Below the pieces are notes generated by a model. That model did not search any database. It saw only the letters and a list, made by a program, of their open reading frames with translations, and was not told the origin of the DNA. A stretch of 64,000 nt of DNA from Actinomycetota bacterium. Lineage in GTDB: Bacteria; Actinomycetota; Geothermincolia; Geothermincolales; RBG-13-55-18. This document shows, in pieces, positions 1 to 64,000 of the stretch. How positions within the stretch are numbered: the first letter of the stretch is position 1; each line of letters opens with the position of its first letter. Location: the NCBI GenBank assembly GCA_030019255.1, contig JASEFK010000001.1:184367-248366 (forward strand), in the 5' to 3' direction. The position numbers and the translations under genes are program-made.

Positions 1-123
1 ATCCTCACCTGCGGGGACGAGTCCTACGAGCTCAAGGTGAACCAGCTGCGGAAGATATGAGATCGGGATGAGGGAGAGGGGGCGGCGGGGAGCCGCCCCC
101 TTTAAATTTCAGGAGGAAGAAGG

Positions 124-1281
124 ATGTTGAGGTTCCTGGATGCCGGTGAGTCACATGGATTTGGGATAATTACCATTGTGGAGGGCATGCCCATGGGAAT
201 TCCCGTGAGCCGTGAATTCCTCGAATCCGAACTGGCACGAAGGAGGTTGGGATACGGCAGGGGAGCCCGCATGTCCCTGGAAAAGGACAAGGTGGAGATA
301 CTGAGCGGGGTGAGAGGGGGACGTACCCTGGGAAGCCCGGTGGCCATGCTGGTTAGAAACGCTGAATATAAGAAGTGGATGAAGATAATGTCCCCCGGCG
401 GCGATGTGGAGGTCGAACCCCTCACCAGGCCTCGGCCCGGCCACGCCGATTTGGCGGGAGTGCTCAAGTACGGGACAAGGGATATAAGGGACATACTGGA
501 GCGTTCCTCGGCCCGGGAGACGGTGGGCAGGGTGTGCGCGGGTGCCCTGGCCAAGTCCCTCCTCGCCGGCTTCGACATTCACGTGCATTCCCACATCCTC
601 CAGGTGGGGGAGGTGAGGGTCCCGGACAGGAAGGCCTTGCCGCGACGGGAGGAGATGGCGGGCGCCGACGGCGACCCCCTGCGCTGCCTTGATCCGGAAG
701 CGTCGCGACGTATGCGCGAGGAAGTGGACCGCGCCCGACGGGAGGGCGACACCCTGGGTGGCGTTTTCGAGGTGGTGGCCTACGGGGTTCCAGCCGGCCT
801 GGGGAGCCACGTGCACTGGGACCGGAGGCTGGACGCGCGCCTGGCGGCCGCGGTCATGTCCATCCAGGGCGTAAAAGGAGTGGAGATCGGGGAGGGTTTC
901 CGGCTGGCGGGCCTGCGGGGCTCCAGGGCGGCAGACCCCATCTGTCATTCCCGCAGGAGGGGGTTTTACCGGCCGACCAACCGCGCCGGAGGGCTGGAAG
1001 GGGGGATGACCAACGGTGAGCCGGTGGTGGTCAGGGCGGCAATGAAGCCCATCCCCACCCTGGCCTCCCCCCCAGAGACCGTGGACCTATTGACCAAGGA
1101 GAGGGTGCGGGCGGCCGTAGAGAGGGCCGATGTGTGCGCCGTTCCGGCGGCGGCGGTGATCGCCGAAGCGGCGCTAGCCTTCGTACTCGCCGACGCCCTG
1201 CTGGAGAAACTCGGCGGCGACAGCCTGCAGGAATTGGAGGTCCGTTTCCGGGAACTTGTCAGGCGCCACAGGTCCTTTTAA
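124..1281 (+). CDS. aroC: Chorismate synthase
   Basis: 385-aa ORF. N-terminal MLRFLDAGESHGFG motif and overall similarity to the chorismate synthase family. AGGAGG RBS at 110-118. Confidence 0.9.
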   Translation: MLRFLDAGESHGFGIITIVEGMPMGIPVSREFLESELARRRLGYGRGARMSLEKDKVEILSGVRGGRTLGSPVAMLVRNAEYKKWMKIMSPGGDVEVEPLTRPRPGHADLAGVLKYGTRDIRDILERSSARETVGRVCAGALAKSLLAGFDIHVHSHILQVGEVRVPDRKALPRREEMAGADGDPLRCLDPEASRRMREEVDRARREGDTLGGVFEVVAYGVPAGLGSHVHWDRRLDARLAAAVMSIQGVKGVEIGEGFRLAGLRGSRAADPICHSRRRGFYRPTNRAGGLEGGMTNGEPVVVRAAMKPIPTLASPPETVDLLTKERVRAAVERADVCAVPAAAVIAEAALAFVLADALLEKLGGDSLQELEVRFRELVRRHRSF

Positions 1282-1471
1282 GGGGTAGGCCTTCAACTGT
1301 CCTTCAACTGTTATGGATACTGGTAATCACGGGAAGATGACCAAGGAAATAATGTATTACCGGGGAGCTATCCGCGGAGGGATTGGCTCGCATGACCATG
1401 AACACCTTGCGTAATGGTAAGTGTCCTACGCGGAACGCTCGCGGAAAGGGAAAGGTGGGATGTAAGGAGAG

Positions 1472-1981
1472 GTGAAGAACCTGACCCTCATCGGTTTCAT
1501 GGGAGCGGGGAAAAGCGCGGTGGGAAGCCTCCTGGCCCATAGGCTGAAGATGGGATTCGTGGATCTCGACGAGGCCATCTCCAGGGAAGCGGGCATGAGC
1601 GTGGAGGAGATCTTCGAGCGCGAAGGGGAAGAGGGGTTTCGCGATCGGGAGAGCCGGGCCCTGCGCGAGGAATTGCAGCAGGAGGGGATAGTGCTGGCCT
1701 GCGGCGGGGGCATCGTCGTCCGCCCCGAGAACGTGAGGCTCCTGCGAGATAGATGCACCGTGTTCTACCTGCGAGCGAGCAGGGACAGCATCCTGCGGCG
1801 CGTGGGTGGAGGGGAGGGACGACCCCTCCTGGCGGGTGGGCGAGTGGCGGAGCGGGTGGAGGAGCTCCTCTCCCGGAGGGAGGAGGCCTATCGCCAGGCC
1901 GCCCATTACGTGGTGGACACCGACGGCCGCTCGGTGGAGGAAGTGGTGGAGGAAATAGCGGGGATATGGTTGCGGAACTGA
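1472..1981 (+). CDS. aroK: Shikimate kinase
   Basis: 169 aa. P-loop LIGFMGAGKS and the shikimate kinase fold pattern. GTG start preceded by a TAAGGAGAG RBS. The 3' end overlaps the aroB start. Confidence 0.85.
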   Translation: MKNLTLIGFMGAGKSAVGSLLAHRLKMGFVDLDEAISREAGMSVEEIFEREGEEGFRDRESRALREELQQEGIVLACGGGIVVRPENVRLLRDRCTVFYLRASRDSILRRVGGGEGRPLLAGGRVAERVEELLSRREEAYRQAAHYVVDTDGRSVEEVVEEIAGIWLRN

Positions 1982-3090
1982 TGGTCCGGGCGGGAGGGAA
2001 GGAATATCCCATCTCGGTGGGGCGGGGAATTTACGGACGCGTGCTTCCGGAGGCACTCCGCCGCCTCGCCCCCGCACGGGTGGCGGTAGTAACCCATCCA
2101 ACCCTGCGGGAGGGATACGGCCAGATCCTGGAGGAGGCCATCCAGGCAGGGTTATCCGGAGAGGCACGTGTGGCCTGGTTCACCTTTCCCGAGGGCGAGG
2201 AGAACAAGAACCTCCGCGTGGTGGAGGAGGGATACCGCCACCTCATCCGGGAGGGATTCACCCGGGAGGACCTGGTGGTGGCCTTCGGAGGTGGTGTGGT
2301 GGGTGACCTGGCCGGTTTCCTGTCCGCCACCTACATGCGGGGGGTCCGCTACCTGCAGCTTCCCACCACCCTGATGTCCATGGTGGATTCGAGCATCGGA
2401 GGGAAGACGGGGGTGGACCTCCTAGAGGGGAAGAACGCCGTGGGTTGTTTCCATCAGCCCGAGGCGGTGATAGCCGACGTCTCGGTGCTGGAGACCCTTC
2501 CGGAGAGGGAGTTGTTGAGCGGGCTGGCCGAGGTGGCCAAGTACGGTTTCCTCTACGACCGGGAGATCCTCCAGGAGATGGAGGGCTGGCCGGAGGGGAG
2601 GCCACCGCAGGGATACGATTTCACCTCCCTGGTGCGCCGCTGTGCGGAGCACAAGGTGAAGGCGGTGGAGGCGGACGAGAGGGACCTGAAGGGAGTACGC
2701 GCCTTCCTCAACTACGGGCATACCTTCGGCCACGCCCTGGAGGCGGCTGCCGGATACCGGCTGCTGCGCCACGGCGAGGCGGTGGCCCTGGGGATGATCA
2801 TGGCCTCCCGGCTGGCGGAGCGGAGCGGCCTGTCCCGAACCCCCCTGGAGGAGGGACACCTCCGCGTGCTCCTCCCCCTCCTGCAGTATATTCCTTCCGC
2901 CCTGGAGGTCTCCGCCCAGGAGGTCCTGGGTTTCATGGAGGCGGACAAGAAGCGGGGGCGGGCGATCCGTTTCGTGCTTCTCAGGGATTGGCAGTCCCCG
3001 GTTCTGGTGGACTCACCCCCGGTGGAGCTGGTGAGGGAGGCGGTGGGAAAGACCCTGGAGGACTTGCGCGGATGGATGGGATACCCCTAA
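1966..3090 (+). CDS. aroB: 3-dehydroquinate synthase
   Basis: The internal ATG at 1966 gives about 374 aa (MVAELMV...). DHQ synthase motifs are present (GGGVVGDLAGF, Gly-rich NAD site, HTFGHALE). The upstream part of the track ORF (1753-1965) is a low-complexity read-through. Confidence 0.85.
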   Translation: MVAELMVRAGGKEYPISVGRGIYGRVLPEALRRLAPARVAVVTHPTLREGYGQILEEAIQAGLSGEARVAWFTFPEGEENKNLRVVEEGYRHLIREGFTREDLVVAFGGGVVGDLAGFLSATYMRGVRYLQLPTTLMSMVDSSIGGKTGVDLLEGKNAVGCFHQPEAVIADVSVLETLPERELLSGLAEVAKYGFLYDREILQEMEGWPEGRPPQGYDFTSLVRRCAEHKVKAVEADERDLKGVRAFLNYGHTFGHALEAAAGYRLLRHGEAVALGMIMASRLAERSGLSRTPLEEGHLRVLLPLLQYIPSALEVSAQEVLGFMEADKKRGRAIRFVLLRDWQSPVLVDSPPVELVREAVGKTLEDLRGWMGYP

Positions 3091-3170
3091 CCGTTGCTCG
3101 TGGGCGTGGCCGAAGACGGGTGAGGGGAGGGAATATCATTTAATGTATCCTGAAAGGAGGTAGGTCGAGC

Positions 3171-3605
3171 ATGCCTCTTATCGCCGTGGTCAACGGCCCC
3201 AACCTCAACCTGCTCGGGGAACGGGACCCGGAGATATACGGGACGATCGGCTGGGAGGAAGTCAGGGACGCACTCCGGGAAAGGGCGGCCGAGATGGGGG
3301 TGGAGCTGGAGTTTTTCCAGAGCAACCACGAAGGGGCCATCATCGATTACCTGCAGGGCCTGCGGGGTCGCGCCGCCGGCCTGGTAATCAACCCCGGGGC
3401 CCTGACCCATTACGGATACTCTCTGCGGGACGCCCTGGCGGACCTGGACATCCCAGCCATCGAGGTGCACCTAAGCAACATCTTCGCCCGGGAGGAATGG
3501 AGGGCACGTTCGGTGGTCTCCCCGGTGGTCAGAGGAGTGATAAGCGGCCTGGGGACGGAGGGATACCTGAGCGCCGTGAGAATTATGGCGGAGTGGGTGC
3601 GATAA
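3171..3605 (+). CDS. aroQ: 3-dehydroquinate dehydratase, type II
   Basis: 144 aa. MPLIAVVNGPNLNLLGERDPEIYG is the canonical type II DHQase N-terminus. HLSNIFAREEWR motif. Confidence 0.9.
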   Translation: MPLIAVVNGPNLNLLGERDPEIYGTIGWEEVRDALRERAAEMGVELEFFQSNHEGAIIDYLQGLRGRAAGLVINPGALTHYGYSLRDALADLDIPAIEVHLSNIFAREEWRARSVVSPVVRGVISGLGTEGYLSAVRIMAEWVR

Positions 3606-3711
3606 AAGCGTCGGGTTGCGGGGCTTACCCGGATGACGAGTTTTCTCACACCTTTCGGTATATGGCAAAGAAATGACAGGCGTACCGGGGGTTGTAACAG
3701 GATCGTAACAT

Positions 3712-3730
3712 GGTTAATCGATAATTAACC
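3712..3730. promoter_or_regulatory. Perfect 7-5-7 inverted repeat GGTTAAT-CGATA-ATTAACC in the AT-rich region upstream of the pilin genes. Candidate operator.
   Basis: Read directly from the sequence. Flanked by a GTAACA-N5-GTAACA direct repeat at 3693-3709. Sits in a 240-bp AT-rich intergenic region between aroQ and the first pilin gene. Confidence 0.4.
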
Positions 3731-3848
3731 CCGGGTTACCGTCGGGTGTGTTAAGGTCGGAAAGGAAAGCATCGATTATGTAAATAAGAAATGGATAAAC
3801 ACGAGTGAGTCGCAATGAATTGTTGATCGCCCGTGGCGGGGTGAGAAA

Positions 3849-4394
3849 ATGAGGCTTCTGCAAAACATCCTCGGAGATGATTACCCGGAAGACCAGGCGG
3901 GGTTTACCCTCATAGAGTTATCCATCATCGTGGTTATCCTGGGCATCGTGCTCACCCTGGCGGTCGTCAATTACGCCAATACCAGCAGGTCCATGGCCTT
4001 GAAGGGGGCCCAGAGGCAGGTGGAAGCGGCCCTCACCCGGGCCATGAACGCGGCACGCCAGGAAAATGTCGCTTACCGGTTGATCTTTTATCCTCAGTCG
4101 GACGCTGCCCACCCGAACTCCTACGAGTTCCTTCACCGGGTGGAAAGTGCCGGCAACTGGAACCTGGAGCCGGTGGACAGGTCGGTGAGTGGGGAAGAGG
4201 TCACGGAGGACGCGGGCCATTACTACATAGAGGTTTCCAACGGTGTGAAAATCTTGAACGATACGGCAACGGTCATCGATTTCGTCCCCCGGGGAACCAC
4301 CCAGACCGTTACTCCCGCCACCATCACCCTGGGGCTGGGTGGATCCACCATCAGCGTGGTCCTTGATGCGCAAGGAAGAATAAATCCGCAATAA
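3849..4394 (+). CDS. Type IV pilin / pseudopilin (prepilin-type N-terminal cleavage/methylation domain)
   Basis: 181 aa. N-terminal G-FTLIELSIIVVILGIV is the class III signal (G|FTLIE) followed by a hydrophobic helix. GC is lower than in the flanking genes. Confidence 0.6.
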   Translation: MRLLQNILGDDYPEDQAGFTLIELSIIVVILGIVLTLAVVNYANTSRSMALKGAQRQVEAALTRAMNAARQENVAYRLIFYPQSDAAHPNSYEFLHRVESAGNWNLEPVDRSVSGEEVTEDAGHYYIEVSNGVKILNDTATVIDFVPRGTTQTVTPATITLGLGGSTISVVLDAQGRINPQ

Positions 4395-4398
4395 TGTT

Positions 4399-6792
4399 TT
4401 GCAGGCTTGGAGAGGTGGAGAGTGCGAGATGTGGCTGCGAAGGAAATTGGATAACCAAGAGGGTTTTTCACTGGCCGAGATGCTGGTGGCCGGCCTGATA
4501 ATAGTGGTGGGACTCATCCCCATCATCCGCATGTTCGACGCTTCCTTTTCGGGAATGAGGGCCTTCGAGAAGATGCAGAAGAGCGTGAGCTGCGCCCAGG
4601 CCGCCCTGGAAAAAATTCGCTCCATGCCTTTTTATGAACCCCATAAGGATACCGATGTGAACTTGAATTTCGACATCGACGATCATTTCTGGGGCAGTAG
4701 AAGTCCCATAACCAGCAATCCGGCGGATGGGGAAGGAAAACCGGATTGGAGCGCCGTTCCCGAGGTCACCTACTTCAACTACGGCGGTTTCCCGGGATAC
4801 GAACCCTACCGGGTGACGGTCCAGCTCTCCTATCTCGAGGACGACACGGGCGTGGCGGTGATGAAAAGCGACTGGGGGCCTAAAACGGTGGGGAAAGACC
4901 GGCCCACTAACAGCGACAACCAGGTCATCCACCTACTGTTGGTTAAAGTGAACGTTTACTGGCAGTCGGGGGATGGAGAGGACAGTTACGTGCTGCAGAG
5001 CATCATCACCGACACCGAGGCCATCTACAACATCGGTATATCCAGGATCGTCGTCACCGGGCCGGACTCCATAAGGGATGCTACCAAGCCCAACGCCGCC
5101 GCTCACTGGTCCGATCCCAATGTGAACGTGAACGTGAGGATTGAGGGCTGGGGCTTTGATGACCTGAACGACGCCAACGGAAGAGCCCAGGCCTGGCTGG
5201 TCAGGGACAAGTACGAGGATATCCCCATCACCATCACCTCGTGGACACCCACGGTGCTCGAGGGCTGGACGACCCTTTATACGGGACATAACGAAACGAA
5301 CAATCCGTGGAGGCCCAAGGCGGCCATCGGCTTCTGGTCGGTGAAGGTACGCCAGGAGGGGGTAATCTCCGCCTACCTGTATGAAGGATTCATAGTCCAA
5401 TACCCCAAGCCGGTTATCGACGATTTCGGAAATGATCCCGATTACAGCAAGACCGGCCCCAATTATTGGAATGCGGCCGTGCTGAAGATTAGGGGTGGGC
5501 CTTTCTGCTTCCCGGTGGAATACCCGGCGGTGAGGCTGATCAAGGTGGACAATGAGGGCAACGTCGAACACCAGATTAATGGAACGGTCACCGCGGTAAG
5601 CGCGCCGGATGGGTCCTACGGTTATGCGTCCAGCCCCGCTTGCGAGATCACGGCCACCTTCGACTTTACCGGCGCTCCGCCCGGTGAATATCACATGCAG
5701 GTGGTGAACACCAAGGAACCCACCATGATCGGACACGTGGCCTCGGATCTCTCCAGCGCGGTATACGTGATCGAGGAGGCCATACCCGAGGTATACGACG
5801 TTTACGTCTACGGTACCGGTTCCCACCAGGCGTATAACAACATGGGGAATCCCTGGAGGCTGGTCTTCGAAGGGAAATATTTCAACATGCAGGGGACTCC
5901 CCCGGTGGAGGTATACCTGTGCAGCGACGTGGTCAACGGACAACCTGCCGGGAATTATGTTCAGGGAACCGTTGTGCAGGTCATGAACTATACCTACGTG
6001 ATCGCCGACTTCAACCTCTCCGCCCTGCCGGAGGGCTGGTACAAAGGTTATGTTAAGAACCTGAACAACAACCAGTCCGGATGGACCGTAGGTTCGCCCT
6101 TCCAGGTGGTGGCCTTCAATGCCAGTATAGGCGGGTTTGTGCCCGACAACGGCTACAATTTCTACGAGAACTACTACGACATACCCTGCAAGATCACCGG
6201 GAACGGCTTTTCCGCCACCTCGGGGGTTTCCATCACCGACGGTTCGGTGGAATACAGCCTGGCGGGCGAGTACACCGTCACCAACGATAACGAGATAAGG
6301 GTGAACCTCAACCTCATCGGTTGCGACAACACCCATAACTGGAAGGTGAGAGTATACTTCGGAAGTTATTATATCGAAAAGGAGTTCGACGTCATACTGG
6401 GGCCTGCCAAGATACTCCCCCCCAGCGACACCAAGTATGCCTTAGCCATTTACGCCGAGAGGTGGTATTCAGGTAGCGAATGGCATTATGAGACCACTTC
6501 AACCAGGGCATATGCCTGGAGGAGTTATTGGTATGGGGCCGGTTACGCGACCTTCCGGGTGAGGGGGATGGGATTCCCCATGAATGGGCAAACAAACTTA
6601 AGAGTATGGGGTAGTGGTCTGGACGTAAATGGCAATTTTAATTGCACTTACGATCGGACCAACAAGATTGTACAGATTCAGTCCTCTAGATGGACCATGC
6701 CGGGCGCTACAGGTCTTTACAACATAGAGGTCTATAGGGTTGGCGATACTATTAAGGATACCTACACGGGAAGATGGGAGCTGAGGAGTTAA
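4399..6792 (+). CDS. Large pilin-like protein (prepilin-type N-terminus, ~750-aa aromatic/Asn-rich C-terminal region)
   Basis: 797 aa. N-terminal ...NQEG|FSLAEMLVAGLIIVVGLIPII prepilin motif, possibly starting at ATG 4429. The rest is W/Y/N/G-rich and predicted beta-rich. Lower GC than the flanking genes. Confidence 0.55.
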   Translation: MQAWRGGECEMWLRRKLDNQEGFSLAEMLVAGLIIVVGLIPIIRMFDASFSGMRAFEKMQKSVSCAQAALEKIRSMPFYEPHKDTDVNLNFDIDDHFWGSRSPITSNPADGEGKPDWSAVPEVTYFNYGGFPGYEPYRVTVQLSYLEDDTGVAVMKSDWGPKTVGKDRPTNSDNQVIHLLLVKVNVYWQSGDGEDSYVLQSIITDTEAIYNIGISRIVVTGPDSIRDATKPNAAAHWSDPNVNVNVRIEGWGFDDLNDANGRAQAWLVRDKYEDIPITITSWTPTVLEGWTTLYTGHNETNNPWRPKAAIGFWSVKVRQEGVISAYLYEGFIVQYPKPVIDDFGNDPDYSKTGPNYWNAAVLKIRGGPFCFPVEYPAVRLIKVDNEGNVEHQINGTVTAVSAPDGSYGYASSPACEITATFDFTGAPPGEYHMQVVNTKEPTMIGHVASDLSSAVYVIEEAIPEVYDVYVYGTGSHQAYNNMGNPWRLVFEGKYFNMQGTPPVEVYLCSDVVNGQPAGNYVQGTVVQVMNYTYVIADFNLSALPEGWYKGYVKNLNNNQSGWTVGSPFQVVAFNASIGGFVPDNGYNFYENYYDIPCKITGNGFSATSGVSITDGSVEYSLAGEYTVTNDNEIRVNLNLIGCDNTHNWKVRVYFGSYYIEKEFDVILGPAKILPPSDTKYALAIYAERWYSGSEWHYETTSTRAYAWRSYWYGAGYATFRVRGMGFPMNGQTNLRVWGSGLDVNGNFNCTYDRTNKIVQIQSSRWTMPGATGLYNIEVYRVGDTIKDTYTGRWELRS

Positions 6793-7397
6793 TGGCGGTG
6801 GCAAAAAAAACGCGCAACTTCCGGGAGAGGATGCGGAAAGAACCCGTTCTCCGAATAGTGCCTGGAGAGGCGGGATTTACCCTCGCTGAACTTATGGTGG
6901 TTATCGGCATCCTGATCATCTTCCTCATCGGGGTGGCGGGAATGTTGGAATCCGGCGCCGACAGCTCAACCACCCAGTATGTTCTGGCCCGGATAGAAGA
7001 GGATGCAGGAAAAGTACTGGACACCATGACCCGCCAGATCAGGGTGGCCACGACCATCAATCCCTTCAGCACCAACAGCACCCTTATATTCTCGGGCGAC
7101 CTGGATGGGAGCGGAACTGTTCAGGCCATGGTCTTTACCGTTTCTGGCGGGAAGCTCATGCGGGGCTCCGACCCGAATAACCTCCAAGCATGGGTGGATG
7201 GGGTGGAGAGCATAACCTTTACCTATCATCGATTCAATCCTGTCACCAAGGCGATGGAGGAGATCACCCCGGGAACAGCTGGTTGGAACACCCTCGTGGA
7301 CCGCGTGGATATCGCCATCCGATTCTCTCGCCGGGCGGGAAAGATAAACCTGCAGAGGGACTATACCGGTAGCGTGACCCTGCGCAACAATTTGTGA
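6792..7397 (+). CDS. Pseudopilin / minor pilin (prepilin-type N-terminus)
   Basis: G|FTLAELMVVIGILIIFLIGVAG motif after a basic leader. ATG 6792 overlaps the stop of the previous gene (TAATG). The alternative start is 6774. Confidence 0.55.
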   Translation: MAVAKKTRNFRERMRKEPVLRIVPGEAGFTLAELMVVIGILIIFLIGVAGMLESGADSSTTQYVLARIEEDAGKVLDTMTRQIRVATTINPFSTNSTLIFSGDLDGSGTVQAMVFTVSGGKLMRGSDPNNLQAWVDGVESITFTYHRFNPVTKAMEEITPGTAGWNTLVDRVDIAIRFSRRAGKINLQRDYTGSVTLRNNL

Positions 7398-7413
7398 CGG
7401 TTTCTTTAAGGAT

Positions 7414-8943
7414 GTGGGTGTGATGAACGGCATAAAAAAGAGGGCGCGAAAGGTGATGCGCAGGTTGGGAAAGAAGGCATGGGCCACCTTCCTCGGGCCC
7501 AAGGATGAGGGTTTCGCCATCGTCATCGTCCTGGTGGCCCTGACCATGCTCTCCATCCTGGGCGCCGCCAGCCTCCTGCTCATGGTCTCCGCCCTGCAGG
7601 GCGCGGTCAACGCCAGACCGGAGGATAAAGCCTTCCAAGTTGCTGAATCCGCTCTATATCTCGCTCACGCCAAAATAGTCAACAACGAGATAACCGGGGG
7701 GACCGTTTACACTTATTCGGGCGAGCTTCTCGGTGGGAGTTACCAGCTGGAGATCCAGCCGGTTGCGGGCACCTACAACTACATCGTAACCGCTACGGGG
7801 TCTTACGTAGAGAGGGGCACCACCTACCGACGCAGGATAAGGGAGGAAGTCATCTACAGTGGCCTGCAGGCCTTCGACGTGATGAAGAACTATCTCCTGT
7901 TCGCGGGAAACGATGTAAACATAAGAGCTGACGAAACCATCAACGCGGGCGCGCCCATCACCATCAATGCAGGTGGGGGCGGCTCCCTGGGGGGCGGCAT
8001 TCGAGCCGAACGGGACGTGAATATCACCGTGACTCCCGTTGTCAGCCTGGGCGACGGGTTGACCATAAACGGCGACATCGAGGCCAAGAGAAAGCTTTAC
8101 GTGCATGTGGGACCGCGCTGGTTTGGATCGGTCAACGCCAGGCTTTACGGGAACATCAAGACCGGGGATAAATCCACCGGACAAAAGGGTACCGTGGAGC
8201 TGTGGGCGGACGGCATAGCCCAGCTCTTCCCGCCCGCCTTTTCCTTGGCTTACATATATGCGGCCACCACTGGTTCCATAAATTGGAGTCTTTATGCCGG
8301 GACCCTTATAAAAACGGTGGACAAACTCTTCGGGTGGGACCTGGGGGCCATCTATACCCCGCCGGGGGCGCCGATCCAACAGGCCGCTTGCGATAAAGTA
8401 TATGTGCCGGAGCCCAACTTCGAGTACTACCGCGCTCTAGCCCAGCAGCAGGGAAATTTCTTCATCGGCGACAAGACCTTCAGCGGCAACCTAAGTACCT
8501 ACGGTACGTCCTCGGTGACCGTCATCTATTGCACCGGGAATCTCACTCTCAACGGCGTGGCCTGGGACGTGCCGAATATGAAGGGTATATTCGTCTGCGA
8601 GGGAAGCTTCACTGCCAACAACCGTCTACAATTCAATTCCAACTCCAAGTTTCAGGTCATCAGCAAAGGGGACATAACCTTCAACAACGACTGGTCTTTC
8701 CTTGGATGGGGTTCCACAAACGAGTATTTCTTCTGGGCGGGAAAGGATATAAACGTGGACCTGGGAATGTTCAACAATCAATATTGCCAGATGACCGCCC
8801 TGCACGATATCAATATCTTCAGCTCGGAAAACCTTTTTGCCACCTGCACCATCAATTACCGCGCCCCGGACGTGGATGTGGCCGGTTTCCCCATCGAGCT
8901 CACGGTTATAAACTGGAGGGAGATCAGCCTGGACCAGGAATGA
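7414..8943 (+). CDS. PilX-N-like minor pilin / pilus assembly protein
   Basis: 509 aa. Basic leader, then EGFAIVIVLVALTMLSILGAASLLLMVSALQGA, resembling the PilX N-terminal domain family. Gly/Asn-rich C-terminus. Confidence 0.5.
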   Translation: MGVMNGIKKRARKVMRRLGKKAWATFLGPKDEGFAIVIVLVALTMLSILGAASLLLMVSALQGAVNARPEDKAFQVAESALYLAHAKIVNNEITGGTVYTYSGELLGGSYQLEIQPVAGTYNYIVTATGSYVERGTTYRRRIREEVIYSGLQAFDVMKNYLLFAGNDVNIRADETINAGAPITINAGGGGSLGGGIRAERDVNITVTPVVSLGDGLTINGDIEAKRKLYVHVGPRWFGSVNARLYGNIKTGDKSTGQKGTVELWADGIAQLFPPAFSLAYIYAATTGSINWSLYAGTLIKTVDKLFGWDLGAIYTPPGAPIQQAACDKVYVPEPNFEYYRALAQQQGNFFIGDKTFSGNLSTYGTSSVTVIYCTGNLTLNGVAWDVPNMKGIFVCEGSFTANNRLQFNSNSKFQVISKGDITFNNDWSFLGWGSTNEYFFWAGKDINVDLGMFNNQYCQMTALHDINIFSSENLFATCTINYRAPDVDVAGFPIELTVINWREISLDQE

Positions 8944-9266
8944 ACCCCGGCGCAACCCTTTCAGAGGTCCCAGCGATCGGGAACCAAGAATAGGAAAGGG
9001 TTGTGAAAAGCGAGCATCGTTTAAATGGCCTGTTCCCACGCCATTTCTTATTTAGGGTTCGCAGCTTGATGAATGGAAGGTATGGCCATTCAGTCTCCCC
9101 GAATCGATTCCCGCTCCCTTGGAACTTTTCCATCTGGAACGACGAGAGATACTGATCCGGGGCCGGGTGTTGCCATATTCCTGGAGGGGTTCGGGCATCT
9201 TGTTTTGCGCAGTCCCGTTCGCTTTAATGGGGCTGGTCGAAAGAACCTTACGAGGACAGGTGGGAA

Positions 9267-10454
9267 TTGCAAGACTCGGAATATTCCAAGCACAGGAGTC
9301 GTTTCCGTGAGGCGATGCGGGAGCGGGAGCTGGACGGGCTACTGGTCACGAGCCTTTCGGACGTGCGTTACCTGTGCGGGTTCAGCGGCTCCAGCGGCCT
9401 GGTGCTCCTTCTCCCCCGCTCGGGATGGTTCCTCACCGACTTCCGCTACCGGGAGCAGTCCCGGGAGGAGGTGGCCGGCCTGCGTACCCTCATCTGCGAG
9501 GAGGATTTCGGCAAGGGATTGCGGGAGATACTGACCCGCTCGAGGGGAGGAACGGCGCCGGGTTCCGCGCGGACGCGGGACCGGGACGTTGCGGGCTGTG
9601 CCGCAGGAGGAACCTCTCCCGGCGCCGCGGGCAGCGCGTCACCACGACCCCTGAGGATCGGGTACGACCCCCGGTCCCTTACCTGCGCGGAGCTGGCCCT
9701 GTACCGGCGGAGGCTGCGAGGGCTGGCCTCCTTGGTCCCACTCAAGGCGGACATGCAGTCGGTGCGGGCCCGCAAGAGCCCGGCGGAAGTGAGGGCTATG
9801 AAAAAGGGAATTCGGGTAGCCGAGGCGGCCTTCCGGGAGGCGCTCCGGGGGCTGGGAGAAAGACCCACCGAGCGGGAGCTGGCCCTGGAACTGGACTTCG
9901 CCGCCCGGCGCCGGGGAGCGGAGGCCGCCGCCTTCGAGACTATAGTGGCCGGTGGGGCGAGGGGAGCCCTGGTGCACGCCCGGCCCTCGGGCTCAAAGCT
10001 CACCGGGGCCGTGGTGGTGGACTGGGGCGTCGTGTTCGAGGGTTACTGCACGGATTGCACGCGCACCGTGGCCCTGGGGCGCGTCCCCGCGGAGATCAGG
10101 AAGGTACACCGCCTGGTCCTGGAGGCCCAGGAGAGGGCCCTGGAGAGGATAAGGCCCGGGGTAAGGGCGAGGGAGGTGGACCGGGTTGCCCGGGAGGTTC
10201 TGGAAAAAGCTGGCTACGGCAAGGCTTTCGGTCATGGCCTGGGGCACGGGGTAGGCCTGGAGGTGCACGAGATGCCGCACCTTTCCCCGCGGAGCCGCGA
10301 TGTCCTGGAGGAGGGCATGGTCTTCACCGTGGAGCCGGGAGTGTATCTTCCCGGGGTGGGAGGTGTGCGGGTGGAGGACATGGTCCTGGTCACCTCCTCG
10401 AGAGCGGAGGTCCTGACCTCCCTTCCCCGTTCCTTGGACCCCTCTGAGTACTGA
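9267..10454 (+). CDS. Xaa-Pro aminopeptidase/dipeptidase (M24B family)
   Basis: 395 aa. The C-terminal half has the M24 pita-bread motifs ([30 protein letters not shown]). The position between aroQ and efp is conserved in Actinobacteria/Firmicutes. Contains a low-complexity insertion (aa ~90-140). Confidence 0.8.
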
Positions 10455-10512
10455 ATACGGCGTGTGTTAAAATTGGACGCGTGAACGGAGAGGGGAGAGG
10501 AGAGTTGAAGAA

Positions 10513-11073
10513 ATGATCACCACGGCTGATTTCCGCAACGGTATCACCCTGGACCTCGACGGCACCCTCTACACCCTCATCTATTTCCAGCACGTGAAGC
10601 CGGGCAAGGGCGGGGCCTTCGTGCGCACGCGCCTGAAGAACCTCAAGACCGGGGCGGTCATCGAGAAGACCTTCCGCGCCGGGGAGAGGGTGGAGCTGGC
10701 CGTCCTGGACAAGCGGCGCATGCAGTACCTGTACCGGGAGGGCAGTAACTACCTTTTCATGGACCTGGACACCTACGAGCAGTTGCCTATCCCTGAGGAG
10801 GAGGTGGGCGAGGCGGCTAGGTACCTGGTGGAGGGGGTGACCGTGGAGGTCCCCCTCTACGAGGGGAAGCCGGTGGCGGTGGAGCCGCCGGTGTTCGTGG
10901 ACATGGAGGTGGTGGAGACCGCGCCGGGGGTCAAGGGGGACACGGCCAGCGGCGGGAGTAAGCCGGCCACCCTGGAGACGGGCCTGGTGGTAAACGTGCC
11001 CTTCTTCATCGAGGTGGGCAACCGGGTGAGGGTGGATACCCGCAGCGGCGAATACGTGGAGCGGGTGGAGTAA
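10513..11073 (+). CDS. efp: Elongation factor P
   Basis: 186 aa. [21 protein letters not shown] (conserved Lys loop) and the three-domain EF-P pattern. Confidence 0.95.
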
Positions 11074-11086
11074 GGAGACGAGGCAC

Positions 11087-11419
11087 ATGCTCGACGCGGG
11101 CGAATACAAGCTGCGCCAAGGGGTGCTGGAGCTTATAGCCGGTATAGCCCTCAACTCCGTGGAGGGAGCCTCGGGGGTGGCTCTTCGCGGTGGGTCTGGG
11201 GAGGAGGGGCGCAGGAAAAAGAACCTCACCAAGGGGATCAAGGCCTCCCCCTCGGAGGGCAGGGTGACCCTGGACCTGGAGGTCCACATGGACTACGGGC
11301 TGGATTTCCACTCCGTGGGCGCCGAGGTACAGCGCCGGGTCAAGGAGGCCGTGGAATCCATGACCGGTTGGTCGGTGGAGGCGGTGAACGTGGACGTAGT
11401 GGGGGTGAACGCCGTTTAG
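11087..11419 (+). CDS. Asp23/Gls24 family (alkaline shock protein-like)
   Basis: 110 aa. GVLELIAGIAL...VEG pattern and position upstream of nusB, as in B. subtilis yqhY. Confidence 0.75.
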   Translation: MLDAGEYKLRQGVLELIAGIALNSVEGASGVALRGGSGEEGRRKKNLTKGIKASPSEGRVTLDLEVHMDYGLDFHSVGAEVQRRVKEAVESMTGWSVEAVNVDVVGVNAV

Positions 11420-12034
11420 GTGAGCGGTTCCCAGCTCTTCAGCCGGCGCACCCTGGCCAGGAAACTGGCCTGCGATGTCCTCTACCGGATGGACCTCACC
11501 GGGGAAGGCCTGGAGGAGGCCGCGGAATCCTTCAGCCGCATGCTCGAGGAGGGGGTGGAGGAGCACCCCCAGCCTCCGGACGGCATCCCGGATATCTCCC
11601 AGGAGCGGGTACGCTTGCTCCTGGGCGAGGAGGCGGAGATCGAGGAGCTCTCCTCCTTCGGGTCCAGCAGCCTCGTGTACCCGGGCGAGCTGCCGGAGTT
11701 CTCCCTCGGCCTGCTGCGGGCCTACCTGGAACACGGGGAGGAGATCGACGGGCTCATCAATTCCTACGCCGACCGCTGGTCGCTGCAACGCATGCCCCTG
11801 GTGGACCGCAACCTTTTGCGGCTGGGCATAGCGGAGCTCCTCTACCTTCCGGATGTACCGCCCGGAGTGACCGTCAACGAGTACGTGGAGCTGGCCAAGG
11901 TCTTCTCCACCGAGGATTCCGGGAAGTTCGTCAACGGCATCCTGGGTCGGGTGGCCCGGGAGAGGAAGGGCATGGGGGAAGGCTTTTCGGCTTCGAAAGA
12001 GGAAAAGGGGGACGGGGGTCGAAGTAATGTTTGA
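11420..12034 (+). CDS. nusB: Transcription antitermination factor NusB
   Basis: 204 aa. RRTLARKLACDVLYRMDL N-terminus and LVDRNLLRLGIAELLY...VPPGVTVNEYVELAK NusB signature. Acidic insertion in the middle. GTG start. Confidence 0.8.
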   Translation: MSGSQLFSRRTLARKLACDVLYRMDLTGEGLEEAAESFSRMLEEGVEEHPQPPDGIPDISQERVRLLLGEEAEIEELSSFGSSSLVYPGELPEFSLGLLRAYLEHGEEIDGLINSYADRWSLQRMPLVDRNLLRLGIAELLYLPDVPPGVTVNEYVELAKVFSTEDSGKFVNGILGRVARERKGMGEGFSASKEEKGDGGRSNV

Positions 12035-12237
12035 AGCCGCGGAACGACCTCGTTCTCCGGCGTTGTCACGTTGCATGGCTGGGGAGGCGACGAAGCGGAC
12101 CGCGTGGTCCGGGATCGGGCCTCATTGGCTTGTGGCGCCAAACGCCAGGTAGGGTATCCTTCCGGTGGCCTCTACGGGAGCCGGTGGAGTGCCCGCCGAG
12201 TTGTTCGCTTCCCGCGGCGGTGATATGATGAATGAAA

Positions 12238-12272
12238 CCTTTAAATCCAGTCCCGTGAGGCTGGCAAGGGAT
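12238..12272 (+). promoter_or_regulatory. PyrR-binding loop (pyr operon attenuation RNA element)
   Basis: AAUCCAGUCCCGUGAGGCUGGCAAGG matches the conserved PyrR binding-loop consensus (ARUCCNGNGAGGCU...GCAAGG). It lies just upstream of a terminator hairpin and of pyrR. Confidence 0.7.
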
Positions 12273-12287
12273 AGCTGATGATGAAAG

Positions 12288-12326
12288 GCAGCCCTCCTGC
12301 GCCGGCCGCAGGGGGGCTTTTTTGGA
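12288..12326 (+). terminator. Intrinsic terminator (pyr leader attenuator)
   Basis: GC-rich hairpin GCCCTCCTGCGCCGGCCGCAGGGGGGC followed by TTTTTT. Confidence 0.75.
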
Positions 12327-12341
12327 GCCTTGAGCAAGGGG

Positions 12342-13026
<685 letters not shown>

Positions 13027-13029
13027 GGC

Positions 13030-13058
13030 CCCGTCCCCGGGACGGGGCTTTTTTTCGG
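13030..13058 (+). terminator. Intrinsic terminator / attenuator between pyrR and pyrB
   Basis: CCCCGTCCCCGGGACGGGGC hairpin followed by TTTTTTT immediately after the pyrR stop. Confidence 0.7.
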
Positions 13059-13103
13059 AACGTAGGCGTCTCCCGGGCCGGGGGCGCGAAGGGAGGGGTT
13101 TGA

Positions 13104-14042
13104 ATGGCCGGTGAAGCCGCGGAGCGGAGGCATCTCCTCGACGTGGACGACCTGACCCGCGAGGACGTGGAGCGGGTCCTGGAGACGGCCCGTTCCTTCT
13201 CTGAGGTCATGCGCCGCCCCATCAAGAAAGTGCCCTCCCTGCGGGGAAAGACGGTGGTAAACCTCTTCTACGAGCCCTCCACCCGCACTCGGCTCTCCTT
13301 CGAGGTGGCCGCCAAGCGCCTCAGCGCCGACGTGCTCAACTTCACCGCCTCCACCTCCAGCGTGGAAAAGGGGGAGAGCCTCAAGGACACCGCCCTAACC
13401 CTGCGGGCCATGGGGGTGGACGCCGTGGTCATCCGCCACCCGGTGGCGGGAACCCCCTGGCTCCTGCGTCGCTGGCTGGACGTCTCGGTGCTCAACGCCG
13501 GGGACGGCATGCACGCCCATCCCACTCAGGCCCTTCTGGACCTCTTCACCATGCGGGAGAGACTCGGGGACCTGGAGGGGAGGACCATCGCCTACGTGGG
13601 GGACATACTCCACTCCCGGGTGGCCCGCTCCGGGTTCAAGGCCTGCCTGGCCATGGGCATGCGGGTCGTTGCCGTGGCTCCTCCCACCCTGCTGCCACCT
13701 GTCCTGCCGGAAGGGGTGGAGGTGTCCTACGACCTGGACGAGGTCATCCCCCGCTGCGACGTCCTCTACATGCTGCGGGTCCAGAAGGAGAGGCTCCTGG
13801 AGGGAAGGTTCCCCTCCCCCCAGGAATATTCCAGGTTTTACCAGTTAAACCTGGAGCGGCTGAGGGCCGCCCGCCCGGGGGTGGTGGTCATGCACCCCGG
13901 GCCCATGAACCGGGGAATGGAGATCGCTTCCGAGGTGGCCGACGCTCCCCACGCGGCCATAACCGCCCAGGTGGCGGCGGGGGTGGCGGTGCGCATGGCC
14001 GTGCTCTTCCTCCTGCTGGGGATGGGGGAGAGGGGGGATTGA
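13104..14042 (+). CDS. pyrB: Aspartate carbamoyltransferase catalytic subunit
   Basis: 312 aa. STRTR, HPTQALLD and HPGP motifs. Confidence 0.9.
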   Translation: MAGEAAERRHLLDVDDLTREDVERVLETARSFSEVMRRPIKKVPSLRGKTVVNLFYEPSTRTRLSFEVAAKRLSADVLNFTASTSSVEKGESLKDTALTLRAMGVDAVVIRHPVAGTPWLLRRWLDVSVLNAGDGMHAHPTQALLDLFTMRERLGDLEGRTIAYVGDILHSRVARSGFKACLAMGMRVVAVAPPTLLPPVLPEGVEVSYDLDEVIPRCDVLYMLRVQKERLLEGRFPSPQEYSRFYQLNLERLRAARPGVVVMHPGPMNRGMEIASEVADAPHAAITAQVAAGVAVRMAVLFLLLGMGERGD

Positions 14043-14043
14043 A

Positions 14044-15390
14044 TTGGCGGATCTACTGCTTCGCGGGGCGCGGGTCATCGATCCCTTCCAGGGCCTGGAC
14101 GAGGTGTTGGACGTGGCCGTATCCCGGGGCCGGGTTTCCGAGGTGGGAAAGGGTCTCTCCGGGGAGGGCCGGGAAGTGCTGGAGGCGGAAGGGCTGGTGC
14201 TCTCGCCGGGATTTTTGGATATGCACGTGCACCTCAGGGACCCGGGGAGGGAGGACGAGGAGACCCTGGAGAGCGGGTTGGAGGCCGCGGTGCGCGGGGG
14301 ATTCACCGCCGTGTGCTGCATGCCCAACACCGACCCTCCCCTGGACAACGCACCCCTGGTGGAGGACCTGGTGCTGCGGGCGCGCGGCCTGGGCCTTGCC
14401 GACCTCTTCCCCGTGGGCTGCGTGACCCGGGGCAGGGAGGGGAAGGAGCTGGCGGAAATGGGGCTCATGTTCGCCAGCGCGGCCCGGGTGAGGGCCTTCT
14501 CCGACGACGGGGACCCGGTGGTCGACTCCGGCCTCATGCGGCGGGCCCTGCAATACGTCCGTAGGTTCGGGGGGGTCATCATTTCCCACCCGGAGGACGT
14601 CAGCCTCTCCCGGGGAGGCCAGGTCAACGAGGGTCGGGTCTCCTTCGCCCTGGGGTTGCGGAGCATTCCCGCCCTCGCCGAGGAGGTGATGGTGGCCCGC
14701 GACCTGCTGCTCGCCGAGGAGACCGGGGCGCGCCTCCACCTGGCTCACCTGAGCACCGCGGGGTCGGTGCGCCTGTTACGGGAGGCCAAAGCGCGGGGGG
14801 TGAGGGTGACCGCCGAGGCCACCCCCCACCACCTGGTCCTGAGCGAATTGGACATCCGGGATTATGACCCGGTATACAAGGTCAACCCTCCCCTGCGCAC
14901 CCCGGAGGACGTGAAGGAATTGCGGCGGGCCCTGGCCGACGGGACCCTGGACGCGGTGGCCACCGACCACGCCCCCCATTCGCCGGAGGAGAAGGAGCGG
15001 GAGTTCGATTACGCCCCCTTCGGCGTGGTGGGAATGGAAAGCGCCTTCCCGGTCCTGTACACGCAGCTGGTGGAGAAGGGGGAACTGGGACTTCCGGTGC
15101 TCATCGAGAGGCTGACCCTGGGCCCGGCGCGGGCCCTGGGACTGGAGCCCCCGGATTACGGGGAGGGGGTACGTCCCGGAGCCAGGGCGGACCTGGTGCT
15201 CCTGGACACGGTGACGGAATGGGTCATCGACGCTTCCGCCTTCGCTTCCCGGGGAAAGAACTGTCCCTTCCACGGTTGGAAAGTGAGGGGAAGGGTGGTC
15301 CTTACCATCAAAGGTGGAAAGGTGGTCTATCGCGCACCGGATTACCGGTGGTCACGCGAACAGGGCGAAAAGGTGAGAGAACGGACCTGA
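14044..15390 (+). CDS. pyrC: Dihydroorotase
   Basis: 448 aa. TTG start. DMHVHLRDPG, CMPNTDPP and DHAPH metal-binding motifs. Confidence 0.9.
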   Translation: MADLLLRGARVIDPFQGLDEVLDVAVSRGRVSEVGKGLSGEGREVLEAEGLVLSPGFLDMHVHLRDPGREDEETLESGLEAAVRGGFTAVCCMPNTDPPLDNAPLVEDLVLRARGLGLADLFPVGCVTRGREGKELAEMGLMFASAARVRAFSDDGDPVVDSGLMRRALQYVRRFGGVIISHPEDVSLSRGGQVNEGRVSFALGLRSIPALAEEVMVARDLLLAEETGARLHLAHLSTAGSVRLLREAKARGVRVTAEATPHHLVLSELDIRDYDPVYKVNPPLRTPEDVKELRRALADGTLDAVATDHAPHSPEEKEREFDYAPFGVVGMESAFPVLYTQLVEKGELGLPVLIERLTLGPARALGLEPPDYGEGVRPGARADLVLLDTVTEWVIDASAFASRGKNCPFHGWKVRGRVVLTIKGGKVVYRAPDYRWSREQGEKVRERT

Positions 15391-15400
15391 AGGACGGTCC

Positions 15401-18325
15401 TTGCGCGGACCTCGACGAGACGAGGGGGTATGGGGATTGAGAATGGTGGACGGCAGGACGGTGCTGGCCGTGGGCCCTGGTCCAGTGACCCTGGACCAGG
15501 GAGCTGGCTTCCAGTATCTAGCAGCGAGAATCTGCCGGCACCTGCGCCGGAGGGGCTTCCGGGTGGCGGTCCTGGAGGACAGTCCGGCCACCCTCATGGA
15601 CGCGGGAGCGGGAGAAGAAGGGGAGCTCTACCTGGAGCCGCCCCTCCCGGAGGTGGTGGTCCGGGTGGCGGAGGAGTGCGGGGCTTCCTCGCTCTGGCTG
15701 GGTACGGCGGGCCGCAGAGGTTGGGCCTTGGCCAGGGAATTGGCGGCGGAGGGGTGGCTGAACCGGGCAGGCCTGGAGATCGCGGATCTACGGGACCGGG
15801 TGCTCTGGGCCTGCGGGGACCGTTCCCTTCTCCGTGAGATGCTGGAGGAAGGGGGGCTCCCCAACCCCGCATTCCGCACGGCATCGAACGTGCGTGAAGC
15901 ACAGGAAGCGGCTTTCGAACTCGGTTTTCCCCTAGTGATCCGCCCGCATTTCTCCAGCGGAGGATGGGGGGCCGGGGTGGCCTTCAACCGGGAGGAGCTG
16001 CCCGACCTGTTCATGGAGGCCTGTGGCAAAAGCCTGGGAGGCGAGGTCCTCATTGAAGAGTACCTTGGCGGGTGGAGGAAATACGTGGTCTGCGTCCTGA
16101 GGGACGGTTGTGGAGGGGTGATGACGGCCGGGATCGTCGAGCAGCTAGAACCACTGCCCCTCCACGAGGAGGACGCCGTGGTGGTCGTGCCTCCCCTGCC
16201 TTCCGGGGAGCTATCCTATGCCCTGGAAGAGATTGCCGGAAAGGCGGCCGAGCTCCTGGGCGTAGTAGGGCTGGCCGAGGTGAAGGTGGCGGTCAGCCGG
16301 GGGTGCGAGAAGGTGTTCGTGCTGGATATGGACGTCGGTCCGAGGAGGGCAACCCCCCTCCTGGAGGTGGCCCTGGGCGCGGACCTGGTGAGTCGACACG
16401 TGGACCTGGTCTGCGGCGGCAAGGTAGAAGACGTTCCCCTAAGTGCGGCACCCAGCGGGACTTACCTGGCCCTGCCCCGCTTCTTCTACCCGGAGGAGGA
16501 GAGGGAGGAGGGCCACCTTCCCCTGGGTTGCCGGGCGGTGGGGAGAACCCTCCTGTGGGGAGGAACCACTGGAGAAGCAGCCCGCACCGCCCTGCGCCTT
16601 CTCGAGGAGGGCGGAAAGGGAATCCGAGAAAGAATCCTCCAGGACCTCAAGGAGCTGGTGCGGCGCGCCGGAGGGGCGCCCGGACGGAGGGAAGATGACA
16701 AGAACCCCGAGGTCGAAGGAGCCCCCTTTACGGAAGGCGTGAAGGGATACGGGTACCCGCTGTGTCTTGCGAGGTCGGCGGAGGGCCTCGGTGGCGGGGG
16801 GACGATGTTCCTGGCCCCGGTGACCCCCCGTCCCGGGAGCGGGCATGAGCTTCACTTCGGCCTTTTCCGCGCCCTGCGTGCCTGGAAGGGACGGGGCGGG
16901 AACGCGGCGGTATACGTGAGCGATCCCGGCTTCGGCCTCTACCTGGTCGGGGAGGCCGACGCCGTCTTCCTGGGCCCCCCCTCCCCGGGAGGAGTGAGGC
17001 GGGCGCTCATGAGTGCGGGGGCGCGCAAGCTGTGCCCCCATTTTGGGGGAGGGGAGGCCTTCGCGCTGGCATGGCGGGTAAGGCAGGAGGGCGGGGATGT
17101 GGAGATACTGGGAGGGTGGGCCGAAGAAGGGGATACAACCGGGTCTCTGCGGCGGCTGCGCTCCTCCGGTCTGCCCCTCGCCGCCTTCGCCGTCGGACGG
17201 GAAGAAGCGGTTGATTTCCTGCGCACCTGCCGGTTCCCCGTGCACCTGACCCTCTTCACCAAAGGCGGGGAGGCGGTGAAGAGGGTGTTCTACTCCGCGG
17301 AGGAGGTCGAGGAATACCTGTCCACGCAATCGGGAGCCACACCTCTGGTGAGGGAATTGAGGGAGGAGTCCCTGGAGGTGATGGTGGAGGCGGTGGCCCG
17401 AAAGGGGAACCTGTCCTGCCTTCTTGCCTGGGAGAGGCTGCAAAGCCCTGGCGGAGATGCCGGGGAGGGGCCGGCCGTCTACCCGCCCCTTCACCTCACC
17501 TCCCAGCAGTACGAGAGGCTGCGGGAGGTGGTGGCGGAGGCCGTAAGGGTGACCGGCTGGAGCGGCAACCTCTCCCTACGCCTGGTGGTGGAGGAGGGGG
17601 AGATGAGGATATGGGACCTCTCTCCAGGGGCCTCCGAGCAGCTCCCCTTCCTCGCCAGGGCTTCCTCGCTGGACCTTCCGGAGCTCGGCCTGGCGGCCCT
17701 CCTGGAGGAGGACGCGCCCTCCGTGTGCCTCGAGGGGACACGGAACGCGGTACGCTATCCCGTCTCGCCCCTCGGGCTCATAGCCGGGGAGGATATCCTT
17801 CTCAACCCCTGCCGGCGCTATACCGGCGAGGTGATGGGAGTGGGCGAGAACCTCGGCTTGGCGCTGGCCAAGATCCTGCGGGGCCTGGGGATGCGTCCCC
17901 CGCCCGGGGGCCGTGTCCTGCTCAGCGTGGCCAACCGGGAGAAGAGGAGGGCGGTACTCCTGGGCCGGGAACTGAACGAGGCGGGATACCGGCTGGCGGC
18001 CACTCGCGGGACGGCGCGGGCCCTACGGGCGGCGGGTATGGAGGTCGAGGAGGTCAACAAGCTCCGCGAAGGGCGGCCCAATGTCCTCGATCTCTTGCGG
18101 AACGGGGAGATACAACTGGTGGTCAACGTACCCCGCGGTCGCCATCCCCACTCGGACGGGTTCTACATACGGGAGGACGCCGCCCGCCACGGCATCCCCT
18201 GCTTCACGAACATGGAAGTAGCCATGGCCCTGGTGAGGGGGATGCGGGCCGCAGGGGAAGGCAGCCGGCCCGTCCGGCCCCTCGGCCGCCCGGTTTCCGA
18301 GGTCACGGCGGGTAGGGGAGGTTGA
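15401..18325 (+). CDS. CarB-like protein (carbamoyl-phosphate synthase large subunit homolog, apparently catalytically degenerate)
   Basis: 974 aa, probable start at ATG 15443. Collinear with CarB. N-term VLAVGPGPVTLDQGAGFQYLAARIC...EDSPATLMD matches GAGPIVIGQACEFDYSG...NSNPATIMTD. Two ATP-grasp-like halves and a recognisable C-terminal MGS-like domain. Many invariant CarB catalytic residues are replaced (for example HTGDS becomes HEEDA). Confidence 0.65.
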   Translation: MRGPRRDEGVWGLRMVDGRTVLAVGPGPVTLDQGAGFQYLAARICRHLRRRGFRVAVLEDSPATLMDAGAGEEGELYLEPPLPEVVVRVAEECGASSLWLGTAGRRGWALARELAAEGWLNRAGLEIADLRDRVLWACGDRSLLREMLEEGGLPNPAFRTASNVREAQEAAFELGFPLVIRPHFSSGGWGAGVAFNREELPDLFMEACGKSLGGEVLIEEYLGGWRKYVVCVLRDGCGGVMTAGIVEQLEPLPLHEEDAVVVVPPLPSGELSYALEEIAGKAAELLGVVGLAEVKVAVSRGCEKVFVLDMDVGPRRATPLLEVALGADLVSRHVDLVCGGKVEDVPLSAAPSGTYLALPRFFYPEEEREEGHLPLGCRAVGRTLLWGGTTGEAARTALRLLEEGGKGIRERILQDLKELVRRAGGAPGRREDDKNPEVEGAPFTEGVKGYGYPLCLARSAEGLGGGGTMFLAPVTPRPGSGHELHFGLFRALRAWKGRGGNAAVYVSDPGFGLYLVGEADAVFLGPPSPGGVRRALMSAGARKLCPHFGGGEAFALAWRVRQEGGDVEILGGWAEEGDTTGSLRRLRSSGLPLAAFAVGREEAVDFLRTCRFPVHLTLFTKGGEAVKRVFYSAEEVEEYLSTQSGATPLVRELREESLEVMVEAVARKGNLSCLLAWERLQSPGGDAGEGPAVYPPLHLTSQQYERLREVVAEAVRVTGWSGNLSLRLVVEEGEMRIWDLSPGASEQLPFLARASSLDLPELGLAALLEEDAPSVCLEGTRNAVRYPVSPLGLIAGEDILLNPCRRYTGEVMGVGENLGLALAKILRGLGMRPPPGGRVLLSVANREKRRAVLLGRELNEAGYRLAATRGTARALRAAGMEVEEVNKLREGRPNVLDLLRNGEIQLVVNVPRGRHPHSDGFYIREDAARHGIPCFTNMEVAMALVRGMRAAGEGSRPVRPLGRPVSEVTAGRGG

Positions 18326-18328
18326 GGT

Positions 18329-19129
18329 TTGCCACCCCTTCTCTTCAGGGCGCCGGTGGTGGAGAGGCGGGATTATGGCTGCGCTTCGGAGGTCGTCTTC
18401 CGGGTGCCTCCCGGGTTCTCACTCCACCCGGGACAGTTCCTGCATCTCCTCTGCGAGGGAGAGGGAAGGATAGTGCGCCGCCCCTTCAGCGTCTTCCGGC
18501 ACCGCGGGGAGACCGCCTCCGTTCTGGTCAGGGAGGCGGGCGGGGGTTCGGCCTGGCTGCGTCGGAGGAGGCCGGGGGACGAGCTGGACGTCCTGGGTCC
18601 CCTGGGAAGGGGGTTCGACCCACCGGTGGAGGGCGAAGAAGTTATCCTGGTCGCCGGAGGGGTGGGAGTGGCCCCCCTGGCCTGTCTCGGCCGCTGGCTG
18701 CGGGAGAGGGGTGGGAGGGTGACCTTCCTCTGGGGGATGGAGAGCGGAGCGGAGTACGGCACCCTTCCCGAGGTGCTGGCGGAAGAGCTCGACCTACGCC
18801 TGGCCACCGCGGACGGTTCCCGGGGGGAGGAGGGGACGGTACTCGACCTCCTGCCTCCGAAGACGCCTCCCGTGGGGCGCCGGTACTACGCCTGCGGCCC
18901 GCGGCCCATGCTGCTGGCCCTGGCGGAACGGTTGTCCCCCGGCGGCCTTTCTTCCCTCCAGGTGAGCGTGGAGGAGAGGATGGCCTGCGGGCTGGGCGCC
19001 TGCCGGGGGTGCGCGGTGCCCGCGGCGGATCCACCCGGGGGCTACCTGGCGGCCTGCCGGGACGGACCGGTTTTCAGGGGGGAGGAACTGGATTGGCACC
19101 GACTAAGGGGGTCAGGTCTTGAATCGTGA
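18329..19129 (+). CDS. pyrK: Dihydroorotate dehydrogenase electron transfer subunit
   Basis: 266 aa. FAD/NAD-binding fold and C-terminal 2Fe-2S motif ERMACGLGACRGCAV. Confidence 0.85.
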   Translation: MPPLLFRAPVVERRDYGCASEVVFRVPPGFSLHPGQFLHLLCEGEGRIVRRPFSVFRHRGETASVLVREAGGGSAWLRRRRPGDELDVLGPLGRGFDPPVEGEEVILVAGGVGVAPLACLGRWLRERGGRVTFLWGMESGAEYGTLPEVLAEELDLRLATADGSRGEEGTVLDLLPPKTPPVGRRYYACGPRPMLLALAERLSPGGLSSLQVSVEERMACGLGACRGCAVPAADPPGGYLAACRDGPVFRGEELDWHRLRGSGLES

Positions 19130-19147
19130 TACCCAAGGGGGTATGGA

Positions 19148-20086
19148 GTGAAGTCAGCTGAGGGAATCGATCTGAGGGTGGAGCTTGCGGGAATCTCCCT
19201 GAAGAACCCTTTCCTGGTCTGCTCGGGCACATTCGGCAACGGCAGGGAGATGTCCGAGCTAGTGGACCTCAACGCCCTGGGGGGCTTGATGACCAAGGCG
19301 GTGACCCTCGAGCCCTGCGCGGGGAACCCTCCTCCCCGCCTCTGGGAGACTCCATCGGGGATGCTGAATTCCATAGGCCTGGAGAACAAGGGCCTGGAGA
19401 GGTTCCTGGCCGAGGATCTGTCCTGGCTCTCCCGCTTCAACCTGCCGGTGTGGGTGAACGTGGCCGGCTTCAGCGCCCGGGAGTACGTGGAGGTGGCGGG
19501 GGAGGTTTCCCGCTCCGGGCTGGCCGCGGCGGTGGAGCTCAACATTTCCTGCCCCAACGTGGAAAAAGGAGGGGCCCACTTCTCGCGCCATCCCCGGGAG
19601 GCGGCAGGGCTGGTGGCCCGGGTGCGCGAGGCGGTGGACATCCCGCTCTTCGTCAAGCTGCCCCCGCTTCCGGGCGGCATGCGGGATATGGCCCGCGCCG
19701 TGGCCGAGGCGGGAGCCGACGGACTGTCCCTGATCAACACCATCCCCGGCATGGCCATTGACGTGGAGAGGGGATGTCCCCGCCTGGGGAACGTGACCGG
19801 AGGGCTTTCCGGCCCCGCCATCCATCCGGTGGCCGTGCACGCGGTCTGGGAGGCCTCGGGTTCCGTAGACCTCCCGATCATCGGCATGGGGGGGATATGG
19901 TCGTGCTCCGACGCCGTGGAAATGTTCATGGCCGGGGCCGGAGCGGTGGCCGTGGGCACCCTGAACCTCGTGGACCCCCGGGCGGTGCCCCGCCTGGTGG
20001 AGGAGCTGGCGGGGTTCATGCGGCGAAAGGGTTACCGCAGGGTCTCGGAGATGGTGGGTCTCCTCCGCCGGAGGGGGTGGGGATGA
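19148..20086 (+). CDS. pyrD: Dihydroorotate dehydrogenase (class 1B) catalytic subunit
   Basis: 312 aa. NPFLVCSGTFG, NSIGLENKG and GGI motifs. Confidence 0.9.
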   Translation: MKSAEGIDLRVELAGISLKNPFLVCSGTFGNGREMSELVDLNALGGLMTKAVTLEPCAGNPPPRLWETPSGMLNSIGLENKGLERFLAEDLSWLSRFNLPVWVNVAGFSAREYVEVAGEVSRSGLAAAVELNISCPNVEKGGAHFSRHPREAAGLVARVREAVDIPLFVKLPPLPGGMRDMARAVAEAGADGLSLINTIPGMAIDVERGCPRLGNVTGGLSGPAIHPVAVHAVWEASGSVDLPIIGMGGIWSCSDAVEMFMAGAGAVAVGTLNLVDPRAVPRLVEELAGFMRRKGYRRVSEMVGLLRRRGWG

Positions 20087-20811
20087 TGGCCGCCGCGCGC
20101 CGCGTGGAGGATCCGCTGATCCTGGCCCTGGACGTCTCGGAATGGGAAAAGCTGGAAGCGCTGGCCGAGATGTTCCGGGGGGAGGTGGGGACGGTAAAGC
20201 TGGGCCTGGAGGCCTACACCCGCTTCGGTCCTGCCGTTTTCCGGGAGATGAAGGAGAAGGGCTTCCGGGTCTTCGCCGACCTCAAGCTCCACGATATCCC
20301 CAACACCGTGCGGGGGGCGGTGGAGGCCCTGGTAAGGTGGGGGGTGGACATGATCACCGTCCACCTCTGCGGGGGCAGGAAGATGCTGGAAGCGGCGGTT
20401 CAAGCCGTCCGCGGAAGCGGGGGGAGGAGAGTTCGGGTGCCGCTGCTCCTTGGGGTCACCGTGCTCACCAGCTTGAAGGATGGGGACCTCGAGGAGATGG
20501 GCTGGCGGGGAGGCGTGTCGGAGAGCGTGCTCCGGCTGGCCAGGCTGGGCGTCTCCTGCGGGCTGGACGGGTTGGTCTGCTCGCCCGGGGAGGCGGCGGA
20601 GCTCCGGCGCGAGCTGGGGGCCGGCCCCTTCCTGGTCACTCCGGGCATCCGGCCGGAGGGCGCGGAGGCCCATGACCAGGCCAGGATGGCCACCCCGGGA
20701 GAGGCCCTCCGGGCGGGGGCGGATTATCTGGTGGTGGGGAGGGCGGTCACCGGTCACCCGCGTCCCCTGGAGGCTCTGAGCGCCTTGAAGCGGGAGATTG
20801 GTTTATCATAG
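20083..20811 (+). CDS. pyrF: Orotidine 5'-phosphate decarboxylase
   Basis: ATG 20083 overlaps the pyrD stop (ATGA). LILALDV...KLGLE, DLKLHDIPNTV and LVVGRAV motifs. About 242 aa. Confidence 0.85.
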   Translation: MMAAARRVEDPLILALDVSEWEKLEALAEMFRGEVGTVKLGLEAYTRFGPAVFREMKEKGFRVFADLKLHDIPNTVRGAVEALVRWGVDMITVHLCGGRKMLEAAVQAVRGSGGRRVRVPLLLGVTVLTSLKDGDLEEMGWRGGVSESVLRLARLGVSCGLDGLVCSPGEAAELRRELGAGPFLVTPGIRPEGAEAHDQARMATPGEALRAGADYLVVGRAVTGHPRPLEALSALKREIGLS

Positions 20812-20941
20812 ACGGTGGGGAATTGAAGTTGTGGTGCAACAAATTCGGTTAACCCACGGGAGATTTAATGGGCGCGTCAAGCGGCGGAGGAGTTGAGCTC
20901 AAGGCGCGGCGGGGAAGGCTGCTACCTAGGAGGGTTGGGAC

Positions 20942-21514
20942 ATGAACCAGTGGGAGGTGCTGGAGATACTGGAGAGGGAGAGGGCCGTGCAGAAGGGCCA
21001 TTTCCTCCTCTCCTCCGGACTGCACAGCGATACTTACGTGCAATGTGCGCGCGTCCTGCAGCATCCTCACCTGGCGGAGAGCCTGGCGGACGAGCTGGCC
21101 CGGGGTTTCACCGGGGTACCGGTGGACGTGGTGATCAGCCCCGCGCTGGGCGGCATCATCATCGGGTACATGGTAGCCTTGGCCATGCGCCGGAGGATGG
21201 TCTTCGCCGAGAGGGTGGACGGACGCCTTACCCTGCGCCGGGGACAGAACCTGGAGAAGGGAGAGAGGGCCCTCATCGTGGAGGACGTCATAACCACCGG
21301 CGGCTCGGTCCAGGAACTCATGGAGCTGGTGGAATCCAAGGGAGGAGTGACCGCCGGCCTGGGGGCCATCATCGAGAGGGGGGAGGACCGCGACTTCGGG
21401 GTCCCCAAGAAGGTCCTGGTACGCCTGGAGGCACCGGTGTGGGAGCCCGGCAGTTGCCCTCTATGCCGGGAAGGCCTGGAGCTGGAGGCCCCCGGCAGTC
21501 GGCACCTGGCCTGA
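20942..21514 (+). CDS. pyrE: Orotate phosphoribosyltransferase
   Basis: 190 aa. GHFLLSSGLHSDTY and the PRPP motif LIVEDVITTGGS. Confidence 0.9.
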   Translation: MNQWEVLEILERERAVQKGHFLLSSGLHSDTYVQCARVLQHPHLAESLADELARGFTGVPVDVVISPALGGIIIGYMVALAMRRRMVFAERVDGRLTLRRGQNLEKGERALIVEDVITTGGSVQELMELVESKGGVTAGLGAIIERGEDRDFGVPKKVLVRLEAPVWEPGSCPLCREGLELEAPGSRHLA

Positions 21515-21616
21515 TACCCCCGGGGGAGGCGATGGTCCTCCGGGTTGTGGGGCCGGGTGAGGGGGTTTATACTTAACGGGATATCGTCGTAAGGAGAATA
21601 TAACCTGAGGAGGGAC

Positions 21617-21937
21617 ATGATGGCCAGCCAGAAGCTCCCGGAATTGACGGCGGAACAGCGCAAGGAAGCCCTGGAGAAAGCGGCCAAGGTCAGGAAGGAG
21701 AGGTCGGAGATAAAGAAGTCGCTCAAGGAGGGCAAGCTGAAGGTCAGCGAGGTCCTGGCCAGGGCCGATGACGAAACCTACGGGAAGATGACCGTGAAGT
21801 CGGTCATCGAGTCCCTCCCCGGCGTGGGCAAGGCGCGCGCCGCCAAGATCATGGAGGAGATAGGCATCAGCGAGACGCGGCGCATCAAGGGGTTGGGGCC
21901 CAAGCAGGCGCAGGCCTTGAAGGAAAGATTTTCCTGA
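21617..21937 (+). CDS. mihF: Actinobacterial integration host factor (mIHF-like)
   Basis: 106 aa. LPELTAEQRKEALEKAAKVR...GKMTVKSVIESLPGVGKARAAKIMEEIGISETRRIKGLGPKQAQAL closely resembles mycobacterial/streptomycete mIHF. Sits upstream of gmk-rpoZ-coaBC, as in Actinobacteria. Confidence 0.75.
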   Translation: MMASQKLPELTAEQRKEALEKAAKVRKERSEIKKSLKEGKLKVSEVLARADDETYGKMTVKSVIESLPGVGKARAAKIMEEIGISETRRIKGLGPKQAQALKERFS

Positions 21938-22003
21938 CCGCATTTACCCCTCGGGGCCGGAACCGGAGTCCACGCATCAAGGTCCAATCCAGCGGGAGAG
22001 ATA

Positions 22004-22576
22004 ATGCGACGCGGACGCCTTTTCGTCGTCGCCGGACCCTCCGGCGCGGGAAAAGGTACTCTCATCGCCGAGCTTTTAAAGCGCTATCCGCGGGCACGCC
22101 TTTCCGTGTCCGCCACCACCCGTGACCCCCGGCCCGGGGAAAGGGAGGGAGTGGATTACCATTTCCTGGACCGGGAGGAATTCCTGAGGCGGGCCGGAGA
22201 GGGTGAGTTCCTGGAATGGGCGGAGGTGCACGGCAACCTCTATGGCACCCCCCGCGGGGCCGTAGAGGAATGGTTGAATGAAGGCCACGACGTGATCCTG
22301 GAGATCGACGTGCAGGGAGCCCGCCAGGTCCGGGAGAGGATGCCGGAGGCGGTGACCGTTTTCGTAGAGCCTCCCTCCCTCGAGGCCCTGGAGGAGAGGT
22401 TGCGACGCAGGGGCACGGAGAGCGAGGAAGAACTGCGCCGCAGGCTGCGCAACGCGGTTCGGGAAAGCGGGGAGAAGGGCGGCTTCCGGCACGTGGTGGT
22501 GAACGACGACCTGCAACGCGCGGTGGAGGAACTTTGTGCTATATATGAAAAGGAATCGGCCTCCACGGAGGCATGA
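22004..22576 (+). CDS. gmk: Guanylate kinase
   Basis: 190 aa. P-loop GPSGAGKGTL, SATTRDPRPGE. Confidence 0.9.
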   Translation: MRRGRLFVVAGPSGAGKGTLIAELLKRYPRARLSVSATTRDPRPGEREGVDYHFLDREEFLRRAGEGEFLEWAEVHGNLYGTPRGAVEEWLNEGHDVILEIDVQGARQVRERMPEAVTVFVEPPSLEALEERLRRRGTESEEELRRRLRNAVRESGEKGGFRHVVVNDDLQRAVEELCAIYEKESASTEA

Positions 22577-22604
22577 AACGAAGTAGACGGGAGGTAGCGT
22601 AAAG

Positions 22605-22850
22605 GTGTTGATGAAAACCAAGATCGACGACCTTTTAAGAGCGATGAACAATTCCCGGTTCGGATTGACCATCGCCGCGGCCAAGCGGGCGCGCCAGATC
22701 AACAATTATTTCCGGCACCTGGGCGACGGCCTGGGGAGGGATGCAGGTCCCCAGGTGACCTCGGCCTCCAACAAGGCCCTGACCTTGGCCCTGGAGGAGA
22801 TAGCCCAGGAGAAGCTGGAGTTCGAGATGCCGGAGGACGGGACCAAGTAA
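22605..22850 (+). CDS. rpoZ: RNA polymerase omega subunit
   Basis: 81 aa. NSRFGLTIAAAKRARQIN signature. Follows gmk. Confidence 0.8.
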   Translation: MLMKTKIDDLLRAMNNSRFGLTIAAAKRARQINNYFRHLGDGLGRDAGPQVTSASNKALTLALEEIAQEKLEFEMPEDGTK

Positions 22851-22880
22851 GGGGATCGCGCGAGGGAGTCGCTCAATCCC

Positions 22881-24098
22881 ATGACCTGCATCGTTTTCGG
22901 GGTGACCGGAGGCATAGCCGCCTACAAGGCGGTGGAGGTTGTGCGCCGGCTGGCCGAGAGGGGGCTGGACGTGCGGGTGGTAATGACCGAGCACGCCACC
23001 CGGCTGGTGGGCCCGGATACCTTCCGCGCCGTCTCCGGGAACCCGGTCTCTTTGCACCTCTTCGACGCATCCGGTCCGGCCATGGAGCACATCTCCCTGG
23101 CGCGGGCGGCGGACCTGGTGGTGGTGGCCCCGGCCACGGCCAACATCCTGGCCAAGATGGCCCAGGGCCTGGCTGACGACCTCCTGTCCACCACCCTCCT
23201 GGCCACCAGGGCGCCGGTTCTGGTGGCTCCGGCCATGAACCGCGAGATGTACCGGCATCCCGCCACCCAGGATAACCTGAGGAAGCTGCGGGAGAGAGGC
23301 GTTCACGTGGTGGGCCCGGAGAGCGGCGCCCTGGCCTGCGGCGAGGAAGGGGAGGGGCGCATGGCGGAGCCTCCGGCGATAGTGGAGGCCGTCCTGCGCC
23401 TCCTGGACATGAGAGGAGACCTTTCCGGACACCGGGTCCTGGTGACCGCCGGGGGGACGCGCGAGCCGCTGGACCCGGTGCGCTTCATCGGCAATCGTTC
23501 CAGCGGCAAGATGGGCTACGCCCTGGCGGAGACGGCCAGGGAGCTGGGAGCGGAGGTCATCCTGGTCAGCGGCCCCACCCACCTGCAGGCACCTCCGGGG
23601 GTGGAGAGGATAATGGTGGAGACGGCAGAGGAGATGCGCCGGGAGGTCCTCTCTCGATCAGGAGGATGCTCGGCGGTGGTCATGGCCGCGGCGGTGGCCG
23701 ATTTCACCCCCTCCCGCAGGAGCGAGGAGAAGATAAAGCGCGGGGGAAGGGAGGGCCTGATCGTGGAGCTGGTTCCCACGCCGGACATCCTGAGCGAGCT
23801 GAGCGATCGGAGGCCCCCCGGACAGGTGCTGGTGGGCTTCGCCGCGGAGACGGGAGACCTCCTCCGGAAGGCCAGGAAGAAAATGGAAGAGAAGGGAGTG
23901 GATATCCTGGTGGCCAACGACGTCTCCAGGCCGGGGTCGGGTTTCGATTCCGACCTCAACCAGGCGGTTATCCTCTTCCGGGACGGCAGGGAGGAGGAGC
24001 TGGACCTAATGCCCAAGCGGGAGCTGGCCCTGCGCATCTGGGAGGCGGTGGCCGGCTTTCTGGGGACGTCAGGAGGTCAAGTCCCGGGCCCGGCTTGA
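22881..24098 (+). CDS. coaBC: Bifunctional phosphopantothenoylcysteine decarboxylase/synthetase
   Basis: 405 aa. Flavoprotein N-domain (VTGGIAAYK) and DFP C-domain (SSGKMG, AAVADF). Confidence 0.9.
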   Translation: MTCIVFGVTGGIAAYKAVEVVRRLAERGLDVRVVMTEHATRLVGPDTFRAVSGNPVSLHLFDASGPAMEHISLARAADLVVVAPATANILAKMAQGLADDLLSTTLLATRAPVLVAPAMNREMYRHPATQDNLRKLRERGVHVVGPESGALACGEEGEGRMAEPPAIVEAVLRLLDMRGDLSGHRVLVTAGGTREPLDPVRFIGNRSSGKMGYALAETARELGAEVILVSGPTHLQAPPGVERIMVETAEEMRREVLSRSGGCSAVVMAAAVADFTPSRRSEEKIKRGGREGLIVELVPTPDILSELSDRRPPGQVLVGFAAETGDLLRKARKKMEEKGVDILVANDVSRPGSGFDSDLNQAVILFRDGREEELDLMPKRELALRIWEAVAGFLGTSGGQVPGPA

Positions 24099-24148
24099 CG
24101 ATAAAGAACTGGTCCCTCGGGCGGCAAGCGGGCGTTGGAGGAGGAGCA

Positions 24149-24508
24149 GTGGCCAAGCTGGTAAAGAAAGGGATAGTGCTCAACGTATCCACCTACCCTC
24201 TGCCCACCCTGCTCCCCCGCAGGGCCAACCGGCGTTCCAAGACCCTGACCTTCGACATCAACTTCGACCTGGTGGAGGAGGACGGGAAGAGCACCAAGGT
24301 CTGGTTCTACAGGGGTTTCCGCTTCCCACCCCCCCTAGACGATGGTGACCGCGTGGAGGTGATCGGAAAGTACGGGCGCATCTCCAAGGACATATTTTAT
24401 GCCTCCAAGATTGTGGACCCGAGGAGAAATAGGATATATACTGGTTTTCGGAACCGGAAGATGAAGGCGGAGGAGGGCGTGGATAAGAAGCCCCCTTCCG
24501 GCGCGTAG
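24149..24508 (+). CDS. Hypothetical small basic protein (possible OB-fold)
   Basis: 119 aa from GTG 24149 with a GGAGGAGG RBS. No confident family. The 3' end is noticeably AT-richer and directly abuts tRNA-Leu. Confidence 0.35.
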   Translation: MAKLVKKGIVLNVSTYPLPTLLPRRANRRSKTLTFDINFDLVEEDGKSTKVWFYRGFRFPPPLDDGDRVEVIGKYGRISKDIFYASKIVDPRRNRIYTGFRNRKMKAEEGVDKKPPSGA

Positions 24509-24518
24509 GAATATGCGA

Positions 24519-24606
24519 GTCGGAGTGGCGGAATCGGTAGACGCGCTAGGTTGAGGGCCTAGTGAGGAGCTTCCTCATGGGGGTTCAAGTCCCCCCTCCG
24601 ACACCA
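24519..24606 (+). tRNA. tRNA-Leu (anticodon GAG), type II with long variable arm, CCA encoded
   Basis: Manual fold. Acceptor GTCGGAG/CTCCGAC. 3-bp D-stem GCG/CGC. Anticodon stem CTAGG/CCTAG with loop TTGAGGG (GAG). 16-nt variable arm. T-arm GGGGG-TTCAAGT-CCCCC. Discriminator A plus CCA. Confidence 0.85.
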
Positions 24607-24614
24607 GACCGGAA

Positions 24615-24639
24615 CCCCGGCGAACGCCGGGGTCTTTTT
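24615..24639 (+). terminator. Intrinsic terminator after the tRNA
   Basis: CCCCGGCGAACGCCGGGG hairpin followed by TCTTTTT. Confidence 0.6.
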
Positions 24640-24835
24640 GCAAGTGTGAAATGTTCGGTAAGGGGTAGCGAACCGTTCAGGTAGGGGGTGGAGGCATCCA
24701 GGCCGACGACGGGGCCGGAGACGGAATCCTTCCCCGTGGTCGAGCACTGCAGTGCTCCCGCCGAAGATCAGGAGGTCGCGGCATCGCGAGAGGGCGGGCC
24801 CGTGATCTCTACGTTTCCCCGGGAGCGGAGACGGA

Positions 24836-25720
24836 TCAGGGATAGTCGGAGAGGAACTCAAGTATAAGGGAATTCACCTCCTGGGGCCTCTCCTGCTGCA
24901 CCCAGTGGCTGCACCGGGGAATGTACTTTATGGTCAGGGGCCCCTCCACTTCCTCCCCGAAATCGTGGGTCAGTTCCTTCCCCAGGGCCCGGTCCTCCTC
25001 CGCCCAGATGACCAGGGTGGGGCAGCGGACCTTGGCCTGGGACCGGGACGCGGCGCGCGGGGAGCGCATGAACTGCCGGAAGGCGGCCCGGTAATAGTTT
25101 ATCCCTCCCGTGAGGGCGCCGGGCTTGGCCGCCGCCTCCTTGAACATCTCCATGTCTCGATCGGTGAGGGCGTTTTTGTCCAGGAGCCAGCCGCGGAAGG
25201 CCTTCTCCACCAGCCGGTAGTCGAAGGCCCTGAGGGCCAGCTCCGGGAGGAGGGGAAACTGGAAGAGGAACATGTAGTAGGAGCGGCGGAGCTGCGCCCG
25301 GTTGGTCAAGAGGTGGCGCATGAGCACCGCCGGCGGAGGGCAGTTGAGGATGATGAGACGGTCCACCATCTCCGGGAAGTGGGCGGCGAAGGGCCAGGCC
25401 ACGCCTCCGCCCCAGTCGTGGGCCACCAGGACCGCCCGGCTCTCCCCCAGGTGTCGGATGAGGCCCCGCACGTCCTCCATGAGGGCCGACAGGCGGTAGT
25501 GCATAACTCCCACCGGTTTTTCCGTCTGGTTGTAACCCCTCATGTCCGGGGCCACCACCCGGAACCTTTCCGCGAGCACCGGGATCTGGTGCCTCCAGGA
25601 GTACCAGAATTCTGGGAAGCCGTGCAGGAGTAAGACCAGCGGTCCTTCCCCGGCGGTGACGTAATGCATGCGCAGGTTGTTCACGTGGGCATACTGGTGC
25701 TCCCAAGGCTCTTCGGCCAT
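24836..25720 (-). CDS. Alpha/beta hydrolase (epoxide hydrolase / haloalkane dehalogenase-like)
   Basis: About 294 aa from MAEEPWEH. HGFPEFWYSWRHQ (HGxP oxyanion hole) and nucleophile elbow AHDWGG. Confidence 0.8.
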   Translation of the reverse strand: MAEEPWEHQYAHVNNLRMHYVTAGEGPLVLLLHGFPEFWYSWRHQIPVLAERFRVVAPDMRGYNQTEKPVGVMHYRLSALMEDVRGLIRHLGESRAVLVAHDWGGGVAWPFAAHFPEMVDRLIILNCPPPAVLMRHLLTNRAQLRRSYYMFLFQFPLLPELALRAFDYRLVEKAFRGWLLDKNALTDRDMEMFKEAAAKPGALTGGINYYRAAFRQFMRSPRAASRSQAKVRCPTLVIWAEEDRALGKELTHDFGEEVEGPLTIKYIPRCSHWVQQERPQEVNSLILEFLSDYP

Positions 25721-25932
25721 CGTCTTCCCCTCCTCCCGGCGATCCGTGATTCGGAAACCGTGGTGCCCGCGGGAAAGGACGTCCCTTCGGCGCACCTCTT
25801 CCCTCCGGCGCTCCAGGTCTTTAATACATTTTACCCTTACCCACCCCGATATATCCCGGCCTCTCCTCGCGCACTTCCTTTCCGCGACGTCGGGGAGACG
25901 CCGTGCCTCCCGGAAGGTCGATTCTCCGGGGA

Positions 25933-25941
25933 TGGTAAAAT
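25933..25941 (+). promoter_or_regulatory. Extended -10-like element TGGTAAAAT upstream of the MFS gene
   Basis: TGnTAAAAT about 75 nt upstream of the 26014 start. The same 9-mer recurs at 27569 and 35563. Confidence 0.35.
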
Positions 25942-26013
25942 AGGGAAGGCTGAAGTGTCGGGAAGGGCGGGGTAAGCCCCCGGTGAAAAGCGCTCGGAGT
26001 CGACGGGAGAGCC

Positions 26014-27258
26014 ATGGTCGCGCAAACGGAGCGAAGGAAGGGGGGAGGTGCCCTGGCTTCCTTCCGTCACCGCGATTTCCGCCTCCTCTGGTCGGGGGCC
26101 TTTATCTCCAATGTGGGGACCTGGATCCACAACACCGCCCTGCTGTGGTTCGTCAAGGAGACCACGGGAACCAACACTTGGGTGGGGGCGGTGAACCTGG
26201 CCAACTTCCTCCCCCTCTTCCTCCTGGTCCTGTGGTCGGGGTCCCTGGCCGACCGCCTGAACCGCCGCAAGCTGATCCTGGCCACCCAGACGGCCATGAT
26301 GCTGGGAGCCCTGGGCCTGGGTCTCTGCCTGCGCGCCGGTCTCTCCTCCATGGCGGCGATCATACCCCTGACCGCGGCCATGGGCCTGGCCTTCGTTTTC
26401 AACTTTCCCGCCTGGCGGGCCATTATCCCGGACCTGGTGCCCCCGCAGGACATGCTCAACGGGATCGCCCTGGACGCCGCCCAGTTCAACTTGGCGCGGT
26501 CCGTGGGCCCGCTGCTGGGAGCCCTGGTGCTCCATCTCTGGGGCGCGGAGACCGCCTTCTACATCAACGCCGCCAGCTTCCTGGCCGTCATCGCTGCCCT
26601 CCTTCTCCTGCACACGGAGACTCCGCCGGGTGGTAACGGGGCGGCCACGGGTTCGCACATCCTGGAAGTACTGAGGCTGGCGGCCGGCGAAGGCTGGGTG
26701 CGCAACCAGCTGCTCCTGCTGGGGGTGGTCTCCTTCTTCGGGTTATCCTTCCTGGTGCTCCTCCCCGGATTGTCGAGGGACGTGCTCCTCCGTGGCTCGG
26801 GGGGATACGGTGCCCTCCTTAGCGCCCTGGGAGCCGGTGCGGTGGCTGGCGCTCCCCTGGTGACCCTCCTGCGCCGCCGCCTGCCGGAGAGGGCCATCAT
26901 CAAGGCGTCCACCGCGGTAGTGGGCCTTGCCCTGCTGGGGGTGGCGGCCTGCCGCCTGTTCTGGTTGTGCCTGGTCCTGGTCGTGGTCCTGGGGGCCTCC
27001 TCTTTGATAATGAGCGCGTCCATCAATACCGTGCTGCAGGCCCGGGTGGGAAGGGAGATGCGGGGAAGGATAATGAGCCTCTACATCCTGGTCTTCCAGG
27101 GGCTGTACCCCCTGGGGGGGATGTTCCTGGGGCTCACAGCCGACCGCATCTCCATACCCTGGACCCTGGCCCTGGGCGGATCGGTATGCACGGCGACAGC
27201 CATGGTGGTGATCGTCTCCCCCTCATTGTTGAGGGATGCCGTTTCCACGGCGGGGTGA
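26014..27258 (+). CDS. MFS transporter (DHA3/EntS-like)
   Basis: 414 aa. 12 predicted TM segments. N-terminal FRLLWSGAFISNVGTWI motif typical of the MFS_1 enterobactin-exporter-like family. Confidence 0.8.
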   Translation: MVAQTERRKGGGALASFRHRDFRLLWSGAFISNVGTWIHNTALLWFVKETTGTNTWVGAVNLANFLPLFLLVLWSGSLADRLNRRKLILATQTAMMLGALGLGLCLRAGLSSMAAIIPLTAAMGLAFVFNFPAWRAIIPDLVPPQDMLNGIALDAAQFNLARSVGPLLGALVLHLWGAETAFYINAASFLAVIAALLLLHTETPPGGNGAATGSHILEVLRLAAGEGWVRNQLLLLGVVSFFGLSFLVLLPGLSRDVLLRGSGGYGALLSALGAGAVAGAPLVTLLRRRLPERAIIKASTAVVGLALLGVAACRLFWLCLVLVVVLGASSLIMSASINTVLQARVGREMRGRIMSLYILVFQGLYPLGGMFLGLTADRISIPWTLALGGSVCTATAMVVIVSPSLLRDAVSTAG

Positions 27259-27568
27259 CCGAAGATCCAATTGGTGCATGTGAAATGCATAGTTTCCCCG
27301 GTACTACATCGACAGAGGAGGAAACGCCTTCGGCTTCTTGTCGGTTTCCGGTTAACGCGTCAAGTCCTGGTGAAACCGGAGGAAAAAGGGAGGGACGGCA
27401 GACGGAGGCACCCCTTTCGACTTGCCCCTAGGTAGCCCCCCGTGCGATGGCAGGATTTGGGGGAAGGGCGGCAGGGCGCGAAGGCGAAGGAGATCCGCCC
27501 GGCAACGAATACCTGCGATTCCTCCCCTTCCGGGTGGAGGGCCTCCCCGCGGGGACCGGTAACGGGAA

Positions 27569-27577
27569 TGGTAAAAT
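27569..27577 (+). promoter_or_regulatory. Extended -10-like element TGGTAAAAT upstream of plsY
   Basis: Same 9-mer as at 25933. About 80 nt upstream of GTG 27658. Confidence 0.35.
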
Positions 27578-27657
27578 CTAACAGGAAAGCATACCCGCCC
27601 GAGGAGGGTGCACTGGTGTTATCATGAACGGGGACGGCGTTCCGCGGCTTTAGGGAG

Positions 27658-28296
27658 GTGGAATTGAAAACCGCGGCCCGGGTCCTGTTGCTGATATCCG
27701 CTTACCTGCTGGGAACGGTGAACCTGTCCCATATCCTGGCCCGGAGGGAGCTGGGCCTGGACCTGCGCCGCAGCGGGAGCGGGAACCTGGGAGCCTCCAA
27801 CCTGGCCGCGCACCTGGGCAAGGGGAAGGCGGCGGTGGCCTTCTTCGCCGACTGCGCTGAGGAGGCGGCGGTGCTCCTCGTGGCCCGGGCCCTGGGATGG
27901 AGCGCCGGCTGGCAGGCCGCCGCGGGGCTGGCGGCCATCGCCGGGCACAACTGGCCTTTCTACCTGGGTTTCCAGGGCGGGAGGGGGATGGCCATGGCTT
28001 TAACCGGGACCCTCATCCTCCTCCCCTTCGAAGGGCTGGTGCTGGTGGCCTTCCTGGCCCTGGGGGTCTTCACCCGTCACACCGCGGAGATGAACCTCCT
28101 GGCCCTTTTCCTGCTTCCCGTGCTGGCCTGGCGGTGGGGAAGGCACGCAGGATTGCTGGCCTTCACCCTGGGGGTCCTGGTGCTGACGCTTCTGCGGCGG
28201 GCGCAGGGAAGTCCCGGGGTGGGGAAGAAGAAATTGGTGGAGGACCCCCGCAGGGTGCTCTGGAACCGGCTTATCTATGACCGGGAGACGGAATAG
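27658..28296 (+). CDS. plsY: Glycerol-3-phosphate acyltransferase PlsY (acyl-phosphate dependent)
   Basis: 212 aa. GTG start with an AGGGAGG RBS. SGSGNLGASN is the conserved SGNxGATN motif. GHNWPFYLGFQGGRGMA motif. Multi-TM. Confidence 0.75.
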   Translation: MELKTAARVLLLISAYLLGTVNLSHILARRELGLDLRRSGSGNLGASNLAAHLGKGKAAVAFFADCAEEAAVLLVARALGWSAGWQAAAGLAAIAGHNWPFYLGFQGGRGMAMALTGTLILLPFEGLVLVAFLALGVFTRHTAEMNLLALFLLPVLAWRWGRHAGLLAFTLGVLVLTLLRRAQGSPGVGKKKLVEDPRRVLWNRLIYDRETE

Positions 28297-28352
28297 CCGA
28301 CGCGCCGGAGGATGGATCCCGGGGCCGGTTAGGGATTCGGGCGGAGCGGCAG

Positions 28353-29795
28353 ATGCCTGAACGAGGCGGGAATGGAGTAGGGACGGAGGGAGCCGGAGGG
28401 GAGGAGACTCACCCTCGGGGAGCCAAGGAACTGGCCGGCGGTGTGCTGGAGGACCTCCGGGCGCTGTGGGCCAACCGGGATTTCCGCCGCCTATGGGTGG
28501 GGCAGTCGGTATCCTCCATCGGGGACTGGCTGGCCACCTTCGCTCTCATGGCCTTGGTCTGGAACCGCAGTCGCTCCCCGGCGGCGGTGGCCGGGCTTCT
28601 GGTCCTGCGCATCGTGCCCTCGGCCTTCTCCGGCGCAGTGGCCACTTGGATAAGCGATCGTTGGGACCGCAAGAAGATTCTCATCTACTGCGACGTTTTA
28701 CGCGGGCTTCTCATCATGTGGGTGGCGGTCCTGGATTCCCTGGCCTATCTCTACGTACTCATCTTCTGCATGGAATTCATCACCATCATCTACCTGGCCG
28801 CTAGGGACGCCAGCCTCCCTAACCTGGTGGAGGGGGAAAACCGCCTCACCATGGCCAACTCCATGACCCTGGGAAGTGCTTACGGGTCCATACCCCTGGC
28901 CGCTGCCTTCTTCGCCCTGCTCACGGTGGGAAGCTCTCCCCTCCTGCGCGGCCTGGAGGGGATGGTCTTCTTCTCTGACCACCCTTACGCCTTTTCGCTC
29001 CTGGCCGATGCCCTCACCTTCTTCTTCTCCGCCCTCATGATCAAGCGCATATCCAGGCCCCTCATCATCAGCCGGGAGGAGAAAAAGGAGAAGGAGAAGG
29101 TGGACCTGCGCTCCATGCTCACCTTCGCTTTCCGCAACCGCTTCATGCGCACCCTGACCGCGGCCCTGGCCACCGGCACCCTGGGCGGCGGTTCGCTCTT
29201 CGCCGTAGGGGTGGTCTACGTGCACGAGGTGCTGGGCGGGAACGACACCCAGTTCGGTTTCCTCATGGCCCTCTTCGGGCTGGGGATGCTGGTGGGCATC
29301 GTGGGCCTGCAGTTCCTGGCCCGGGTCAGGGCCAAGTGGTTCATCTTCAAGCTGGGGCTGCTCTGCGCGGGAGGAACGCTGGTCTGGATGTCCCTGATTA
29401 CGGTGATGTTCATGGCCTACCTGGCCGCCCTGGTGTTCGGGGCCGCCTTCTCGGCCATCTTCCTCACCGGCATCACCATGGTCCAGGAGGTCATCGAGGA
29501 CCGGAACCGGGGAAAAGCCTTCGCCGTCTTCCACTCCGTGTCCCGCGTATTCCTGCTGCTGGGGGCGGCGCTAGCCGCGGGCCTGGCGGGCGCGGTGGGC
29601 GAGTTTCGCCTCCACCTGGGGGTCTTCCGCCTTCATGTCTGGGGAACCACCATCGCCATGTTCACCGCTGGAGTGCTAATCGCCTCGGTGGCCTTCCTTC
29701 CTCTTCGACAGAGGCTGGAGGAGAGCGGAAAAGGTATACTTGTCGGGGAGAAGGAACTGGAGGCCGGACCGGGAAGGAGCCTGCCCCGCGCCTAG
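28353..29795 (+). CDS. MFS transporter
   Basis: 480 aa, start uncertain. FRRLWVGQSVSSIGDWL motif and 12-14 TM segments. Confidence 0.75.
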   Translation: MPERGGNGVGTEGAGGEETHPRGAKELAGGVLEDLRALWANRDFRRLWVGQSVSSIGDWLATFALMALVWNRSRSPAAVAGLLVLRIVPSAFSGAVATWISDRWDRKKILIYCDVLRGLLIMWVAVLDSLAYLYVLIFCMEFITIIYLAARDASLPNLVEGENRLTMANSMTLGSAYGSIPLAAAFFALLTVGSSPLLRGLEGMVFFSDHPYAFSLLADALTFFFSALMIKRISRPLIISREEKKEKEKVDLRSMLTFAFRNRFMRTLTAALATGTLGGGSLFAVGVVYVHEVLGGNDTQFGFLMALFGLGMLVGIVGLQFLARVRAKWFIFKLGLLCAGGTLVWMSLITVMFMAYLAALVFGAAFSAIFLTGITMVQEVIEDRNRGKAFAVFHSVSRVFLLLGAALAAGLAGAVGEFRLHLGVFRLHVWGTTIAMFTAGVLIASVAFLPLRQRLEESGKGILVGEKELEAGPGRSLPRA

Positions 29796-30631
29796 AGGAA
29801 GGCCGCCCCCACCACCCCCGGGCCGGTGTGGCATCCCATGACCGGGGTGAACTGGGAAACGATGATCTCTCCCCTCGTCTCCGCCCCTTCCCGTATCATG
29901 TCCGCCAGCTGGTCCGCTTCCTCCGGGGCGGAAGCGTGGAAGACGGCGACGCGCAGGGGTCCCCGCCGCTCGTAGAACTCCCTAACCCGGGCGGCGATGA
30001 AGCGGCGGGCCTTGGCTGGTGAGCGCTTCCTGGAAACCAGCACGGCATCGCCGTCCTTGAAGCGGAACACGGGCTTGATGGAGAGCGCCTCGGCGGCCAG
30101 GGCGGTGATGGCCTTGACCCGCCCGCTCTTGCGCAGGAATTCGAAGGTGGAGATGTAGGCGAAGAGCTCGGCGGAGGCGCAGAGTTCTTGTCCTAGGCGC
30201 AGGCATTCCTCCAGCGGCTCGCCATGGCGGGCAGCGCGGGCGACCTCCAGGACGACCAGGCCCTGCGCCATGGCCGCGGTGCGGGAATCCAGCACCTCCA
30301 CCCTGGCATCATGAAAGGTCTCCGCCGCCAGGCGGGCGTTGTTGTAAGTAGCGCTCATGGTGGAGGAGATGGTCACTACGAGGATCCCGTCCGATCTCGA
30401 GGAAAGCTCGGCGAAGGCCTCGAGGAAAACACCCGGGGATACGGCGGAGGTGCTGGCCGGCTGGGATAGGCGGGGGAGAAGCTCGTAGAATTCCTGCGGG
30501 GTTATGTCCACGCCGTCCCGGTAGGAGGTGCCGTCTAGCTGGAGGGTGAAGGGGAGAACGGTGATGCCCAGTTCCTCCGCCATGGAGGCGGGGATGCAGG
30601 TCTGGCTATCTGTCACCACGGCCACGGTCAT
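29792..30631 (-). CDS. DegV family fatty-acid binding protein (FakB-like)
   Basis: 279 aa. VAVVTDSQTCIP N-terminus and the DegV fold pattern. Confidence 0.8.
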   Translation of the reverse strand: MTVAVVTDSQTCIPASMAEELGITVLPFTLQLDGTSYRDGVDITPQEFYELLPRLSQPASTSAVSPGVFLEAFAELSSRSDGILVVTISSTMSATYNNARLAAETFHDARVEVLDSRTAAMAQGLVVLEVARAARHGEPLEECLRLGQELCASAELFAYISTFEFLRKSGRVKAITALAAEALSIKPVFRFKDGDAVLVSRKRSPAKARRFIAARVREFYERRGPLRVAVFHASAPEEADQLADMIREGAETRGEIIVSQFTPVMGCHTGPGVVGAAFL

Positions 30632-30872
30632 TTTGCGCCGCCTTCCTAGGGATAACGTCGGTTTGACGGTCTATAATACCTTAACAGACGAATAGCGGAC
30701 GCGGGAAGGCGAAAGGGGAAACCCGACCGGGAGCGGTGGGTTTGAGATAAGGCTCAAGTCGAGCGCAGGGCCGTGATGGAACGTGAAAGCTCCTGGCGGC
30801 CGGATGGCGATACCGGAGGGAACGCCGGGGGTGCGGCGGTTCGCCGGGTACCGGGGAGAGGGAGGTAAGACG

Positions 30873-31931
30873 ATGAGGCGGTGTGCGGGCTGTGGGGTGC
30901 CCGTCCTGGTAGGCAAGGAGCTGACCTGGCGGGAGAACGGGGTCGTCATCCAGACCAAGGATCCCGACCACCGTATGCTTTTCTACGAGTCGGAGAACCT
31001 GGACCAGCTCTTTCAGGGCATTGAGGAGATCATCGGGGTGCCCATCGGGCATATCGTCATCGAGAGCAAACGCCGGGAGGTCAGGGAATACGTGGAGAAG
31101 CTCATGCCCGCCCCGGTGAGGAAGATGGCCCGCTACGTGGGCCTTAAGGCCATGATACGGCGGCTCAGCGTCACCGGCATGGCCTACGGCTACGGCAACG
31201 TGCGCCTTTCGGGAAAGAGGTTGCGCTTCCGGGACGACGATTACGTGACCATGTTGATAAGCAACCCGCACTCCCTGTACTTCTTCTGCGGGGAGGGACT
31301 GGGGGCCTGGGAAGCTATCGACGGGCGCGAGAGCTGGGTGCGCTACGAGGAAGTGGCGCCCAACTCCTATGAAATCTCCATCAACATCGCCTCCCATCCC
31401 GTGGAGCTCGCGGAACGGCTGCAGCCGCCGCGCTACGCTTACCGGCCGGGGAAGGTGGACCTGCGAAGATGCCCTTCATGCGGGGTTCCCGCCGCGGTGG
31501 CCTCCTGCCGCTGGGATTCCATGACGGGGACCATCACCGATCCCTCCACGGGCAGGAGGATGGCCGTATTCGGTCCTGCTGGCCTGGAAGCGGTTTTCCT
31601 GGACCTGGAATCCGAGCTGGGAGAGGCCATCCCGGACACCATCATCGAGGCCCAGAGGAGGTTCACCGTGCGCACCCTGCGCCGGGAGGAGCTGGAGGGC
31701 GGCACCGAGGGCATCAGGGAGATGCTGGCCGTCCGTGGGCTGGGACTCCTCGAGGAGATCCGCTTGGGGGAGGAGGGATTGAGTCTCGTCCTGCACAACG
31801 CCTGCGTTCCCCTGCTCATGGCGGGGCTTTTCCAGGGAGCTTACGAGGTCATGGCCGGAAGGGAGGGCAGCCGGGTCGCCTGGAGCATGTCCGGCGAGGG
31901 GGACCTCGAGGTGCGGGTCAGTCCCGCCTGA
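30873..31931 (+). CDS. Zinc-ribbon / V4R-like domain protein with internal tandem duplication (paralog A)
   Basis: 353 aa from ATG 30873 (GGGAGGTAAG RBS). Two modules, each beginning RRC-x2-CGVP. Each module ends in a V4R-like segment (FFCGEGLGAWEAI..., NACVPLLMAGLFQGAYEV...). Paralogous to 52817-53977. Confidence 0.5.
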   Translation: MRRCAGCGVPVLVGKELTWRENGVVIQTKDPDHRMLFYESENLDQLFQGIEEIIGVPIGHIVIESKRREVREYVEKLMPAPVRKMARYVGLKAMIRRLSVTGMAYGYGNVRLSGKRLRFRDDDYVTMLISNPHSLYFFCGEGLGAWEAIDGRESWVRYEEVAPNSYEISINIASHPVELAERLQPPRYAYRPGKVDLRRCPSCGVPAAVASCRWDSMTGTITDPSTGRRMAVFGPAGLEAVFLDLESELGEAIPDTIIEAQRRFTVRTLRREELEGGTEGIREMLAVRGLGLLEEIRLGEEGLSLVLHNACVPLLMAGLFQGAYEVMAGREGSRVAWSMSGEGDLEVRVSPA

Positions 31932-32185
31932 GCCGCCAAAAGGGACCTTCGACTTCCCGGCGTCACCGTGGAGGCGTTCGTATTCCACTGAAACGGCATT
32001 TGAACTCGAGGCTGACCGTCGTTTTAATCCTCGAAAATAGGAAAAGTGAGCCTTTTCCGGAAAAACGGACTCCCCGAAAGGGCAATGGGAGGGCCAGTCG
32101 ACATTGGGCCCCGGGAGTGGGGCCAGCGCCGGTGTCCTGGAAGGCGTTTCCAGCTAACCTTCCTTGCGTGGCTGGGATATTGAGT

Positions 32186-32191
32186 TATAAT
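32186..32191 (+). promoter_or_regulatory. TATAAT -10 box 6 nt upstream of the ATG. Probable leaderless transcript.
   Basis: GAGTTATAATCTTCCCATG. The spacing makes the TSS coincide with the start codon. Confidence 0.4.
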
Positions 32192-32197
32192 CTTCCC

Positions 32198-32545
32198 ATG
32201 AGCGAGCACGAGGACCGTTCGCCGCTGGTGCTGAAGGTGGTCCTCCGGCAGGCGCTGGGTCGTCTGCGGGAGGAAGATTCCTCCCTGGCCCAGCTGGAGG
32301 CCCTGGCCGGGAACCTGGGATGGGAGGAGGTTTCCGGCCGGCTGGAGGAGGCCAGGAAGGATCTGGCGGAGGCGCAAAAGGACTTGCAGGAGGCGGTGGA
32401 GGCCGCCGTCCGCCTGCAGGTCCTGTCGGCCTATTCTCATCTACATGCCCACAACCACGAACATCCGGAGGGAACGGAAGGGGAACACAGTCACCCGCAC
32501 AGCCACGTCCACCAACACCCGCACGACCATCCCCACCGCCCGTGA
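32198..32545 (+). CDS. Small coiled-coil protein with His-rich C-terminal tail (putative metal binding)
   Basis: 115 aa. C-terminus HLHAHNHEHPEGTEGEHSHPHSHVHQHPHDHPH. Confidence 0.4.
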   Translation: MSEHEDRSPLVLKVVLRQALGRLREEDSSLAQLEALAGNLGWEEVSGRLEEARKDLAEAQKDLQEAVEAAVRLQVLSAYSHLHAHNHEHPEGTEGEHSHPHSHVHQHPHDHPHRP

Positions 32546-32698
32546 ACGTTATAAGCCCCCGTTTTGCCGGCCGGCATGGGGGTTTTTACCCGAATTTTCG
32601 CTTGCCGAATCGACGGAAGATCTAGGGAAGCCACCCCTGAAAAGGGTTACCCCCGCCATTTGCGCCCCTGGGCGTTAAGCCAGAATGTTGCGGATGGT

Positions 32699-35194
32699 TC
32701 AGCCGGCGGAGGACCCGCCCCCTCCGAAATCGCTGCCGGAGTGCCCGCCCTCGAAGACGCCGCCGGAGCCCTTGGAGGATGGCCGCGAGGATAACGTCCG
32801 CGTGAGGCTCCCGTTCATGGAGTCCAGGGTGCGGCCCAGGAGCACGGCCCCCCCTGCGGGATCGGTGGCGCTGAACCAGGTGGGGGGTTGTTCATGAAGG
32901 CCCTCGAACTTGCGCGCCCACTGCTCCACGACGCCCAGGACCAGGGCGTAGGGGAGGTTCTTCTCGAAATGTTCCGGCGTCATGTGCTCCGGCGCAGGCT
33001 TCTCCGCGGTGACCAGGTATTCCCTGAAGCCCATGGCTTCCCCGTAGGCTCGGGAACCGGCCCGCGAACGCCGGGGCATGGCCCATCCCACCGCCCAGAC
33101 GATTACGCCCGCGGGCGCGGGTGCCAGCGCGGGAACCCACAGCCATCCGGGGTCGAATAGGTGGGGAAGTAAGAAGTAAAGGGCAGCCGACAGGCCGAGG
33201 AATCCCCAGCCGATATGCATGTAAGTGCGCCGCAGCTTGGCCGGGTCGCGCGAGAAAAGCCCTCTGGCCAGAACCTCTTTGATGATGTCCTCCTTGAGGG
33301 CTTGGAGATGGGTGTGGAACTTGCCCTTAAGGTCGTCCTCCGTGACCCTGTCTCCCGACGCGAAGAGGTCGTTGAGTAACCGTTCCTCGTAGGGCAGAAG
33401 GCCGGTAGATTCCCTGTTGAGACGCTGGAACCCGAAGATGCGCCGGCGGATGATGCCCCTCCTCTCCTCCTCGAAGATGGTAAGGTGACCGCGCCTGGCA
33501 AGATCCACGATGGTGGCGGTGATGTCCGCCACGTCGGGACTCTGTCGCACCAGCATGCCCACCATGGCGGGGGACAGGCCCTCCGGAGGGTCGTAGCGCA
33601 CCACGTGGCCTCTCCGGCCCCCCGCCTCCCTGGCCTTCCTCCACCAGAGGGCGAGCATGACGGCCAGGGTGCCCAGCATGATGGCAGCCCCGGAGGCGAT
33701 GCCCACCGCGCCGGCGGAGCGCCGGTAGGCCCAGGGAACTGCCACCAGGCCCTTGGGGAAGGCCACGTCCAGGGTGAAGGTGGTGAAGGGCGGGACGTCC
33801 GCGGCCTCCCACCAAAGTAATCCGTCCTCCTTCCCGAGGTCGTACTTCCGCGGAGGGGCGTAGGGGTCCACGTTGACAGCCGTTTTCACCGCCTCCTGGT
33901 CCACGCCTTCGGGCAGCCTCACCGTGACCCGCGAGGAGGCGATGTTCGCCTCCCGGAAGCGGGAGACGGCGTTCCAGCGGAGGCGGTCGTATTCCGGGGC
34001 GAAGATGATGGCTCCACTGATCCGGTATTCGATTATCCATCCCAGGGTCTGGTCGGTGGCCTGGAAGGTGAGGTGCACTCTCCTTCCGCCGTCCGTGTCC
34101 TCCAACACCCAGGAGTCGGTATCCAGGGGATTTCCTTCCAGGTCATAGACCACGAAATCGCGTATGTGCACCTTCCCGTAGGTCCTGCCCTCCTCGAACG
34201 CCGCAACCCGGGTGGGGATGTCCCTGGTAAGGTAAGTGAAACTTCCCTGAAAACGCACCACCTGGGTCTCGCGGACGGTGAAGGTGGCGTCGGGATGCAC
34301 GGTGATGTCCACGTCGAAGCGCTCGAACTCCCAACTCCTGAGGTTCTCGGTAGGCTCCTCCTCGCCGGCGGCGGGTTCCTGGGAGGTGAAGCCGGCGCCG
34401 GTGAGGTCCATGATGCGCGACGGCCATGAGGCCGTGAACTCGTAGGAGGTCTGGCTCTCCAGCCCTTCCAGCTCGGCGACCGCTTGCCGGTCTCCCACCA
34501 CGCGCTTCTGGACCTGCCCCCTGTAATTGGCGGTCTTTACCTGCAGCTGGAGCTCTCCGGGAGAAACGGACGCGGGGAGCTCCACGGACACGGAGGACTC
34601 GAGTACCGGAGAGGAGCGTTCCACGGGCACTCCCGTCCAGTGCAGGAAGACCCGTTCCCCCTCCGCCTTAAGGGCTCCGGTAACGAGGTATTCGTAGATT
34701 ACGGTGACTGGTCCTTCCGAATTCGAGGGGTTGAACCACAGTATGACTCCGTTATCCTTCCGCTCCAGGTCCCAGAGTTCTTCCGGCAGGGGTTCGCCCC
34801 CTCCGTCCAGGACACGGGCGTCGACCACCCTGCCCAGCTTGGCGGGGACGGTGAGGCCCACCCATCCCGAGGGGTCCTCGAAGCGGTAGGTGACACGGTG
34901 CTGCACGAGCACCGTCCCGTCCGGCCGGACCTGGTAGCGGGAGTGGAAGGCATCGTAGGTGTAAACCGGCTGGGCGTGGGTGGCGGGCGGGAAGAACGCC
35001 GCCGCGTATGCCAGCAGGAAGAGGCCCAGGAACAAGGGCGGCAAAACAAAGCGTCCGGCGCGGTGACGCGAGGGAAGGCGGTGAACGGCATCAACTCCTC
35101 GGGCCGTGGCCGGCGAAGGCCGGTGGCCGGGGGTGAAAAAAGGCCTTCCGGGTCTGGCTGGGAGGCGAAAGGGCAAAACGCGCATGTCTTCCAC
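32699..35194 (-). CDS. DUF2207-family membrane protein with Gly/Ser-rich C-terminal tail
   Basis: About 800 aa. The true start is probably downstream of the track start. Signal peptide ...FLLAYAAAFFPPATHA. Two extracellular beta-rich repeats, TM segments, C-terminal ...GGHSGSDFGGGGSSAG. Confidence 0.65.
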   Translation of the reverse strand: MEDMRVLPFRLPARPGRPFFTPGHRPSPATARGVDAVHRLPSRHRAGRFVLPPLFLGLFLLAYAAAFFPPATHAQPVYTYDAFHSRYQVRPDGTVLVQHRVTYRFEDPSGWVGLTVPAKLGRVVDARVLDGGGEPLPEELWDLERKDNGVILWFNPSNSEGPVTVIYEYLVTGALKAEGERVFLHWTGVPVERSSPVLESSVSVELPASVSPGELQLQVKTANYRGQVQKRVVGDRQAVAELEGLESQTSYEFTASWPSRIMDLTGAGFTSQEPAAGEEEPTENLRSWEFERFDVDITVHPDATFTVRETQVVRFQGSFTYLTRDIPTRVAAFEEGRTYGKVHIRDFVVYDLEGNPLDTDSWVLEDTDGGRRVHLTFQATDQTLGWIIEYRISGAIIFAPEYDRLRWNAVSRFREANIASSRVTVRLPEGVDQEAVKTAVNVDPYAPPRKYDLGKEDGLLWWEAADVPPFTTFTLDVAFPKGLVAVPWAYRRSAGAVGIASGAAIMLGTLAVMLALWWRKAREAGGRRGHVVRYDPPEGLSPAMVGMLVRQSPDVADITATIVDLARRGHLTIFEEERRGIIRRRIFGFQRLNRESTGLLPYEERLLNDLFASGDRVTEDDLKGKFHTHLQALKEDIIKEVLARGLFSRDPAKLRRTYMHIGWGFLGLSAALYFLLPHLFDPGWLWVPALAPAPAGVIVWAVGWAMPRRSRAGSRAYGEAMGFREYLVTAEKPAPEHMTPEHFEKNLPYALVLGVVEQWARKFEGLHEQPPTWFSATDPAGGAVLLGRTLDSMNGSLTRTLSSRPSSKGSGGVFEGGHSGSDFGGGGSSAG

Positions 35195-35562
35195 TCCGAA
35201 ATTCGGGCACCTGCAGGTAATTTAAGCATAAAACGGGAGGCCTTTCACCCGTCTTCCCGGTCCGGGTTCACCGGGCTCATAATTTGTGTGCCAGGGTACC
35301 TCCCCAACCAACCGCATCCATTCCTCCGGCTCTAGCTTCCCGCTCGCGTCCTTTTGGACCGGCTGTCGATGGACCGTCGGGTCCATCCGTAAAAGCGGGC
35401 TCTCCTGCCATCCGGTCATGGACACCGGGGGAACCCGCCTTTCCTTCCTCCGGAACGGGCAAAGCATTTAGGGTTTCGCGCCCTGTCCATCCGCGGGCCG
35501 GGGAAGGTATCGGGGATTGCGCCCAGGGAGAGACGGCCGCACACGAAGCATGGAGGGCGGGA

Positions 35563-35571
35563 TGGTAAAAT
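35563..35571 (+). promoter_or_regulatory. Extended -10-like element TGGTAAAAT
   Basis: Third copy of the same 9-mer. Followed by a ~260-nt purine-rich leader before the MBL gene. Confidence 0.3.
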
Positions 35572-35843
35572 TCATATGCTATAAAGATTTATCCATCCCG
35601 GGAGGGCAGGATGGGGAAAGGAGTCAAGCACGCGGGAACGGGACGTGCCAAGGCCCGGCGCGGGAGGAGGGAGCACGCGGCCGCTGGGGGGTCCACAAGC
35701 CGAAAAGCACTCCTTACGCCGGGACGGATGGAGATAAGGCGGGTCGAGGCGGGCTCAGGTGGATAAGGAGGGGCGGCGACGTATCAGAGGAGGGAAAGGA
35801 GCAGACGCCGCAAGGAGGTGCGCGACGAGGAAAGGGGACGACC

Positions 35844-36689
35844 ATGCGGGAGATCAGAATCTGGGTGCTTTCCGACAACACGGCGGCGCCGCCGGTTTTC
35901 GAGGCGGAGCACGGGCTTTCCCTGCTGGTGGAGGTGGAGGGAAGGAAGTTCCTTCTGGACGCGGGCCAAGGGGAGGCGGCGCGGCGGAACGCAGACCGCC
36001 TGGGCCTGGACCTGCGCGGCGTGGAGGCGGTGGTTCTATCCCACGGCCACTACGACCACACGGCGGGGCTGCCCTTTATACTCCAGCGCACGGGGCCGAA
36101 GAGGGTGATCTGCCACCCCCGGGCCCTGGATGCCAAGTATTTCCAGAAGGGGGACCTCAAGCGCTACATCGGTATCCCCTGGAGAAGGGATTTCCTGGAG
36201 AGCGCGGGAGCGCTCTGGGAGGAGAACAGCGGGCCGCTGGAGTTGGCGGAAGGCGTGTGGGTAACCGGGGAGATACCCCGGCGTACGGATTTCGAGCCCG
36301 GCGACCAGGACCTGAAATGCGAGCGGGAAGGCGAGCTGGTCGCGGATCCCTTCCTGGACGACCAGGGAATGGTGGTGGACGCGGGCGAGGGCTTGGTGGT
36401 TGTCCTGGGGTGCGCCCATGCCGGGGCGGTGAACACCTGTCTTTACGCCCGCGAGATCGCCGGAAAGGAGAGGATCCTGGCCGTGGTGGGAGGCTCGCAC
36501 TTGTCCTTCCTGGGAAAGGACCAGCTGGAGGCCACCATAAGGGCTTTACGGGACATGGACCCCCAGCGGCTGGCCTTCTCCCACTGCACGGGGCAGGAGG
36601 CGTCCTGCCGGTTATCTGCCGCCTTCGGCTCGCGTTTTGTCTTCAGCCCAGCGGGGACCTGCATCAGGCTGGATTCCTCCCTTGCCTGA
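35844..36689 (+). CDS. MBL-fold metallo-hydrolase
   Basis: About 281 aa from ATG 35844 (AAAGGGGA RBS). HGHYDH motif and downstream His/Asp ligands. Confidence 0.8.
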   Translation: MREIRIWVLSDNTAAPPVFEAEHGLSLLVEVEGRKFLLDAGQGEAARRNADRLGLDLRGVEAVVLSHGHYDHTAGLPFILQRTGPKRVICHPRALDAKYFQKGDLKRYIGIPWRRDFLESAGALWEENSGPLELAEGVWVTGEIPRRTDFEPGDQDLKCEREGELVADPFLDDQGMVVDAGEGLVVVLGCAHAGAVNTCLYAREIAGKERILAVVGGSHLSFLGKDQLEATIRALRDMDPQRLAFSHCTGQEASCRLSAAFGSRFVFSPAGTCIRLDSSLA

Positions 36690-36813
36690 ACGCCTCACGC
36701 CTCCGTTCCCGGCATCCGAACCGCTCCGTGGGGTCGGACATCCCATTTTTGCACTCCGCGAGATGTTCTCCGAGGCGGGGACCTGCATCAGGCTGGATTC
36801 CTCCCTCGCCTGA
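36651..36813 (+). repeat. 39-bp direct repeat duplicating the MBL gene 3' end (copies at 36651-36689 and 36775-36813, 1 mismatch)
   Basis: GCGGGGACCTGCATCAGGCTGGATTCCTCCCT(T/C)GCCTGA occurs twice, 124 bp apart. The first copy includes the stop codon of the MBL gene. Confidence 0.8.
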
Positions 36814-37034
36814 GCCTTGGTTCGATCCTCGCTCCATGCAGCCGATTCCCTGCGTCGAAGCGGCACCGCCTGTTTCCGTCCTGGAAAGGTTATACTAATA
36901 CGGTCGGGATATTTGATTCCGTCGAGGGAAAGAAAGCCTTCCCGCGGGTGGAAACGGCGGGAGTCCTTCTCCGCCCGGGGAGGGAAAGGCAGTAAAGAGA
37001 GCCGTCACCAGGAGGGCGGACCGGAAGGAGGTAG

Positions 37035-37811
37035 GTGAAGTTGTACAAGGAGAAGTTTTCCCTGCAGGACAAGGTGGCCATCATCACCGGCGGGAGCCGC
37101 GGCATAGGGAAGGCCATCGCCGAGGGATTCGCCGAGATGGGGGCCAAGGTGGTGCTGGCCAGCCGGAAGGCGGAGGCCCTGGAAGAGGTGCGCAAGGGCA
37201 TCCTGGAGAGGGGAGGGGAGGCCCACGTTATCCCCACCCACATGGGGGACCTGGAGGGCATCGAGAGGCTGGTCCAGGGTACTCTGGAAAAATATGGTAC
37301 CATAGACATACTGGTGAACAACGCCGCCACCAACCCCGTTTTCTGCAGCACGGCGGAGATAGAGGAGGGCGCCTGGAACAAGATCATGGACGTCAACGTC
37401 AAGGGGGTCTTCTTCCTCACCCAGAAGGTGGGCAAGGTGCTGTGTGAAAAGGGTTCGGGATCGGTGATCAACATCTCCTCCGAGGCGGGCTTCTGCCCCA
37501 CGCCCTTCCTGGGAGTTTATTCCATATCCAAGGCGGCGGTGAACATGCTCACCAAGGTCTTCGCCCAGGAATGGGGACCCAAGGGAGTGAGGGTGAACGC
37601 CATAGCGCCCGGGCTGGTGCGCACCCATTTCAGCCAGGCCTTGTGGGGCAACGAGGCCATCCTCAAGACCGCCCTGGCCTCCATCCCCCTGGGCAGGATA
37701 GCTGAGCCGGAGGAGATGGTGGGCCTGGCCATCTACCTGGCCTCCGACGCCTCCAGTTACGTGACCGGACAGGTCTTCCTCATCGACGGGGGCCGCGAGG
37801 TCTTCGCCTGA
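37035..37811 (+). CDS. SDR family oxidoreductase (3-oxoacyl-ACP reductase-like)
   Basis: 258 aa. GTG start with a GGAAGGAGG RBS. TGGSRGIGKAIA, NNAA and YSISKAA (YxxxK) motifs. Confidence 0.85.
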   Translation: MKLYKEKFSLQDKVAIITGGSRGIGKAIAEGFAEMGAKVVLASRKAEALEEVRKGILERGGEAHVIPTHMGDLEGIERLVQGTLEKYGTIDILVNNAATNPVFCSTAEIEEGAWNKIMDVNVKGVFFLTQKVGKVLCEKGSGSVINISSEAGFCPTPFLGVYSISKAAVNMLTKVFAQEWGPKGVRVNAIAPGLVRTHFSQALWGNEAILKTALASIPLGRIAEPEEMVGLAIYLASDASSYVTGQVFLIDGGREVFA

Positions 37812-37837
37812 TCCTCCCCGCTGGAACGGTAAAAAGA

Positions 37838-39886
37838 ATGGCTTCGGAAAACGAGACGGCTATTCGGAATCGAAGGTCGGGAGAGGGAAGGGTGGGAAGC
37901 GAGGTGGTGAGGGCCGGGAGCTCCTTGTGGGAACCGGTGCAGATCGGCGGCCTCAGGCTCCGCAACCGCACGGTGATGCCCGCCATGGGCACCGGCTACG
38001 CCTCGCCACAGGGCGAACCCACCCCCAGGCTCACCGCCTATCTGCGGGCACGCGCCGAAGGAGGGGTGGGCCTCATCATCACCGAGGTGATGGCCGTGCA
38101 CCCCCTGGGAAAGGGCTTCGCCTCCGAGCTGGCGATCTACGACGATTCCTTCCTCCCCGGCCTCTCGGAACTGGCCGGGACGGTGAAGGAGGCGGGAGCG
38201 GCGGTGGCGGCACAGCTCCACCACGCCGGCCGGGAGACCTTCCCACAGGTCATAGGGGGTCAACCTGTGGCCCCCTCGCCCCTGCCTAGCAGGGCCCTGG
38301 GCCAGGTACCGCGGGCCCTGACCCGGGAGGAGATAGGAGACCTGGTGGCCTGTTACGCCGCGGCGGCCAGGAGGGCCAGGGAGGCCGGTTTCGACGCCGT
38401 GGAGGTACACGGGGCCCACGGTTACCTGGTAAACCAGTTCCTCTCCCCCTATTCCAACCGCCGGGAGGACGAGTATGGAGGCGACGCCACCGGGCGCTTC
38501 CGCTTCGCGCGCGAGGTGGTGCGGGCGGTGAAAGAGGAAGCTGGCCGCGATTTCCCGGTCATCTTCCGTTTCTCGGCCAGTGAGGACGTTAAGGGCGGTT
38601 ATCACCTGGATTACCTCCTGCCCCTGCTTCCCCTGCTGGTGGAGGATGGGGTGGACGCCTTCCATGTATCCAGGGGAGTATACGACTCCCCGGGCAACCC
38701 CACCTGTCCCGGCCTCCACCATGCGGAGGGCATCAACGTGGATAACGCGGCCAAGGTGAGGGAAACGGTTGGAGTACCGGTAATCGTGGTGGGCAAGCTC
38801 CACGACCCCCGCCTGGCGGAGGAGGTGGTGGCCTCCGGCCGCGCCGACCTGGTAGCCTTCGGAAGGCAGCACCTGGCCGACCCCCATTTCCTGGCCAAGG
38901 CCATGGAGGGGAGGCACGAGGACATCCGGCCCTGCCTTTCCTGCAACCAGGGGTGCATAGAGCGCCTTATGTTCGAGTTCCGTTCCATCACTTGCACCGT
39001 CAACCCGGAATGCGGCATGGAATGGCGCCGCTTCCGGGTCCCGACGGCGCGAAGGGGCCCCTTCCTGGTGATCGGCGCCGGGCCGGCGGGTCTCCAGGCA
39101 GCCATGACCCTCGGGGAGGGCGGGGCCGAAGTCCGCTTGCTGGAGAGGGATGACCAGGTGGGAGGACAGCTGCGGGCGGCCTCCCGACCCCCGCACAAGG
39201 AACCCTACCGCAGGTGGGTGGACTGGGCGGTCCGGCGCCTGGAGAACCTCGGGGTACGGGTGGAGACGGGAAGGTCCGACTGGAGGGATGTCTTTAAAGA
39301 GGGGGATTGGGAAGGGGTGGTGGCCGCCAGCGGGGCAGATCCCGTCGTCCCTTCCGTCCCGGGAGTGGATCTACCTCACAACCTGGAGGCCAGAGAAGTG
39401 CTGCTGGAGAAGGTGAAGCCCGGGAAACGGGTGCTGGTGGTAGGCGCCGGTCCGGTGGGCATGGAGACCGCCGATTTCCTCATCGATCGCGGTCACGAGG
39501 TCACGGTGGTGGAGGAGGCGGAGGCGCCACCGGTGTCCCCCCTGACCTCACACGGTTATTACCTCCATCGCCGCCTTCGCGAGCACGGCAAGCTTCTGCT
39601 GGGGTCCAGGGTTATGCGGGTGACGAAGTCGGGAGCCATCATCCTACGCGGGAGCGCCGAGGAAGTATTGGAGGCGGACAGCGTAGTGTGGGCGGTAGGG
39701 TCGGCGCCATGCCGGGAACCACTCCTGGTCACGGAGGAGATGGGCCTACGGACGGTGTCGGTCGGGGACGCGGTGGAGCCACGCCGCCTCCTGGAGGCGA
39801 TACATGAGGGAGCATCGGAGGCCAGGAAGCTTCTCTATCCGGAAGAGGAGCCTCCTGGCGGAGAAGGACTCGGGGGCGAGTCGTGA
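37838..39886 (+). CDS. NADH:flavin oxidoreductase (OYE TIM-barrel) fused to FAD/NAD(P)-binding domain (2,4-dienoyl-CoA reductase FadH-like)
   Basis: 682 aa. OYE motifs (HHAGRE, HGAHGYLVNQFLSP). Cys cluster CLSCNQGC. GAGPAGLQAA dinucleotide-binding motif. Confidence 0.85.
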   Translation: MASENETAIRNRRSGEGRVGSEVVRAGSSLWEPVQIGGLRLRNRTVMPAMGTGYASPQGEPTPRLTAYLRARAEGGVGLIITEVMAVHPLGKGFASELAIYDDSFLPGLSELAGTVKEAGAAVAAQLHHAGRETFPQVIGGQPVAPSPLPSRALGQVPRALTREEIGDLVACYAAAARRAREAGFDAVEVHGAHGYLVNQFLSPYSNRREDEYGGDATGRFRFAREVVRAVKEEAGRDFPVIFRFSASEDVKGGYHLDYLLPLLPLLVEDGVDAFHVSRGVYDSPGNPTCPGLHHAEGINVDNAAKVRETVGVPVIVVGKLHDPRLAEEVVASGRADLVAFGRQHLADPHFLAKAMEGRHEDIRPCLSCNQGCIERLMFEFRSITCTVNPECGMEWRRFRVPTARRGPFLVIGAGPAGLQAAMTLGEGGAEVRLLERDDQVGGQLRAASRPPHKEPYRRWVDWAVRRLENLGVRVETGRSDWRDVFKEGDWEGVVAASGADPVVPSVPGVDLPHNLEAREVLLEKVKPGKRVLVVGAGPVGMETADFLIDRGHEVTVVEEAEAPPVSPLTSHGYYLHRRLREHGKLLLGSRVMRVTKSGAIILRGSAEEVLEADSVVWAVGSAPCREPLLVTEEMGLRTVSVGDAVEPRRLLEAIHEGASEARKLLYPEEEPPGGEGLGGES

Positions 39887-40140
39887 GGATCGCCGGGTAC
39901 GAAGAAGGAACTGTGGAAAAGAGTATGTCCCCTCGAACACGGCGGAGAGCCGACTAAGGGGACATGTAAACTGGCATGAGAAAAGAATATTCCGTGCCGT
40001 GAAACCAGGAAGCTGGATCGCTTAACGCCATGGGGAGACGAGACGTCTTTTCCCTGGTGGGCCTAAGGCGGGCCAAATGCGGAGTCCAGTAGGCGACGCA
40101 GGAAAGGAAGTATAGAGATGGTAATTCTTGCTATAAGGAG

Positions 40141-40686
40141 GTGGAAACGGTGAAGGAATACATGAACGGCCGAGTGGTCATCACCAAGGGGGACATCACC
40201 ACCTTCGAGGTGGATGCCATCGTCAACGCCGCCAACAGGTCCCTCCTGGGAGGGGGTGGGGTGGACGGGGCCATCCACCGGGCGGCGGGACCCCAGCTCC
40301 TGGAGGAATGTCGAACCCTGGGGGGATGCGAGACGGGGCAGGCCAAGATAACCGGGGGGTACCGGCTTCCCGCCAAGCACGTCATCCATACCGTGGGCCC
40401 GGTGTGGCATGGAGGTGATCGCGACGAGGACAGGCTTTTGGCCGACTGTTACCGCAACAGCCTGGCCCTGGCCGTGCAGCACGGGTTGGAGACGGTGGCC
40501 TTCCCCTCCATCTCCACCGGGGCCTACGGTTTCCCCATCGAACGTGCCGCGCCCATCGCCCTGCGCACGGTCAAGGAGGTCCTGGAGGCCAATCCCTCCC
40601 TGAAGAAGGTGTACTTCGTCTGTTTCAGCGAGGGGGACCTCAAGGTCTACCTGGAGAAGGCGGCTGAGGTGTTCGGGGAGGGATAA
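40141..40686 (+). CDS. Macro domain protein (O-acetyl-ADP-ribose deacetylase, YmdB-like)
   Basis: 181 aa. [35 protein letters not shown] and [13 protein letters not shown] motifs. Confidence 0.85.
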
Positions 40687-40864
40687 GGTGCCGAAAGCGG
40701 GAAGGGGAGATTTGCTTGGAGATACCCTTCACGTTTACGGGTTAATCGTGTGCACGGTTAATGTCTATGGTCCCTAATCCCGAGGGGGCCATCCGCCAGG
40801 GAGAAAGCGGCGGAGATATTAAAAGGCTGCCGTCGGGATCGGCCGCCGAGGTGAAGGAGGACGC

Positions 40865-41497
40865 TTGGAAATTCTTTTCGTATGCACCGGCAATATCTGT
40901 CGGAGCGTAATGGCCGAAGCCTTTCTGCGCGAGGCGCTGGACTCCGGAGCACCGGCAGGAGAGGTGATGGTGTCCTCGGCGGGACTGGATGCCCGCGACG
41001 GAGAACCGCCCCCCGGGGAGGTATTGCGGATCATGGAAGAATGGGGATTGGACGTCTCAAGCCACCGTGCCCGCCCCCTCCGCGAGGAGGACGTAAGAAG
41101 GGCGGATCTCGTCCTGACCATGGCCATGCACAACAGCCAGCGCCTCCTCACCCGATACCAGGAGGCGGTGGACAAGGTCTTCACCCTCAAGGAGTTCGTC
41201 ATCCAGGGACGGGAGAAGGGACACCGCCTGAAGGCCCGGGATCCCGAGAAGCGCCTCGTGGAGCTGAGGTCGTGGATAAGGCACGTGGAGGGGCTGGAGA
41301 AGGGGCCGGGCGAGGGTGACCTCAACGAGAAGCTGCGCCTTTTCTTCCTCCATTACTTTCACCTCTACGATCACCGCTTCACCATCGACGACCCGCTGGG
41401 CCAGTCCACGGATTTCCTGCGCCGCACGGCGCGGGAGATCAGGGAATGCGTGCGTGAGCTTGTGGGACCGGATCTTTTGCGCTTTTTACCGGGATAG
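40865..41497 (+). CDS. Low-molecular-weight protein tyrosine phosphatase / ArsC-type (LMW-PTP family) with ~50-aa insertion
   Basis: 210 aa. TTG start. Active-site P-loop CTGNICRS. The DP (Asp loop) lies near the C-terminus. Confidence 0.75.
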   Translation: MEILFVCTGNICRSVMAEAFLREALDSGAPAGEVMVSSAGLDARDGEPPPGEVLRIMEEWGLDVSSHRARPLREEDVRRADLVLTMAMHNSQRLLTRYQEAVDKVFTLKEFVIQGREKGHRLKARDPEKRLVELRSWIRHVEGLEKGPGEGDLNEKLRLFFLHYFHLYDHRFTIDDPLGQSTDFLRRTAREIRECVRELVGPDLLRFLPG

Positions 41498-41609
41498 GAC
41501 CAGGCTGGAGGCCGCGACGGAGGGTGGATGAAAAAACGAAATTGAATGGGCTGGAACGAAAAAAGTAACCATATGTTAAATTATGGAAACAGGGTACAAG
41601 GAGGTGACC

Positions 41610-42395
41610 ATGGATGAGGTGCTTTTCCGGCGCGAGGGAGCCGTGGAGGTGGTGACCCTAAACCGGCCGGAGGTACTGAACGCCTTCAACTTCAACATGC
41701 TCCAGGCCCTCACCCGGAGGTTCGAGGAACTGGAACAGGATGACGAGGTGCGGGCAGTGGTGGTCACCGGGGAGGGGCGCGGCTTCTGCACCGGCGCCGA
41801 CTTGACTGGGGGAGGGGCGCGCAGCGATGGGCACACACCCATGGGAATGCGGCTCTCGGCGGGGCTCTATTCCCGCCTTATCCGGACCATGGCGGAGATG
41901 GAAAAGCCGGTGGTGGGAGCCATCAACGGCGACGCGGCGGGGGCGGGCTGTAATTTCGCGTTGGCCTGCGACCTCCTGGTGGCCTCGGAGAAGGCCCGCT
42001 TCATCCAGGTCTTCGTGAGGCGGGGACTGGTGGCCGACGCCGGGGGCACCTTCTTTTTGCCCCGGCTGGTGGGCCTGGCGCGGGCCAAGGAGTTGATGTT
42101 CTTCGGCGAGGCAGTGGACGCCCGGCGAGCCTACGAGATGGGGCTGGTGAACCGGGTGGTACCCCACGAGAGGCTCATGGAGGAGGCCATGGAACTGGCC
42201 AGGAGGCTGGCCGAAGGACCCACCCGGGCCATAGGGATGATAAAGCGCATGCTCAACCGCTCCTTCGAGTCCGATCTCTCCACGTGCTTGGACTTCGAGG
42301 CCACCTTCCAGGGCATCGCCGTGTCCACGGCCGACGTGGTGGAGGGAATAACTTCATTCCTCCAGAAGCGCAAGCCGGAATTCAAGGGGCGTTGA
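41610..42395 (+). CDS. Enoyl-CoA hydratase/isomerase (crotonase family)
   Basis: About 261 aa from ATG 41610 (AAGGAGG RBS). GEGRGFCTGADL and AINGDAAGAGCNFALACD motifs. Confidence 0.85.
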   Translation: MDEVLFRREGAVEVVTLNRPEVLNAFNFNMLQALTRRFEELEQDDEVRAVVVTGEGRGFCTGADLTGGGARSDGHTPMGMRLSAGLYSRLIRTMAEMEKPVVGAINGDAAGAGCNFALACDLLVASEKARFIQVFVRRGLVADAGGTFFLPRLVGLARAKELMFFGEAVDARRAYEMGLVNRVVPHERLMEEAMELARRLAEGPTRAIGMIKRMLNRSFESDLSTCLDFEATFQGIAVSTADVVEGITSFLQKRKPEFKGR

Positions 42396-42584
42396 GACTT
42401 GGCGCATCTCTCAGGCCCTCATGGTGGAGCTGTGGAGGGAAAAGGTTCGCGTAAAAAGAGCAGGTAGTTTTAGGGAAATCTCCATGTAAAGAAGCCCGAG
42501 CCCAAATGCCACCGATGAAGCTATAATGTGAATTTATAATGTAGAGAATGTCGGCTGGCGGTTTCGGCGGGGGAGGGATGCGGC

Positions 42585-43802
42585 ATGAAGGCGCTGGTGT
42601 TCGAGTACAACATCCCGAAGTACCTGCTCACCGGGGCCCTGGCCCGCAGGTGGCCCCAGGTCCTGACCACTGACCTGGCCCCGGCGAAGGTGAGGGAGAT
42701 CGACGAACCCGAGCTCCCGGGACCGGAATGGGTGAAGATCAAGCCCCGGCTGTCCGGGTTCTGCGGGAGCGACCTGAGCATCGTGCTCTGCCGCGAGAGC
42801 CTCACCCTGGCCCCCTTTTCCTCCTTCCCCTTCGTCATCGGACACGAGGTATGCGGGGAGGTCGCCGAGGTGGGCGAGGCGGTGGAGGGCTTCCAGCCGG
42901 GCGACCGGGTGACGGTTATGCCCATCCTTGGGTGTCGCCAGAGGGGCATCGAGCCCCCCTGTCCCATGTGTGCCCAGGGGAGGTACCAGCTGTGTGAGAA
43001 CTTCACGGAGGGTAACCTCCCGGCGGGGATGTTCGAGGGTAACACCGCGGGGATACACGGTTACATAAGCGAGATGGGGCTGGCCCACGTTTCCCAGCTC
43101 CACAGGATACCCGACGGGGTGAGCGACGAGAACGCCGTGCTCACCGAGCCCTTCGCCACCACCCTGCACATGGTACTGGCCAACCGCCTAAAGCCGGGGG
43201 AGACGGTGCTGGTCTTCGGCTGCGGGGTAATGGGGTTGTGCACCATCGCCGCCCTGCGCGCCCTGCATCCGGAGGTGCGGGTGTTGGCCGCGGAGGTGGA
43301 CCCCTTCCACTCCCGGGTGGCCCGGGATATGGGGGCGGAGGAGGTACTGCGGCCGGGAGGGAAGGACTTCTACCGCCGGGTGGCCGAGCTCACCGGGGCC
43401 AAGATGCATACCCCCCTCCTGGTCAAGCCCCTTCTCATCGGGGGGGTGGACCGGGTGTTCGACGCCGTGGGCAACACGGAGACCGTGCACACCTCCCTGC
43501 GCATCCTGAAGGGCGGCGGGTGGTACAACATGCTGGGCATAGGGGAACCCAGGCATATAGACTGGACTCCCGTGTGGCTGAAGGAGCTCACCCTGCGCGG
43601 TATCTACGCTTACCAAGAGGAGGAGTGGGGGGGAGAGCGTATGCATACCTTCGCCCTCGCCCTGCGCCTCTTCAAGGAGAGGAGGGTGGACATCTCCCAC
43701 CTGGTAACTCACCGCTTCAGCCTGGAAGAATACCCGAAGGCCCTCGACGTGGCCCTCCACAAGGGCAAGCACCGGGCGATCAAGGTGGCCTTCGTGCCCT
43801 GA
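42585..43802 (+). CDS. Zn-dependent alcohol/polyol dehydrogenase (MDR family)
   Basis: 405 aa. GHEVCGEV catalytic-zinc motif. Structural zinc Cys cluster (CRQRG...CPMC...C). GCGVMG Rossmann motif. Confidence 0.8.
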   Translation: MKALVFEYNIPKYLLTGALARRWPQVLTTDLAPAKVREIDEPELPGPEWVKIKPRLSGFCGSDLSIVLCRESLTLAPFSSFPFVIGHEVCGEVAEVGEAVEGFQPGDRVTVMPILGCRQRGIEPPCPMCAQGRYQLCENFTEGNLPAGMFEGNTAGIHGYISEMGLAHVSQLHRIPDGVSDENAVLTEPFATTLHMVLANRLKPGETVLVFGCGVMGLCTIAALRALHPEVRVLAAEVDPFHSRVARDMGAEEVLRPGGKDFYRRVAELTGAKMHTPLLVKPLLIGGVDRVFDAVGNTETVHTSLRILKGGGWYNMLGIGEPRHIDWTPVWLKELTLRGIYAYQEEEWGGERMHTFALALRLFKERRVDISHLVTHRFSLEEYPKALDVALHKGKHRAIKVAFVP

Positions 43803-44136
43803 GGGAGAAGGCGGAAACCGCATGGCGGCCGGGACCCGGGAGATGGCCATCCTTGGTAAACTTTTTCGTGAGGACGGCTCCCAGGAGGTAGCGGAACCGC
43901 CCCTGTCCGATATGTAATCGAGGGTCAAAGAAAGCCATGCCGGGTAGGGGAAGGGAGATGCTGTATCGTCTTAGTGGGCGCTTTCAGGGTTGAAAAAGGT
44001 AGAGAGACCACCCTATCATCCTGGCAAAACGAGCAGCAAATTCAGGAAAAGGGGTGATCTCCCCTTCGCTAGATGGGGAGGATGAATTGCTGTATGGTAA
44101 TAGGCGATACGACGGCGACGATCTCCATGGAATAAG

Positions 44137-44877
44137 ATGGAAAGCCAACCCATAGCCTTCTTCGACCTGGACCATACCCTTCTGGACGGGGCCAACGGCA
44201 ACCTGGTGGTGGCCTACATGGTGAGGAAGGGCCTGCTGGGCTGGGAAGCGGTGTGGAAGGCCCTCAAGTTCACCATCCTCTACCGGCTGAACCGCCTGCC
44301 GCGAGAGGAGGTCTATCGCTGGACCTTCCAGGAGTGCGGGAAGTACCCCATAGGGGAGCTCGTCCGCATGCTTGACGAGGCCTACGAGGCCTGCATCATG
44401 CCCCGCCTATTCCGGGAGGGCGAGGAGTGCATCGCGGAGCACAAGGCCCGGGGACACCTCACGGTGATCGCCACTGCGGCCGGGGAGTACATCTGCGAGA
44501 AGGTACGGGTCCAGATGGGGGCGGACGACAAGATAGCCGCCGTGGCCCCGGTCCGCGATGGTTACCTTACCGACGAGCTGGAACGGCCCCTGCCCTACGG
44601 GGAGGGAAAGGAACAGCTGGCCCGGGCTTACGCCGCAGCACGGGGGGTGGACCTTTCGGAGTGCTGGTTCTATTCCGACAGCCTGGCCGACCTCCCTCTC
44701 CTGGAAGCGGTGGGACATCCGGTGGCGGTGAACCCTCAGCGGAGACTGCGGATCATGGCCGAGGAAAGGGGATGGCCGGTCCTCCACTGGCGTACCCGGG
44801 CCGGTTACACGCAGCCCAGCCGCGCCGTACGACTGACCTTCGATCCCTTCGAGGAACCAACCTCCACTGGGAAGTGA
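44137..44877 (+). CDS. HAD-IB family hydrolase (SerB/phosphatase-like)
   Basis: 246 aa. Motif I FFDLDHTLL. HAD-IB cap-region pattern. Downstream SDS...D motif. Confidence 0.75.
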   Translation: MESQPIAFFDLDHTLLDGANGNLVVAYMVRKGLLGWEAVWKALKFTILYRLNRLPREEVYRWTFQECGKYPIGELVRMLDEAYEACIMPRLFREGEECIAEHKARGHLTVIATAAGEYICEKVRVQMGADDKIAAVAPVRDGYLTDELERPLPYGEGKEQLARAYAAARGVDLSECWFYSDSLADLPLLEAVGHPVAVNPQRRLRIMAEERGWPVLHWRTRAGYTQPSRAVRLTFDPFEEPTSTGK

Positions 44878-45060
44878 GAAGGTGAGATTGACGCTCGGCG
44901 AACGAGGGTTATAATTTATCCAGCATTTCATGCCGCCGCGGAAGCATGAGGGCGGCGCAGGGAAATGGCGATGAAGCTCGCCTTTTGCCCCCTTAAAGGG
45001 GCTGATAGCTTCTACCCAAGAGGTAGGAGCTCTTCTTTTTTAGGGAAGGTGAGAAGAGGG

Positions 45061-46842
45061 ATGAGTTCGTACAAGGAGATCCGGGATTCGATCCTCGCCA
45101 TTATCGATGATGTGAAATTTGGCGCGGAATTTGCTGCTTCCCGCACTCTTAGCGAGGGATTGGAAGGGGTAAGGCGGAAGCTGAAGGCGGAGAATTTTCA
45201 CGTGGTGGTCATGGGCCAGTTCAAACGAGGGAAGACCACCTTCATCAACGGCCTTTTGGGAGCGGAAATCCTGCCGAGCTCGGTGGTGCCCCTCACGTCC
45301 ATTAACACCATTCTTCGTTACGGGGAGAACATCAGGGCCACCGTTCATTATCTCGACGGCCGCAGCGAGGATATACCGGTGACCGGATTGCCCGCTTTGG
45401 TGACCGAAAGGGGAAACCCCGAGAACCGTTTAGGGGTGAAATACGTGGAGGTGTTCTACCCTTCGATGTTTTTGAAGGACGGGGTATGTCTGGTGGACAC
45501 TCCGGGAACCGGATCCACCTATCTCCACAACGACGAGACCGCATATTCTTTCCTCCAGCACGCGGACGCGGTCATCTTCATGCTTTCGGCCGACCCTCCC
45601 GTGAGCCGATCGGAGCTGGATTTTCTTCACCGCATAAGGAGCAACGTCCGGAAGGTCTTCTTCGTTCAGAACAAGGTCGATTACCTGGAGCGGGAGGATT
45701 TGGAGGAATCCCTGGCCTTCAACCGGCAGGTCATCTCGGAAGCCGTGGGTCTTGACGGCCTGGAGATCCATCCCCTGTCCGCGAAAATGGCCCTCAAGGC
45801 GGCCGTGACGGGTGACGGCTCGCTTTTGGAACGGAGCGGCCTGCCGGATTTTCTGGCCGCGCTCGAGGATTTTTTGATGAAAGAAAAGGGTAGGCTGCTG
45901 CTGGAATCCAGCGCCAGGATGCTCCAGAGGCTCCTGGACGACGAATACGCGTCCTTGGAGCTGGAAATGGCGCTTATCGGTCATCCCAGAGAGGAACTCC
46001 TGAGGAAGGTGGCCTCCTTCCGCGAGCAAATGGAATTGATACGGAGGGAGCGGGAGGAAGTCCGTTTCCTCATTCGGGGTGATCACGAACGCCTGGTGAA
46101 GGAGATGCTGGACGAGGAGATCGAGCGTTTCAAGAAAGAGGAGACGGCGCCCCTGCTACAGCGCTTCGACGCCTTTTTCGAGGAGAACGCTGGGCTTTCC
46201 GGTTCCTCCCTTAACCAGGCCCTGGCTGATTTCATCCGCGAGGAGATCAGGGAGACCTTCCTCTCCTGGAGGCAAATACAGGAGGAGCGGCTATCCGATG
46301 CCTTCCGTGCCATGGCGAGGATGTACATGGACAGGGCCAACGCCATCGCTAACCGCATTCTGGAAATAGCTGGAGACCTCTTCGGCCTGTTGCTTCCCCG
46401 CCTGGAGACGGAAATAGTTCTGAGTGATGAAGGGGAATTCTGGTTCAAAATGGGAGATTCCCTCACCGACCTGGAGATCATCTTCGGGGCCATCTCCAGG
46501 ATGTTGCCAAGAGGCCTTTCCCGCCGCCTGATAAGGAGGAAACAGAGGGCGGAATTGCTGACCCTTTTCGATCGCCACTGCGGGAGGGTCCGTTATGATT
46601 TTTTCCTGCGCCTCCAGAAAAGCGTCAACGCACTTTCCTGCCGGGTGGATGAGGTTATCCAGGGAACGCTGGAGGCCATCGAGATTGGGATAGAGAAGGC
46701 CTTGCGGGAGATGGAAGAGGGGGCTGGAAGGATCCTTGAAGCGCAGGAAGAGCTGCGGGATAGACAGGGGGTGCTGGCGGCGGCCCGGGAGAGGCTGAAA
46801 AAGGTCATGAAGGACGTTGCGGAAGAGCCCCGCGCCCTTTAG
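45061..46842 (+). CDS. Dynamin-family GTPase (bacterial dynamin-like protein)
   Basis: About 593 aa from ATG 45061. G1 GQFKRGKTT. G3 DTPG. G4 NKVD. Long helical stalk/paddle region. Noticeably lower GC than the surrounding core. Confidence 0.75.
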   Translation: MSSYKEIRDSILAIIDDVKFGAEFAASRTLSEGLEGVRRKLKAENFHVVVMGQFKRGKTTFINGLLGAEILPSSVVPLTSINTILRYGENIRATVHYLDGRSEDIPVTGLPALVTERGNPENRLGVKYVEVFYPSMFLKDGVCLVDTPGTGSTYLHNDETAYSFLQHADAVIFMLSADPPVSRSELDFLHRIRSNVRKVFFVQNKVDYLEREDLEESLAFNRQVISEAVGLDGLEIHPLSAKMALKAAVTGDGSLLERSGLPDFLAALEDFLMKEKGRLLLESSARMLQRLLDDEYASLELEMALIGHPREELLRKVASFREQMELIRREREEVRFLIRGDHERLVKEMLDEEIERFKKEETAPLLQRFDAFFEENAGLSGSSLNQALADFIREEIRETFLSWRQIQEERLSDAFRAMARMYMDRANAIANRILEIAGDLFGLLLPRLETEIVLSDEGEFWFKMGDSLTDLEIIFGAISRMLPRGLSRRLIRRKQRAELLTLFDRHCGRVRYDFFLRLQKSVNALSCRVDEVIQGTLEAIEIGIEKALREMEEGAGRILEAQEELRDRQGVLAAARERLKKVMKDVAEEPRAL

Positions 46843-47181
46843 GATGAAAATTCCCCTTCCGCCTTTCGATTAAGGGAACGGTCAGGCCATCGAGGAAAGC
46901 ACCTGTACGCTAGCAGCCCTGATTACGAACCCGGTTTCTCCAGTCGACTGACGAAAGTCCTCGCGGGCATGTTCACGGCGGGAGTAATCCGAGGCGAATG
47001 AACTTCTTCCTCCAGGGTCGGTATTGGGGCGGGGGGTTGCGAAACCGGGAAAGGGACACCCGCATGGAAGATCACACCAACCGGGTTGTGCAGCGGGGGC
47101 GAAAGTCTTAAACTTCCCTTGGATGACTTGGCGTACTAAAGCGCGCCCTGGGAGGGGTACCGGGGATTCGGGAGGTACGCC

Positions 47182-47352
47182 ATGGACCGAGATTCGGTAG
47201 CCCGCGGGCGCGCTCCGCTTCTGGCCGCCATCCTTGCGGGCGGGCTCTTCCTGGGGTTCGCCCTGGCCTTCCGGCTCGACGAAGAGGCCCGCCGGCGCCT
47301 GCGCAAGACCCTGTTCGAGCTCCGGGAACTGCCCTTCCGGGTGTTCGTTTAG
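47182..47352 (+). CDS. Small single-TM protein (hypothetical)
   Basis: 56 aa. GGGAGG RBS. Hydrophobic helix PLLAAILAGGLFLGFALAF then an Arg-rich tail. Ends 12 nt before the next gene. Confidence 0.35.
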   Translation: MDRDSVARGRAPLLAAILAGGLFLGFALAFRLDEEARRRLRKTLFELRELPFRVFV

Positions 47353-47364
47353 GGGGTGACGGGT

Positions 47365-48912
47365 ATGGCTGACCAGTATGACGTCATCGTGGTGGGCGCC
47401 GGGGTGAGCGGACTGACCGCGGCGTGCCTCCTCTCCAAGCAGGGCCTGCGCGTGGCGGTCCTAGAGCGCCTGGAAAGGCTTGGGGGTTGCTGCTCCAACT
47501 ACGACGTGAACGGCTTCCGGCCCGAGGTGGGGGCCATCTTCGTCATTGGGCACGAGTTCTATTACAAGCTCTTCGAGCTCCTGGACCTGCGCCTGGAGGA
47601 CTACCTGGATTGGAAGGTCATCGACCCCGTCTACTACGTGTATTTCGAGGACGGCAGCGCCTATCCCCTCCCCCGAGACATCGACGCCATGGCCGAGGTG
47701 GTGCGGAGCATATCCCCGAGCGACGTGGACGGCTATTACCGTTACTGCCGGGACATGGGCAAGCTGTTCGACGCCTACCTGTCCTTTCTCCGCCGCCCCT
47801 TGCCGGCGCTCCAAGAGCTGACAAAGATTACCAGCCTGGCGCGCCTGGCCGCCAACCGGGAGATCGTCTACGCCCTCCCCGTGAACCTCAAGCTCCTTTT
47901 CCGGAATATGGACAGGTGCGTGCGCAGCTATTTCCGCCATCCGCGCCTCCAGCTCATGTTCGGGTGGGAGAACCTCTACGCCGGGCTCCCCGCCCACCGC
48001 TGCACTGGCCTCTTCACCATGATGGCCCACATGGGGCGCATGGGTTATTACTACCCGCGGGGGGGCATGATAGCCATCCCCACGGCGCTGGCCCGCATCG
48101 CTGAGGGGTTCGGAGCCGACATCCGTCTGGGCGCCGAGGTGGACAGACTGATCGTGAAGGGCGGGGAGGCACGTGGGGTAAGGCTGGTCGACGGAACCGC
48201 CCTGACCTCCCGAGCGGTTATCTCCACCGCCCACTCGAGGATCACCTACCTGAAACTGGTGGGGGAGGAGAACCTTCCTTCCTGGGCGGTGCGAACCGTG
48301 CGCAGACAGCCGTGCTCCATCCCCGCCCCCCTCATCCACATGGGGCTCTCCCGGAAGCTCGAGGGCATCGGAGCCCACATGTCCCTGGTGGCCAACCCCA
48401 GGGAGCAGGTGGACAACATCTGGGTGGATTACTACGACCGGGGCCTCCTCTACCGCCCCGCGGACGGCGCCTACCTCCTGGTGTGCCCCACCTTCGACGA
48501 TCCCGGCCTGGCCCCGGAGGGAAAGGACGTCCTTTCCGTCTTCTACATCGCGCCCTACCGCCTGCGTTACCACGACTGGGACCGCATAGCCGGGGAGTGG
48601 GCCTGGGAGGTAGTGCGTTTCTTGGACGGCAGGTGCCTGCCGGGCCTGGCGGACGCGGTGGAATGGCTGGATTCCGTCCCCCCCACGGAGCTGGAGAGGC
48701 GGCTGAACGTGGCGGAAGGCGCCTTTTTCGGCATCGAGATGAGCCTGACCAACCTGGGGCCCTTCCGGCCCAATTACCGTTCCCGCCTGATCCCGCGCCT
48801 CTACCTGGCCGGCCAGTGCACCAATCCCGGCCTGGGGGTGCCTGGGGCCATGATCTCCGGGGTGGCCGACGCGGCCATCGTCCTCAACGATTGGGACCGG
48901 CGGTTGCGTTGA
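47365..48912 (+). CDS. Phytoene desaturase-family (CrtI-like) FAD-dependent oxidoreductase
   Basis: About 515 aa. N-terminal DVIVVGAGVSGLTAA dinucleotide-binding motif and CrtI-family pattern. Alternative GTG start at 47356. Confidence 0.75.
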   Translation: MADQYDVIVVGAGVSGLTAACLLSKQGLRVAVLERLERLGGCCSNYDVNGFRPEVGAIFVIGHEFYYKLFELLDLRLEDYLDWKVIDPVYYVYFEDGSAYPLPRDIDAMAEVVRSISPSDVDGYYRYCRDMGKLFDAYLSFLRRPLPALQELTKITSLARLAANREIVYALPVNLKLLFRNMDRCVRSYFRHPRLQLMFGWENLYAGLPAHRCTGLFTMMAHMGRMGYYYPRGGMIAIPTALARIAEGFGADIRLGAEVDRLIVKGGEARGVRLVDGTALTSRAVISTAHSRITYLKLVGEENLPSWAVRTVRRQPCSIPAPLIHMGLSRKLEGIGAHMSLVANPREQVDNIWVDYYDRGLLYRPADGAYLLVCPTFDDPGLAPEGKDVLSVFYIAPYRLRYHDWDRIAGEWAWEVVRFLDGRCLPGLADAVEWLDSVPPTELERRLNVAEGAFFGIEMSLTNLGPFRPNYRSRLIPRLYLAGQCTNPGLGVPGAMISGVADAAIVLNDWDRRLR

Positions 48913-48984
48913 AGGCCCGGTGCGGGAAACGGCGGTGTGGGGGGTTCGGTTGACTTGAGCGGCGCGTATGGATAAAGTAATGAC

Positions 48985-49650
48985 ATGTCAGTTCCAAAGA
49001 AGAGGATGAAGGCTCCAGAACGCCGCGAGCACATCCTACGCAGCGCCGCCAAGGTGTTCTCACGAAAGGGGTACCGCCTCTCCTCGGTCTCGGACATCGT
49101 GGAGGAGTCCTCCATCGGCCGGGGGACCTTCTATCTCTATTTCGAATCCAAGCGGGACATATTCAGGGAGCTCATCGAAGCCTACTTCCAGGGATACGCG
49201 GAGGTGTTGGAGGAGAACCACCGTCGGCTCGTCGAGGCCCTCTCCGGAAAGGGGAAGGTCTTGCGCACCTGGAGGGACAACATGGCCCGGGTTCTGCGCT
49301 ACCACAGCGAGAACCCCGACCTCACCAGCATCGTCTACCGGGAAGCGCTGGGCAAGGACGAGGATTTCTCGGACCGCGTGGAGGAACTCTCCATCCTGGC
49401 CAGGCAGAGGCTCCGGGAGGAGTTCCAGCTCATGTACCGGAAGGGTATGATGCGGGAATGCGACGTCGAAGTGGTGACTTCCATAGTCATGGGCTCCACC
49501 GTCTACTTGATCATGGAGCACCTCCTCAAGGGCAACGGGATGGACGTTGATGAACTGGCGGACACCATCGTGGAGTATCACATAAGGGCCCTCATACCGG
49601 CGGAAGGGGACGTGGGGCGCGCCCTGCGCAGCGCCCTGGGGTCTCCCTGA
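48985..49650 (+). CDS. TetR/AcrR family transcriptional regulator
   Basis: 221 aa. N-terminal HTH ILRSAAKVFSRKGYRLSSVSDIVEESSIGRGTFYLYF. Confidence 0.85.
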   Translation: MSVPKKRMKAPERREHILRSAAKVFSRKGYRLSSVSDIVEESSIGRGTFYLYFESKRDIFRELIEAYFQGYAEVLEENHRRLVEALSGKGKVLRTWRDNMARVLRYHSENPDLTSIVYREALGKDEDFSDRVEELSILARQRLREEFQLMYRKGMMRECDVEVVTSIVMGSTVYLIMEHLLKGNGMDVDELADTIVEYHIRALIPAEGDVGRALRSALGSP

Positions 49651-49838
49651 GGCCCTGCCGGAAGAAGGCGTTTTACGGTAAGGTCAAGGGAAAGGTCTGG
49701 GTGTTTCTCCGAGAGGAGGTGGGTAAAGGGAAGGGACGGAGAAGGATGCGGAACCGGGAAAGGGAGACGGTCAAGGAGTGTCCACCGCTCTCCCGCCTCC
49801 GAACCGAGACAGTCTTGGCAGCCGGAAAGAAGTAAGGG

Positions 49839-50957
49839 GTGAAGCGTATGGTTTCGTTCGAGTTGGACGACGAACAGAAATTGGTCCAGGAAACCGTATC
49901 CTCCTTCGCCGCCGACCTCATGGAGCCAGCCATGCGGGAAAGCGACGAGTCGGGGGAGATACCCCAGGAGGTTATCGCCAAGGGATGGGAACTGGGCCTT
50001 CTGGGAGGATGCATCCCCGAAGAATATGAGGGATTCGGGGAGGAGCTTTCCGCCCTGACCGGGGTCATCGCCCTGGAGGAGCTGGGATGGGGCGACCTGT
50101 CCATGGCCATGCATCTCATGGCCCCCTCCATGCTGGTCATCTCCGTGCTGGACCAGGGGACCGAGGCGCAGAAGAAGCAGTACCTTCCGGCCTTCTGCGG
50201 GGAGGAGTACAAGGCGGCCGCCAGCGCGCTGGTGGAGCCTTACTACAACTTCTGCCCCTCGGCCATGCGGGCGGTGGCGGAGAGGGACGGTGACGAGTAC
50301 GTCATCAACGGTAAGAAGTGTCTGGTCCCCCTGGCCAAGGAATCGGACCACATGCTGGTCTTCGCTGCCACCAATCCCGGGATGGGCTTTTCCGGTGTGG
50401 ATGGCTTCATCGTCCCCGTGGGGACCAAGGGGGTGGAGATCGGCGACCGGGAGAAGAACATGGGGATCAAGGCCCTGGCCACCTACCCGGTGAACTTCAA
50501 GGACTGCCGGGTGCCCTTGGTCTGCCGGCTGGGCGAGGAGGAGGGCTGCGATTTCCTCCGCCTTCTATCCCGCTCCCGCCTGGCCCTGGCCGCCCTGGCG
50601 GTGGGGATGAGCCGCCGGGCCCTGGAGCACTCCCGGGACTACGCCACCCAGCGCATCGCCTTCGGGGAGCCCATCGGTTCCCGCCAGGCCATCGCCTTCA
50701 TGATCGCCGAGATGGCCATCGAGGTGGACGCCACGCGCCTCCTGGTCTGGGAGGCCGCCTGGCGCTGCGATAAGGGCATGGACTTCGAGAAGGAAGCCGC
50801 CCTGGCCAAGAATTACGCGGCGGACATGGCCATGATGGTGTGCGACCGCGGGGTGCAGATCATGGGCGGGCACGGCTACATCCGGGACAATCCCGTGGAG
50901 CTGTGGTTCCGCAACGCGCGCGGTTTCGCCACCTTCGAGGGCATGGTCATGGTATAA
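49839..50957 (+). CDS. Acyl-CoA dehydrogenase family protein
   Basis: 372 aa. ACAD N/M/C domain pattern (FGEPIGSRQAIAFMIAEMA, YIRDNPVELWFRNAR). Confidence 0.85.
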   Translation: MKRMVSFELDDEQKLVQETVSSFAADLMEPAMRESDESGEIPQEVIAKGWELGLLGGCIPEEYEGFGEELSALTGVIALEELGWGDLSMAMHLMAPSMLVISVLDQGTEAQKKQYLPAFCGEEYKAAASALVEPYYNFCPSAMRAVAERDGDEYVINGKKCLVPLAKESDHMLVFAATNPGMGFSGVDGFIVPVGTKGVEIGDREKNMGIKALATYPVNFKDCRVPLVCRLGEEEGCDFLRLLSRSRLALAALAVGMSRRALEHSRDYATQRIAFGEPIGSRQAIAFMIAEMAIEVDATRLLVWEAAWRCDKGMDFEKEAALAKNYAADMAMMVCDRGVQIMGGHGYIRDNPVELWFRNARGFATFEGMVMV

Positions 50958-50961
50958 GGAG

Positions 50962-52227
50962 GTGGGCAAGATGACCATAGATTTCGAGCTTTCGCCGCGC
51001 ATCAAGGCCACCAAGAACATGATCCACATGTTCGCCGAGTCGGCTATCCGACCCATCGCCCGCTATTACGACGAAAACGAGCACGAGAAACCCTGGGACC
51101 TCCTGAACATGGTCCAGAAGTTCATGGGCGGGGGCATGGCCGGCGCCTTCGGCGCGGGAGGCGAGGAGAAGAAGGCCGAGGGCGAGGAAGCCAAGGAGAA
51201 GAAGCCCCGGGAGACCAACCTGGCGGGAGCGGTGACCATCGAGGAGATCTTCTGGGGTGACGCAGGTATAGCCCTCTCCTTCCCCGGCCCGGGACTGGGA
51301 GGGGCCGCGGTGCAGGCCAGTGGCACCCCGGAGCAGAAGGAGAAGTTCCTGGCCCGCTTCCGGGGCGACAAGCCGGTGTGGGGAGCCATGGCCATCACCG
51401 AGCCGGAGGCCGGTTCGGATACCGCCAACATCAAGACCACCGCGGTCCTGGATGGGGACGAGTGGGTGCTCAACGGGGAGAAGATCTTCGTCACCTCGGG
51501 AAAGAGCGCCCTGGAGGACTCGGAGGGCTTCGTGGTGGTCTGGGCCACCGTGGACCGTTCGGCGGGAAGGGCGGGCATCAAGCCCTTCATCGTGGAGCAC
51601 GGCACCCCGGGCATGCAGATCACCAAGATCGAGGACAAGCTGGGCATCCGTTGCTCGGACACCGTGTCCATCTCCTTCATGGACTGCCGCATCCCCAAGG
51701 AGAACATCCTGGGCAGTCCGGAGGTGGTGGACAAGACCAAGACCGAGGGCTTCAAGAAGGTCATGGCCACCTTTGACGCCACCCGTCCCCTGGTGGCGGC
51801 CATGGCCATCGGCGTGGGCCGCGCCGCCCTGGACTTCATCAAGGAGACCCTCAAGGAGGAAGGGGTGGAGCTGCGCTACGGTATCAACCCCCACCGCATG
51901 ACCTCCCTGGAGAGGGACATCATGCAGATGGAGGCCGACCTGAAGGCGGCCCGCCTGCTCACCTGGAGGGCGGTCTGGATGCTGGACAACGGCCTGCGCA
52001 ACGACCTGCAGGCCTCCATGGCCAAGGCCAAGGCGGGCCTCGCGGTCACCCGCATCACCCAGAAGGCGGTGGAGCTCATGGGGCCCCTCGGGTATTCCCG
52101 CGAGTACCTCCTGGAGAAGTGGATGCGCGACTCCAAGATCAACGACATCTTCGAGGGCACCGGCCAGATACAGCTTCTGGTCACCGCCCGGCGCATCCTG
52201 GGCTTCACCCGCGAGCAGCTCAAGTAG
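50962..52227 (+). CDS. Acyl-CoA dehydrogenase family protein (with Lys/Glu-rich insertion)
   Basis: 421 aa. ACAD pattern (GAMAITEPEAGSD, YSREYLLEKWMRDSKINDIFEGTGQIQ). Confidence 0.85.
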   Translation: MGKMTIDFELSPRIKATKNMIHMFAESAIRPIARYYDENEHEKPWDLLNMVQKFMGGGMAGAFGAGGEEKKAEGEEAKEKKPRETNLAGAVTIEEIFWGDAGIALSFPGPGLGGAAVQASGTPEQKEKFLARFRGDKPVWGAMAITEPEAGSDTANIKTTAVLDGDEWVLNGEKIFVTSGKSALEDSEGFVVVWATVDRSAGRAGIKPFIVEHGTPGMQITKIEDKLGIRCSDTVSISFMDCRIPKENILGSPEVVDKTKTEGFKKVMATFDATRPLVAAMAIGVGRAALDFIKETLKEEGVELRYGINPHRMTSLERDIMQMEADLKAARLLTWRAVWMLDNGLRNDLQASMAKAKAGLAVTRITQKAVELMGPLGYSREYLLEKWMRDSKINDIFEGTGQIQLLVTARRILGFTREQLK

Positions 52228-52245
52228 GCTCGGGAGGACACGTAC

Positions 52246-52274
52246 GGGGGAGGGGGCGTTTCGCCCCCTCCCTC
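52246..52274 (+). terminator. Hairpin terminator after the second ACAD gene
   Basis: Perfect inverted repeat GGGGGAGGGGGCG-TTT-CGCCCCCTCCCTC. The trailing T-tract is weak. Confidence 0.5.
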
Positions 52275-52816
52275 TTACCCTCTTATATCCACCGGTGGGA
52301 CCGGCACGGGTTGCGCGGTGTCTCATAACGGCGCTTAGGCCAACGGTCGCGGATATCCGCTCGCGAAGTACATGGACGGGATAGAGGAAATGGCGACTCG
52401 CCACTCATCTCCTTTTCGATTCCGTGATCGGGGGCGAAGGTACGCCGTATGCTTGGTTATGGATTTCGCTTTCCATCTACGGTTAGGCCGTTCGCAGCCG
52501 ATGAACCCAGGGTTCTTCTACCCGCCTCCCCTTTAGTCTCAAGTCTTCAGAACACCTTGACTCAAGTAATAGAACCGAGGTTACTCCTTTCTCCTGACTT
52601 TCCCTTTCGTTTCAAGTCCTTGGTGCCGCCCGACGATGCATTATGGGGACGTGTTAGAATGGTGACGAGGTAGAGATTCGTAAATCCGAAGAGACGGTTT
52701 CATGGTAAGCGGGGCGTTTGGCGGCCTGACCGCCGATGTCCGGAAAGCCGGCATCATGTAAGATGCTGCCGGCGGAAGGGCCTCTCCGGCGCCCGGGAAA
52801 GGCGGAAGTTCGAGGC

Positions 52817-53977
52817 ATGGACCATACGCAAAGCCCGCCCGGGTGGAAGGAAGAGCTTGACCCGGCCGGAGGGGGATACCGGCCCGGAAGGAGGGTGGTG
52901 CGCGCCCGCGGCCTTTCCCTGATGCACCCCTTCCTGCGCCTCTGCCCGGACTGCGGCGTGCCCCTTTCCATATCCCGTAACCATTCCTGGAAGGAGGACG
53001 GCCGCATCCTGAGCCCCGACTCTGCCCAGAGGCTGGTGATCATGGAAAGGCGGGTGGTGGAAGGCATATTGCGCCGGGCGGCGGAGATGTTCGGCGAGGA
53101 AGCCTCAAGGATTCTCACCCGGTGCAAAGCTATGGACGCCTTCCTCTACGTGCGTTCCATCATGACCGGATGGAAAAGGATGGCGGCAAAGGCACCCTTC
53201 GGTGGAAGGCACTTCTACGACCTCCTGTGCGACCAGGCTCGCATACTGGGGATGGCGGATGCCCGGGTGATCTCCTACCGGAAGCGCCGTGAGCTCTTGG
53301 TAGGTTGTACCCAGTGTTACAGCGAGGCCTTTTTCGCGGGAGACGTGCTGGGAGCGGTGCAGGCGGGGGAGGGAAGGGAGGCCGAGGTGACCTTTTGGGA
53401 GGAGAAGGGGGAGAAGAGGTTCGGGGTTACCATCGGGGGGAGGGAAGTTCCCACGCCCGTCCTGCCCACGTTCGAGGAGGATCCCCTGCCGGGTAACATC
53501 GTCTACCGGAGGTGTGAGCGCTGCCGGGCCCCCTTCCCGGTGAGCTTCTTCGCCTGGGACACCGCCCGGGGGCTGGTACTGGATACCCACAACGGGGAGA
53601 CGGTGGCCATGCTGGACACGGCGGGGATGAATGCCGCTTACCTGGAGATAAAGCGGACCCGCCTCCCGGAGCTCGACGAGCTTCTGGCGCGGGAGATAAA
53701 GGAGATGGTGGACCGGGTTCTCCCCCGCCTGGAGTGGAAGAGGCGCGGTCCCGAGGAACGGGTGCGCGACCTCTTCTTTCTGGCCTACCGGGGTATGGGA
53801 AACCCGATTTTCACCCGGGGTTCGGGAAAGTTCCTGGAGGCCCGGGTGGAAAACCCCTTCAACCACCCCATCGTGGCCGGGATCACCGCCTCCTTCCTCT
53901 CCCGCGGCGAGCCCGTCTCCTGGGAATGGGAGAGGAAGGAAAGGGCGGCCCTGGAAGTGCGCGTGAGTTTCCTCTGA
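52817..53977 (+). CDS. Zinc-ribbon / V4R-like domain protein with internal duplication (paralog B)
   Basis: Start uncertain (ATG 52817 or 52922). CPDCGVP and CERCRAP Cys pairs. V4R-like segments (CYSEAFFAGDVLGAVQAGEG...). Same architecture and length as 30873-31931. Ends ...LEVRVSFL versus ...LEVRVSPA. Confidence 0.5.
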   Translation: MDHTQSPPGWKEELDPAGGGYRPGRRVVRARGLSLMHPFLRLCPDCGVPLSISRNHSWKEDGRILSPDSAQRLVIMERRVVEGILRRAAEMFGEEASRILTRCKAMDAFLYVRSIMTGWKRMAAKAPFGGRHFYDLLCDQARILGMADARVISYRKRRELLVGCTQCYSEAFFAGDVLGAVQAGEGREAEVTFWEEKGEKRFGVTIGGREVPTPVLPTFEEDPLPGNIVYRRCERCRAPFPVSFFAWDTARGLVLDTHNGETVAMLDTAGMNAAYLEIKRTRLPELDELLAREIKEMVDRVLPRLEWKRRGPEERVRDLFFLAYRGMGNPIFTRGSGKFLEARVENPFNHPIVAGITASFLSRGEPVSWEWERKERAALEVRVSFL

Positions 53978-54215
53978 TTCCGCGCGGAGCAAGGTGAACC
54001 CGTGGCCGTCGCACCTTGGGCGAAGACCCCGTCAACCCCTGGTACTACCCTTGGCGTCAATTCACCGGGGATGGAGAAGTTTGGATAGGTCTCCGCGCGT
54101 ACCGTGCGCCAGGGTAAGGACGTTCTTTACCCCTTTTACCACCGCGTTTCGAAAGCCTTCGCCGCCGCGGAAGGGAGACCTGCGACCGTGGCTTTACGGT
54201 TTGCGGGAGGGCGGA

Positions 54216-54617
54216 TCACGTTTCCGCCCCTCCGTTCTTGCCCCGTGGCAGGAGGTCGCCCCACTCCTCCTCCAGGCGTCCCAGGATCTCCCGCACTTCG
54301 CCCCGGATCTCGGACTTGCGCGCCTCCTCGCGCTGCCTCCGCCGCGTCTTGAAGTCCGGATCATGAAAGACGCGGTGGATGAGATCCCGGGCCTCGGGGC
54401 CGCTGAATTCGGGGAGCAGGAAGAGGGCCTGGCGGTCCTCTCCGTCCTCGCGGTTCCATTTCTCCACCGCGATGCCGTAATAACGGCAGAGGATGTTCTT
54501 GGCCTTGATGACCTCGAAGTCGTCCACCCCGAACTCGTAGCCGATGTCTTCGTCGTAGAGGTGGCCCCTCTCGAGGAGCAGGTAGGCAATCCTTTCCGCC
54601 AGCTCGCGAGCGTCCAT
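54216..54617 (-). CDS. Hypothetical protein
   Basis: 133-aa ORF on the same strand as the upstream operon. No recognisable family. Lower GC. Confidence 0.3.
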   Translation of the reverse strand: MDARELAERIAYLLLERGHLYDEDIGYEFGVDDFEVIKAKNILCRYYGIAVEKWNREDGEDRQALFLLPEFSGPEARDLIHRVFHDPDFKTRRRQREEARKSEIRGEVREILGRLEEEWGDLLPRGKNGGAET

Positions 54618-54910
54618 GGCTCCATCGACCCCGATTCAAACGAAAAGCTCTGGGCGGTATCTTTTATCGGAAGCGGGAACGAGAAATTTAACCCCTCGAG
54701 AGAACGAGGTCAGCCGATGGCCTTTCATGATCAAGAATCCGCCTGTCAAGGTCCTCCCTGATGGATGTGCATTCAAAAAACGAGGGGCCGGAGTTACCAC
54801 GGAGGGCAGCTTCTCGTGCCATCGTTTTATCGTTGACAGGGAGATGAAATTCATCCTCGCGGAAAGCACCCAAGGGGAAGGCCATTCCGGCTGTCCCACG
54901 GCCGAAGATG

Positions 54911-55315
54911 TCAATGACGCTGCGAAGAGAGGTTGGTGATATAGGAACGGCTGCCGGTCTCGTTGCGCAGGAACTCGTCGAACTCCTCCTCGGAGACCTT
55001 TACCCCGGAGTGGAGGAAGAGGGTGTAGAGGTAATAGCTCATGTAGGACCATTCCCGGCGGAGCTCCTCGGCTATCCTCTCCCGCTTGCTCTTCACGGGG
55101 ATGAGTCTCTCTCCCTCGTATTCCAGCTCGTTGAGCTTCCTGCGCAGGTCCCGGCAGGTCCGTATGGCGTCCCGGGTCTCGTACTCGAGATCCGTCTTGC
55201 TCATGTTATTGATGTTGCGAATCCAGGGGGGGATGGCGTCGGATGGCGTGCCGTGCTTGTACAGGTTGTAGTATCGCGCCAACTTCTTCAGGACCTCCTC
55301 CGGCACTTCCTCCAT
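54911..55315 (-). CDS. Hypothetical protein (co-transcribed with HCS-like gene, 10-nt gap)
   Basis: 134-aa ORF. Lower GC. No recognisable family. Confidence 0.35.
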   Translation of the reverse strand: MEEVPEEVLKKLARYYNLYKHGTPSDAIPPWIRNINNMSKTDLEYETRDAIRTCRDLRRKLNELEYEGERLIPVKSKRERIAEELRREWSYMSYYLYTLFLHSGVKVSEEEFDEFLRNETGSRSYITNLSSQRH

Positions 55316-55325
55316 TTCCGCCCTC

Positions 55326-56708
55326 CTAAGCCCTGCTCTTCAAGGTGATGTGGGACAGGTCCAGGGTGAGTATCTTGCGGGCCAGGTCCGGGTAGCGGGC
55401 GATGAAGAGGAGCTCGTCCTCCACCAGCGGCTTCTGGGTGGTGACGTTGGCGTAGCGTACCAGCTCCAGTATGTCGCGGGCTTCCTCCTCGGACTGGAAC
55501 TCCACCTCCAGCTTCTCGTAGACGTTGCGGAACCCCTTGATGCCGGAATATTCACCCAGGGTGATGTTGCGTCCCGTCTCGATGATCTCCGGTTCGCCCC
55601 GACCCAGCTCCTCGTAGTCGTAGAGCTCGTAGTTGCGCCGGCTCTTCAGGGCGCCGTCGGCGTGTATGCCAGATTCGTGGGCGAAGGCGTTGTCGCCCAC
55701 CCCGGGCTGGTTGATGGGGATGGGGACCCCGAAGGCATAGGAGGCGTATTTAGCCGTCTTCCAGGCGGCCATCAGGTTGACCGCGTCGTCCAGGACGTCC
55801 TCGCCGTCGAAGAGGGAGGACTTTTTGATGGCCAGGATGACCGACACCAGGTCCGCGTTGCCCGCTCGCTCCCCCATGCCATTTATAGTGGTGTTGATAT
55901 AGGCGTTTACCCCTCCATCCAGGGCGCCCTTGGCCCCGGCTACCGAGCAGGCCACGGCCATCCCCAGGTCATTGTGGCAGTGCAACTCGATGTCCATCCC
56001 CGTTTCCCGGGCCAGGAGGTTGATGCGCTCGTAGATGGTGAAGGGGTCGTTATAGCCCAGGGTGTCGCAGTAACGCAGGCGTGCCGCCCCGTGTTCCCTG
56101 GCCGCCAGGGTGAACTCCACGAGGTGCTCGTCGGAGGTGCGGGAGGCGTCCTCGGCGTTCACCCCCACGGACTGAAAACCGAGCTCGTGGGCGCAGTCCA
56201 GGGCCTCGGTCATCATGCGCACCACGTCCTTGAACTTGTAGCGGTCATTCCACTTGCCACGGATCATCTGCTCGGAGGTGGAGATGGAGATGTTGATGAA
56301 TTTCAGGTTGGGGACCAGCTCCCGGGCCAGCTCCACGTCTGAACTTATGGCCCGCACCCACCCGGAGAGGCGCGTGTGGTGGATGACCCCCATCTCCGCC
56401 AGCTCCAGGTTGGCCTGCAGGTAATTGGTCTCGTGGCGGGTGGTGGGAAATCCGAACTCGCTCTGCCAGATGCCCATCTCGTCCAGAAGAAGGTTGATGA
56501 TGGTCTTCTGGAGCTTGGCCAGTCCCAGGCGTGAGGTCTGAACGCCGTCGCGGTTGGTGACGTCGACTATGTATATGCGCTTGGAGCGGTCCTTGCTTCC
56601 GCCCTTGACGTTATCCGACAATTCCCTACCTCTCTTTACGGATATCAGTCTTTTACGGATATCAGTCGCTAACCGTCTCCTTTTCCCTGATCTCCTGGAC
56701 GGCATCAT
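55326..56708 (-). CDS. Homocitrate synthase / 2-isopropylmalate synthase / citramalate synthase family (HMGL-like)
   Basis: About 460 aa. DTLGYNDP, HCHNDLGMA and ESGIHADG motifs of the DRE-TIM aldolase family. Start ATG 56708 or TTG 56720, overlapping the aminotransferase 3' end. Confidence 0.75.
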   Translation of the reverse strand: MMPSRRSGKRRRLATDIRKRLISVKRGRELSDNVKGGSKDRSKRIYIVDVTNRDGVQTSRLGLAKLQKTIINLLLDEMGIWQSEFGFPTTRHETNYLQANLELAEMGVIHHTRLSGWVRAISSDVELARELVPNLKFINISISTSEQMIRGKWNDRYKFKDVVRMMTEALDCAHELGFQSVGVNAEDASRTSDEHLVEFTLAAREHGAARLRYCDTLGYNDPFTIYERINLLARETGMDIELHCHNDLGMAVACSVAGAKGALDGGVNAYINTTINGMGERAGNADLVSVILAIKKSSLFDGEDVLDDAVNLMAAWKTAKYASYAFGVPIPINQPGVGDNAFAHESGIHADGALKSRRNYELYDYEELGRGEPEIIETGRNITLGEYSGIKGFRNVYEKLEVEFQSEEEARDILELVRYANVTTQKPLVEDELLFIARYPDLARKILTLDLSHITLKSRA

Positions 56709-57996
56709 AAAGTATATCAAAGAGGTCGGCTATGTGCTCCTTTTCCAGGCAGGAAAAGGCGATGCGCAGGTCGCGGGGGCCGGTCGCCACCACCCCGACC
56801 CCGTGCCTTTCCAGCAGGTGGCGGCGAAGGACCTCGGCGTCGACGTCGTGAAGGCGGAGGCACATGAAGTACCCGCTGTTGAAGGGGTAGGGCGTGAAGA
56901 TCTCCGCGAAGCGAGGGTCCTCGAGGACCCTCTTCACCTCCCGGTACCGCTCGAGGAGGACTTGGAACTTCTCCTCCTTCTCCTCCCGATATCCCACGGC
57001 CTTTATGGCCTTCACCAGCAGGTGTTGGGAGGGCGTGGAACACTTGGATATGGTGCCCCGTATGAGCCCGGCCACCTTCTTCTCCAGGACCTCGTAGACC
57101 ACCTCCCGCCTTCCCGGGCTGCGGTGGCTGAAGGTGATGAAGCCTATCCGGAATCCCCACACGTAGTCCTCCTTGGTGGGGCCGTCTATCTTGACGGCCG
57201 TGATGCGGGGATGGCAGTCGGCTAAAAGGGAAAAGAAGGATTCCGAGAAGCTCTCCTCCTCGTAGAAGAGGCCGGTGTAGGCGTCGTCCACCCCCACCAC
57301 CAGGTCGAGGTCCCCGTCGGCGGCGTTGAGGAGGACGGCGATGAGCTCCGCTGCTTCCTCGCGGTCGGGGGTGTACCCGGTGGGGTTGTGGGGGAAGTTG
57401 AGGATGACCAGGGCTTTACCGGGACGGGGGAGGGACTCGAGGGCCACGGAGAAGGCCTCCACGTCGAGGCGGCCGTCCGGCTTGAACAGGGGGTAACGGA
57501 CGATATCCGCTCCTCGGCGGACGCCGAATATCATGCGGTAATTGCCCCAGCTCATGTCCGGGAGGAGGAGGCGGTCTCCGGCGTCGCAGAACATGTCCGC
57601 CATGATGCTCAGGGCATGGGTGAGCCCGCTGGTGACCACGGGGAGGGAGAAGCTCTTCCCCTCCAGGCCGGGACTCATGGCCAGGAGGTGCTCCCTCCAC
57701 AGGCGCCTCAGCTCCGGTATCCCCGCCGTCGGTGAATAGGGAAAGGCCTCCTCCGCCTTGAGGTTCTTGATGTACTTGCGCAGGGTGCGCAGGTACATGG
57801 GCTTTCCGTTCTGGATGGCCATGCCGATGGTGGCGTTGTAGCGGTGGGCGAGCCTCTTGGCCTCCGCCGTATGGGTCAGGATTCCCCGCGGAAAGAAGAG
57901 CTCCCTCCCCAGCGAGGAAAGGGATCGGTAGAGGCTGGGGGCGTTTTCCCGCAGTACCTCGTTCAACTCCACGGCCAGGGGATCTATGGTCCTCAC
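56662..57996 (-). CDS. PLP-dependent aminotransferase (class I/II fold)
   Basis: NFPHNPTGYTP motif and the aspartate-aminotransferase-fold pattern. The N-terminal 28 residues of the track ORF are low complexity. Probable GTG start near 57996 with a GGGAAGG RBS. Confidence 0.7.
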   Translation of the reverse strand: MRTIDPLAVELNEVLRENAPSLYRSLSSLGRELFFPRGILTHTAEAKRLAHRYNATIGMAIQNGKPMYLRTLRKYIKNLKAEEAFPYSPTAGIPELRRLWREHLLAMSPGLEGKSFSLPVVTSGLTHALSIMADMFCDAGDRLLLPDMSWGNYRMIFGVRRGADIVRYPLFKPDGRLDVEAFSVALESLPRPGKALVILNFPHNPTGYTPDREEAAELIAVLLNAADGDLDLVVGVDDAYTGLFYEEESFSESFFSLLADCHPRITAVKIDGPTKEDYVWGFRIGFITFSHRSPGRREVVYEVLEKKVAGLIRGTISKCSTPSQHLLVKAIKAVGYREEKEEKFQVLLERYREVKRVLEDPRFAEIFTPYPFNSGYFMCLRLHDVDAEVLRRHLLERHGVGVVATGPRDLRIAFSCLEKEHIADLFDILYDAVQEIREKETVSD

Positions 57997-58243
57997 CTCC
58001 CGCCTTCCCGCCGTCCGCTGGGTACCGTGCCGGCGCCGCCGGAAACCACCGCCGGTTTTCCCGGCCCCCCCGCGGTTCACGGCCGCCTTTCCATGTTAGT
58101 GGCCGGGTACCCGTGTTATCACATTATAAAGGAAGGGGGCACGGATATCACGGTCCTGGTGCCTGTTTGTACGATACGGCATCGGCCCATCCACTTGCCC
58201 GGATCCGAATCTCGGCGACGCGACCTTCCGGCTTGCCGCGGGT

Positions 58244-58906
58244 TCAGGACTTTCCCAGGCGGATCTTGGCCAGCTCCCAGGCGTAGTCGTAGAGGTGCAT
58301 GCCCTTGGAGAGGGCGATGGTCTCACCGGGTTCCACGCCGATCTCCTCCGCCATGTACTCCTTGAGGAGCTGGATACCCGCCAGATTGGAGGGAAAGCCG
58401 GCCCAGAGGTCCCAGGAACGGAAATAGACCACGAAATGCAGCTTGCGCTCCTCGGGATAGATGCGGGTGTCTATCTGGCGGAGGCACGGAGGGTCGTCGA
58501 GGTAGATAGACTGGGAATCGCACACCGCCATGCATGCCTGGTTGGTGCCGAATCCCTCCTCCCGGTACATGCGGATGACCTCCTGTATCTGGTGTTCCAG
58601 GTACATGCCGTAGGTGTAGTCCTCGTTCTCCGCCTTGGAGCTCGCGGAACACAGCTTTTCCAGGTATTCATGTACGTATTCCATATCCGTGGGAGGGGGC
58701 AACCCGATGCCGGGCGGGATGTCGGGGATGAGGGGACGGGTCTCCGGGTACTTTATCTTCACCACCACGAAGTCGTATTCCAGGCGACGGTTCCCCTTGA
58801 AGCTGCCCCGGTCGATGACGTATTCCCTGCCCTTATCGAAGATGTTGTAGACGCACTGGAACCAGGCGTCCGGCAGGTCCCTGGCCTCGATGAAGGTGAT
58901 CTCCAT
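58244..58906 (-). CDS. Thymidylate synthase ThyA-family enzyme (short archaeal-type; dUMP-specific Asn retained)
   Basis: About 221 aa from MEITFIEARDL. Alignable to ThyA. PPCLRQI matches the catalytic APCHAFFQ. RSWDLWAGFPSNLAG matches RSCDVFLGLPFNIAS. GMHLYDY matches GDTHLY. Confidence 0.7.
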   Translation of the reverse strand: MEITFIEARDLPDAWFQCVYNIFDKGREYVIDRGSFKGNRRLEYDFVVVKIKYPETRPLIPDIPPGIGLPPPTDMEYVHEYLEKLCSASSKAENEDYTYGMYLEHQIQEVIRMYREEGFGTNQACMAVCDSQSIYLDDPPCLRQIDTRIYPEERKLHFVVYFRSWDLWAGFPSNLAGIQLLKEYMAEEIGVEPGETIALSKGMHLYDYAWELAKIRLGKS

Positions 58907-59425
58907 TCCCCTTTCCTCGCTTTCCCGCACGTCCTTTACGAAGCGATAAAGTCCTCTCCAAACCCGCTGTTACGGCGGGGGCCGCATCCGGACCGGGCTT
59001 GAACCCGGAAACGGCCGGGCCTTTCGACGTGCCCTTCTTCCCGCCACCGGAGCGCCCTCGCCGCTTCGGCGGCGGGCGGAAACCCCGGCTTTACGAGGAT
59101 AATGCTAACACCGGGCGGTGACGAAGAACAGGATAAGCCCCCGTGCCGGCATCCTTCCGCCGGGCATGAATATGGGCGAGGTTCATGGGGGTACGGCTTT
59201 TAACGGGTTCATCCGCAATGAAGGTGCCCGGATAAACGCCGCCCATGCTGGAGTTTTTTCCGCCTGACCCGACCGCCCGGAGGGGTCTTGCGCCAGCGGG
59301 AAAGGGAGCCTCCGTCGGAACCCCTACCGTGCGGCCTGCGCCGGGGAGGGTGAGGATCGCTTCTGGTAGAATGTTCCCGGATCGATGGGAACGATTTTTC
59401 GCCGGAGGGTGGTCCACCGGAGGAG

Positions 59426-60247
59426 ATGAGGAGGATGGCTGCTCCGCCGATAGTGGCCGGTTGCGACGTGGGATCGACAACCGGGAAAGCCCTGCTCATG
59501 CGGGGGGAAGAAGTGCTGGGCTTCTCCATTATCCCCTGCGCCGTGAGGCCCGAGCTCACCGCCGAACAGGCCCTCGAGCTGGCCATGCGCGAGGCGGAGG
59601 TGTCCTCACGCGAGGATATTGCCTACGTGGTGGGGACCGGCTACGGCCGAGTGCGCATCCCCTTCGCCGACGAGAACGTCTCCGAGATAACCTGCCACGG
59701 CCTGGGCGCCTACTTCCTCAGGCCGGGCGAGCGCACGCTCATCGACATCGGCGGGCAGGACTGCAAGGTCATACGCATCAATTCCCAGGGACGGGTGGTG
59801 GACTTCGCCATGAACGATAAGTGCGCGGCGGGCACGGGCAGGTTCTTCGAGGCCATGGCCCGCGTGCTGGAGGTATCCCTGGAAGAACTTACCAGTTTGT
59901 CCCTGCGTTCCGTAAAACCGGCGCAGATCACCAGCCAGTGCAGTGTCTTCGCCGAGTCCGAGGTCATCACCCTGCTTAACGAGGGGGTGGCCCTGGAGGA
60001 TATCGCCGCCGGCATCAACGAGGCCATCGCCTCCCGCCTGGCCGTGCTGGTGCGCAAGGTGGGCCTGGAGGGGGAGGCCTCCGTGTCCGGGGGCTGCGCC
60101 AAGAACCGCGGCCTCATCCTCTCCCTGGAGAGGAGGCTCCAGGTGAAGGTGGAGGAACTGGGCATGGACCCACAGGTGATAGGGGCTCTGGGGGCGGCGG
60201 TGATAGCGGGGAAAAAGGCGATGGGCGCGAGCGGCGGGGGTGGGTAA
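59426..60247 (+). CDS. BadF/BadG/BcrA/BcrD-type ATPase (2-hydroxyacyl-CoA dehydratase activator HgdC-like)
   Basis: 273 aa. VAGCDVGSTTGKAL, ITCHGLGA, DIGGQDCKVI and NDKCAAGTGRF motifs. Confidence 0.8.
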   Translation: MRRMAAPPIVAGCDVGSTTGKALLMRGEEVLGFSIIPCAVRPELTAEQALELAMREAEVSSREDIAYVVGTGYGRVRIPFADENVSEITCHGLGAYFLRPGERTLIDIGGQDCKVIRINSQGRVVDFAMNDKCAAGTGRFFEAMARVLEVSLEELTSLSLRSVKPAQITSQCSVFAESEVITLLNEGVALEDIAAGINEAIASRLAVLVRKVGLEGEASVSGGCAKNRGLILSLERRLQVKVEELGMDPQVIGALGAAVIAGKKAMGASGGGG

Positions 60248-60944
60248 GATGGAGCGGCCCGGGACTCCGGAAGGGGAGGAGAGGTATATCCGGAAGATAA
60301 AGGAGCTGGACATGATCTGGCGGCTCAACGAACAGATCATGTCCTTCCGCGATATGGGGAGCCTCCTGCAGAGCATACTCAAGGGAGCCCTGGAGGTCAT
60401 GGAGGCCACCTCGGGTTCCATAATGCTCATCGACCCGCCGGGAAGCGACACCCTGGTCATCAAAGCCGCCCACGGATTGCGCCGGGAGGTGGTGCAGAAG
60501 GCCCGCACCCGGGTGGGGGAGGGCATAGCCGGGCTGGTGGCGGAAAGGAGGGAGGGGATGCTCCTCCTGGACGACCTCATGGACCCGCGGCTACGCACCC
60601 GGCGCAAGGTTACCGATGCCCTGAGCGTGCCCATCATCGCCGAGGGCGAACTGCTGGGGGTGCTGAACCTTAACACCAAGCGCGGCCAGGCCTTCGGGGA
60701 ATTCGACCTCTTTTTACTCAACACCCTCATCAAGCAGATTGCCTCGGCCATAGTGAGGGGCGAGCGCCTGGAGAACCTACGCTCCAGGCTCTCCGTGATC
60801 GAGGAGCGGGAGAGGGAGATCGTGGAGGAGATAAGGCGCCTGGACCGGCTCCTGGACGAGAAACGCCGGGAATACCAGAGGTTGCGACAGGAGCACGACA
60901 GGCTCCTGCGCGAGATGCAGGGCCTGTCCGGCCCGGTGGCCTGA
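60240..60944 (+). CDS. GAF domain protein with C-terminal coiled coil
   Basis: 234 aa. GAF-like pattern (SGSIMLID, GEGIAGLVA, PIIAEGELLGVLNL). Confidence 0.6.
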   Translation: MGKMERPGTPEGEERYIRKIKELDMIWRLNEQIMSFRDMGSLLQSILKGALEVMEATSGSIMLIDPPGSDTLVIKAAHGLRREVVQKARTRVGEGIAGLVAERREGMLLLDDLMDPRLRTRRKVTDALSVPIIAEGELLGVLNLNTKRGQAFGEFDLFLLNTLIKQIASAIVRGERLENLRSRLSVIEEREREIVEEIRRLDRLLDEKRREYQRLRQEHDRLLREMQGLSGPVA

Positions 60945-61012
60945 TGGTGTGAACATGACCTCAAGGTTTCAGGGAAAGCGCAACCCTGATTCCTGGTGGA
61001 GGACTTGTCGAC

Positions 61013-61606
61013 ATGAAGCCGGAAAACCGTTACCTTCTGGCGCTTTACGCCAGCCCGCGGCGACGCGGCAACACCTCCCTCCTACTGGATTCCCTGGTGG
61101 AGGGGGCGCGGGAGGCCGGGGTGGAGGCCGTGTCCTTCCGGGTGGCGGAGATGGACATCCGTCCCTGCCGGGGGTGCGACGCTTGCTCCCGCGACGGACA
61201 ATGCGTCCAGGAAGACGACATGCAGGCCATCTACCCTCACCTGGAGAGGGCGGGCGCCGTGGTCCTAGCGGCGCCCATATTCTCCATGAACATATGTGCC
61301 CAGGCCAAGGCCCTAATCGACCGCTGCCAGCGATTCTGGGCCCTGACCTACGTCCTGAAATCCCACCCGGTGAGCGAGGATTTCGCGGTCCGGAGGAAGG
61401 GCCTGTTCATCTCCTGCTGCGGGAGGGACGTCCCGGAGACCTTCGAGTGCACCCGCCCCACCGTTGCTTATTTTTTCCATATCATCCGCGTGGGCAGGTG
61501 GGACTCCTACACCTATGCCGGCGTGGACCGGGCGGGCGAGATACGAGGCGTGGAGGGGGCCCTGGAGAGGGCGGCCCGGTGGGGAAGGGAACTGGGGAGC
61601 GTGTAG
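61013..61606 (+). CDS. NADPH-dependent FMN reductase / iron-sulfur flavoprotein (flavodoxin-like fold)
   Basis: 197 aa. LALYASPRRRGNTSLL, Cys cluster CRGCDACS and AAPIFSMN motifs. Confidence 0.7.
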   Translation: MKPENRYLLALYASPRRRGNTSLLLDSLVEGAREAGVEAVSFRVAEMDIRPCRGCDACSRDGQCVQEDDMQAIYPHLERAGAVVLAAPIFSMNICAQAKALIDRCQRFWALTYVLKSHPVSEDFAVRRKGLFISCCGRDVPETFECTRPTVAYFFHIIRVGRWDSYTYAGVDRAGEIRGVEGALERAARWGRELGSV

Positions 61607-61746
61607 CGGGTAGCGCGTGGAGGAAATGCCCCCGGCGGGTTGAGGACCGGACCCGGGTCTTTCCGCCCGGATGGCGTGCGGGAGCGCGGGCGGTGAAGAT
61701 GCGGCGGGGATGGGAGTCGGCGGGTGGAAGGGAGGAGGGGCCGGGC

Positions 61747-62514
61747 ATGGCCGGCGAAGGCGTTGAGGAGACCCTTGTACCCCCTTACCGGGTCTCCTCC
61801 CTGCTCTACGACCGGATGGTGGGGGAGGTCCTCCACCAGGCGTGGCGGGAGAACTTCGAGCGGCTGGAAAGAAGGTACGCCCTGAGTCTGGACCTGGTGG
61901 CCGACGTGGCTTGCGGGACGGGCCTGGTCACCCGTTACCTGGTGGAGAGGGGCAGCCGGGTCTTCGGGGTGGACCGTTCGGAGGAGATGCTGCGGGTGGC
62001 CGCTGCCCGCCTTAAGGGGAGCACGGGAGTCGCTCTCCTCCGGCAGGACATGCGCTACCTTTCCCTACCCTCAAAGGTGCAGACCCTGGTCTGCGCCACC
62101 GATTCCCTGAACCACCTCCTGAGCGAGGAGGACGTTCGCCGCGCACTCTCCTCCTTCGCTTCCGCCCTGGAGGAGGGAGGCCACCTCCTCTTCGACGTGA
62201 ACACCGCCTACCAGCTGAGGGAAGGGGGCGATGAGACGGAGTGGTCCTTTCGAGTGGAGGGCTGGCGCCTTAACTGGAGGAGCGAATGGGTGGAAGAGAC
62301 TTCCACCGCCACCCTCACCATGCACCTGGAGCGGGCGGACGGGCGGGAGGGCGGCTGGGTGGAGGTACACCGCGAAAGGGCCTATCCCGCCGACCTCCTG
62401 GTTTCCATCCTCGAGGAGGCGGGATTCCGCAGGGTGGAGGTATGGGACGCCGCCGGGCTGGGGAAGCCGGGGGCGAAGACCCGGCGCCTGCAGTTCGCGG
62501 CCCTCCGGGGTTAA
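61747..62514 (+). CDS. Class I SAM-dependent methyltransferase
   Basis: About 255 aa from ATG 61747. Motif I VADVACGTGLVTRYL. Motif post-I VFGVDRSEEML. The upstream part of the track ORF is a GC-rich read-through. Confidence 0.7.
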   Translation: MAGEGVEETLVPPYRVSSLLYDRMVGEVLHQAWRENFERLERRYALSLDLVADVACGTGLVTRYLVERGSRVFGVDRSEEMLRVAAARLKGSTGVALLRQDMRYLSLPSKVQTLVCATDSLNHLLSEEDVRRALSSFASALEEGGHLLFDVNTAYQLREGGDETEWSFRVEGWRLNWRSEWVEETSTATLTMHLERADGREGGWVEVHRERAYPADLLVSILEEAGFRRVEVWDAAGLGKPGAKTRRLQFAALRG

Positions 62515-62564
62515 GCGGAGGTGAGCGGAGGGAGGCACACCCGAATGTAATAAGGGGAGGAAGT

Positions 62565-62760
62565 ACCGCGTGGCGGCGCGGCTCAGCCGCGTACATAACG
62601 GGATGGTTTCTACGTTGCGGCAGGCGATCCTGGGACGGAAAGACCCGGGGACCGGCCTTCCTTCCCGGAGAAACGGGCGGACGGAAGCGGAGATAAAGGC
62701 TTGTTTCCGCGTGGTGGCGCGGCCTCGCCGCGAATATAATGGGAAAGAGGCGGTTTCCGA
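62565..62760 (+). repeat. Two tandem ~46-55-nt elements (hairpin GCGGC..GCCGC plus TACATAAC/AATATAAT box plus GGTTTC), period ~141 bp
   Basis: Copy 1 at 62565-62610 and copy 2 at 62706-62760. Shared core CGCGTGG(C/T)GGCGCGGC..GCCGCG.A.ATAA.GGGA. Confidence 0.6.
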
Positions 62761-62812
62761 AATCGGGGCTGCAGCGGAAGGGTGACGGCAGGTTGGGAAT
62801 TAAAGAGGAGGG

Positions 62813-64000
62813 ATGGTCATGGCCCTGATGAACGGTGGGGAAGTCCTGGTGCGGGCGCTGCTCAAGGAGGGTGTCAAGTGGGTGTTCGGCATCCCGGGAG
62901 GGCAGCTGTGCACCTTCGTTGACGCCATCGCCCGCGTGGGACGTCCCAACGGGATGGAGTTCGTGATGACCCACCACGAGGCGGTGGCGGCGCACATGGC
63001 CGACGCCGTTTCCCGGACCTCGGACATGGTGGGGGTGTGCACCGGGACGGTGGGCCCCGGGGCGGTCAACCTGGTGGCGGGGGTCTACGTGGCCTACAAC
63101 GACAGCATCCCCATGGTGGTCATCACCCCGCAGATCCACTCCGACCGTTCCTATCCCTTCAAGGGATCCCAGCAGCAGCTGGACCAGGTCAACCTCTTCA
63201 AGCCCATCACCAAGTGGAACGCCCTGGTGAACCGCTGGGACCGCATTCCGGACCTGGTGCACTGGGCCTTCCGGGAGGCCACCACGGGAAGGCCGGGACC
63301 CGTGCACCTGGACTTCAACGTGGACGTCCTCTTCCAGAACGGCGAGATAGACGAGAAGGTCTTCCTTCCCCCGGAGCGCTACCGCACCGAGATCCGGCCC
63401 TGCGGGGACCCGGAGGCGGTGGACAGGGCGGTGGAAATGCTCCTCTCTGCGGAGAAGCCCCTCATCCACGCCGGGGGCGGGGTGATGCGCTCCAAGGCCT
63501 GGGACGAGGTACGGGAGCTGGCCGAGTACCTCCAGATCCCGGTGACCACCAGCGTTTCCGGGCGGGGCACCCTGCCCGAGGACCATCCCCTACTGCTTCT
63601 GCCCAAGGGCATGGGAGCCATCATGGCCGAGTCCACCTCCGACCTGGTGCTCAACGTGGGGTGCACCATGTCCGAGCTGGATTTCTGGGGTCAGCCCAAC
63701 ATGTGGGGAGACCCCTCCTCCCAGAAGTTCATCTACGTGGACATCGACCCCTCCAACATCGGGCTCAACCGGGAGTTCGACCTGGGCATCGTGGGGGACG
63801 CCAAGGCGGTGCTGCGCCAGATAATCGAGCGGGTGAAGAAGGAGACCGGGCCGGTCGAAGGTCCGCGCGATTTCATGTCCGGTTACCGCGAGCTGGAGGA
63901 GCAGGCCCTGAGCTCCTACGAGGAGATGGCGCGTTCCGACGCCAAGCCTATCCATCCCCTGCGCCTGGTCACCGAGGCGGTGGAGTTCCTGGGCCGGGAC
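62813..64000 (+). CDS. Thiamine diphosphate-dependent enzyme (acetolactate synthase large subunit / sulfoacetaldehyde acetyltransferase-like), 3'-partial
   Basis: ATG 62813 with an AAAGAGGAGG RBS. N-terminal GGEVLVRALLKEGVKWVFGIPGG is the ThDP-enzyme Pyr-domain signature. The central FAD/TH3-like domain follows. The ORF runs off the window end. Confidence 0.75.
   Translation, partial: MVMALMNGGEVLVRALLKEGVKWVFGIPGGQLCTFVDAIARVGRPNGMEFVMTHHEAVAAHMADAVSRTSDMVGVCTGTVGPGAVNLVAGVYVAYNDSIPMVVITPQIHSDRSYPFKGSQQQLDQVNLFKPITKWNALVNRWDRIPDLVHWAFREATTGRPGPVHLDFNVDVLFQNGEIDEKVFLPPERYRTEIRPCGDPEAVDRAVEMLLSAEKPLIHAGGGVMRSKAWDEVRELAEYLQIPVTTSVSGRGTLPEDHPLLLLPKGMGAIMAESTSDLVLNVGCTMSELDFWGQPNMWGDPSSQKFIYVDIDPSNIGLNREFDLGIVGDAKAVLRQIIERVKKETGPVEGPRDFMSGYRELEEQALSSYEEMARSDAKPIHPLRLVTEAVEFLGRD

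Follow-up and report, generated by a model that had tools for sequence, protein, structure and literature searches.

Why do four pilin-like genes of low GC content lie between the shikimate gene aroQ and the peptidase gene pepP, in a 64-kb stretch of actinobacterial DNA (hereafter the window, which means the whole stretch analysed) that contains nothing to assemble a pilus with? The original prediction, made from the letters alone, proposed a minor-pilin module acquired by horizontal transfer. The analysis presented here leads to another answer: low GC and the absence of the machinery from the window mimicked an island, and the cluster is actually the distal operon in a pilus locus that is split, though contiguous, and inherited vertically. 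It is an ordinary yet uncharacterised pilus operon and not a foreign insertion.

Four prepilin-type proteins

The cluster is formed by four successive, tightly packed ORFs on the + strand (3849-8943). In each of the encoded proteins a charged leader, with Gly at position -1, precedes a hydrophobic residue at +1 and a stretch of about 20 hydrophobic residues, and these features are kept in the orthologue alignments. With an arrow for the cleavage site, the N-termini read ...EDQAG↓FTLIEL for ORF1, ...DNQEG↓FSLAEM for ORF2, ...PGEAG↓FTLAEL for ORF3 and ...PKDEG↓FAIVIVLV for ORF4, the last one combining Gly-1/Phe+1 and the hydrophobic helix with an Ile instead of Glu at +5. The initial claim of four class III N-termini thus holds for the Gly cleavage site and the helix in all proteins, but for the complete G↓F-x-L-x-E motif in ORF1 to ORF3 only. 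Six-frame translation of the 64 kb gave exactly three matches to the strict class III motif, every one inside the cluster. At the family level, Glu+5 is invariant for ORF1, ORF2 and ORF3 (E23 with F19 in an alignment of 16 ORF1 orthologues, E17 with G12 in 29 ORF2 sequences, E33 in 15 ORF3 orthologues) and missing throughout the ORF4 family, in which G33/F34 is nearly invariant, as expected for PilX/GspK-type caps. These signatures predict that a PilD-type A24 peptidase cleaves and N-methylates the four prepilins.

In profile searches, ORF1 passed the thresholds of N_methyl (PF07963, 26.1 bits for 21.2, E 6e-06) and TIGR02532 (19.5 for 16.3), ORF3 remained just under that of N_methyl (20.8 for 21.2, E 2.7e-04), and N_methyl gave no match for ORF2 or ORF4. 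A PilX_N match (E 5e-05) bears out the proposal that one of the proteins, ORF4, is PilX-N-like. The NCBIfam matches in the cluster (GspH, PilV, prepilin-peptidase-dependent protein and GspK) are all under their curated cut-offs. Run against PDB sequences, the family profiles of ORF1, ORF2 and ORF3 matched the shared N-terminal helix (alpha1) alone. AlphaFold2 modelling of ORF2 and ORF4 gives a long N-terminal helix packed on an antiparallel beta-sheet.

ORF1 (3849..4394, + strand, 181 aa) is a GspH/FimU-like minor pilin whose leader is 18 residues long and which carries the motif G↓FTLIE and Glu5; it matches GspH (E 6.8e-04, 20.6 bits for a cut-off of 21), TIGR01708 GspH (E 3e-11) and PRK10506 (E 4e-09). 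ORF2 (4429..6792, + strand, 787 aa, G↓FSLAE) is a modular minor pilin in the PilV/GspI position, with a likely start at ATG 4429 (the ORF list has TTG 4399). The Pfam search assigned it to no family and the match to the PilV N-terminus (TIGR02523) is weak, with an E of 0.007; its 28 homologues are all 777-835 aa long. The AlphaFold2 model of ORF2 (mean pLDDT 86.5) shows a pilin head up to about residue 195, with a helix at 15-64 and a sheet, then about five Ig-like beta-sandwich domains, for which the best Foldseek matches are titin, plexin IPT, contactin, the PrgB Ig-like domains and the Sap S-layer protein. ORF3 (6792..7397, + strand, 201 aa, G↓FTLAE) is the minor pilin in the PilW/GspJ position. 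Its likely start, ATG 6792, overlaps the ORF2 stop as TAATG (the ORF list has 6774), and PRK10557 matches it weakly (E 0.006). ORF4 (7423..8943, + strand, 506 aa) is identified by PilX_N and by its model as a PilX/GspK-type cap pilin without Glu5; ATG 7423 is the likely start and GTG 7414 the alternative. Its AlphaFold2 model presents helices at 31-89, four strands at 99-148 and then a large triangular beta-solenoid, which interrupts a GspK-like pilin domain near the C-terminus, and it matches ComZ, GspK and tapirin.

The putative subfamily labels of ORF1 to ORF3 rest on below-threshold HMM matches, gene order and size; for ORF2 and ORF3, the I- and J-type identities come from weak N-terminal matches and the label follows operon position. 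Backed by the family matches, the order of the genes would be H, V, W, X, and the four genes very probably constitute the core minor-pilin (priming/tip) set of a type IVa pilus.

The machinery lies next to the window

The statement that the window holds no assembly ATPase, platform protein or prepilin peptidase was confirmed: Pfam and tblastn found neither pilB, pilC, pilD, pilM, pilN or pilO nor any extra prepilin gene in the 64 kb. The left edge of the window is 124 bases 5' of aroC, and positions 1..60 (+ strand) are the 3' end of the last gene of a pilM-pilN-pilO operon, which encodes a 235-aa membrane protein (9230-9937 in locus L002, whose coordinates minus 9877 give those of the window). 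The host is a Candidatus Solincola-like actinobacterium of the uncultivated class Geothermincolia, and a search of the literature library gave no paper on pili in Geothermincolia. A public contig of Candidatus Solincola (Geothermincolia), JBRBPE010000014.1, encodes proteins identical to those of the window, and on it aroC is directly preceded, in the same orientation, by pilB, pilT, pilC, an HTH_17 gene, pilM, pilN, pilO and the gene of the 235-aa membrane protein (pilB, pilT, pilC, pilM and pilO were named by Pfam). Only aroC, aroK, aroB and aroQ (124..3605, + strand; Pfam matches, with an order identical in all relatives) stand between the pilM-pilN-pilO operon and the four-pilin operon, and pepP, encoding an M24 peptidase, and efp (9267..11073, + strand; Pfam) form the downstream backbone. 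The complete backbone is: aroE, then pilB pilT ... pilC, HTH, pilM pilN pilO and the 235-aa protein, then aroC aroK aroB aroQ, then ORF1 to ORF4, then pepP and efp.

The module was correctly seen as a minor-pilin (priming or tip) set needing a separate assembly machine, but this machine is not elsewhere in the genome, since pilB to pilO are directly upstream of aroC. Linkage of a PilB/PilC/PilM-N-O machine to the minor-pilin set was found on JBRBPE010000014.1 and on 8 further loci. For this genome, neither a major pilin nor a prepilin peptidase turned up in the window or within 10 kb on the upstream side of aroC, and tblastn detected no pilA or pilD remnants in the window and the Solincola-type loci. 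In relatives, pilA and pilD lie between pilC and the HTH gene, and the Solincola-type loci are without both. The full locus, including pilA and pilD, is present in L011, L029 and L030, and pilD is inside the locus in these three and in L027.

Probable control elements and flanking repeats

A direct repeat, GTAACA-N5-GTAACA, with an 11-bp period, is located at 3694..3710 (+ strand), about 140 bp 5' of ORF1, and is followed by a -35-like TTnACa. It occurs once in the window for 0.02 matches expected by chance, and is the invariant block in an alignment of six intergenic regions. Among 13 related species-level loci, 10 present it 80-210 bp 5' of the first pilin gene; these 10 include L019, L021 and L023, where no aroQ was detected upstream of the set. 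From this conservation, the repeat probably serves the operon as an operator or as an activator site. On the other side, the region 8951..9053 (+ strand) after ORF4 can form a 12-bp stem, then an AAAUGGC...GCCAUUU hairpin, followed by CUUAUUU, with a folding energy of -47.7 kcal/mol and a z-score of -3.2 relative to shuffled sequences. This structure, which a simple consensus scan for sigma-70 promoters and terminators did not pick up, is a possible terminator closing the four-gene unit before pepP. The scan returned no + strand promoter and, on that strand, a single weak terminator-like site (9180), and an Rfam search of the aroQ-ORF1 spacer gave nothing credible, neither a c-di-GMP nor another riboswitch.

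The cluster is bracketed by a perfect 14-nt inverted repeat (3781-3794 and 9041-9054). An imperfect 21-nt inverted repeat brackets it likewise. Both were considered as mobile-element ends and rejected, because they are not within extended repeats and the 14-mer is missing in all other species; we treat them as chance or lineage-specific.

Inheritance of the operon

The lower GC of the cluster is real. The pilin genes have a GC content of 0.549-0.575 (0.55-0.58 when rounded), about 3 SD below the 0.650 +/- 0.027 of the 47 other genes of the window, and relative to the same genes GC3 is 0.69-0.74 versus 0.844 +/- 0.039 and GC1 0.51-0.58 versus 0.663 +/- 0.051. About half of the shift is carried by GC1, thus by the amino-acid composition: Ser, Thr, Asn, Gln and Tyr make up 28% in the pilin proteins versus 16%. 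The contrast is seen again in L009, a 58% relative and the nearest of the divergent ones examined, and is limited to GC1 in L019. We attribute the low GC to the amino-acid composition of extracellular proteins together with a weaker codon bias, not to a foreign origin, although a GC3 about 3 SD under that of the neighbours is, taken alone, compatible with an old foreign origin.

Relatives whose ORF2 orthologues are 89, 58, 47 and 45% identical also have aroQ, the four pilin genes and pepP in this order, and the same arrangement was found in nine related loci. Every retrievable relative with sufficient flanks presents the same four-gene set between aroQ and pepP. Relative to the closest relative, the dS of the pilin genes (0.49-0.86) is inside the range of their neighbours (0.30-1.07), and their dN/dS of 0.11-0.19 indicates purifying selection. 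Compared with aroB and pepP, the pilin genes are highly identical to those of L013. This hinted at recombination, which was rejected as the per-gene dS shows no discontinuity. What varies among relatives is how many copies there are and whether additional sets lie at other loci: Geothermincolia genomes have one to four sets, which are in tandem in L007 and L018, and in L019 and L021 sets lie at unrelated loci, among PFOR, Lgt and acyl-CoA dehydrogenase genes. In distant actinobacterial loci too, a large second subunit is followed by W- and X-like ones (610, 212 and 490 aa in L027).

These data can be set against the idea of a horizontally acquired minor-pilin island, sitting in a variable aroQ-pepP slot and serving machinery elsewhere in the genome, which we now regard as highly improbable. 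The GC and GC3 clearly under those of the flanks, the perfect 14-nt inverted repeat around the cluster and the sets at unrelated loci, with two to four sets in some genomes, speak for it, and the last two observations imply that the cassette moved or was duplicated in evolution. However, the slot, said to hold an unrelated membrane protein in related genomes, contains the same four genes in all relatives having flanks, down to 45% identity, and is constant within the lineage. The GC contrast is itself repeated in L009, the machinery adjoins, no integrase or transposase is present in the window (Pfam), and no tRNA target is found at the cluster, the nearest tRNA being at 24519. As to the 14-mer, it is missing already in the 89% relative, and the flanks are not extended inverted repeats. 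The same arrangement down to 45% identity, the neighbour-like dS and the repeated GC contrast leave recent horizontal acquisition unsupported; for recent transfer the island reading is largely refuted, and the operon is vertically inherited.

The varying number and location of the sets within the lineage suggest a more speculative idea, possible but rather doubtful in our opinion: the four-gene set and its GTAACA element would form a self-contained, exchangeable tip cassette, one PilB/PilT/PilC/PilMNO machine being equipped with alternative tips, as proposed for cyanobacteria. If true, the tip would be an adhesin of unusual size made of two parts, namely a ComZ-like solenoid cap and a five-Ig-domain stalk borne by the PilV-position subunit, and would replace PilY1 in a monoderm.

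Proposed assembly and function of the tip

Following the paradigm of GspHIJK and FimU-PilVWX, assembly would proceed as follows. A prepilin peptidase would cut the four proteins after the conserved Gly. ORF4 would cap the complex because of its missing Glu5 and its bulky beta-solenoid, ORF2 and ORF3 would join it as I- and J-type subunits, and ORF1, of H-type, would connect this tip to the major pilin. The complex would then prime polymerisation on the PilC/PilMNO platform, PilB powering extension and PilT retraction, and would stay at the pilus tip, where the solenoid of ORF4 and the ORF2 stalk of about five Ig-like domains would be the exposed parts contacting ligands. Upstream control of the operon would come from the GTAACA direct repeat, and the operon probably ends in a terminator of its own. 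By analogy, the set is predicted to have a priming role and a tip location, adhesion to a surface or a polymer would be the most likely function of the tip, and DNA binding, as for ComZ, is possible.

If DNA were the main ligand, the set would prime a DNA-uptake (competence) pilus, with ORF4 as a ComZ-like tip DNA receptor and ORF2 or ORF3 as the PilA2-like subunit. The retraction ATPase PilT of the locus and the ComZ mechanism on record (PMC6561018) agree with such a pilus, which we nevertheless consider unlikely: the ORF4 solenoid resembles cellulose-binding tapirins and ice-binding proteins as much as ComZ, neither the window nor the retrieved loci contain comEA, comEC or dprA, the MglA-like GTPase, Roadblock and PATAN genes adjoining the locus in relatives suggest motility, and a five-domain Ig stalk is commoner in adhesins. 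Another disagreement concerns the place of ORF2, which could be outside the priming complex, as a modular adhesin pilin distributed along the fibre like PilB and PilC of Streptococcus sanguinis, the core being then ORF1, ORF3, ORF4 and another small pilin. Its Glu5 and normal pilin head make insertion in the shaft feasible, its PilV label is weak (E 0.007) and modular pilins are known (bioRxiv 10.1101/2021.01.27.428410). This arrangement seems quite improbable to us, as ORF2 has a constant second position in a strictly conserved four-gene set with no other I-type candidate, the L027 locus likewise has its large subunit before the W- and X-like genes, and a module of about 590 residues at every shaft position would be sterically unlikely. 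Testable handles are the ligands of the ORF4 solenoid and of the ORF2 Ig stalk, and the regulator acting at the GTAACA repeat.

Comparison with known systems

Like GspHIJK and FimU-PilVWX, the cluster is a single operon of four prepilin-type genes that follow the same order, beginning with the H-type, and relies on a PilB/PilC/PilMNO machine. The sequence likeness is confined to the N-terminal helix and several differences exist: the host is presumably monoderm, with no secretin or PilY1 seen; the second subunit, the smallest in these systems, is here the largest, with 787 aa and about five Ig-like domains; and ORF4 has a beta-solenoid whereas GspK has an alpha-helical insertion.

For ORF4, the closest parallels are ComZ of Thermus thermophilus (PDB 6QVI) and cyanobacterial PilX. 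ComZ, which binds DNA and PilA2, is a tip pilin whose solenoid is inserted ahead of its last strand (PMC6561018). Cyanobacterial PilX proteins all have a solenoid and, without Glu5, cap the filament; in the same account, several core minor-pilin sets can prime distinct pili (bioRxiv 10.64898/2026.02.12.705559). ORF4 shares with them the GspK-like domain, the triangular beta-solenoid between the fourth strand and the final C-terminal strand, a gene beside those of other minor pilins and a bulk that permits the tip only. It differs from ComZ by its sequence (about 10-12% identity), a TM-score of only 0.29, another phylum and a clear Gly-Phe cleavage site, ComZ not being a predicted PilD substrate (PMC6561018). 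The Caldicellulosiruptor tapirins (PDB 4WA0, 6N2B, 6N2C), which bind cellulose, come from a Gram-positive thermophile whose type IV pilus locus adjoins their genes (bioRxiv 10.1101/359786). Their solved structures comprise the C-terminal domain only, in which a pilin N-terminus is not in evidence, whereas ORF4 has one, and the window organism has no cellulolytic context. For ORF2, modular pilins offer a comparison: the S. sanguinis PilB and PilC carry a vWA and a lectin module, respectively. Like them, ORF2 bears a functional module attached C-terminally to a pilin domain, but this module is made of about five Ig-like domains without Pfam match and the protein occupies the PilV position of a core set. 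The solenoid-capped tip complex of the ComZ and cyanobacterial type is thus extended to an uncultivated actinobacterial class, with an Ig-repeat form of the PilV-position subunit in addition.

In Imam et al. 2011 (PMC3244431), a description of Gram-positive pilus loci beside aro and efp genes could not be located. In Proteobacteria, aroK-aroB flank pilMNOPQ (PMC7545093), and we checked directly the order hofMNOPQ-aroK-aroB in E. coli. As there, shikimate genes are here directly 3' of the alignment-complex genes; the differences are the aroC-aroK-aroB-aroQ block, aroE before pilB and the minor-pilin operon after the aro block. The old linkage of pilus and shikimate genes known from Proteobacteria thus frames an entire pilus locus in Actinomycetota too.

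The four-gene prepilin operon

A conserved four-gene prepilin operon under selection adjoins a PilB/PilT/PilC/PilMNO machine, and its last subunit is of the cap type. The space between aroQ (3171-3605, + strand) and the M24 peptidase gene pepP (9267-10454, +) holds four + strand ORFs, whose likely starts and N-termini (cleavage site written as a slash) are ATG 3849 for ORF1 (...EDQAG/FTLIELSIIVVILGIVL), ATG 4429 for ORF2 (...DNQEG/FSLAEMLVAGLIIVV), ATG 6792 for ORF3 (...PGEAG/FTLAELMVVIGILII) and ATG 7423 for ORF4 (...PKDEG/FAIVIVLVALTMLSIL). The original prediction of four class III N-termini holds for ORF1, ORF2 and ORF3, which carry the full signature (Gly-1, Phe+1, Glu+5, hydrophobic helix), and only in part for ORF4, in which Gly-Phe and the helix are present and position +5 is Ile. 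When all 64 kb of the window were translated in six frames, the strict motif was found at three sites only, those of ORF1-3. Orthologue alignments showed that the cleavage-site Gly/Phe and Glu5 are (nearly) invariant in the families of ORF1-3 and that the lack of Glu5 is conserved in that of ORF4. The gaps between the genes are 34, -1 and 25 nt, the ATG of ORF3 overlapping the ORF2 stop (TAATG), which indicates a single operon. Downstream of ORF4, RNA folding predicts an unusual degree of structure (z -3.2) that includes a hairpin with a U-rich stretch behind it, a weak indication of a terminator.

Searches of Pfam and NCBIfam profiles matched ORF1 to N_methyl and GspH (NCBIfam GspH, E 3e-11) and to the E. 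coli prepilin-peptidase-dependent protein PRK10506, ORF2 solely and weakly to a PilV N-terminal profile, ORF3 to N_methyl and PRK10557, and ORF4 to PilX_N and weakly to GspK. Since most of these scores lie slightly below the curated thresholds, they are leads and not memberships, and the subfamily calls for ORF1-3 are weak; combined, they point to genes arranged as H, V(I), W(J), X(K).

Pilus machinery and genomic context

The ORF4 and AroC proteins were found residue for residue on the NCBI contig JBRBPE010000014.1, and a protein identical to ORF4 from ATG 7423 is deposited as Candidatus Solincola sp. (Geothermincolaceae, Actinomycetota). Upstream of aroC and on its strand, this contig carries pilB (MshEN + T2SSE), pilT, genes for an ABC ATPase, its ABC-2 permease and a TPR protein (1908-4672 in locus L002, which represents this contig), pilC (T2SSF), an HTH_17 gene, pilM, a 277-aa gene in the pilN position, pilO and, directly before aroC, the gene of a 235-aa single-pass membrane protein. 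The window starts 60 bases before the end of this last gene, and a Pfam search of the window beyond ORF1-4 returned no pilus genes. The machinery is indeed absent from the window, as had been claimed; it does not lie elsewhere in the genome, as had been supposed, but directly upstream of aroC. The ABC/TPR block is inserted between pilT and pilC in the Solincola lineage and in one related locus, L030 (11095-13546), and absent from L009, L011, L012, L022, L024 and L029.

Neither a major pilin nor a prepilin peptidase of the source genome was found in the window and the 10 kb upstream of aroC. Solincola-type loci have an AT-rich gap of 300-400 bp between pilC and the HTH_17 gene (L002 6164-6463; L009 1677-2083; L012 6373-6742), in which tblastn detected no pilA or pilD remnants; at the same place L011, L029 and L030 carry pilD together with one or two short genes for major pilins.

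Twenty related loci were collected through exact-protein look-ups and one scan of species-representative genomes and annotated by tblastn, bin taxon labels being those deposited. The 28 ORF2 homologues, all of 777-835 aa, come from Actinomycetota metagenome bins. The order pilC-HTH-pilM-pilN-pilO-235-aa-aroC-aroK-aroB-aroQ-H-V-W-X-pepP-efp-asp23-nusB-pyrR is kept in L013, L009, L007 and L024 (ORF2 identity 89%, 58%, 47% and 45%, respectively) and partly kept in L012, L016, L017, L020 and L022, and the locus begins after aroE in L011, L012, L029 and L030. In two more distant genomes (L026 and L027, PilT 68-70% identical), the minor-pilin genes are part of the main pilus locus, in the order alaS, ruvX, mltG, aroE, pilB, pilT, pilC, two pilins, large V-like, W-like, large X-like (lacking Glu5) and pilD; L026 stops there, and L027 continues with two HTH_17 genes, pilM, a pilN-position gene and pilO. 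The whole type IV pilus locus is therefore embedded in an aroE ... aroCKBQ-pepP-efp backbone, with the minor-pilin operon of the Solincola-like lineage placed beyond the aro block. In Proteobacteria, a link between aroK-aroB and the genes of the pilus alignment complex has long been known (PMC7545093), and we confirmed hofMNOPQ-aroK-aroB in E. coli K-12.

Locus L020 (MGNI01000208.1), labelled Chloroflexi bacterium RBG_16_48_8, shows the gene order of the actinobacterial type (235-aa gene, aroCKBQ, H, V, W, X), with 34-65% identity and several frameshifts; this contig was probably mis-binned or mislabelled. Directly upstream of aroE-pilB, several relatives carry a small Ras-like GTPase (L011, L012, L029, L030), two or three Roadblock/LC7 genes (L029, L030) and a giant PATAN-domain (PatA_N) protein of 757-1465 aa (L011, L029, L030). 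This region (L029 1809-7358; L030 1057-7276; L011 4272-7083; L012 461-1006) looks like a polarity module of the MglA/MglB type joined to the pilus locus.

Composition and inheritance

The cluster does have a lower GC than its surroundings, as originally noticed: 0.549-0.575 in the pilin genes versus 0.650 +/- 0.027 in the other 47 window genes, with GC1 of 0.51-0.58 versus 0.663 +/- 0.051 and GC3 of 0.69-0.74 versus 0.844 +/- 0.039. The pilin proteins contain 28% Ser+Thr+Asn+Gln+Tyr (versus 16%) and 26% Gly+Ala+Arg+Pro (versus 33%); protein composition explains part of the shift and the remainder comes from a genuine fall at synonymous sites. L009 shows the contrast again (GC3 0.70-0.79 versus 0.84-0.90), L007 shows it more weakly, and in L019 the set does not differ from its neighbours in GC3, GC1 alone being low. 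Low GC looks like a stable property of the pilin genes, combining surface-protein composition and weak codon bias. Among the other window genes, only that of a dynamin-family GTPase is similarly low (GC 0.569, GC3 0.73); the annotated start of this ORF (44965-46842) is overlapped by an Rfam fluoride-riboswitch match (44958-45021, +) barely above the gathering score (34.8 versus 34 bits).

A horizontal origin, which had been proposed in part from this composition, is judged wrong: relatives share the site, dS is neighbour-like, and no tRNA, integrase or transposase lies near the cluster. In the comparison with the closest relative, L013, the pilin genes have a dS of 0.49-0.86, the neighbours ranging from 0.30 (asp23) to 1.07 (pilO), and the pilin-gene dN/dS of 0.11-0.19 indicates purifying selection. 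Presence in relatives with core-like composition had been named as evidence against acquisition; the cluster is present in them, but its composition is core-like in none. Protein identity to L013 is 65-74% for aroK, aroB, aroQ and pepP, 93-95% for pilC, pilM, efp and pyrR, and 89-90% for the large pilins. Because dS is similar across these genes, this contrast sits in dN (relaxed constraint on aro and pepP) and does not mark a recombination boundary. The short inverted repeats around the cluster are not conserved and do not extend into longer ones. Among them, a perfect 14-nt repeat, TAAATAAGAAATGG / CCATTTCTTATTTA, lies in both operon-flanking spacers (3781-3794 and 9041-9054); it occurs in same-species contigs only and is probably due to chance. 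Two RNA features of the window are ordinary, namely tRNA-Leu(GAG) (24519-24606, +) and a PyrR binding-site RNA (12234-12326, +; 55.3 bits) upstream of pyrR.

Over long time scales, the set is portable. In L019 (9409-14457) and L021 (7437-12563) its surroundings are ordinary metabolic genes, and the 10 kb around it contain neither pilus nor aro genes. Two sets stand in tandem in L007 (4297-9259 and 9417-14340), the first ordered V-H-W-X with its W gene overlooked by the gene caller, and sets are spread over at least three contigs of the Uz-U4-47 bin. Multiple copies in some genomes involve L007, L018, L023, L025, L019 and L021.

A conserved upstream repeat

The 243-bp spacer before ORF1 contains the direct repeat GTAACAGGATCGTAACA (3694-3710, +), unique in the window (0.02 chance matches expected) and the one strongly conserved stretch when six spacers preceding the pilin set are aligned. 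Its pattern across loci is GT[ACG]ACA-N5-GTAACA(T), with a -35-like hexamer, TTnACa, after it. In 10 of 13 related species-level loci the repeat stands 80-210 bp before the first pilin gene, including L009 and L013 (both 9284-9300), L014 (132-148), L019 (9231), L021 (7256-7272), L022 (9178), L023 (5155) and L024 (9167); in L015, one of the three loci without it, the contig is too short upstream to hold it. The repeat is kept even where the set occupies another genomic site, and three of the ten loci bearing it (L019, L021, L023) have no detectable aroQ upstream. Its 11-bp period is typical of OmpR-type response regulator sites. The repeat is a candidate operator, the regulator possibly being the HTH_17 protein of the locus or one of OmpR type.

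Predicted structures, function and comparison with known systems

In the ORF2 model (pLDDT 86.5), a helix (15-64) and a small sheet that ends near residue 195 precede about five beta-sandwich domains (roughly 203-325, 329-450, 454-561, 566-655 and 672-786), and the best structural matches are strings of Ig/IPT-like domains. The ORF4 model (pLDDT 80, pTM 0.69) begins with the N-terminal helix, continues with a sheet of four strands (99-148) and a long series of short strands (162-481), and closes with one more strand (496-504). For ORF4, Foldseek returned three significant PDB matches only, all Thermus thermophilus ComZ chains (E 1.7e-08, TM 0.29). Among 1.84 billion cluster representatives, an exhaustive search with an ORF4-family HMM found 401 at E <= 1e-3, most among the matches listed covering the N-terminal pilin part only, and 23 at E <= 1e-30; the full-length family is therefore narrow.

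We propose that PilD would process the four prepilins, that ORF4, ORF2 and ORF3 would assemble as a K-I-J-like tip complex priming PilB-driven polymerisation, and that ORF1 would be the adaptor to the major pilin. The pilus, retracted by PilT, would then display the ORF4 solenoid and the ORF2 Ig stalk at its tip. MglA-like GTPase, Roadblock and PATAN families are associated with polarity-controlled twitching motility, and their genes upstream of aroE in relatives hint at such motility here. This hint leads us to prefer adhesion, which we consider a reasonably probable function of the tip, over DNA uptake, which seems rather improbable; what likelihood is left falls to another function or to both.

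The cluster is real and had been placed correctly. ORF1-4 form a core set of minor pilins whose cap is of the ComZ type, in keeping with the functional class originally assigned. Their H, V(I), W(J), X(K) order is the established one of fimU-pilV-pilW-pilX and gspH-I-J-K (see also bioRxiv 10.64898/2026.02.12.705559), and the predicted Ig-repeat subunit in the PilV position is a somewhat unusual trait. Cellulose-binding tapirins are encoded beside a pilus locus, in Caldicellulosiruptor (bioRxiv 10.1101/359786). All cyanobacterial PilX proteins are described with the ComZ architecture, in which a GspK-like domain is combined with a solenoid, and their solenoid was proposed to act as a tip plug where PilY1 is lacking (bioRxiv 10.64898/2026.02.12.705559). 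Finally, the ORF4 model shares with ComZ, which was argued to fit the pilus tip alone and binds DNA and PilA2 (PMC6561018), a pilin domain like that of GspK into which a triangular solenoid is inserted ahead of the final strand.

Follow-up and report, generated by a model that had tools for sequence, protein, structure and literature searches.

A predicted giant modular type IV minor pilin with five immunoglobulin-like domains from an uncultured actinobacterial lineage

Between positions 3849 and 8943 of the 64-kb stretch of DNA analysed here (the window) lie four prepilin genes, all on the plus strand and in an order like that of GspH-I-J-K or FimU-PilV-W-X. Gene 1 (3849..4394) specifies a 181 amino acid (AA) GspH/FimU-class minor pilin with the signal GFTLIE, in which Glu5 is present; it is matched by Pfam N_methyl (E=6e-6) and GspH (E=7e-4) and, under the curated cut-off, by TIGR01708 gspH (E=3e-11). 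Gene 2 is the giant pilin gene with which this analysis is concerned. The product of gene 3 (6831..7397), a minor pilin of about 188 AA in the GspJ/PilW position, has the signal GFTLAE, again with Glu5, and matches Pfam N_methyl (E=2.7e-4) and, weakly, prepilin models in NCBIfam; its mechanical ORF runs from 6774 and overlaps the 3' end of gene 2. Gene 4 (7414..8943) codes for a 509 AA GspK/PilX-class minor pilin (PilX_N, E=5e-5; GspK, E=0.026) with an unassigned C-terminal region of about 420 AA. Its signal, KDEG followed by FAIVI, is without Glu5, a residue that is also missing in 5/5 of the gene 4 orthologues and paralogues inspected. The order H-like, giant, J-position and Glu5-less K-like is conserved in three related loci (L001, L003 and L005), all of which keep gene 1 in the same position, while the gene 3 slot is filled in relatives by orthologues of 171–207 AA.

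The wider synteny in relatives reads T2SSE-T2SSF-HTH-PilM-(PilN-like)-PilO-aroCKBQ-[H, giant, J, K]-pepP-efp. At L001 the genes for T2SSE, T2SSF (PilC), PilM, a PilN-sized protein and PilO lie 4–10 kb upstream of the orthologue, and in a related contig a 355 AA, PilT-sized T2SSE ATPase adjoins pilC, so that genetic linkage to the type IV pilus (T4P) assembly machine is seen in the loci of relatives. Since the window begins at aroC, the assembly genes fall outside it; a prepilin peptidase, a major pilin and an assembly ATPase are all missing from the 64 kb. Six-frame translations of the window and of 18 related loci contained no prepilin peptidase (A24) motif of the GxGD[VI]K type, and the peptidase gene is presumably located elsewhere in the genome. 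c-di-GMP riboswitches occur upstream of clostridial pilin genes; the region upstream of this operon (3550–3900) gave no riboswitch match at E<=1 except a chance match to an sRNA, and scans of 3400–9400 for promoters and terminators found sites no more frequently than in shuffled sequence. Taken as a whole, the operon context supports a predicted role for the giant protein as a minor pilin of the tip or priming complex.

The ORF at 4399..6792 on the plus strand had been described, in a sequence-only reading of this DNA, as specifying 797 AA. It is present, with a mechanical start at the TTG at 4399; the true start is most likely the ATG at 4429, because GGAGAGGTGGAG lies 8 nt upstream of this codon and most of the 29 orthologues have N-termini that align there. 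The gene thus delimited (4429..6792) comprises 787 codons and a stop codon. Its product is still far larger than ordinary pilins, as had been remarked, and its 29 full-length orthologues, from uncultured Actinomycetota (Geothermincolales-like MAGs, such as GCA_014360645.1 and, at 89% identity, JACIXB01 MAG-41), are of similar length (777–835 AA; 38–90% identity). The family profile search gave 36 matches at E<=1e-30, and a paralogue at 46% identity was also found. Opposite the giant pilin gene lies an antisense ORF of 467 AA (4933..6336), which is of the spurious kind typical of high-GC DNA.

Long spurious ORFs such as the one just mentioned do arise in high-GC DNA, and the long ORF might itself be a chance product of this sort or, as the earlier reading had warned, a frameshift fusion of two genes. 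There is next to no probability of either. The full-length orthologues are collinear in the alignment and derive from independent assemblies, the 46%-identical paralogue has to be accounted for, dN/dS against the closest orthologue (89% identity) is 0.116, and AlphaFold2 (AF2) confidence is high over the whole chain; fusion or frameshift is ruled out by the orthologues, dN/dS and AF2 confidence. Judged by this comparative evidence, the ORF is more than chance and is a real, conserved gene.

The protein begins with a class III signal peptide. Its leader, M1-G12 (MWLRRKLDNQEG; 4429..4464, plus strand), is short and hydrophilic and ends in Gly-1, and is followed by FSLAEMLVAGLIIVVGLIPII, with Phe+1, Glu+5 and 21 hydrophobic residues. 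In an alignment of 30 sequences G12 (Gly-1) and E17 (Glu+5) are invariant and F13 (Phe+1) is at least 90% conserved, in agreement with the original description of a pilin-like protein with a processable-looking prepilin leader. A loose GFxxxE regular expression, applied to the six frames of the window, matched only in the giant pilin gene and the next gene. Pfam N_methyl (PF07963) gave E=0.1 on the window protein (12.7 bits, under the cut-off of 21.2) and matched 13 of the 30 family members at E<=0.1 (best 9.5e-5); for TIGR02532 the NCBIfam search reported no match to the window protein.

The pilin module (residues 13–200; 4465..5028, plus strand) is delimited by the AF2 model, by invariant columns and by sub-threshold PilV/ComGE/GspI matches. 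Starting from the hydrophobic alpha1N that bears Glu+5, AF2 predicts a long alpha1 helix (15–64) and a three-stranded sheet (128–136, 169–180 and 183–194); these predicted elements accord with the lollipop fold of pilins, in which an extended alpha1 helix is packed on an antiparallel beta-sheet. A long loop contains the invariant motif D82-I-D84-D85-x-F-W88-G89. PDB sequences searched with profiles of the whole family and of the pilin module on its own yielded nothing meaningful, the best match being to 40 residues of a Cd-ATPase domain (E=0.006) and those to pilin alpha1 having E>0.2.

The class to which this module scores best, below threshold, is PilV/GspI/ComGE (I). With the window protein PilV (TIGR02523) gave E=1e-3 (19.5 bits, the cut-off being 52.2) and ComGE (NF041013) E=6e-3, and none of the PilV, GspI (TIGR01707) and N_methyl HMMs reached its curated cut-off. 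Among 22 members PilV matched 14 (best 2e-8), ComGE 12, XpsI 7, GspI 4, J-class models 1 and H-class models 2, all of these matches being sub-threshold and limited to about the first 60 residues. The assignment to the I class draws on these N-terminal matches together with gene order, the gene lying between those of H class and J/K class and having a K partner without Glu5. A comparison with GspK, PilY1 and ComGG had been suggested. The protein is like none of these: the I class scores best, and the K-like protein is the product of a separate gene two positions downstream.

C-terminal to the pilin module the AF2 model (mean pLDDT 86.9) contains five beta-sandwiches; because its pTM is 0.43, a rod-like arrangement of these domains is not established by it. 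All five are encoded on the plus strand. D1 (residues 201–326; 5029..5406), an Ig-like beta-sandwich in AF2, holds the string quoted in the sequence-only reading (NVNVNVRIEGWGFDD; NVNVNVRIEGWGFDDLNDANG, residues 231–251, 5119–5181). D2 (residues 327–451; 5407..5781) and D3 (residues 452–564; 5782..6120), each recognised by AF2 and its domain HMM, are homologous to one another (hhalign, 97% probability, E=6e-11) and form the only detectably related pair. D4 (residues 565–657; 6121..6399), delimited by alignment, AF2 and domain HMM, has the near-invariant motifs F-Y/W-E-N-Y-Y-D and L-N-L-I-x-C. The distal D5 (residues 658–787; 6400..6789) is an enlarged Ig/E-set-like sandwich. There are five domains in 30/30 members, and linkers such as GF[IV]V[EQ]YP[KQR]P rank with the best-conserved segments. 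This unvarying number of domains, and the lack of detectable relatedness among them apart from D2 and D3, rule out a repetitive stalk of variable length.

Signature databases are blind to this region. In the window protein and the 30 members, Pfam and NCBIfam found nothing for the C-terminal 587 residues, their only matches being weak ones to N_methyl, PilV and ComGE; Pfam TIG (PF01833) gave none at E<=1 in the window protein and none at E<=0.1 in the 30 members. The family profile also matches giant proteins whose repeats are TIG according to Pfam. Positions 24–92 of the D4 HMM align to each repeat of about 94 AA in one protein (P0063), including the stretch called TIG by Pfam, and the D1 HMM gave weak partial matches (best independent E about 0.09) at this same period of about 94 AA in the TIG repeats of giant surface proteins. 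By profile and fold homology the five predicted domains are IPT/TIG-like Ig domains. Fold searches with the C-terminal domains revealed no lectin, vWA, propeller or solenoid effector.

The sequence-only reading had pictured some 750 residues rich in W, Y, N, G and T, which it took for beta-rich adhesin or lectin modules and could not recognise further. As the first 200 residues or so form the pilin module in the AF2 model, the extra part amounts to about 587 residues (201–787). Its content of Asn (8.0 vs 1.5%), Tyr (7.5 vs 2.4%), Trp (3.2 vs 0.9%), Thr (7.2 vs 3.6%) and also Ile is raised in comparison with 11 housekeeping genes of the window, whereas Gly is not enriched (9.7 vs 10.9%). The all-beta nature was upheld by AF2 and the lectin nature was not, the proposed structure prediction and Foldseek search having yielded five Ig beta-sandwiches and no lectin fold; and domains that do escape Pfam proved recognisable by profile and fold. 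Most of the invariant aromatic residues sit in predicted beta-strands (alignment and AF2), and so would belong to the beta-sandwich core rather than to an obvious sugar-binding platform.

D5 differs in charge from the remainder of the protein. Its pI is 9.4, R743, K746 and R782 are invariant, and it is net positive in 28/30 members (+2 to +10 for its roughly 130 residues), whereas the pilin head and D1–D4 are net negative and the protein is acidic overall (pI 4.9). In one close pair dN/dS is 0.07–0.16 for every domain, and lowest of all for D5 (0.067); diversifying selection on D5, as in host-interacting adhesins, is ruled out for this pair. Such strong purifying selection fits a conserved ligand, and also an internal protein-protein interface. 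The conserved basic D5 is the only new functional hint towards a putative adhesin or DNA-receptor role.

Modular pilins carry effector modules at the tips of T4P (Raynaud et al. 2021, PMC8179133). In Streptococcus sanguinis, PilB joins a pilin to a vWA module (PMC8179133) and PilC a pilin to an Ig-like and a ConA-like lectin module (Shahin et al. 2023, PMC9934059), and the architecture IPR012902-IPR002909 (pilin + IPT/TIG) is found in 5 proteins in Dataset S1 of Raynaud et al. (PMC8179133). The giant pilin resembles these in its N-terminal pilin module, in C-terminal modules attached through a short linker, in being a minor pilin of a monoderm T4P and in its predicted tip location. The modules after residue 200 are not T4P-specific, the same fold and family occurring in non-pilus surface proteins. 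As in PilC, Ig-like modules follow the pilin, although that of PilC sits between pilin and effector. Unlike the S. sanguinis proteins it has five Ig-like modules, which are invisible to Pfam, and lacks a lectin or vWA effector recognisable at its end; its carrier is of the I class, whereas the I-like subunit of S. sanguinis, PilA, is small and non-modular. It also comes from an actinobacterial lineage of the environment that is uncultured. The giant pilin is a further case of the known modular-pilin design and not a new type of system.

With GspI, PilV and ComGE it shares the second slot of an H-I-J-K-ordered operon and its best (sub-threshold) HMM matches (PilV, ComGE, XpsI, GspI), and with I subunits generally a small pilin head with a three-stranded sheet and a K-like partner without Glu5. 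Among pilins the I subunits, at about 120–140 AA, are the smallest, unlike this protein of 787 AA with its 200-residue head and 587-residue C-terminal extension, which scores 19.5 against 52.2 bits. According to PMC9934059, the HIJK complex sits at the tip and has a Glu5-less K subunit as its cap.

Large minor pilins with beta-rich additions are known elsewhere. As summarised in PMC8179133 and PMC5207764, CofB of ETEC and TcpB of Vibrio cholerae (type IVb) are minor pilins of about 500 AA which possess a beta-repeat and a beta-sandwich C-terminal to the pilin module, are located at the tip, start assembly and mediate binding. On that description they share with the giant pilin a large size and beta-rich domains following the pilin module; they are T4b homotrimers with two extra domains, whereas the giant pilin occurs in a T4a-like H-I-J-K context, and in profile and fold searches they gave neither a sequence match nor a top-ranking fold match. 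ComZ of Thermus thermophilus, as outlined in PMC8179133, is another large minor pilin, of competence, encoded among minor pilin genes, adapted by a beta-rich addition and proposed to be at the tip. Its beta-solenoid, according to the same outline, lies inside the pilin sheet, while the tandem Ig sandwiches of the giant pilin come after the last pilin strand in the AF2 model; no solenoid was matched in the fold searches and no homology was detected. The likeness to SGBP-B of Bacteroides (e.g. BACOVA_02650) and to the IPT stalks of plexin/Met is at the level of fold only (9–17% identity): these are lipoproteins or receptors, not pilins, and D5 has no match to their binding domains. PilY1/PilC of diderm T4aP, a large tip-associated adhesin presented by HIJK minor pilins (PMC8179133), may be analogous in functional role. 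PilY1 is a non-pilin with a C-terminal beta-propeller (IPR008707), unlike the giant pilin with its pilin signal, in which Pfam/NCBIfam, AF2 and fold searches revealed no PilY1/propeller domain.

The reading that we favour, with a probability of about 0.6, is that of a modular type IV minor pilin displayed at the tip, with an acidic Ig stalk that holds out a basic domain to a putative anionic ligand. Motif and family knowledge suggest that prepilin peptidase would cut after Gly12, the hydrophobic alpha1N keeping the protein in the membrane. As indicated by gene order, weak HMM class and the Glu5-less gene 4, it would be the I-class member of the H-I-J-K-like set encoded by 3849–8943 and, with the J-like and K-like subunits, would form a complex which initiates assembly of the pilus and remains at its tip afterwards. 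The five IPT/TIG-like domains, placed by prediction and fold search after a pilin module of about 200 residues and joined by short conserved linkers, would make a rod of about 20 nm if each Ig domain measured about 4 nm. The acidic D1–D4 stalk would keep the basic D5 off the filament, and D5 would bind an anionic ligand on a surface, a polymer or a partner cell, as its conserved charge pattern and its purifying selection, the strongest of any domain, suggest. Pilus dynamics would turn such binding into attachment or pulling.

The same features could serve a purely structural part, in which the Ig array binds the K- or J-like partners, the shaft or the cell wall, and stabilises or gauges the tip complex or aids passage through the envelope, with no external ligand. 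Five domains that are each conserved, never vary in number and evolve under purifying selection are more what is expected of a machine part than of a variable adhesin stalk, the linkers are among the best-conserved segments, the K-like partner is likewise large and always co-encoded, and in model systems assembly does not proceed without HIJK sets (PMC9934059). What makes this doubtful is the company that similar pilin modules keep in related lineages. A profile search gave about 38 further large proteins (392–1362 AA) with the pilin module and different C-termini, and profile matches at E<=1e-3 number about 1,400. The cargos borne by a similar module include an NHL beta-propeller, InlB-type B repeats and unassigned regions, in proteins of up to about 1,350 AA in all. 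At least one such gene follows aroK-aroB-aroQ and a short gene of about 194 AA, as in the window, J- and K-like genes being not visible on that contig; and some genomes contain two paralogous sets. Cargos so different on a similar module argue for regarding the C-terminal part as an exchangeable effector rather than as a core part of the machine.

If the ligand of D5 were extracellular DNA, bound at the tip or side of the pilus and brought in by retraction, the protein would be a receptor for natural transformation with a role like that of ComP, ComZ, FimT or the minor pilins of Com pili. The positive charge of D5 with its three invariant basic residues, set in an otherwise acidic protein, is in keeping with this, as are the weak ComGE matches in 12/22 members and the particular constraint on D5 (dN/dS 0.067), as a ligand of unvarying chemistry like DNA would lead one to expect. 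The DNA-binding Rel/EBF factors also contain IPT domains, which there serve mostly in dimerisation. We consider a DNA receptor unlikely, given that +2 to +10 is a modest net charge for some 130 residues and the protein as a whole is acidic, that profile and fold searches found no known DNA-binding pilin motif or fold, that the AF2 model has no ComZ-type solenoid inserted in the pilin sheet, and that comEA, comEC and dprA were not seen beside the locus. It is more improbable again that there is no filament at all, the class III signal being only an anchor or secretion signal of a surface Ig-repeat protein (cf. the substrate-binding proteins of the archaeal 'bindosome') or the structure a short T2SS-like pseudopilus. 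The sub-threshold N_methyl score, the absence of major pilin and peptidase from the window and the frequency of tandem IPT arrays in non-pilus surface proteins speak in its favour; the invariant Glu5, the position between H-like and J/K-like prepilin genes and the tight linkage to pilC, to pilM and pilO with a PilN-sized gene between them, and to the T2SSE ATPase speak against it. The host lineage is generally regarded as monoderm and the flanks examined showed no secretin gene, making a classical T2SS unlikely.

What a type IV pilus binds depends on the minor pilins at its tip, and nearly all of those characterised come from a few pathogens. On the favoured reading of a tip-displayed modular minor pilin, this family shows the pilus-tip equipment of an uncultured hot-spring or subsurface actinobacterial lineage, in which the smallest subunit of the priming complex would have become the largest by way of a rod of five distinct Ig domains missed by signature databases. 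It favours the view that modular pilins are under-counted (PMC8179133). A bolder and rather unlikely extension is that in deep-branching uncultured Actinomycetota, and in many metagenomic lineages, the I-class pilin acts as a 'cargo slot' of the pilus tip, which here would hold a fixed-length acidic spacer and a basic domain capturing extracellular DNA or another polyanion; if true, this would be a new type of pilus-tip receptor resembling ComP, ComZ and FimT neither in sequence nor in fold. Should D5 bind DNA or a defined polymer, the giant pilin would represent such a new tip-receptor type; otherwise it would be an ordinary addition to the modular pilins.

The open reading frame at 4399..6792 (+) comprises 797 codons from a TTG start. 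The sequence GGAGAGGTGGAG lies at 4409-4420, with an ATG at 4429, 8 nt downstream, and the methionine of this ATG is the point at which the N-termini of most orthologues align in a 30-sequence alignment of the window protein and 29 full-length orthologues (the family). The start is thus most likely ATG 4429, giving a 787 rather than a 797 amino acid product, the giant pilin (4429-6792, +). Its N-terminus (MWLRRKLDNQEG/FSLAEMLVAGLIIVVGLIPII) bears out the prepilin leader proposed by the sequence-only reading, being a textbook class III signal with a 12-residue basic/polar leader ending in Gly, Phe at +1, Glu at +5 and 21 hydrophobic residues. Across the family Gly12 and Glu17 do not vary and Phe13 is conserved in at least 90% of sequences; a loose GFxxxE pattern, searched in six frames of the window, had no match outside this gene and the one that follows. 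The remainder of the protein had been described as rich in W, Y, N, G and T, with NVNVNVRIEGWGFDDLNDANG (residues 231-251) as an example. Compared with 11 housekeeping genes taken from this window, residues 201-787 are enriched in Asn (8.0 vs 1.5%), Tyr (7.5 vs 2.4%), Trp (3.2 vs 0.9%) and Thr (7.2 vs 3.6%); Gly is not enriched, and the description stands for the other four residues.

The frameshift or fusion artefact considered in the sequence-only reading is refuted. Homologue searching returned 29 proteins of 777–835 aa with 97–100% query coverage and 38–90% identity, all from independent metagenome assemblies, those named being Actinobacteria/Actinomycetota MAGs. Scanning of GTDB species representatives yielded 13 loci, several in 'Candidatus Geothermincolales'; one, in Actinomycetota MAG-41 (JACIXB010000006.1), holds an orthologue with 89% identity. 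Between the latter and the window protein, a single sequence pair, dN/dS (Nei-Gojobori) was 0.116 overall and 0.07–0.16 in each of six segments. A second giant pilin of 803 aa, 46% identical to the window protein, is encoded in the genome of locus L003 (Actinomycetota MAG GCA_040961035.1). Taken together, the full-length orthologues, the low dN/dS and this paralogue exclude the artefact. The paralogue belongs to an extra gene set (L003 4297-9259), directly upstream of the orthologous operon, which also specifies a 174-aa GspH-like and a 460-aa PilX_N protein. A 467-aa antisense ORF at 4933-6336 (-) lies wholly inside the giant pilin gene; with the sense frame under strong purifying selection, it is most likely spurious and GC-driven. 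The GC content of the pilin operon (4001-10000) is 55–60%, vs 62–69% in the flanking housekeeping genes; as gene order at the locus is kept throughout the family, this more likely reflects an Asn/Tyr/Ile/Thr-rich composition than recent horizontal transfer.

Structure prediction and Foldseek searching had been suggested earlier for the C-terminal region. The AlphaFold2 model from the 30-sequence alignment has a mean pLDDT of 86.9 and a low pTM of 0.43, which does not fix the inter-domain arrangement and is typical of beads on a string. It predicts a pilin helix (residues 15-64); a long loop region in which D82-I-D84-D85-x-F-W88-G89 and further Pro, Trp and Asn residues are invariant; a sheet of three strands (128-194); and five beta-sandwiches: D1 (201-326), D2 (327-451), D3 (452-564), D4 (565-657) and D5 (658-787). 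The D-I-D-D-x-F-W-G motif (window 4672-4695, residues 82-89), in the alpha-beta loop with several of these invariant residues nearby, could be a candidate metal (Ca2+) site or J/K partner interface; it is absent from other giant pilins sharing the pilin module. Tandem Ig arrays dominate the Foldseek matches in the PDB (titin I65-I70, plexin A1/A4 ectodomains, contactins, PrgB Ig-like domains and the Sap S-layer protein), and the IPT domains of Met, EBF and NF-kB are among the structures listed as fold relatives. Pfam TIG matched no family member. An exhaustive profile search of 1.84 billion representatives gave 1,412 hits at E<=1e-3, including giant proteins with 5–11 matching stretches which Pfam calls TIG arrays (E down to 8e-73). 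The HMMs of D1-D4 match the ~94-aa repeats of these proteins at that period, D2-D4 in register and D1 weakly and partially; neither the pilin module nor D5 matches these repeats. The C-terminal domains are accordingly predicted to be five IPT-like domains.

All five domains are present in 30/30 members, each with 45–54% mean pairwise identity among orthologues, and D2-D3 is the only detectably homologous pair (hhalign 97%, E=6e-11), which rules out a recently duplicated, length-variable stalk. Among the most conserved peptides are GF[IV]V[EQ]YP[KQR]P at the D1-D2 junction and F[YW]ENYYD in D4, which suggests a fixed inter-domain geometry. D5 is net positive in 28/30 members (mean +4.5; pI 9.4 in the window protein), with R743, K746 and R782 invariant and K669, R725 and R770 at least 80% conserved. 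Mean net charges elsewhere are all negative (pilin head -13.5, D1 -4.4, D2 -5.4, D3 -2.1, D4 -6.5), and the charge dipole calculated from sequence, an acidic head and D1-D4 with a basic D5, is conserved. D5 also has the lowest dN/dS of all segments (0.067, one sequence pair) and thus appears the most constrained rather than diversifying.

The giant pilin gene comes second in a run of four prepilin-like genes. Gene 1 (3849-4394, +) specifies a 181-aa protein with Pfam N_methyl and GspH domains (TIGR gspH E=3e-11, below cut-off), gene 3 (about 6831-7397, +) a protein of about 188 aa carrying GFTLAE, and gene 4 (7414-8943, +) a 509-aa protein (PilX_N E=5e-5, GspK E=0.03). Glu5 is kept in the products of genes 1-3; that of gene 4 has FAIVI in its place (FAMAV, FAMVM, FALVM and FAIAI in orthologues), the absence of Glu5 being a hallmark of the K subunit capping the conserved H-I-J-K minor-pilin tip complex (PMC9934059). 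The ~420-residue C-terminal region of this GspK/PilX-class protein has Gly/Asn-rich stretches such as NAGAPITINAGGGGSLGGGIRAERDVNITV and no Pfam/NCBIfam match. It accompanies the giant pilin in every case (460–521 aa in L001, L003 and L005, loci from related contigs) and is a second oversized subunit with a putative tip location. The isolated pilin module best matched models of the I class (14 of 22 members hit PilV, best 2e-8, and 12 of 22 hit ComGE; 11 hits to XpsI/GspI), J- or H-class models being matched by only 1–2 of 22; all these scores fall below curated cut-offs and cover mainly alpha1, leaving the I-class assignment sub-threshold.

The operon is flanked upstream by aroC-aroK-aroB-aroQ and downstream by pepP-efp-asp23-nusB-pyrR-pyrB. 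Beyond the aro genes (window 1-3605; L001 1-9200), longer related contigs carry genes for a 355-aa T2SSE ATPase, T2SSF (PilC), an HTH protein, PilM, a PilN-sized protein and PilO, and the window begins just past these machine genes. The arrangement recalls the pilMNOPQ-aroK-aroB linkage of Proteobacteria and Thermus. Judged by its linkage to T2SSE, PilC, PilM and PilO, the minor-pilin operon is part of a T4a-like pilus machine. The flanks of the related contigs examined showed no secretin gene, as expected of a monoderm, and a motif search for a prepilin peptidase in the window and the related loci gave no hit. A PyrR-binding attenuator (RF00515, 55.3 bits; 12234-12326) upstream of pyrR (12484-13026) and pyrB is ordinary pyrimidine operon regulation. 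A fluoride riboswitch match (44958-45021; 34.8 vs 34 bits gathering score, E=7e-6) overlies the 5' end of ORF 44965-46842, which specifies a dynamin-family GTPase domain (Dynamin_N E=4e-26); such a gene is unusual behind this riboswitch. Possibly the match is a marginal one, or the regulated gene in truth starts further downstream.

With its class III signal, predicted pilin fold, H-I-J-K-like operon and T4P-machine linkage, the giant pilin, once cleaved, would nucleate the priming complex as its I-class member together with J- and K-like subunits, and would hence lie at the pilus tip under the H-I-J-K model summarised in PMC9934059. The acidic Ig rod, roughly 20 nm at an assumed ~4 nm/domain, may display the basic D5 to an anionic ligand, and through pilus dynamics this binding would lead to attachment or pulling. 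Of the best 150 profile hits, about 38 (392–1362 aa) share with the family only the ~190-residue pilin module, 34 of them with a strict GFxxxE signal, which lends independent support to an exchangeable effector. Their C-termini include InlB-type B repeats (P0085) and an NHL/Vgb-lyase-like beta-propeller (P0113), others being unassigned. The P0113 gene (L018 6001-9681) lies downstream of aroK-aroB-aroQ with a short ~194-aa gene just before it, as in the window, its contig ending before any J/K-like slot. The shared module, the differing C-termini and this position suggest cargo swapping at an I-like minor-pilin slot.

This diversity of cargo on related carrier modules speaks against a purely structural Ig array within the tip complex or envelope, the likeliest of the alternatives though itself unlikely, with which the fixed domain number and purifying selection would agree. 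The basic charge and strong constraint of D5, with the weak resemblance of the pilin module to ComGE, could instead indicate a putative DNA receptor, but the charge of D5 is modest, none of the folds known from DNA-binding pilins is present and the neighbourhood of the locus has no com genes; we consider this improbable. That the pilin-like signal merely anchors a surface protein, or that the structure is a pseudopilus, is very improbable in view of the invariant Glu5 and the operon context.

Comparison with PilY1, proposed from the sequence, does not hold, since PilY1 is a non-pilin with a propeller whereas the giant pilin is a pilin without one; the inserted solenoid that defines ComZ is likewise lacking, and no match to CofB or TcpB was obtained. 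The giant pilin is instead a modular pilin in its predicted architecture, matching the 'carrier module plus effector module' logic (PMC8179133), with a close parallel in S. sanguinis PilC (pilin, Ig-like and lectin). Raynaud et al. list a pilin plus IPT/TIG architecture (IPR012902-IPR002909) for five proteins in their Dataset S1 and predicted that many modular pilins escape detection, their modules having no database signatures (PMC8179133); this family is such a case. Unlike characterised modular pilins, it has five non-identical Ig domains with no classical effector domain, its host is of an uncultured actinobacterial lineage, and its carrier is an I-class subunit by sub-threshold assignment. 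The I-class subunit is normally the smallest pilin. The giant pilin is a neat but unsurprising example, which only the charge dipole and the 'I-slot cargo' pattern could take further.

Follow-up and report, generated by a model that had tools for sequence, protein, structure and literature searches.

The large subunit of carbamoyl-phosphate synthase (CPSase), CarB or PyrAB (E. coli structures 1BXR and 1JDB; families NF003671 and TIGR01369), is among the most conserved enzymes, and its gene is routinely counted among the essential core genes. A literature search on pseudoenzymes and CPSase turned up no account of an inactive CarB. Disabled homologues kept under selection do occur in the same pathway: PyrC' of class A aspartate carbamoyltransferase (ATCase), and the inactive dihydroorotase-like domain of fungal URA2. 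Class A ATCases assemble with active or inactive dihydroorotase (PMC6022934). Human CPS1 (5DOU), the ammonia-dependent CPS I, offers a related case, in which a glutaminase-like N-terminal domain has lost catalysis and kept a part in structure and regulation. Some organisms manage without CarAB: the carbamate-kinase-like CPS of Pyrococcus and Thermococcus makes carbamoyl phosphate and passes it by channelling to ATCase and OTCase, as thermophiles channel this intermediate (PMC6022934).

The locus described here comes from a hot-spring actinobacterium, of a lineage of thermophilic, Wood-Ljungdahl-type anaerobes, and was analysed as a 64-kb window; all features discussed lie on its plus strand. 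The presence of pyrR, a PyrR-binding RNA and the order of the genes identify a Bacillus-type, PyrR-attenuated pyr operon, with two departures: there is no pyrAA, and a CarB-like gene stands in place of pyrAB. Upstream lies the attenuator RNA (12234..12326; Rfam RF00515, 55.3 bits against a gathering score of 54, E 1.4e-5), with a terminator-like hairpin (12290-12318) plus a T-run. There follow pyrR (12484..13026; NCBIfam PyrR equivalog NF003549, 255.9 bits against a cut-off of 138); pyrB, for the catalytic chain of aspartate carbamoyltransferase (13104..14042; Pfam OTCace_N and OTCace; NF002032, 394.8 against 263), whose product is the consumer of carbamoyl phosphate; and pyrC, for a long-type dihydroorotase (14044..15390; Pfam Amidohydro_1 and DHOase; TIGR00857, 398 against 279). 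Beyond the CarB-like gene come pyrK, for the electron-transfer subunit of DHODH-B (18329..19129; Pfam DHODB_Fe-S_bind); pyrD, for a class 1B dihydroorotate dehydrogenase (19148..20086; Pfam DHO_dh, 239.7 bits; NF005574, 372 against 269); pyrF, for OMP decarboxylase (20083..20811; Pfam OMPdecase; NF001273, 252.6 against 193); and pyrE, for orotate phosphoribosyltransferase (20942..21514; TIGR01367, 190 against 150). A preliminary description of this DNA had called the motifs of the neighbours from pyrB to pyrE textbook ones and the divergence specific to the CarB-like gene. PyrR, PyrB, PyrD, PyrF and PyrE do pass as equivalogs, and PyrC passes TIGR00857; PyrK, however, does not reach the NCBIfam cut-offs for its equivalogs, and divergence is thus not strictly unique to the CarB-like gene.

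That gene occupies an open reading frame at 15401-18325 that, as first described, encodes a full-length CarB homologue. The TTG at 15401 is the start of the longest ORF only; public gene calls begin at TTG 15437 (962 aa, P0128) or ATG 15443 (960 aa, WP_458012459.1), and a Shine-Dalgarno-like run, GAGGGGG, is found at 15422-15428. The likely start is 15443, giving a gene at 15443..18325 with a product of 960 aa. Its stop codon is 4 nt from the start of pyrK, and the corresponding genes overlap in L008, a related locus.

Set beside CarB/PyrAB, the protein is alike in fold, domain order, operon slot and its six UMP/IMP contacts. It is unlike CarB in having no CarA gene close by, a deleted oligomerisation domain, replaced ligands in both sites and a reversed order of conservation among the domains. 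It also falls well short of the CarB equivalogs, with about half the cut-off score for NF003671 (314.8 bits against 599) and 275 bits against 1027 for TIGR01369. The three-dimensional architecture is nevertheless that of CarB: the AlphaFold (AF2) model has a pLDDT of 83 and a pTM of 0.89, and its top Foldseek match is E. coli CarB (1bxr_A; TMq 0.86, E 5.6e-67, 21% identity). Collinearity with CarB, the tail included, had been claimed from the start. The tail is indeed kept; the collinearity breaks between the two synthetase halves, where no Pfam match to PF02787 (CPSase_L_D3) was obtained and the CarB-invariant columns are gaps. The remnant of this oligomerisation domain (aa 391-455; 16613..16807) is now a linker, largely disordered (pLDDT <50 at 411-435) and evolving almost neutrally (omega 0.62-0.96).

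Residues of the two active sites were mapped by phmmer alignment to E. coli CarB (1bxr). The motif changes listed in the preliminary description (GQACEFDYSG to DQGAGFQYLA, HTGDS to HEEDA and EVNPRAAR to DLSPGASE) prove to be correctly registered, and a residue-by-residue check finds true substitution in both sites. The N-terminal module, pre-ATP-grasp plus ATP-grasp (aa 1-390; 15443..16612; Pfam CPSase_L_D1 and CPSase_L_D2), has changed its metal, K+ and bicarbonate ligands (E215K, N236Q, N283E, Q285K, E299D, N301D and R303G), and has retained R129, R169, the Gly loop, E208, H243 and R306. The ligands of the carboxyphosphate site, which in CarB are E215, N283, Q285, E299, N301 and R303, read K, E, K, D, D and G. 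Across the family the same positions are K in 98%, E in 100%, K in 100%, D in 100%, and N in 89% or D in 11%, with the last one variable. In the Solincola-type clade E215K, N236Q, N283E, Q285K and E299D have become fixed, and position 303 drifts (R19, G12, W6). The remodelled constellation of K213, Q234, E279, K281 and D295 is invariant or nearly so in that clade, across divergence to 41% identity; one idea is that K213, E279, K281 and D295 form a salt-bridge network that fills the site. The Geothermincola-type orthologues (L012/L028) read E/E, G/E, L/F, G and Q in the corresponding listing, the last four being positions 299, 301, 303 and 306; the two clades thus share no catalytic constellation. 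Conservation of the ATP-contact residues (R129, R169, the Gly-rich loop, E208 and H243) is complete or no lower than 96% across the family, and L012 and L028 both have them. Nucleotide binding is predicted for the N-terminal ATP-grasp.

The second ATP-grasp module (aa 456-800; 16808..17842) retains its fold and is degenerate as a site. R715T, H788D, Q829R, E841D, N843S, R845G and R848E replace the residues that make up the carbamoyl-phosphate site of CarB, and most of these positions vary in the family: R715, the Gly loop, H788, E841, N843 and R848 are variable, and Q829R and R845G are near-fixed. Judged by sequence conservation, then, the halves are unlike: the C-terminal site drifts freely, whereas the N-terminal one keeps its ATP-contact residues. 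With an omega of 0.25-0.28, the C-terminal half is nonetheless also under some constraint, which may concern no more than fold or interface.

The most conserved part of the protein is the MGS-like allosteric domain (aa 815-935; 17885..18247; Pfam PF02142, 69.9 bits). All six residues that contact UMP or IMP (S948, K954, T974, T977, K993 and N1015 in E. coli numbering) are retained. They are conserved in every family sequence of the residue table, distant orthologues included, and the 45-member alignment shows no variation at five of them. Pairwise identity among family members is 76% in the MGS domain, 56% in the N-terminal half, 45% in the C-terminal half and 21% in the linker; among true CarBs it is 43% in the MGS domain, 69% in the N-terminal half and 64% in the C-terminal half. 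Compared with canonical Actinomycetota CarBs, the window protein is 28% identical in the N-terminal half, 20-24% in the C-terminal half and 43-46% in the MGS domain; canonical CarBs compared with one another give 67-69%, 60-65% and 49-55%. On these alignments the pattern of constraint across domains is inverted relative to true CarB, and the MGS domain is the main target of selection.

Substitution rates agree in showing purifying selection. Because contigs L002-L007 show only one nucleotide difference from the window, they are uninformative for dN/dS; two orthologues roughly 71-72% identical to the window, L017 and L015, were used instead. Whole-gene dN/dS is 0.25 against L017 and 0.23 against L015, at unsaturated dS (0.67-0.76), values similar to that of pyrK. 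The MGS domain stands at 0.05-0.10.

The gene is maintained across a clade. About 45 cluster representatives, from Ca. Solincola and relatives, are 41-73% identical and all intact, at 917-1020 aa. The order pyrR-pyrB-pyrC-X-pyrK-pyrD-pyrF-pyrE, X being the CarB-like gene, recurs at more than 20 family loci; the Geothermincola-type orthologues, which are more distant, occupy that slot too, and synteny persists down to about 31% identity. In more than 10 other Actinomycetota MAGs the order is pyrR-pyrB-pyrC-carA-carB-pyrK-pyrD-pyrF. Because these sister MAGs carry carA-carB in the same slot, the CarB-like gene is to be understood as the operon's own carB. The earlier suggestion of a pseudo-enzyme or neofunctionalised paralog retained in the operon is right in that a variant has been maintained, and is to be amended in that this is the positional orthologue of carB/pyrAB and not an extra paralogue. 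The window protein and the two Geothermincola-type orthologues share N236Q, N283E, R303G, Q829R and R845G, which dates the loss to before the split of the two clades.

Absence of a carA partner, also asserted initially, extends from the window to every related locus examined. A tblastn search of the 64 kb with five CarA queries (E<=1) gave nothing credible; Pfam annotation of 5437-64000 contains no CPSase_sm_chain, GATase partner or amino-acid-kinase-fold gene; and no carA lies within 10 kb of the gene at the more than 20 family loci, while the canonical loci all have carA immediately upstream. A contig scan with family-specific patterns returned only the operon loci and unrelated canonical CarBs. 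The best canonical CarB match, P0046, was rejected as a Solincola CarB (contig GC 46% against 65%, unrelated gene context), as were two degenerate CarB-like representatives, P0158 and P0150, as members of the same system (unrelated contexts on short contigs, no pyr operon). Some 50 further cluster representatives are likewise CarB-like and degenerate.

The best account of these properties, to which we give about an even chance, is that the protein is a nucleotide-sensing pseudo-CPSase, a regulatory or scaffolding subunit derived from the operon carB. The gene would have descended vertically from the carB/pyrAB of a Bacillus-type, PyrR-attenuated operon. In the ancestor of Solincola and Geothermincola the CarA partner would have been lost, together with the oligomerisation domain and, at each ATP-grasp site, the catalytic ligands; the product would have been kept afterwards as a non-CPSase protein. 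Selection would then preserve the CarB fold, the adenine-nucleotide contacts of the N-terminal half and, most strongly, the UMP/IMP-binding MGS-like domain. A pyrimidine or purine mononucleotide would bind the MGS domain, and an adenine nucleotide probably the N-terminal one; the signal would be relayed through protein-protein contacts, with the PyrB-PyrC complex and/or the enzyme that makes heat-labile carbamoyl phosphate in this thermophile as likely partners. Essential residues are lost from both sites, while frames are intact and under purifying selection across lineages, as expected of a pseudoenzyme. Co-regulation with the operon, seen in the PyrR riboswitch-like site upstream and the tight packing of the genes, also counts for this explanation. 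By analogy, the class A ATCase with its inactive dihydroorotase provides a precedent within the same pathway; PyrC' differs in being an amidohydrolase with a demonstrated structural role, whereas here an ATP-grasp CPSase is involved, the role is proposed and the allosteric domain is apparently intact. CPS1 is the reverse case: it has intact synthetase sites and a dead amidotransferase, whereas the present system has lost the amidotransferase and has altered synthetase sites.

The regulatory account is not without difficulty, in that the invariant N-site replacements of the Solincola-type clade would also fit a remodelled, working active site. Such a site might carry out some other ATP-dependent ligation or phosphorylation relevant to pyrimidine metabolism, regulated by the MGS domain. 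The idea draws on a constellation that is invariant yet unlike that of CarB, on intact ATP-contact residues, on an omega of 0.18-0.19 for the N-terminal module, and on the names given by NCBI, which are only 'ATP-binding protein' or 'ATP-grasp domain-containing protein'. We consider it unlikely. From pyrB to pyrE the operon already covers the whole pathway and leaves no gap for a ligase to fill; the constellation is absent from the Geothermincola-type orthologues; and neither a new domain nor a neighbouring gene suggests a new substrate.

Alternatively, the remodelled site could still make carbamoyl phosphate. A CarA-independent enzyme might use free ammonia or carbamate at a single N-terminal ATP-grasp site, in which Lys213 takes the place of the activating K+ and Lys281 that of one metal ion, the dead C-terminal half and the MGS domain being regulatory. 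K+-independent pyruvate kinases have a comparable Glu-to-Lys change at the monovalent-cation site. The near-invariance of both the ATP contacts and the five-residue constellation is compatible with this. So is the strong constraint on pyrB (omega 0.095; 82% identity with the L008 orthologue), which indicates that carbamoyl phosphate is needed, and no other source of it was seen in the 64-kb window. Several features nevertheless make the proposal a poor prospect. R303, needed for the bicarbonate step according to E. coli mutagenesis, is not conserved (R, G, W or Q in the family; G in the window protein), and the window protein carries N301D, a change that cripples E. coli CPS. The Geothermincola-type residues at 299, 301, 303 and 306 do not allow canonical metal-ATP binding, the site that would phosphorylate carbamate is clearly dead, and evolution is faster in the catalytic halves than in the allosteric tail, opposite to the pattern of true CarB. 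It is a long shot that the Solincola-type clade lacks canonical CarAB and carbamate kinase altogether and that this protein is a new CarA-independent, single-site ATP-grasp enzyme forming carbamoyl phosphate, with K213 and K281 replacing K+ and one metal ion and with gating by the UMP/IMP site.

That the gene is merely a decaying pseudogene, left after carAB became dispensable, is so improbable that it can be set aside: the gene does evolve faster than its neighbours (54% identity between window and L008, against 60-90%), and linker omega is near 1, but the 45 representatives and the distant orthologues keep the frame and the synteny, whole-gene and MGS-domain omega are low, the AF2 model is confident, and the gene is tightly packed with its neighbours or overlaps them.

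If the protein is a regulatory pseudo-CPSase, the lineage would have to obtain carbamoyl phosphate elsewhere; should these genomes have no other source, a purely regulatory role cannot explain everything. Given the known thermophile route without CarAB, a carbamate-kinase-like CPS is a candidate for the real source; it has the amino-acid kinase fold, unrelated to the CarB-like protein, and no such gene was seen in the window. Carbamoyl phosphate goes unmentioned in the main text of the Ca. Solincola uaceae paper, which does refer to arginine biosynthesis; the Hakuba actinobacterium paper has carbamate kinase (Arc) among its figure-legend abbreviations, with no matches in its supplements.

What this locus appears to present, as far as sequence can tell, is a pyr-operon CarB that has lost its textbook reaction in one actinobacterial lineage, has long been under selection all the same, and has its allosteric site most protected. 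If this is true, the small set of pathway-embedded pseudoenzymes such as PyrC' gains a member derived from CPSase, and nature has performed an experiment in which the allosteric domain of CarB is uncoupled from catalysis. It also raises the question of how carbamoyl phosphate, being heat-labile, is produced and protected in these organisms. In the meantime, several family members bear the JGI name 'carbamoylphosphate synthase large subunit', by which metabolic reconstructions would wrongly complete the pathway.

The CarB-like gene between pyrC and pyrK appears to encode a pseudoenzyme derived from carbamoyl-phosphate synthase (CPSase), or a neofunctionalised CarB, fixed across a class-level lineage and apparently undescribed; a literature search found no account of an inactive or remodelled CarB. 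The frame has 974 codons counted from the first TTG (15401-18325, + strand); public records start it at TTG 15437 (962 aa) or ATG 15443 (960 aa; WP_458012459.1, annotated ‘ATP-binding protein [Candidatus Solincola sp.]’). The window's protein is MDI6872843.1, encoded on a MAG contig of 355 kb. The window differs from JBRBPE010000014.1 (GCA_054165685.1) at one base only, 16740, which is T here and C both there and in five Logan contigs; the difference changes Ala433 to Val, within a disordered linker.

Pfam recognises a single CPSase_L_D1, a single CPSase_L_D2 and an MGS domain, the last confirming the tail reported earlier; neither a second D2 nor the oligomerisation domain is found, and the score against the CarB equivalog is 314.8 bits, the cut-off being 599. 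AlphaFold2, run on the family alignment, gives a confident model (pLDDT 83, pTM 0.89) with two ATP-grasp-like halves and the MGS domain, and with a short helical remnant and a disordered linker (residues 411-435) at the oligomerisation-domain position. In Foldseek the model matches the E. coli CarB structure 1bxr_A (TMq 0.86, 21% identity); the relation to CarB first proposed thus stands for the large-subunit fold, but not for the oligomerisation domain, which is missing. Its loss alone need not mean loss of catalysis, because two short CarB homologues without a Pfam match to that domain, P0114 (965 aa) and P0119 (929 aa), retain every checked catalytic residue at both sites. NCBI annotates the protein as ‘ATP-binding/ATP-grasp domain-containing protein’; JGI's ‘carbamoylphosphate synthase large subunit’ is misleading for the family.

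The pyrimidine genes form a compact operon on the + strand: pyrR (12484-13026), pyrB (13104-14042), pyrC (14044-15390), the CarB-like gene, pyrK (18329-19129), pyrD (19148-20086), pyrF (20083-20811) and pyrE (20942-21514). The reported lack of carA is borne out: a tblastn search of the window with five CarAs (E<=1) gave no credible hit, and the Pfam lists for 5437-64000 hold no CarA, second CarB or carbamate kinase. When the window's Pyr proteins and one CarA were searched by tblastn against all fetched loci, every family locus read pyrR-pyrB-pyrC-[CarB-like]-pyrK-pyrD-pyrF-pyrE without carA, including two distant ones, L012 (protein P0143) and L028 (Geothermincola). More than 10 other Actinomycetota MAGs have pyrR-pyrB-pyrC-carA-carB-pyrK-pyrD-pyrF. 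Because the slot is common to both kinds of locus, the gene is the carB native to this operon, left when carA was lost, and not an added paralogue as the preliminary description had it; the gap from pyrC is only 46-52 nt, so carA was removed cleanly. Elsewhere, a 46%-GC MAG contig unrelated to this lineage (L001) carries a canonical 1099-aa carB at 6001-9300, and neither flank has a carA within 6 kb.

The three motif comparisons on which the gene was first called degenerate hold up in a phmmer alignment to E. coli CarB, which, with multiple alignments, served to map the substitutions. The carboxyphosphate site has E215K, N236Q, N283E, Q285K, E299D, N301D and R303G, and the carbamoyl-phosphate site R715T, H788D, Q829R, E841D, N843S, R845G and R848E (E. 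coli numbering); R129, R169, the glycine-rich loop, E208, H243, R306 and E761 are kept. Across the family, the C-terminal site is predicted to be dead: R715 (an ATP-phosphate ligand), the glycine loop, H788, E841, N843 and R848 vary freely, and Q829R and R845G are almost fixed. At the N-terminal site, adenine and phosphate contact residues are kept in all clades, but other residues stand in for the catalytic ligands. Those of the Solincola-type clade, the window's own, are K213, Q234, E279, K281 and D295 (window numbering; E. coli 215, 236, 283, 285 and 299), invariant or nearly so in a 45-member alignment; this Lys/Glu/Asp set may form a network of charges that fills the vacated site, or may be a remodelled active site. 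Geothermincola-type orthologues instead have E215, Q236, E283, E285, G/E299, L/F301, G303 and Q306. As N236Q, N283E, R303G, Q829R and R845G occur in both Geothermincola-type orthologues as well as in the window protein, alignment suggests that canonical chemistry was lost before the two clades split; no N-site constellation is common to them, which argues against metal-ATP chemistry there as the function conserved across the orthologous group.

The MGS domain behaves differently. Mean pairwise identity in the family versus a panel of canonical CarBs is 76% versus 43% for MGS, 56% versus 69% for the N half, 45% versus 64% for the C half and 21% versus 45% for the linker. A second comparison took canonical CarBs that occupy this operon slot in other Actinomycetota: the window protein matches them at 28% (N), 20-24% (C) and 43-46% (MGS), whereas they match one another at 67-69%, 60-65% and 49-55%. 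The catalytic halves have collapsed and the allosteric domain has barely moved; by these identities, constraint appears inverted relative to CarB. S948, K954, T974, T977, K993 and N1015, which we take from the structural and mutagenesis literature to be the IMP/UMP contacts in E. coli CarB, are all conserved in every family sequence of the residue table, distant orthologues included, and five of the six are invariant in the 45-member alignment.

There is perhaps an even chance that the protein is a pseudo-CPSase which serves the pyrimidine pathway as a regulatory or scaffolding subunit. Its CarB scaffold would still bind a mononucleotide effector (UMP/IMP) through the MGS domain; the N-domain probably binds an adenine nucleotide (ATP/ADP). 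The protein would make no carbamoyl phosphate, and would act by contacts with PyrB/PyrC or with the carbamoyl-phosphate source. The gene lies under PyrR attenuation together with the pathway, with pyrC and pyrK packed tightly against it or overlapping it. Class A ATCases, whose assemblies include inactive dihydroorotases, offer a precedent from the same pathway; thermophiles are documented to channel carbamoyl phosphate (reviewed in PMC6022934), and this organism comes from hot springs (PMC12917137).

That the protein has instead become a new ATP-grasp ligase or kinase is unlikely: the pathway has no missing step to fill, and gene context lends no support. A CarA-independent enzyme forming carbamoyl phosphate at a single site is improbable; the remodelled N site is invariant, and E215K could in principle replace the activating K+ ion, for which K+-independent pyruvate kinases provide a model, but N301D (position 301 is D in the window's subclade), the drift of R303 (R19, G12, W6, Q2 in the family), the dead C site and the Geothermincola-type sequences all speak against it.

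A decaying pseudogene is extremely improbable, and was rejected on measured selection. Against orthologues at L017 and L015 (about 71-72% identical; dS 0.67-0.76, unsaturated), omega for the whole gene is 0.25 and 0.23, compared with 0.23 for pyrK, 0.19-0.21 for pyrF and 0.095 for pyrB; by module it is 0.18-0.19 (N half), 0.62-0.96 (linker), 0.25-0.28 (C half) and 0.05-0.10 (MGS). The gene is fast-evolving for a CarB (54% identity between the window and a relative, L008, versus 60-90% for the neighbours), yet clearly under purifying selection, and frames of 917-1020 aa are maintained across relatives. Since pyrB is strongly constrained and Ca. Solincola is reported to have arginine biosynthesis (PMC12917137), carbamoyl phosphate must come from somewhere; carbamate kinase (Arc) appears among the figure-legend abbreviations for a related Wood-Ljungdahl actinobacterium, a hint only (PMC7325909).

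These proteins form a discrete family. A search of 5.8 billion proteins gave about 45 cluster representatives (41-73% identity), all from Actinomycetota MAGs and all with the same reduced Pfam architecture; canonical CarBs aligned over 40-50% of the query, at only 25-30% identity. The family profile, run against 1.84 billion 50%-identity representatives, gave five full-length proteins at 1270 bits or more and two fragments, then the outlier P0143 at 691 bits, with canonical CarBs from 566 bits down. In a scan of GTDB species, carriers include Ca. Solincola tengchongensis, daggyaiensis, sediminis and quzhuomuensis, many other Actinomycetota MAGs and, at 31% identity, Ca. Geothermincola primus. 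Among the best 150 50%-identity representatives matched by the family profile, about 50 are other full-length CarB-like proteins (within P0148-P0283) with catalytic residues substituted in one or both ATP-grasp halves, alignment error being possible in individual cases; the two looked up (L013, L014) lie outside pyr operons. Degenerate CarB paralogues may be widespread in metagenomes.

The neighbouring pyr genes from pyrB to pyrE were first described as having textbook motifs. NCBIfam equivalog cut-offs are passed by PyrR, PyrB, PyrD, PyrF and PyrE, and TIGR00857 by PyrC; PyrK falls well under all of its own (144.6 bits against 314; 114.9 against 219), and at 60% identity to L008 is the second most diverged gene in the operon. 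Upstream of pyrR lies a PyrR-binding RNA (12234-12326, + strand; Rfam RF00515, 55.3 bits), with a terminator-like hairpin at 12290-12318 inside it; a second GC hairpin with a T-run (13033-13048), between pyrR and pyrB, has no Rfam match at E<=0.1. The arrangement suggests two PyrR attenuators. Directly 3' of the PyrR-binding RNA, a short ORF (12342-12479, where the public record calls a 43-aa gene) begins with a 69-nt duplicate of the first 23 pyrR codons (12342-12410 and 12484-12552; 97% identity, 142-nt spacing); the repeat, not seen in L008, could be a leader peptide or a duplication scar.
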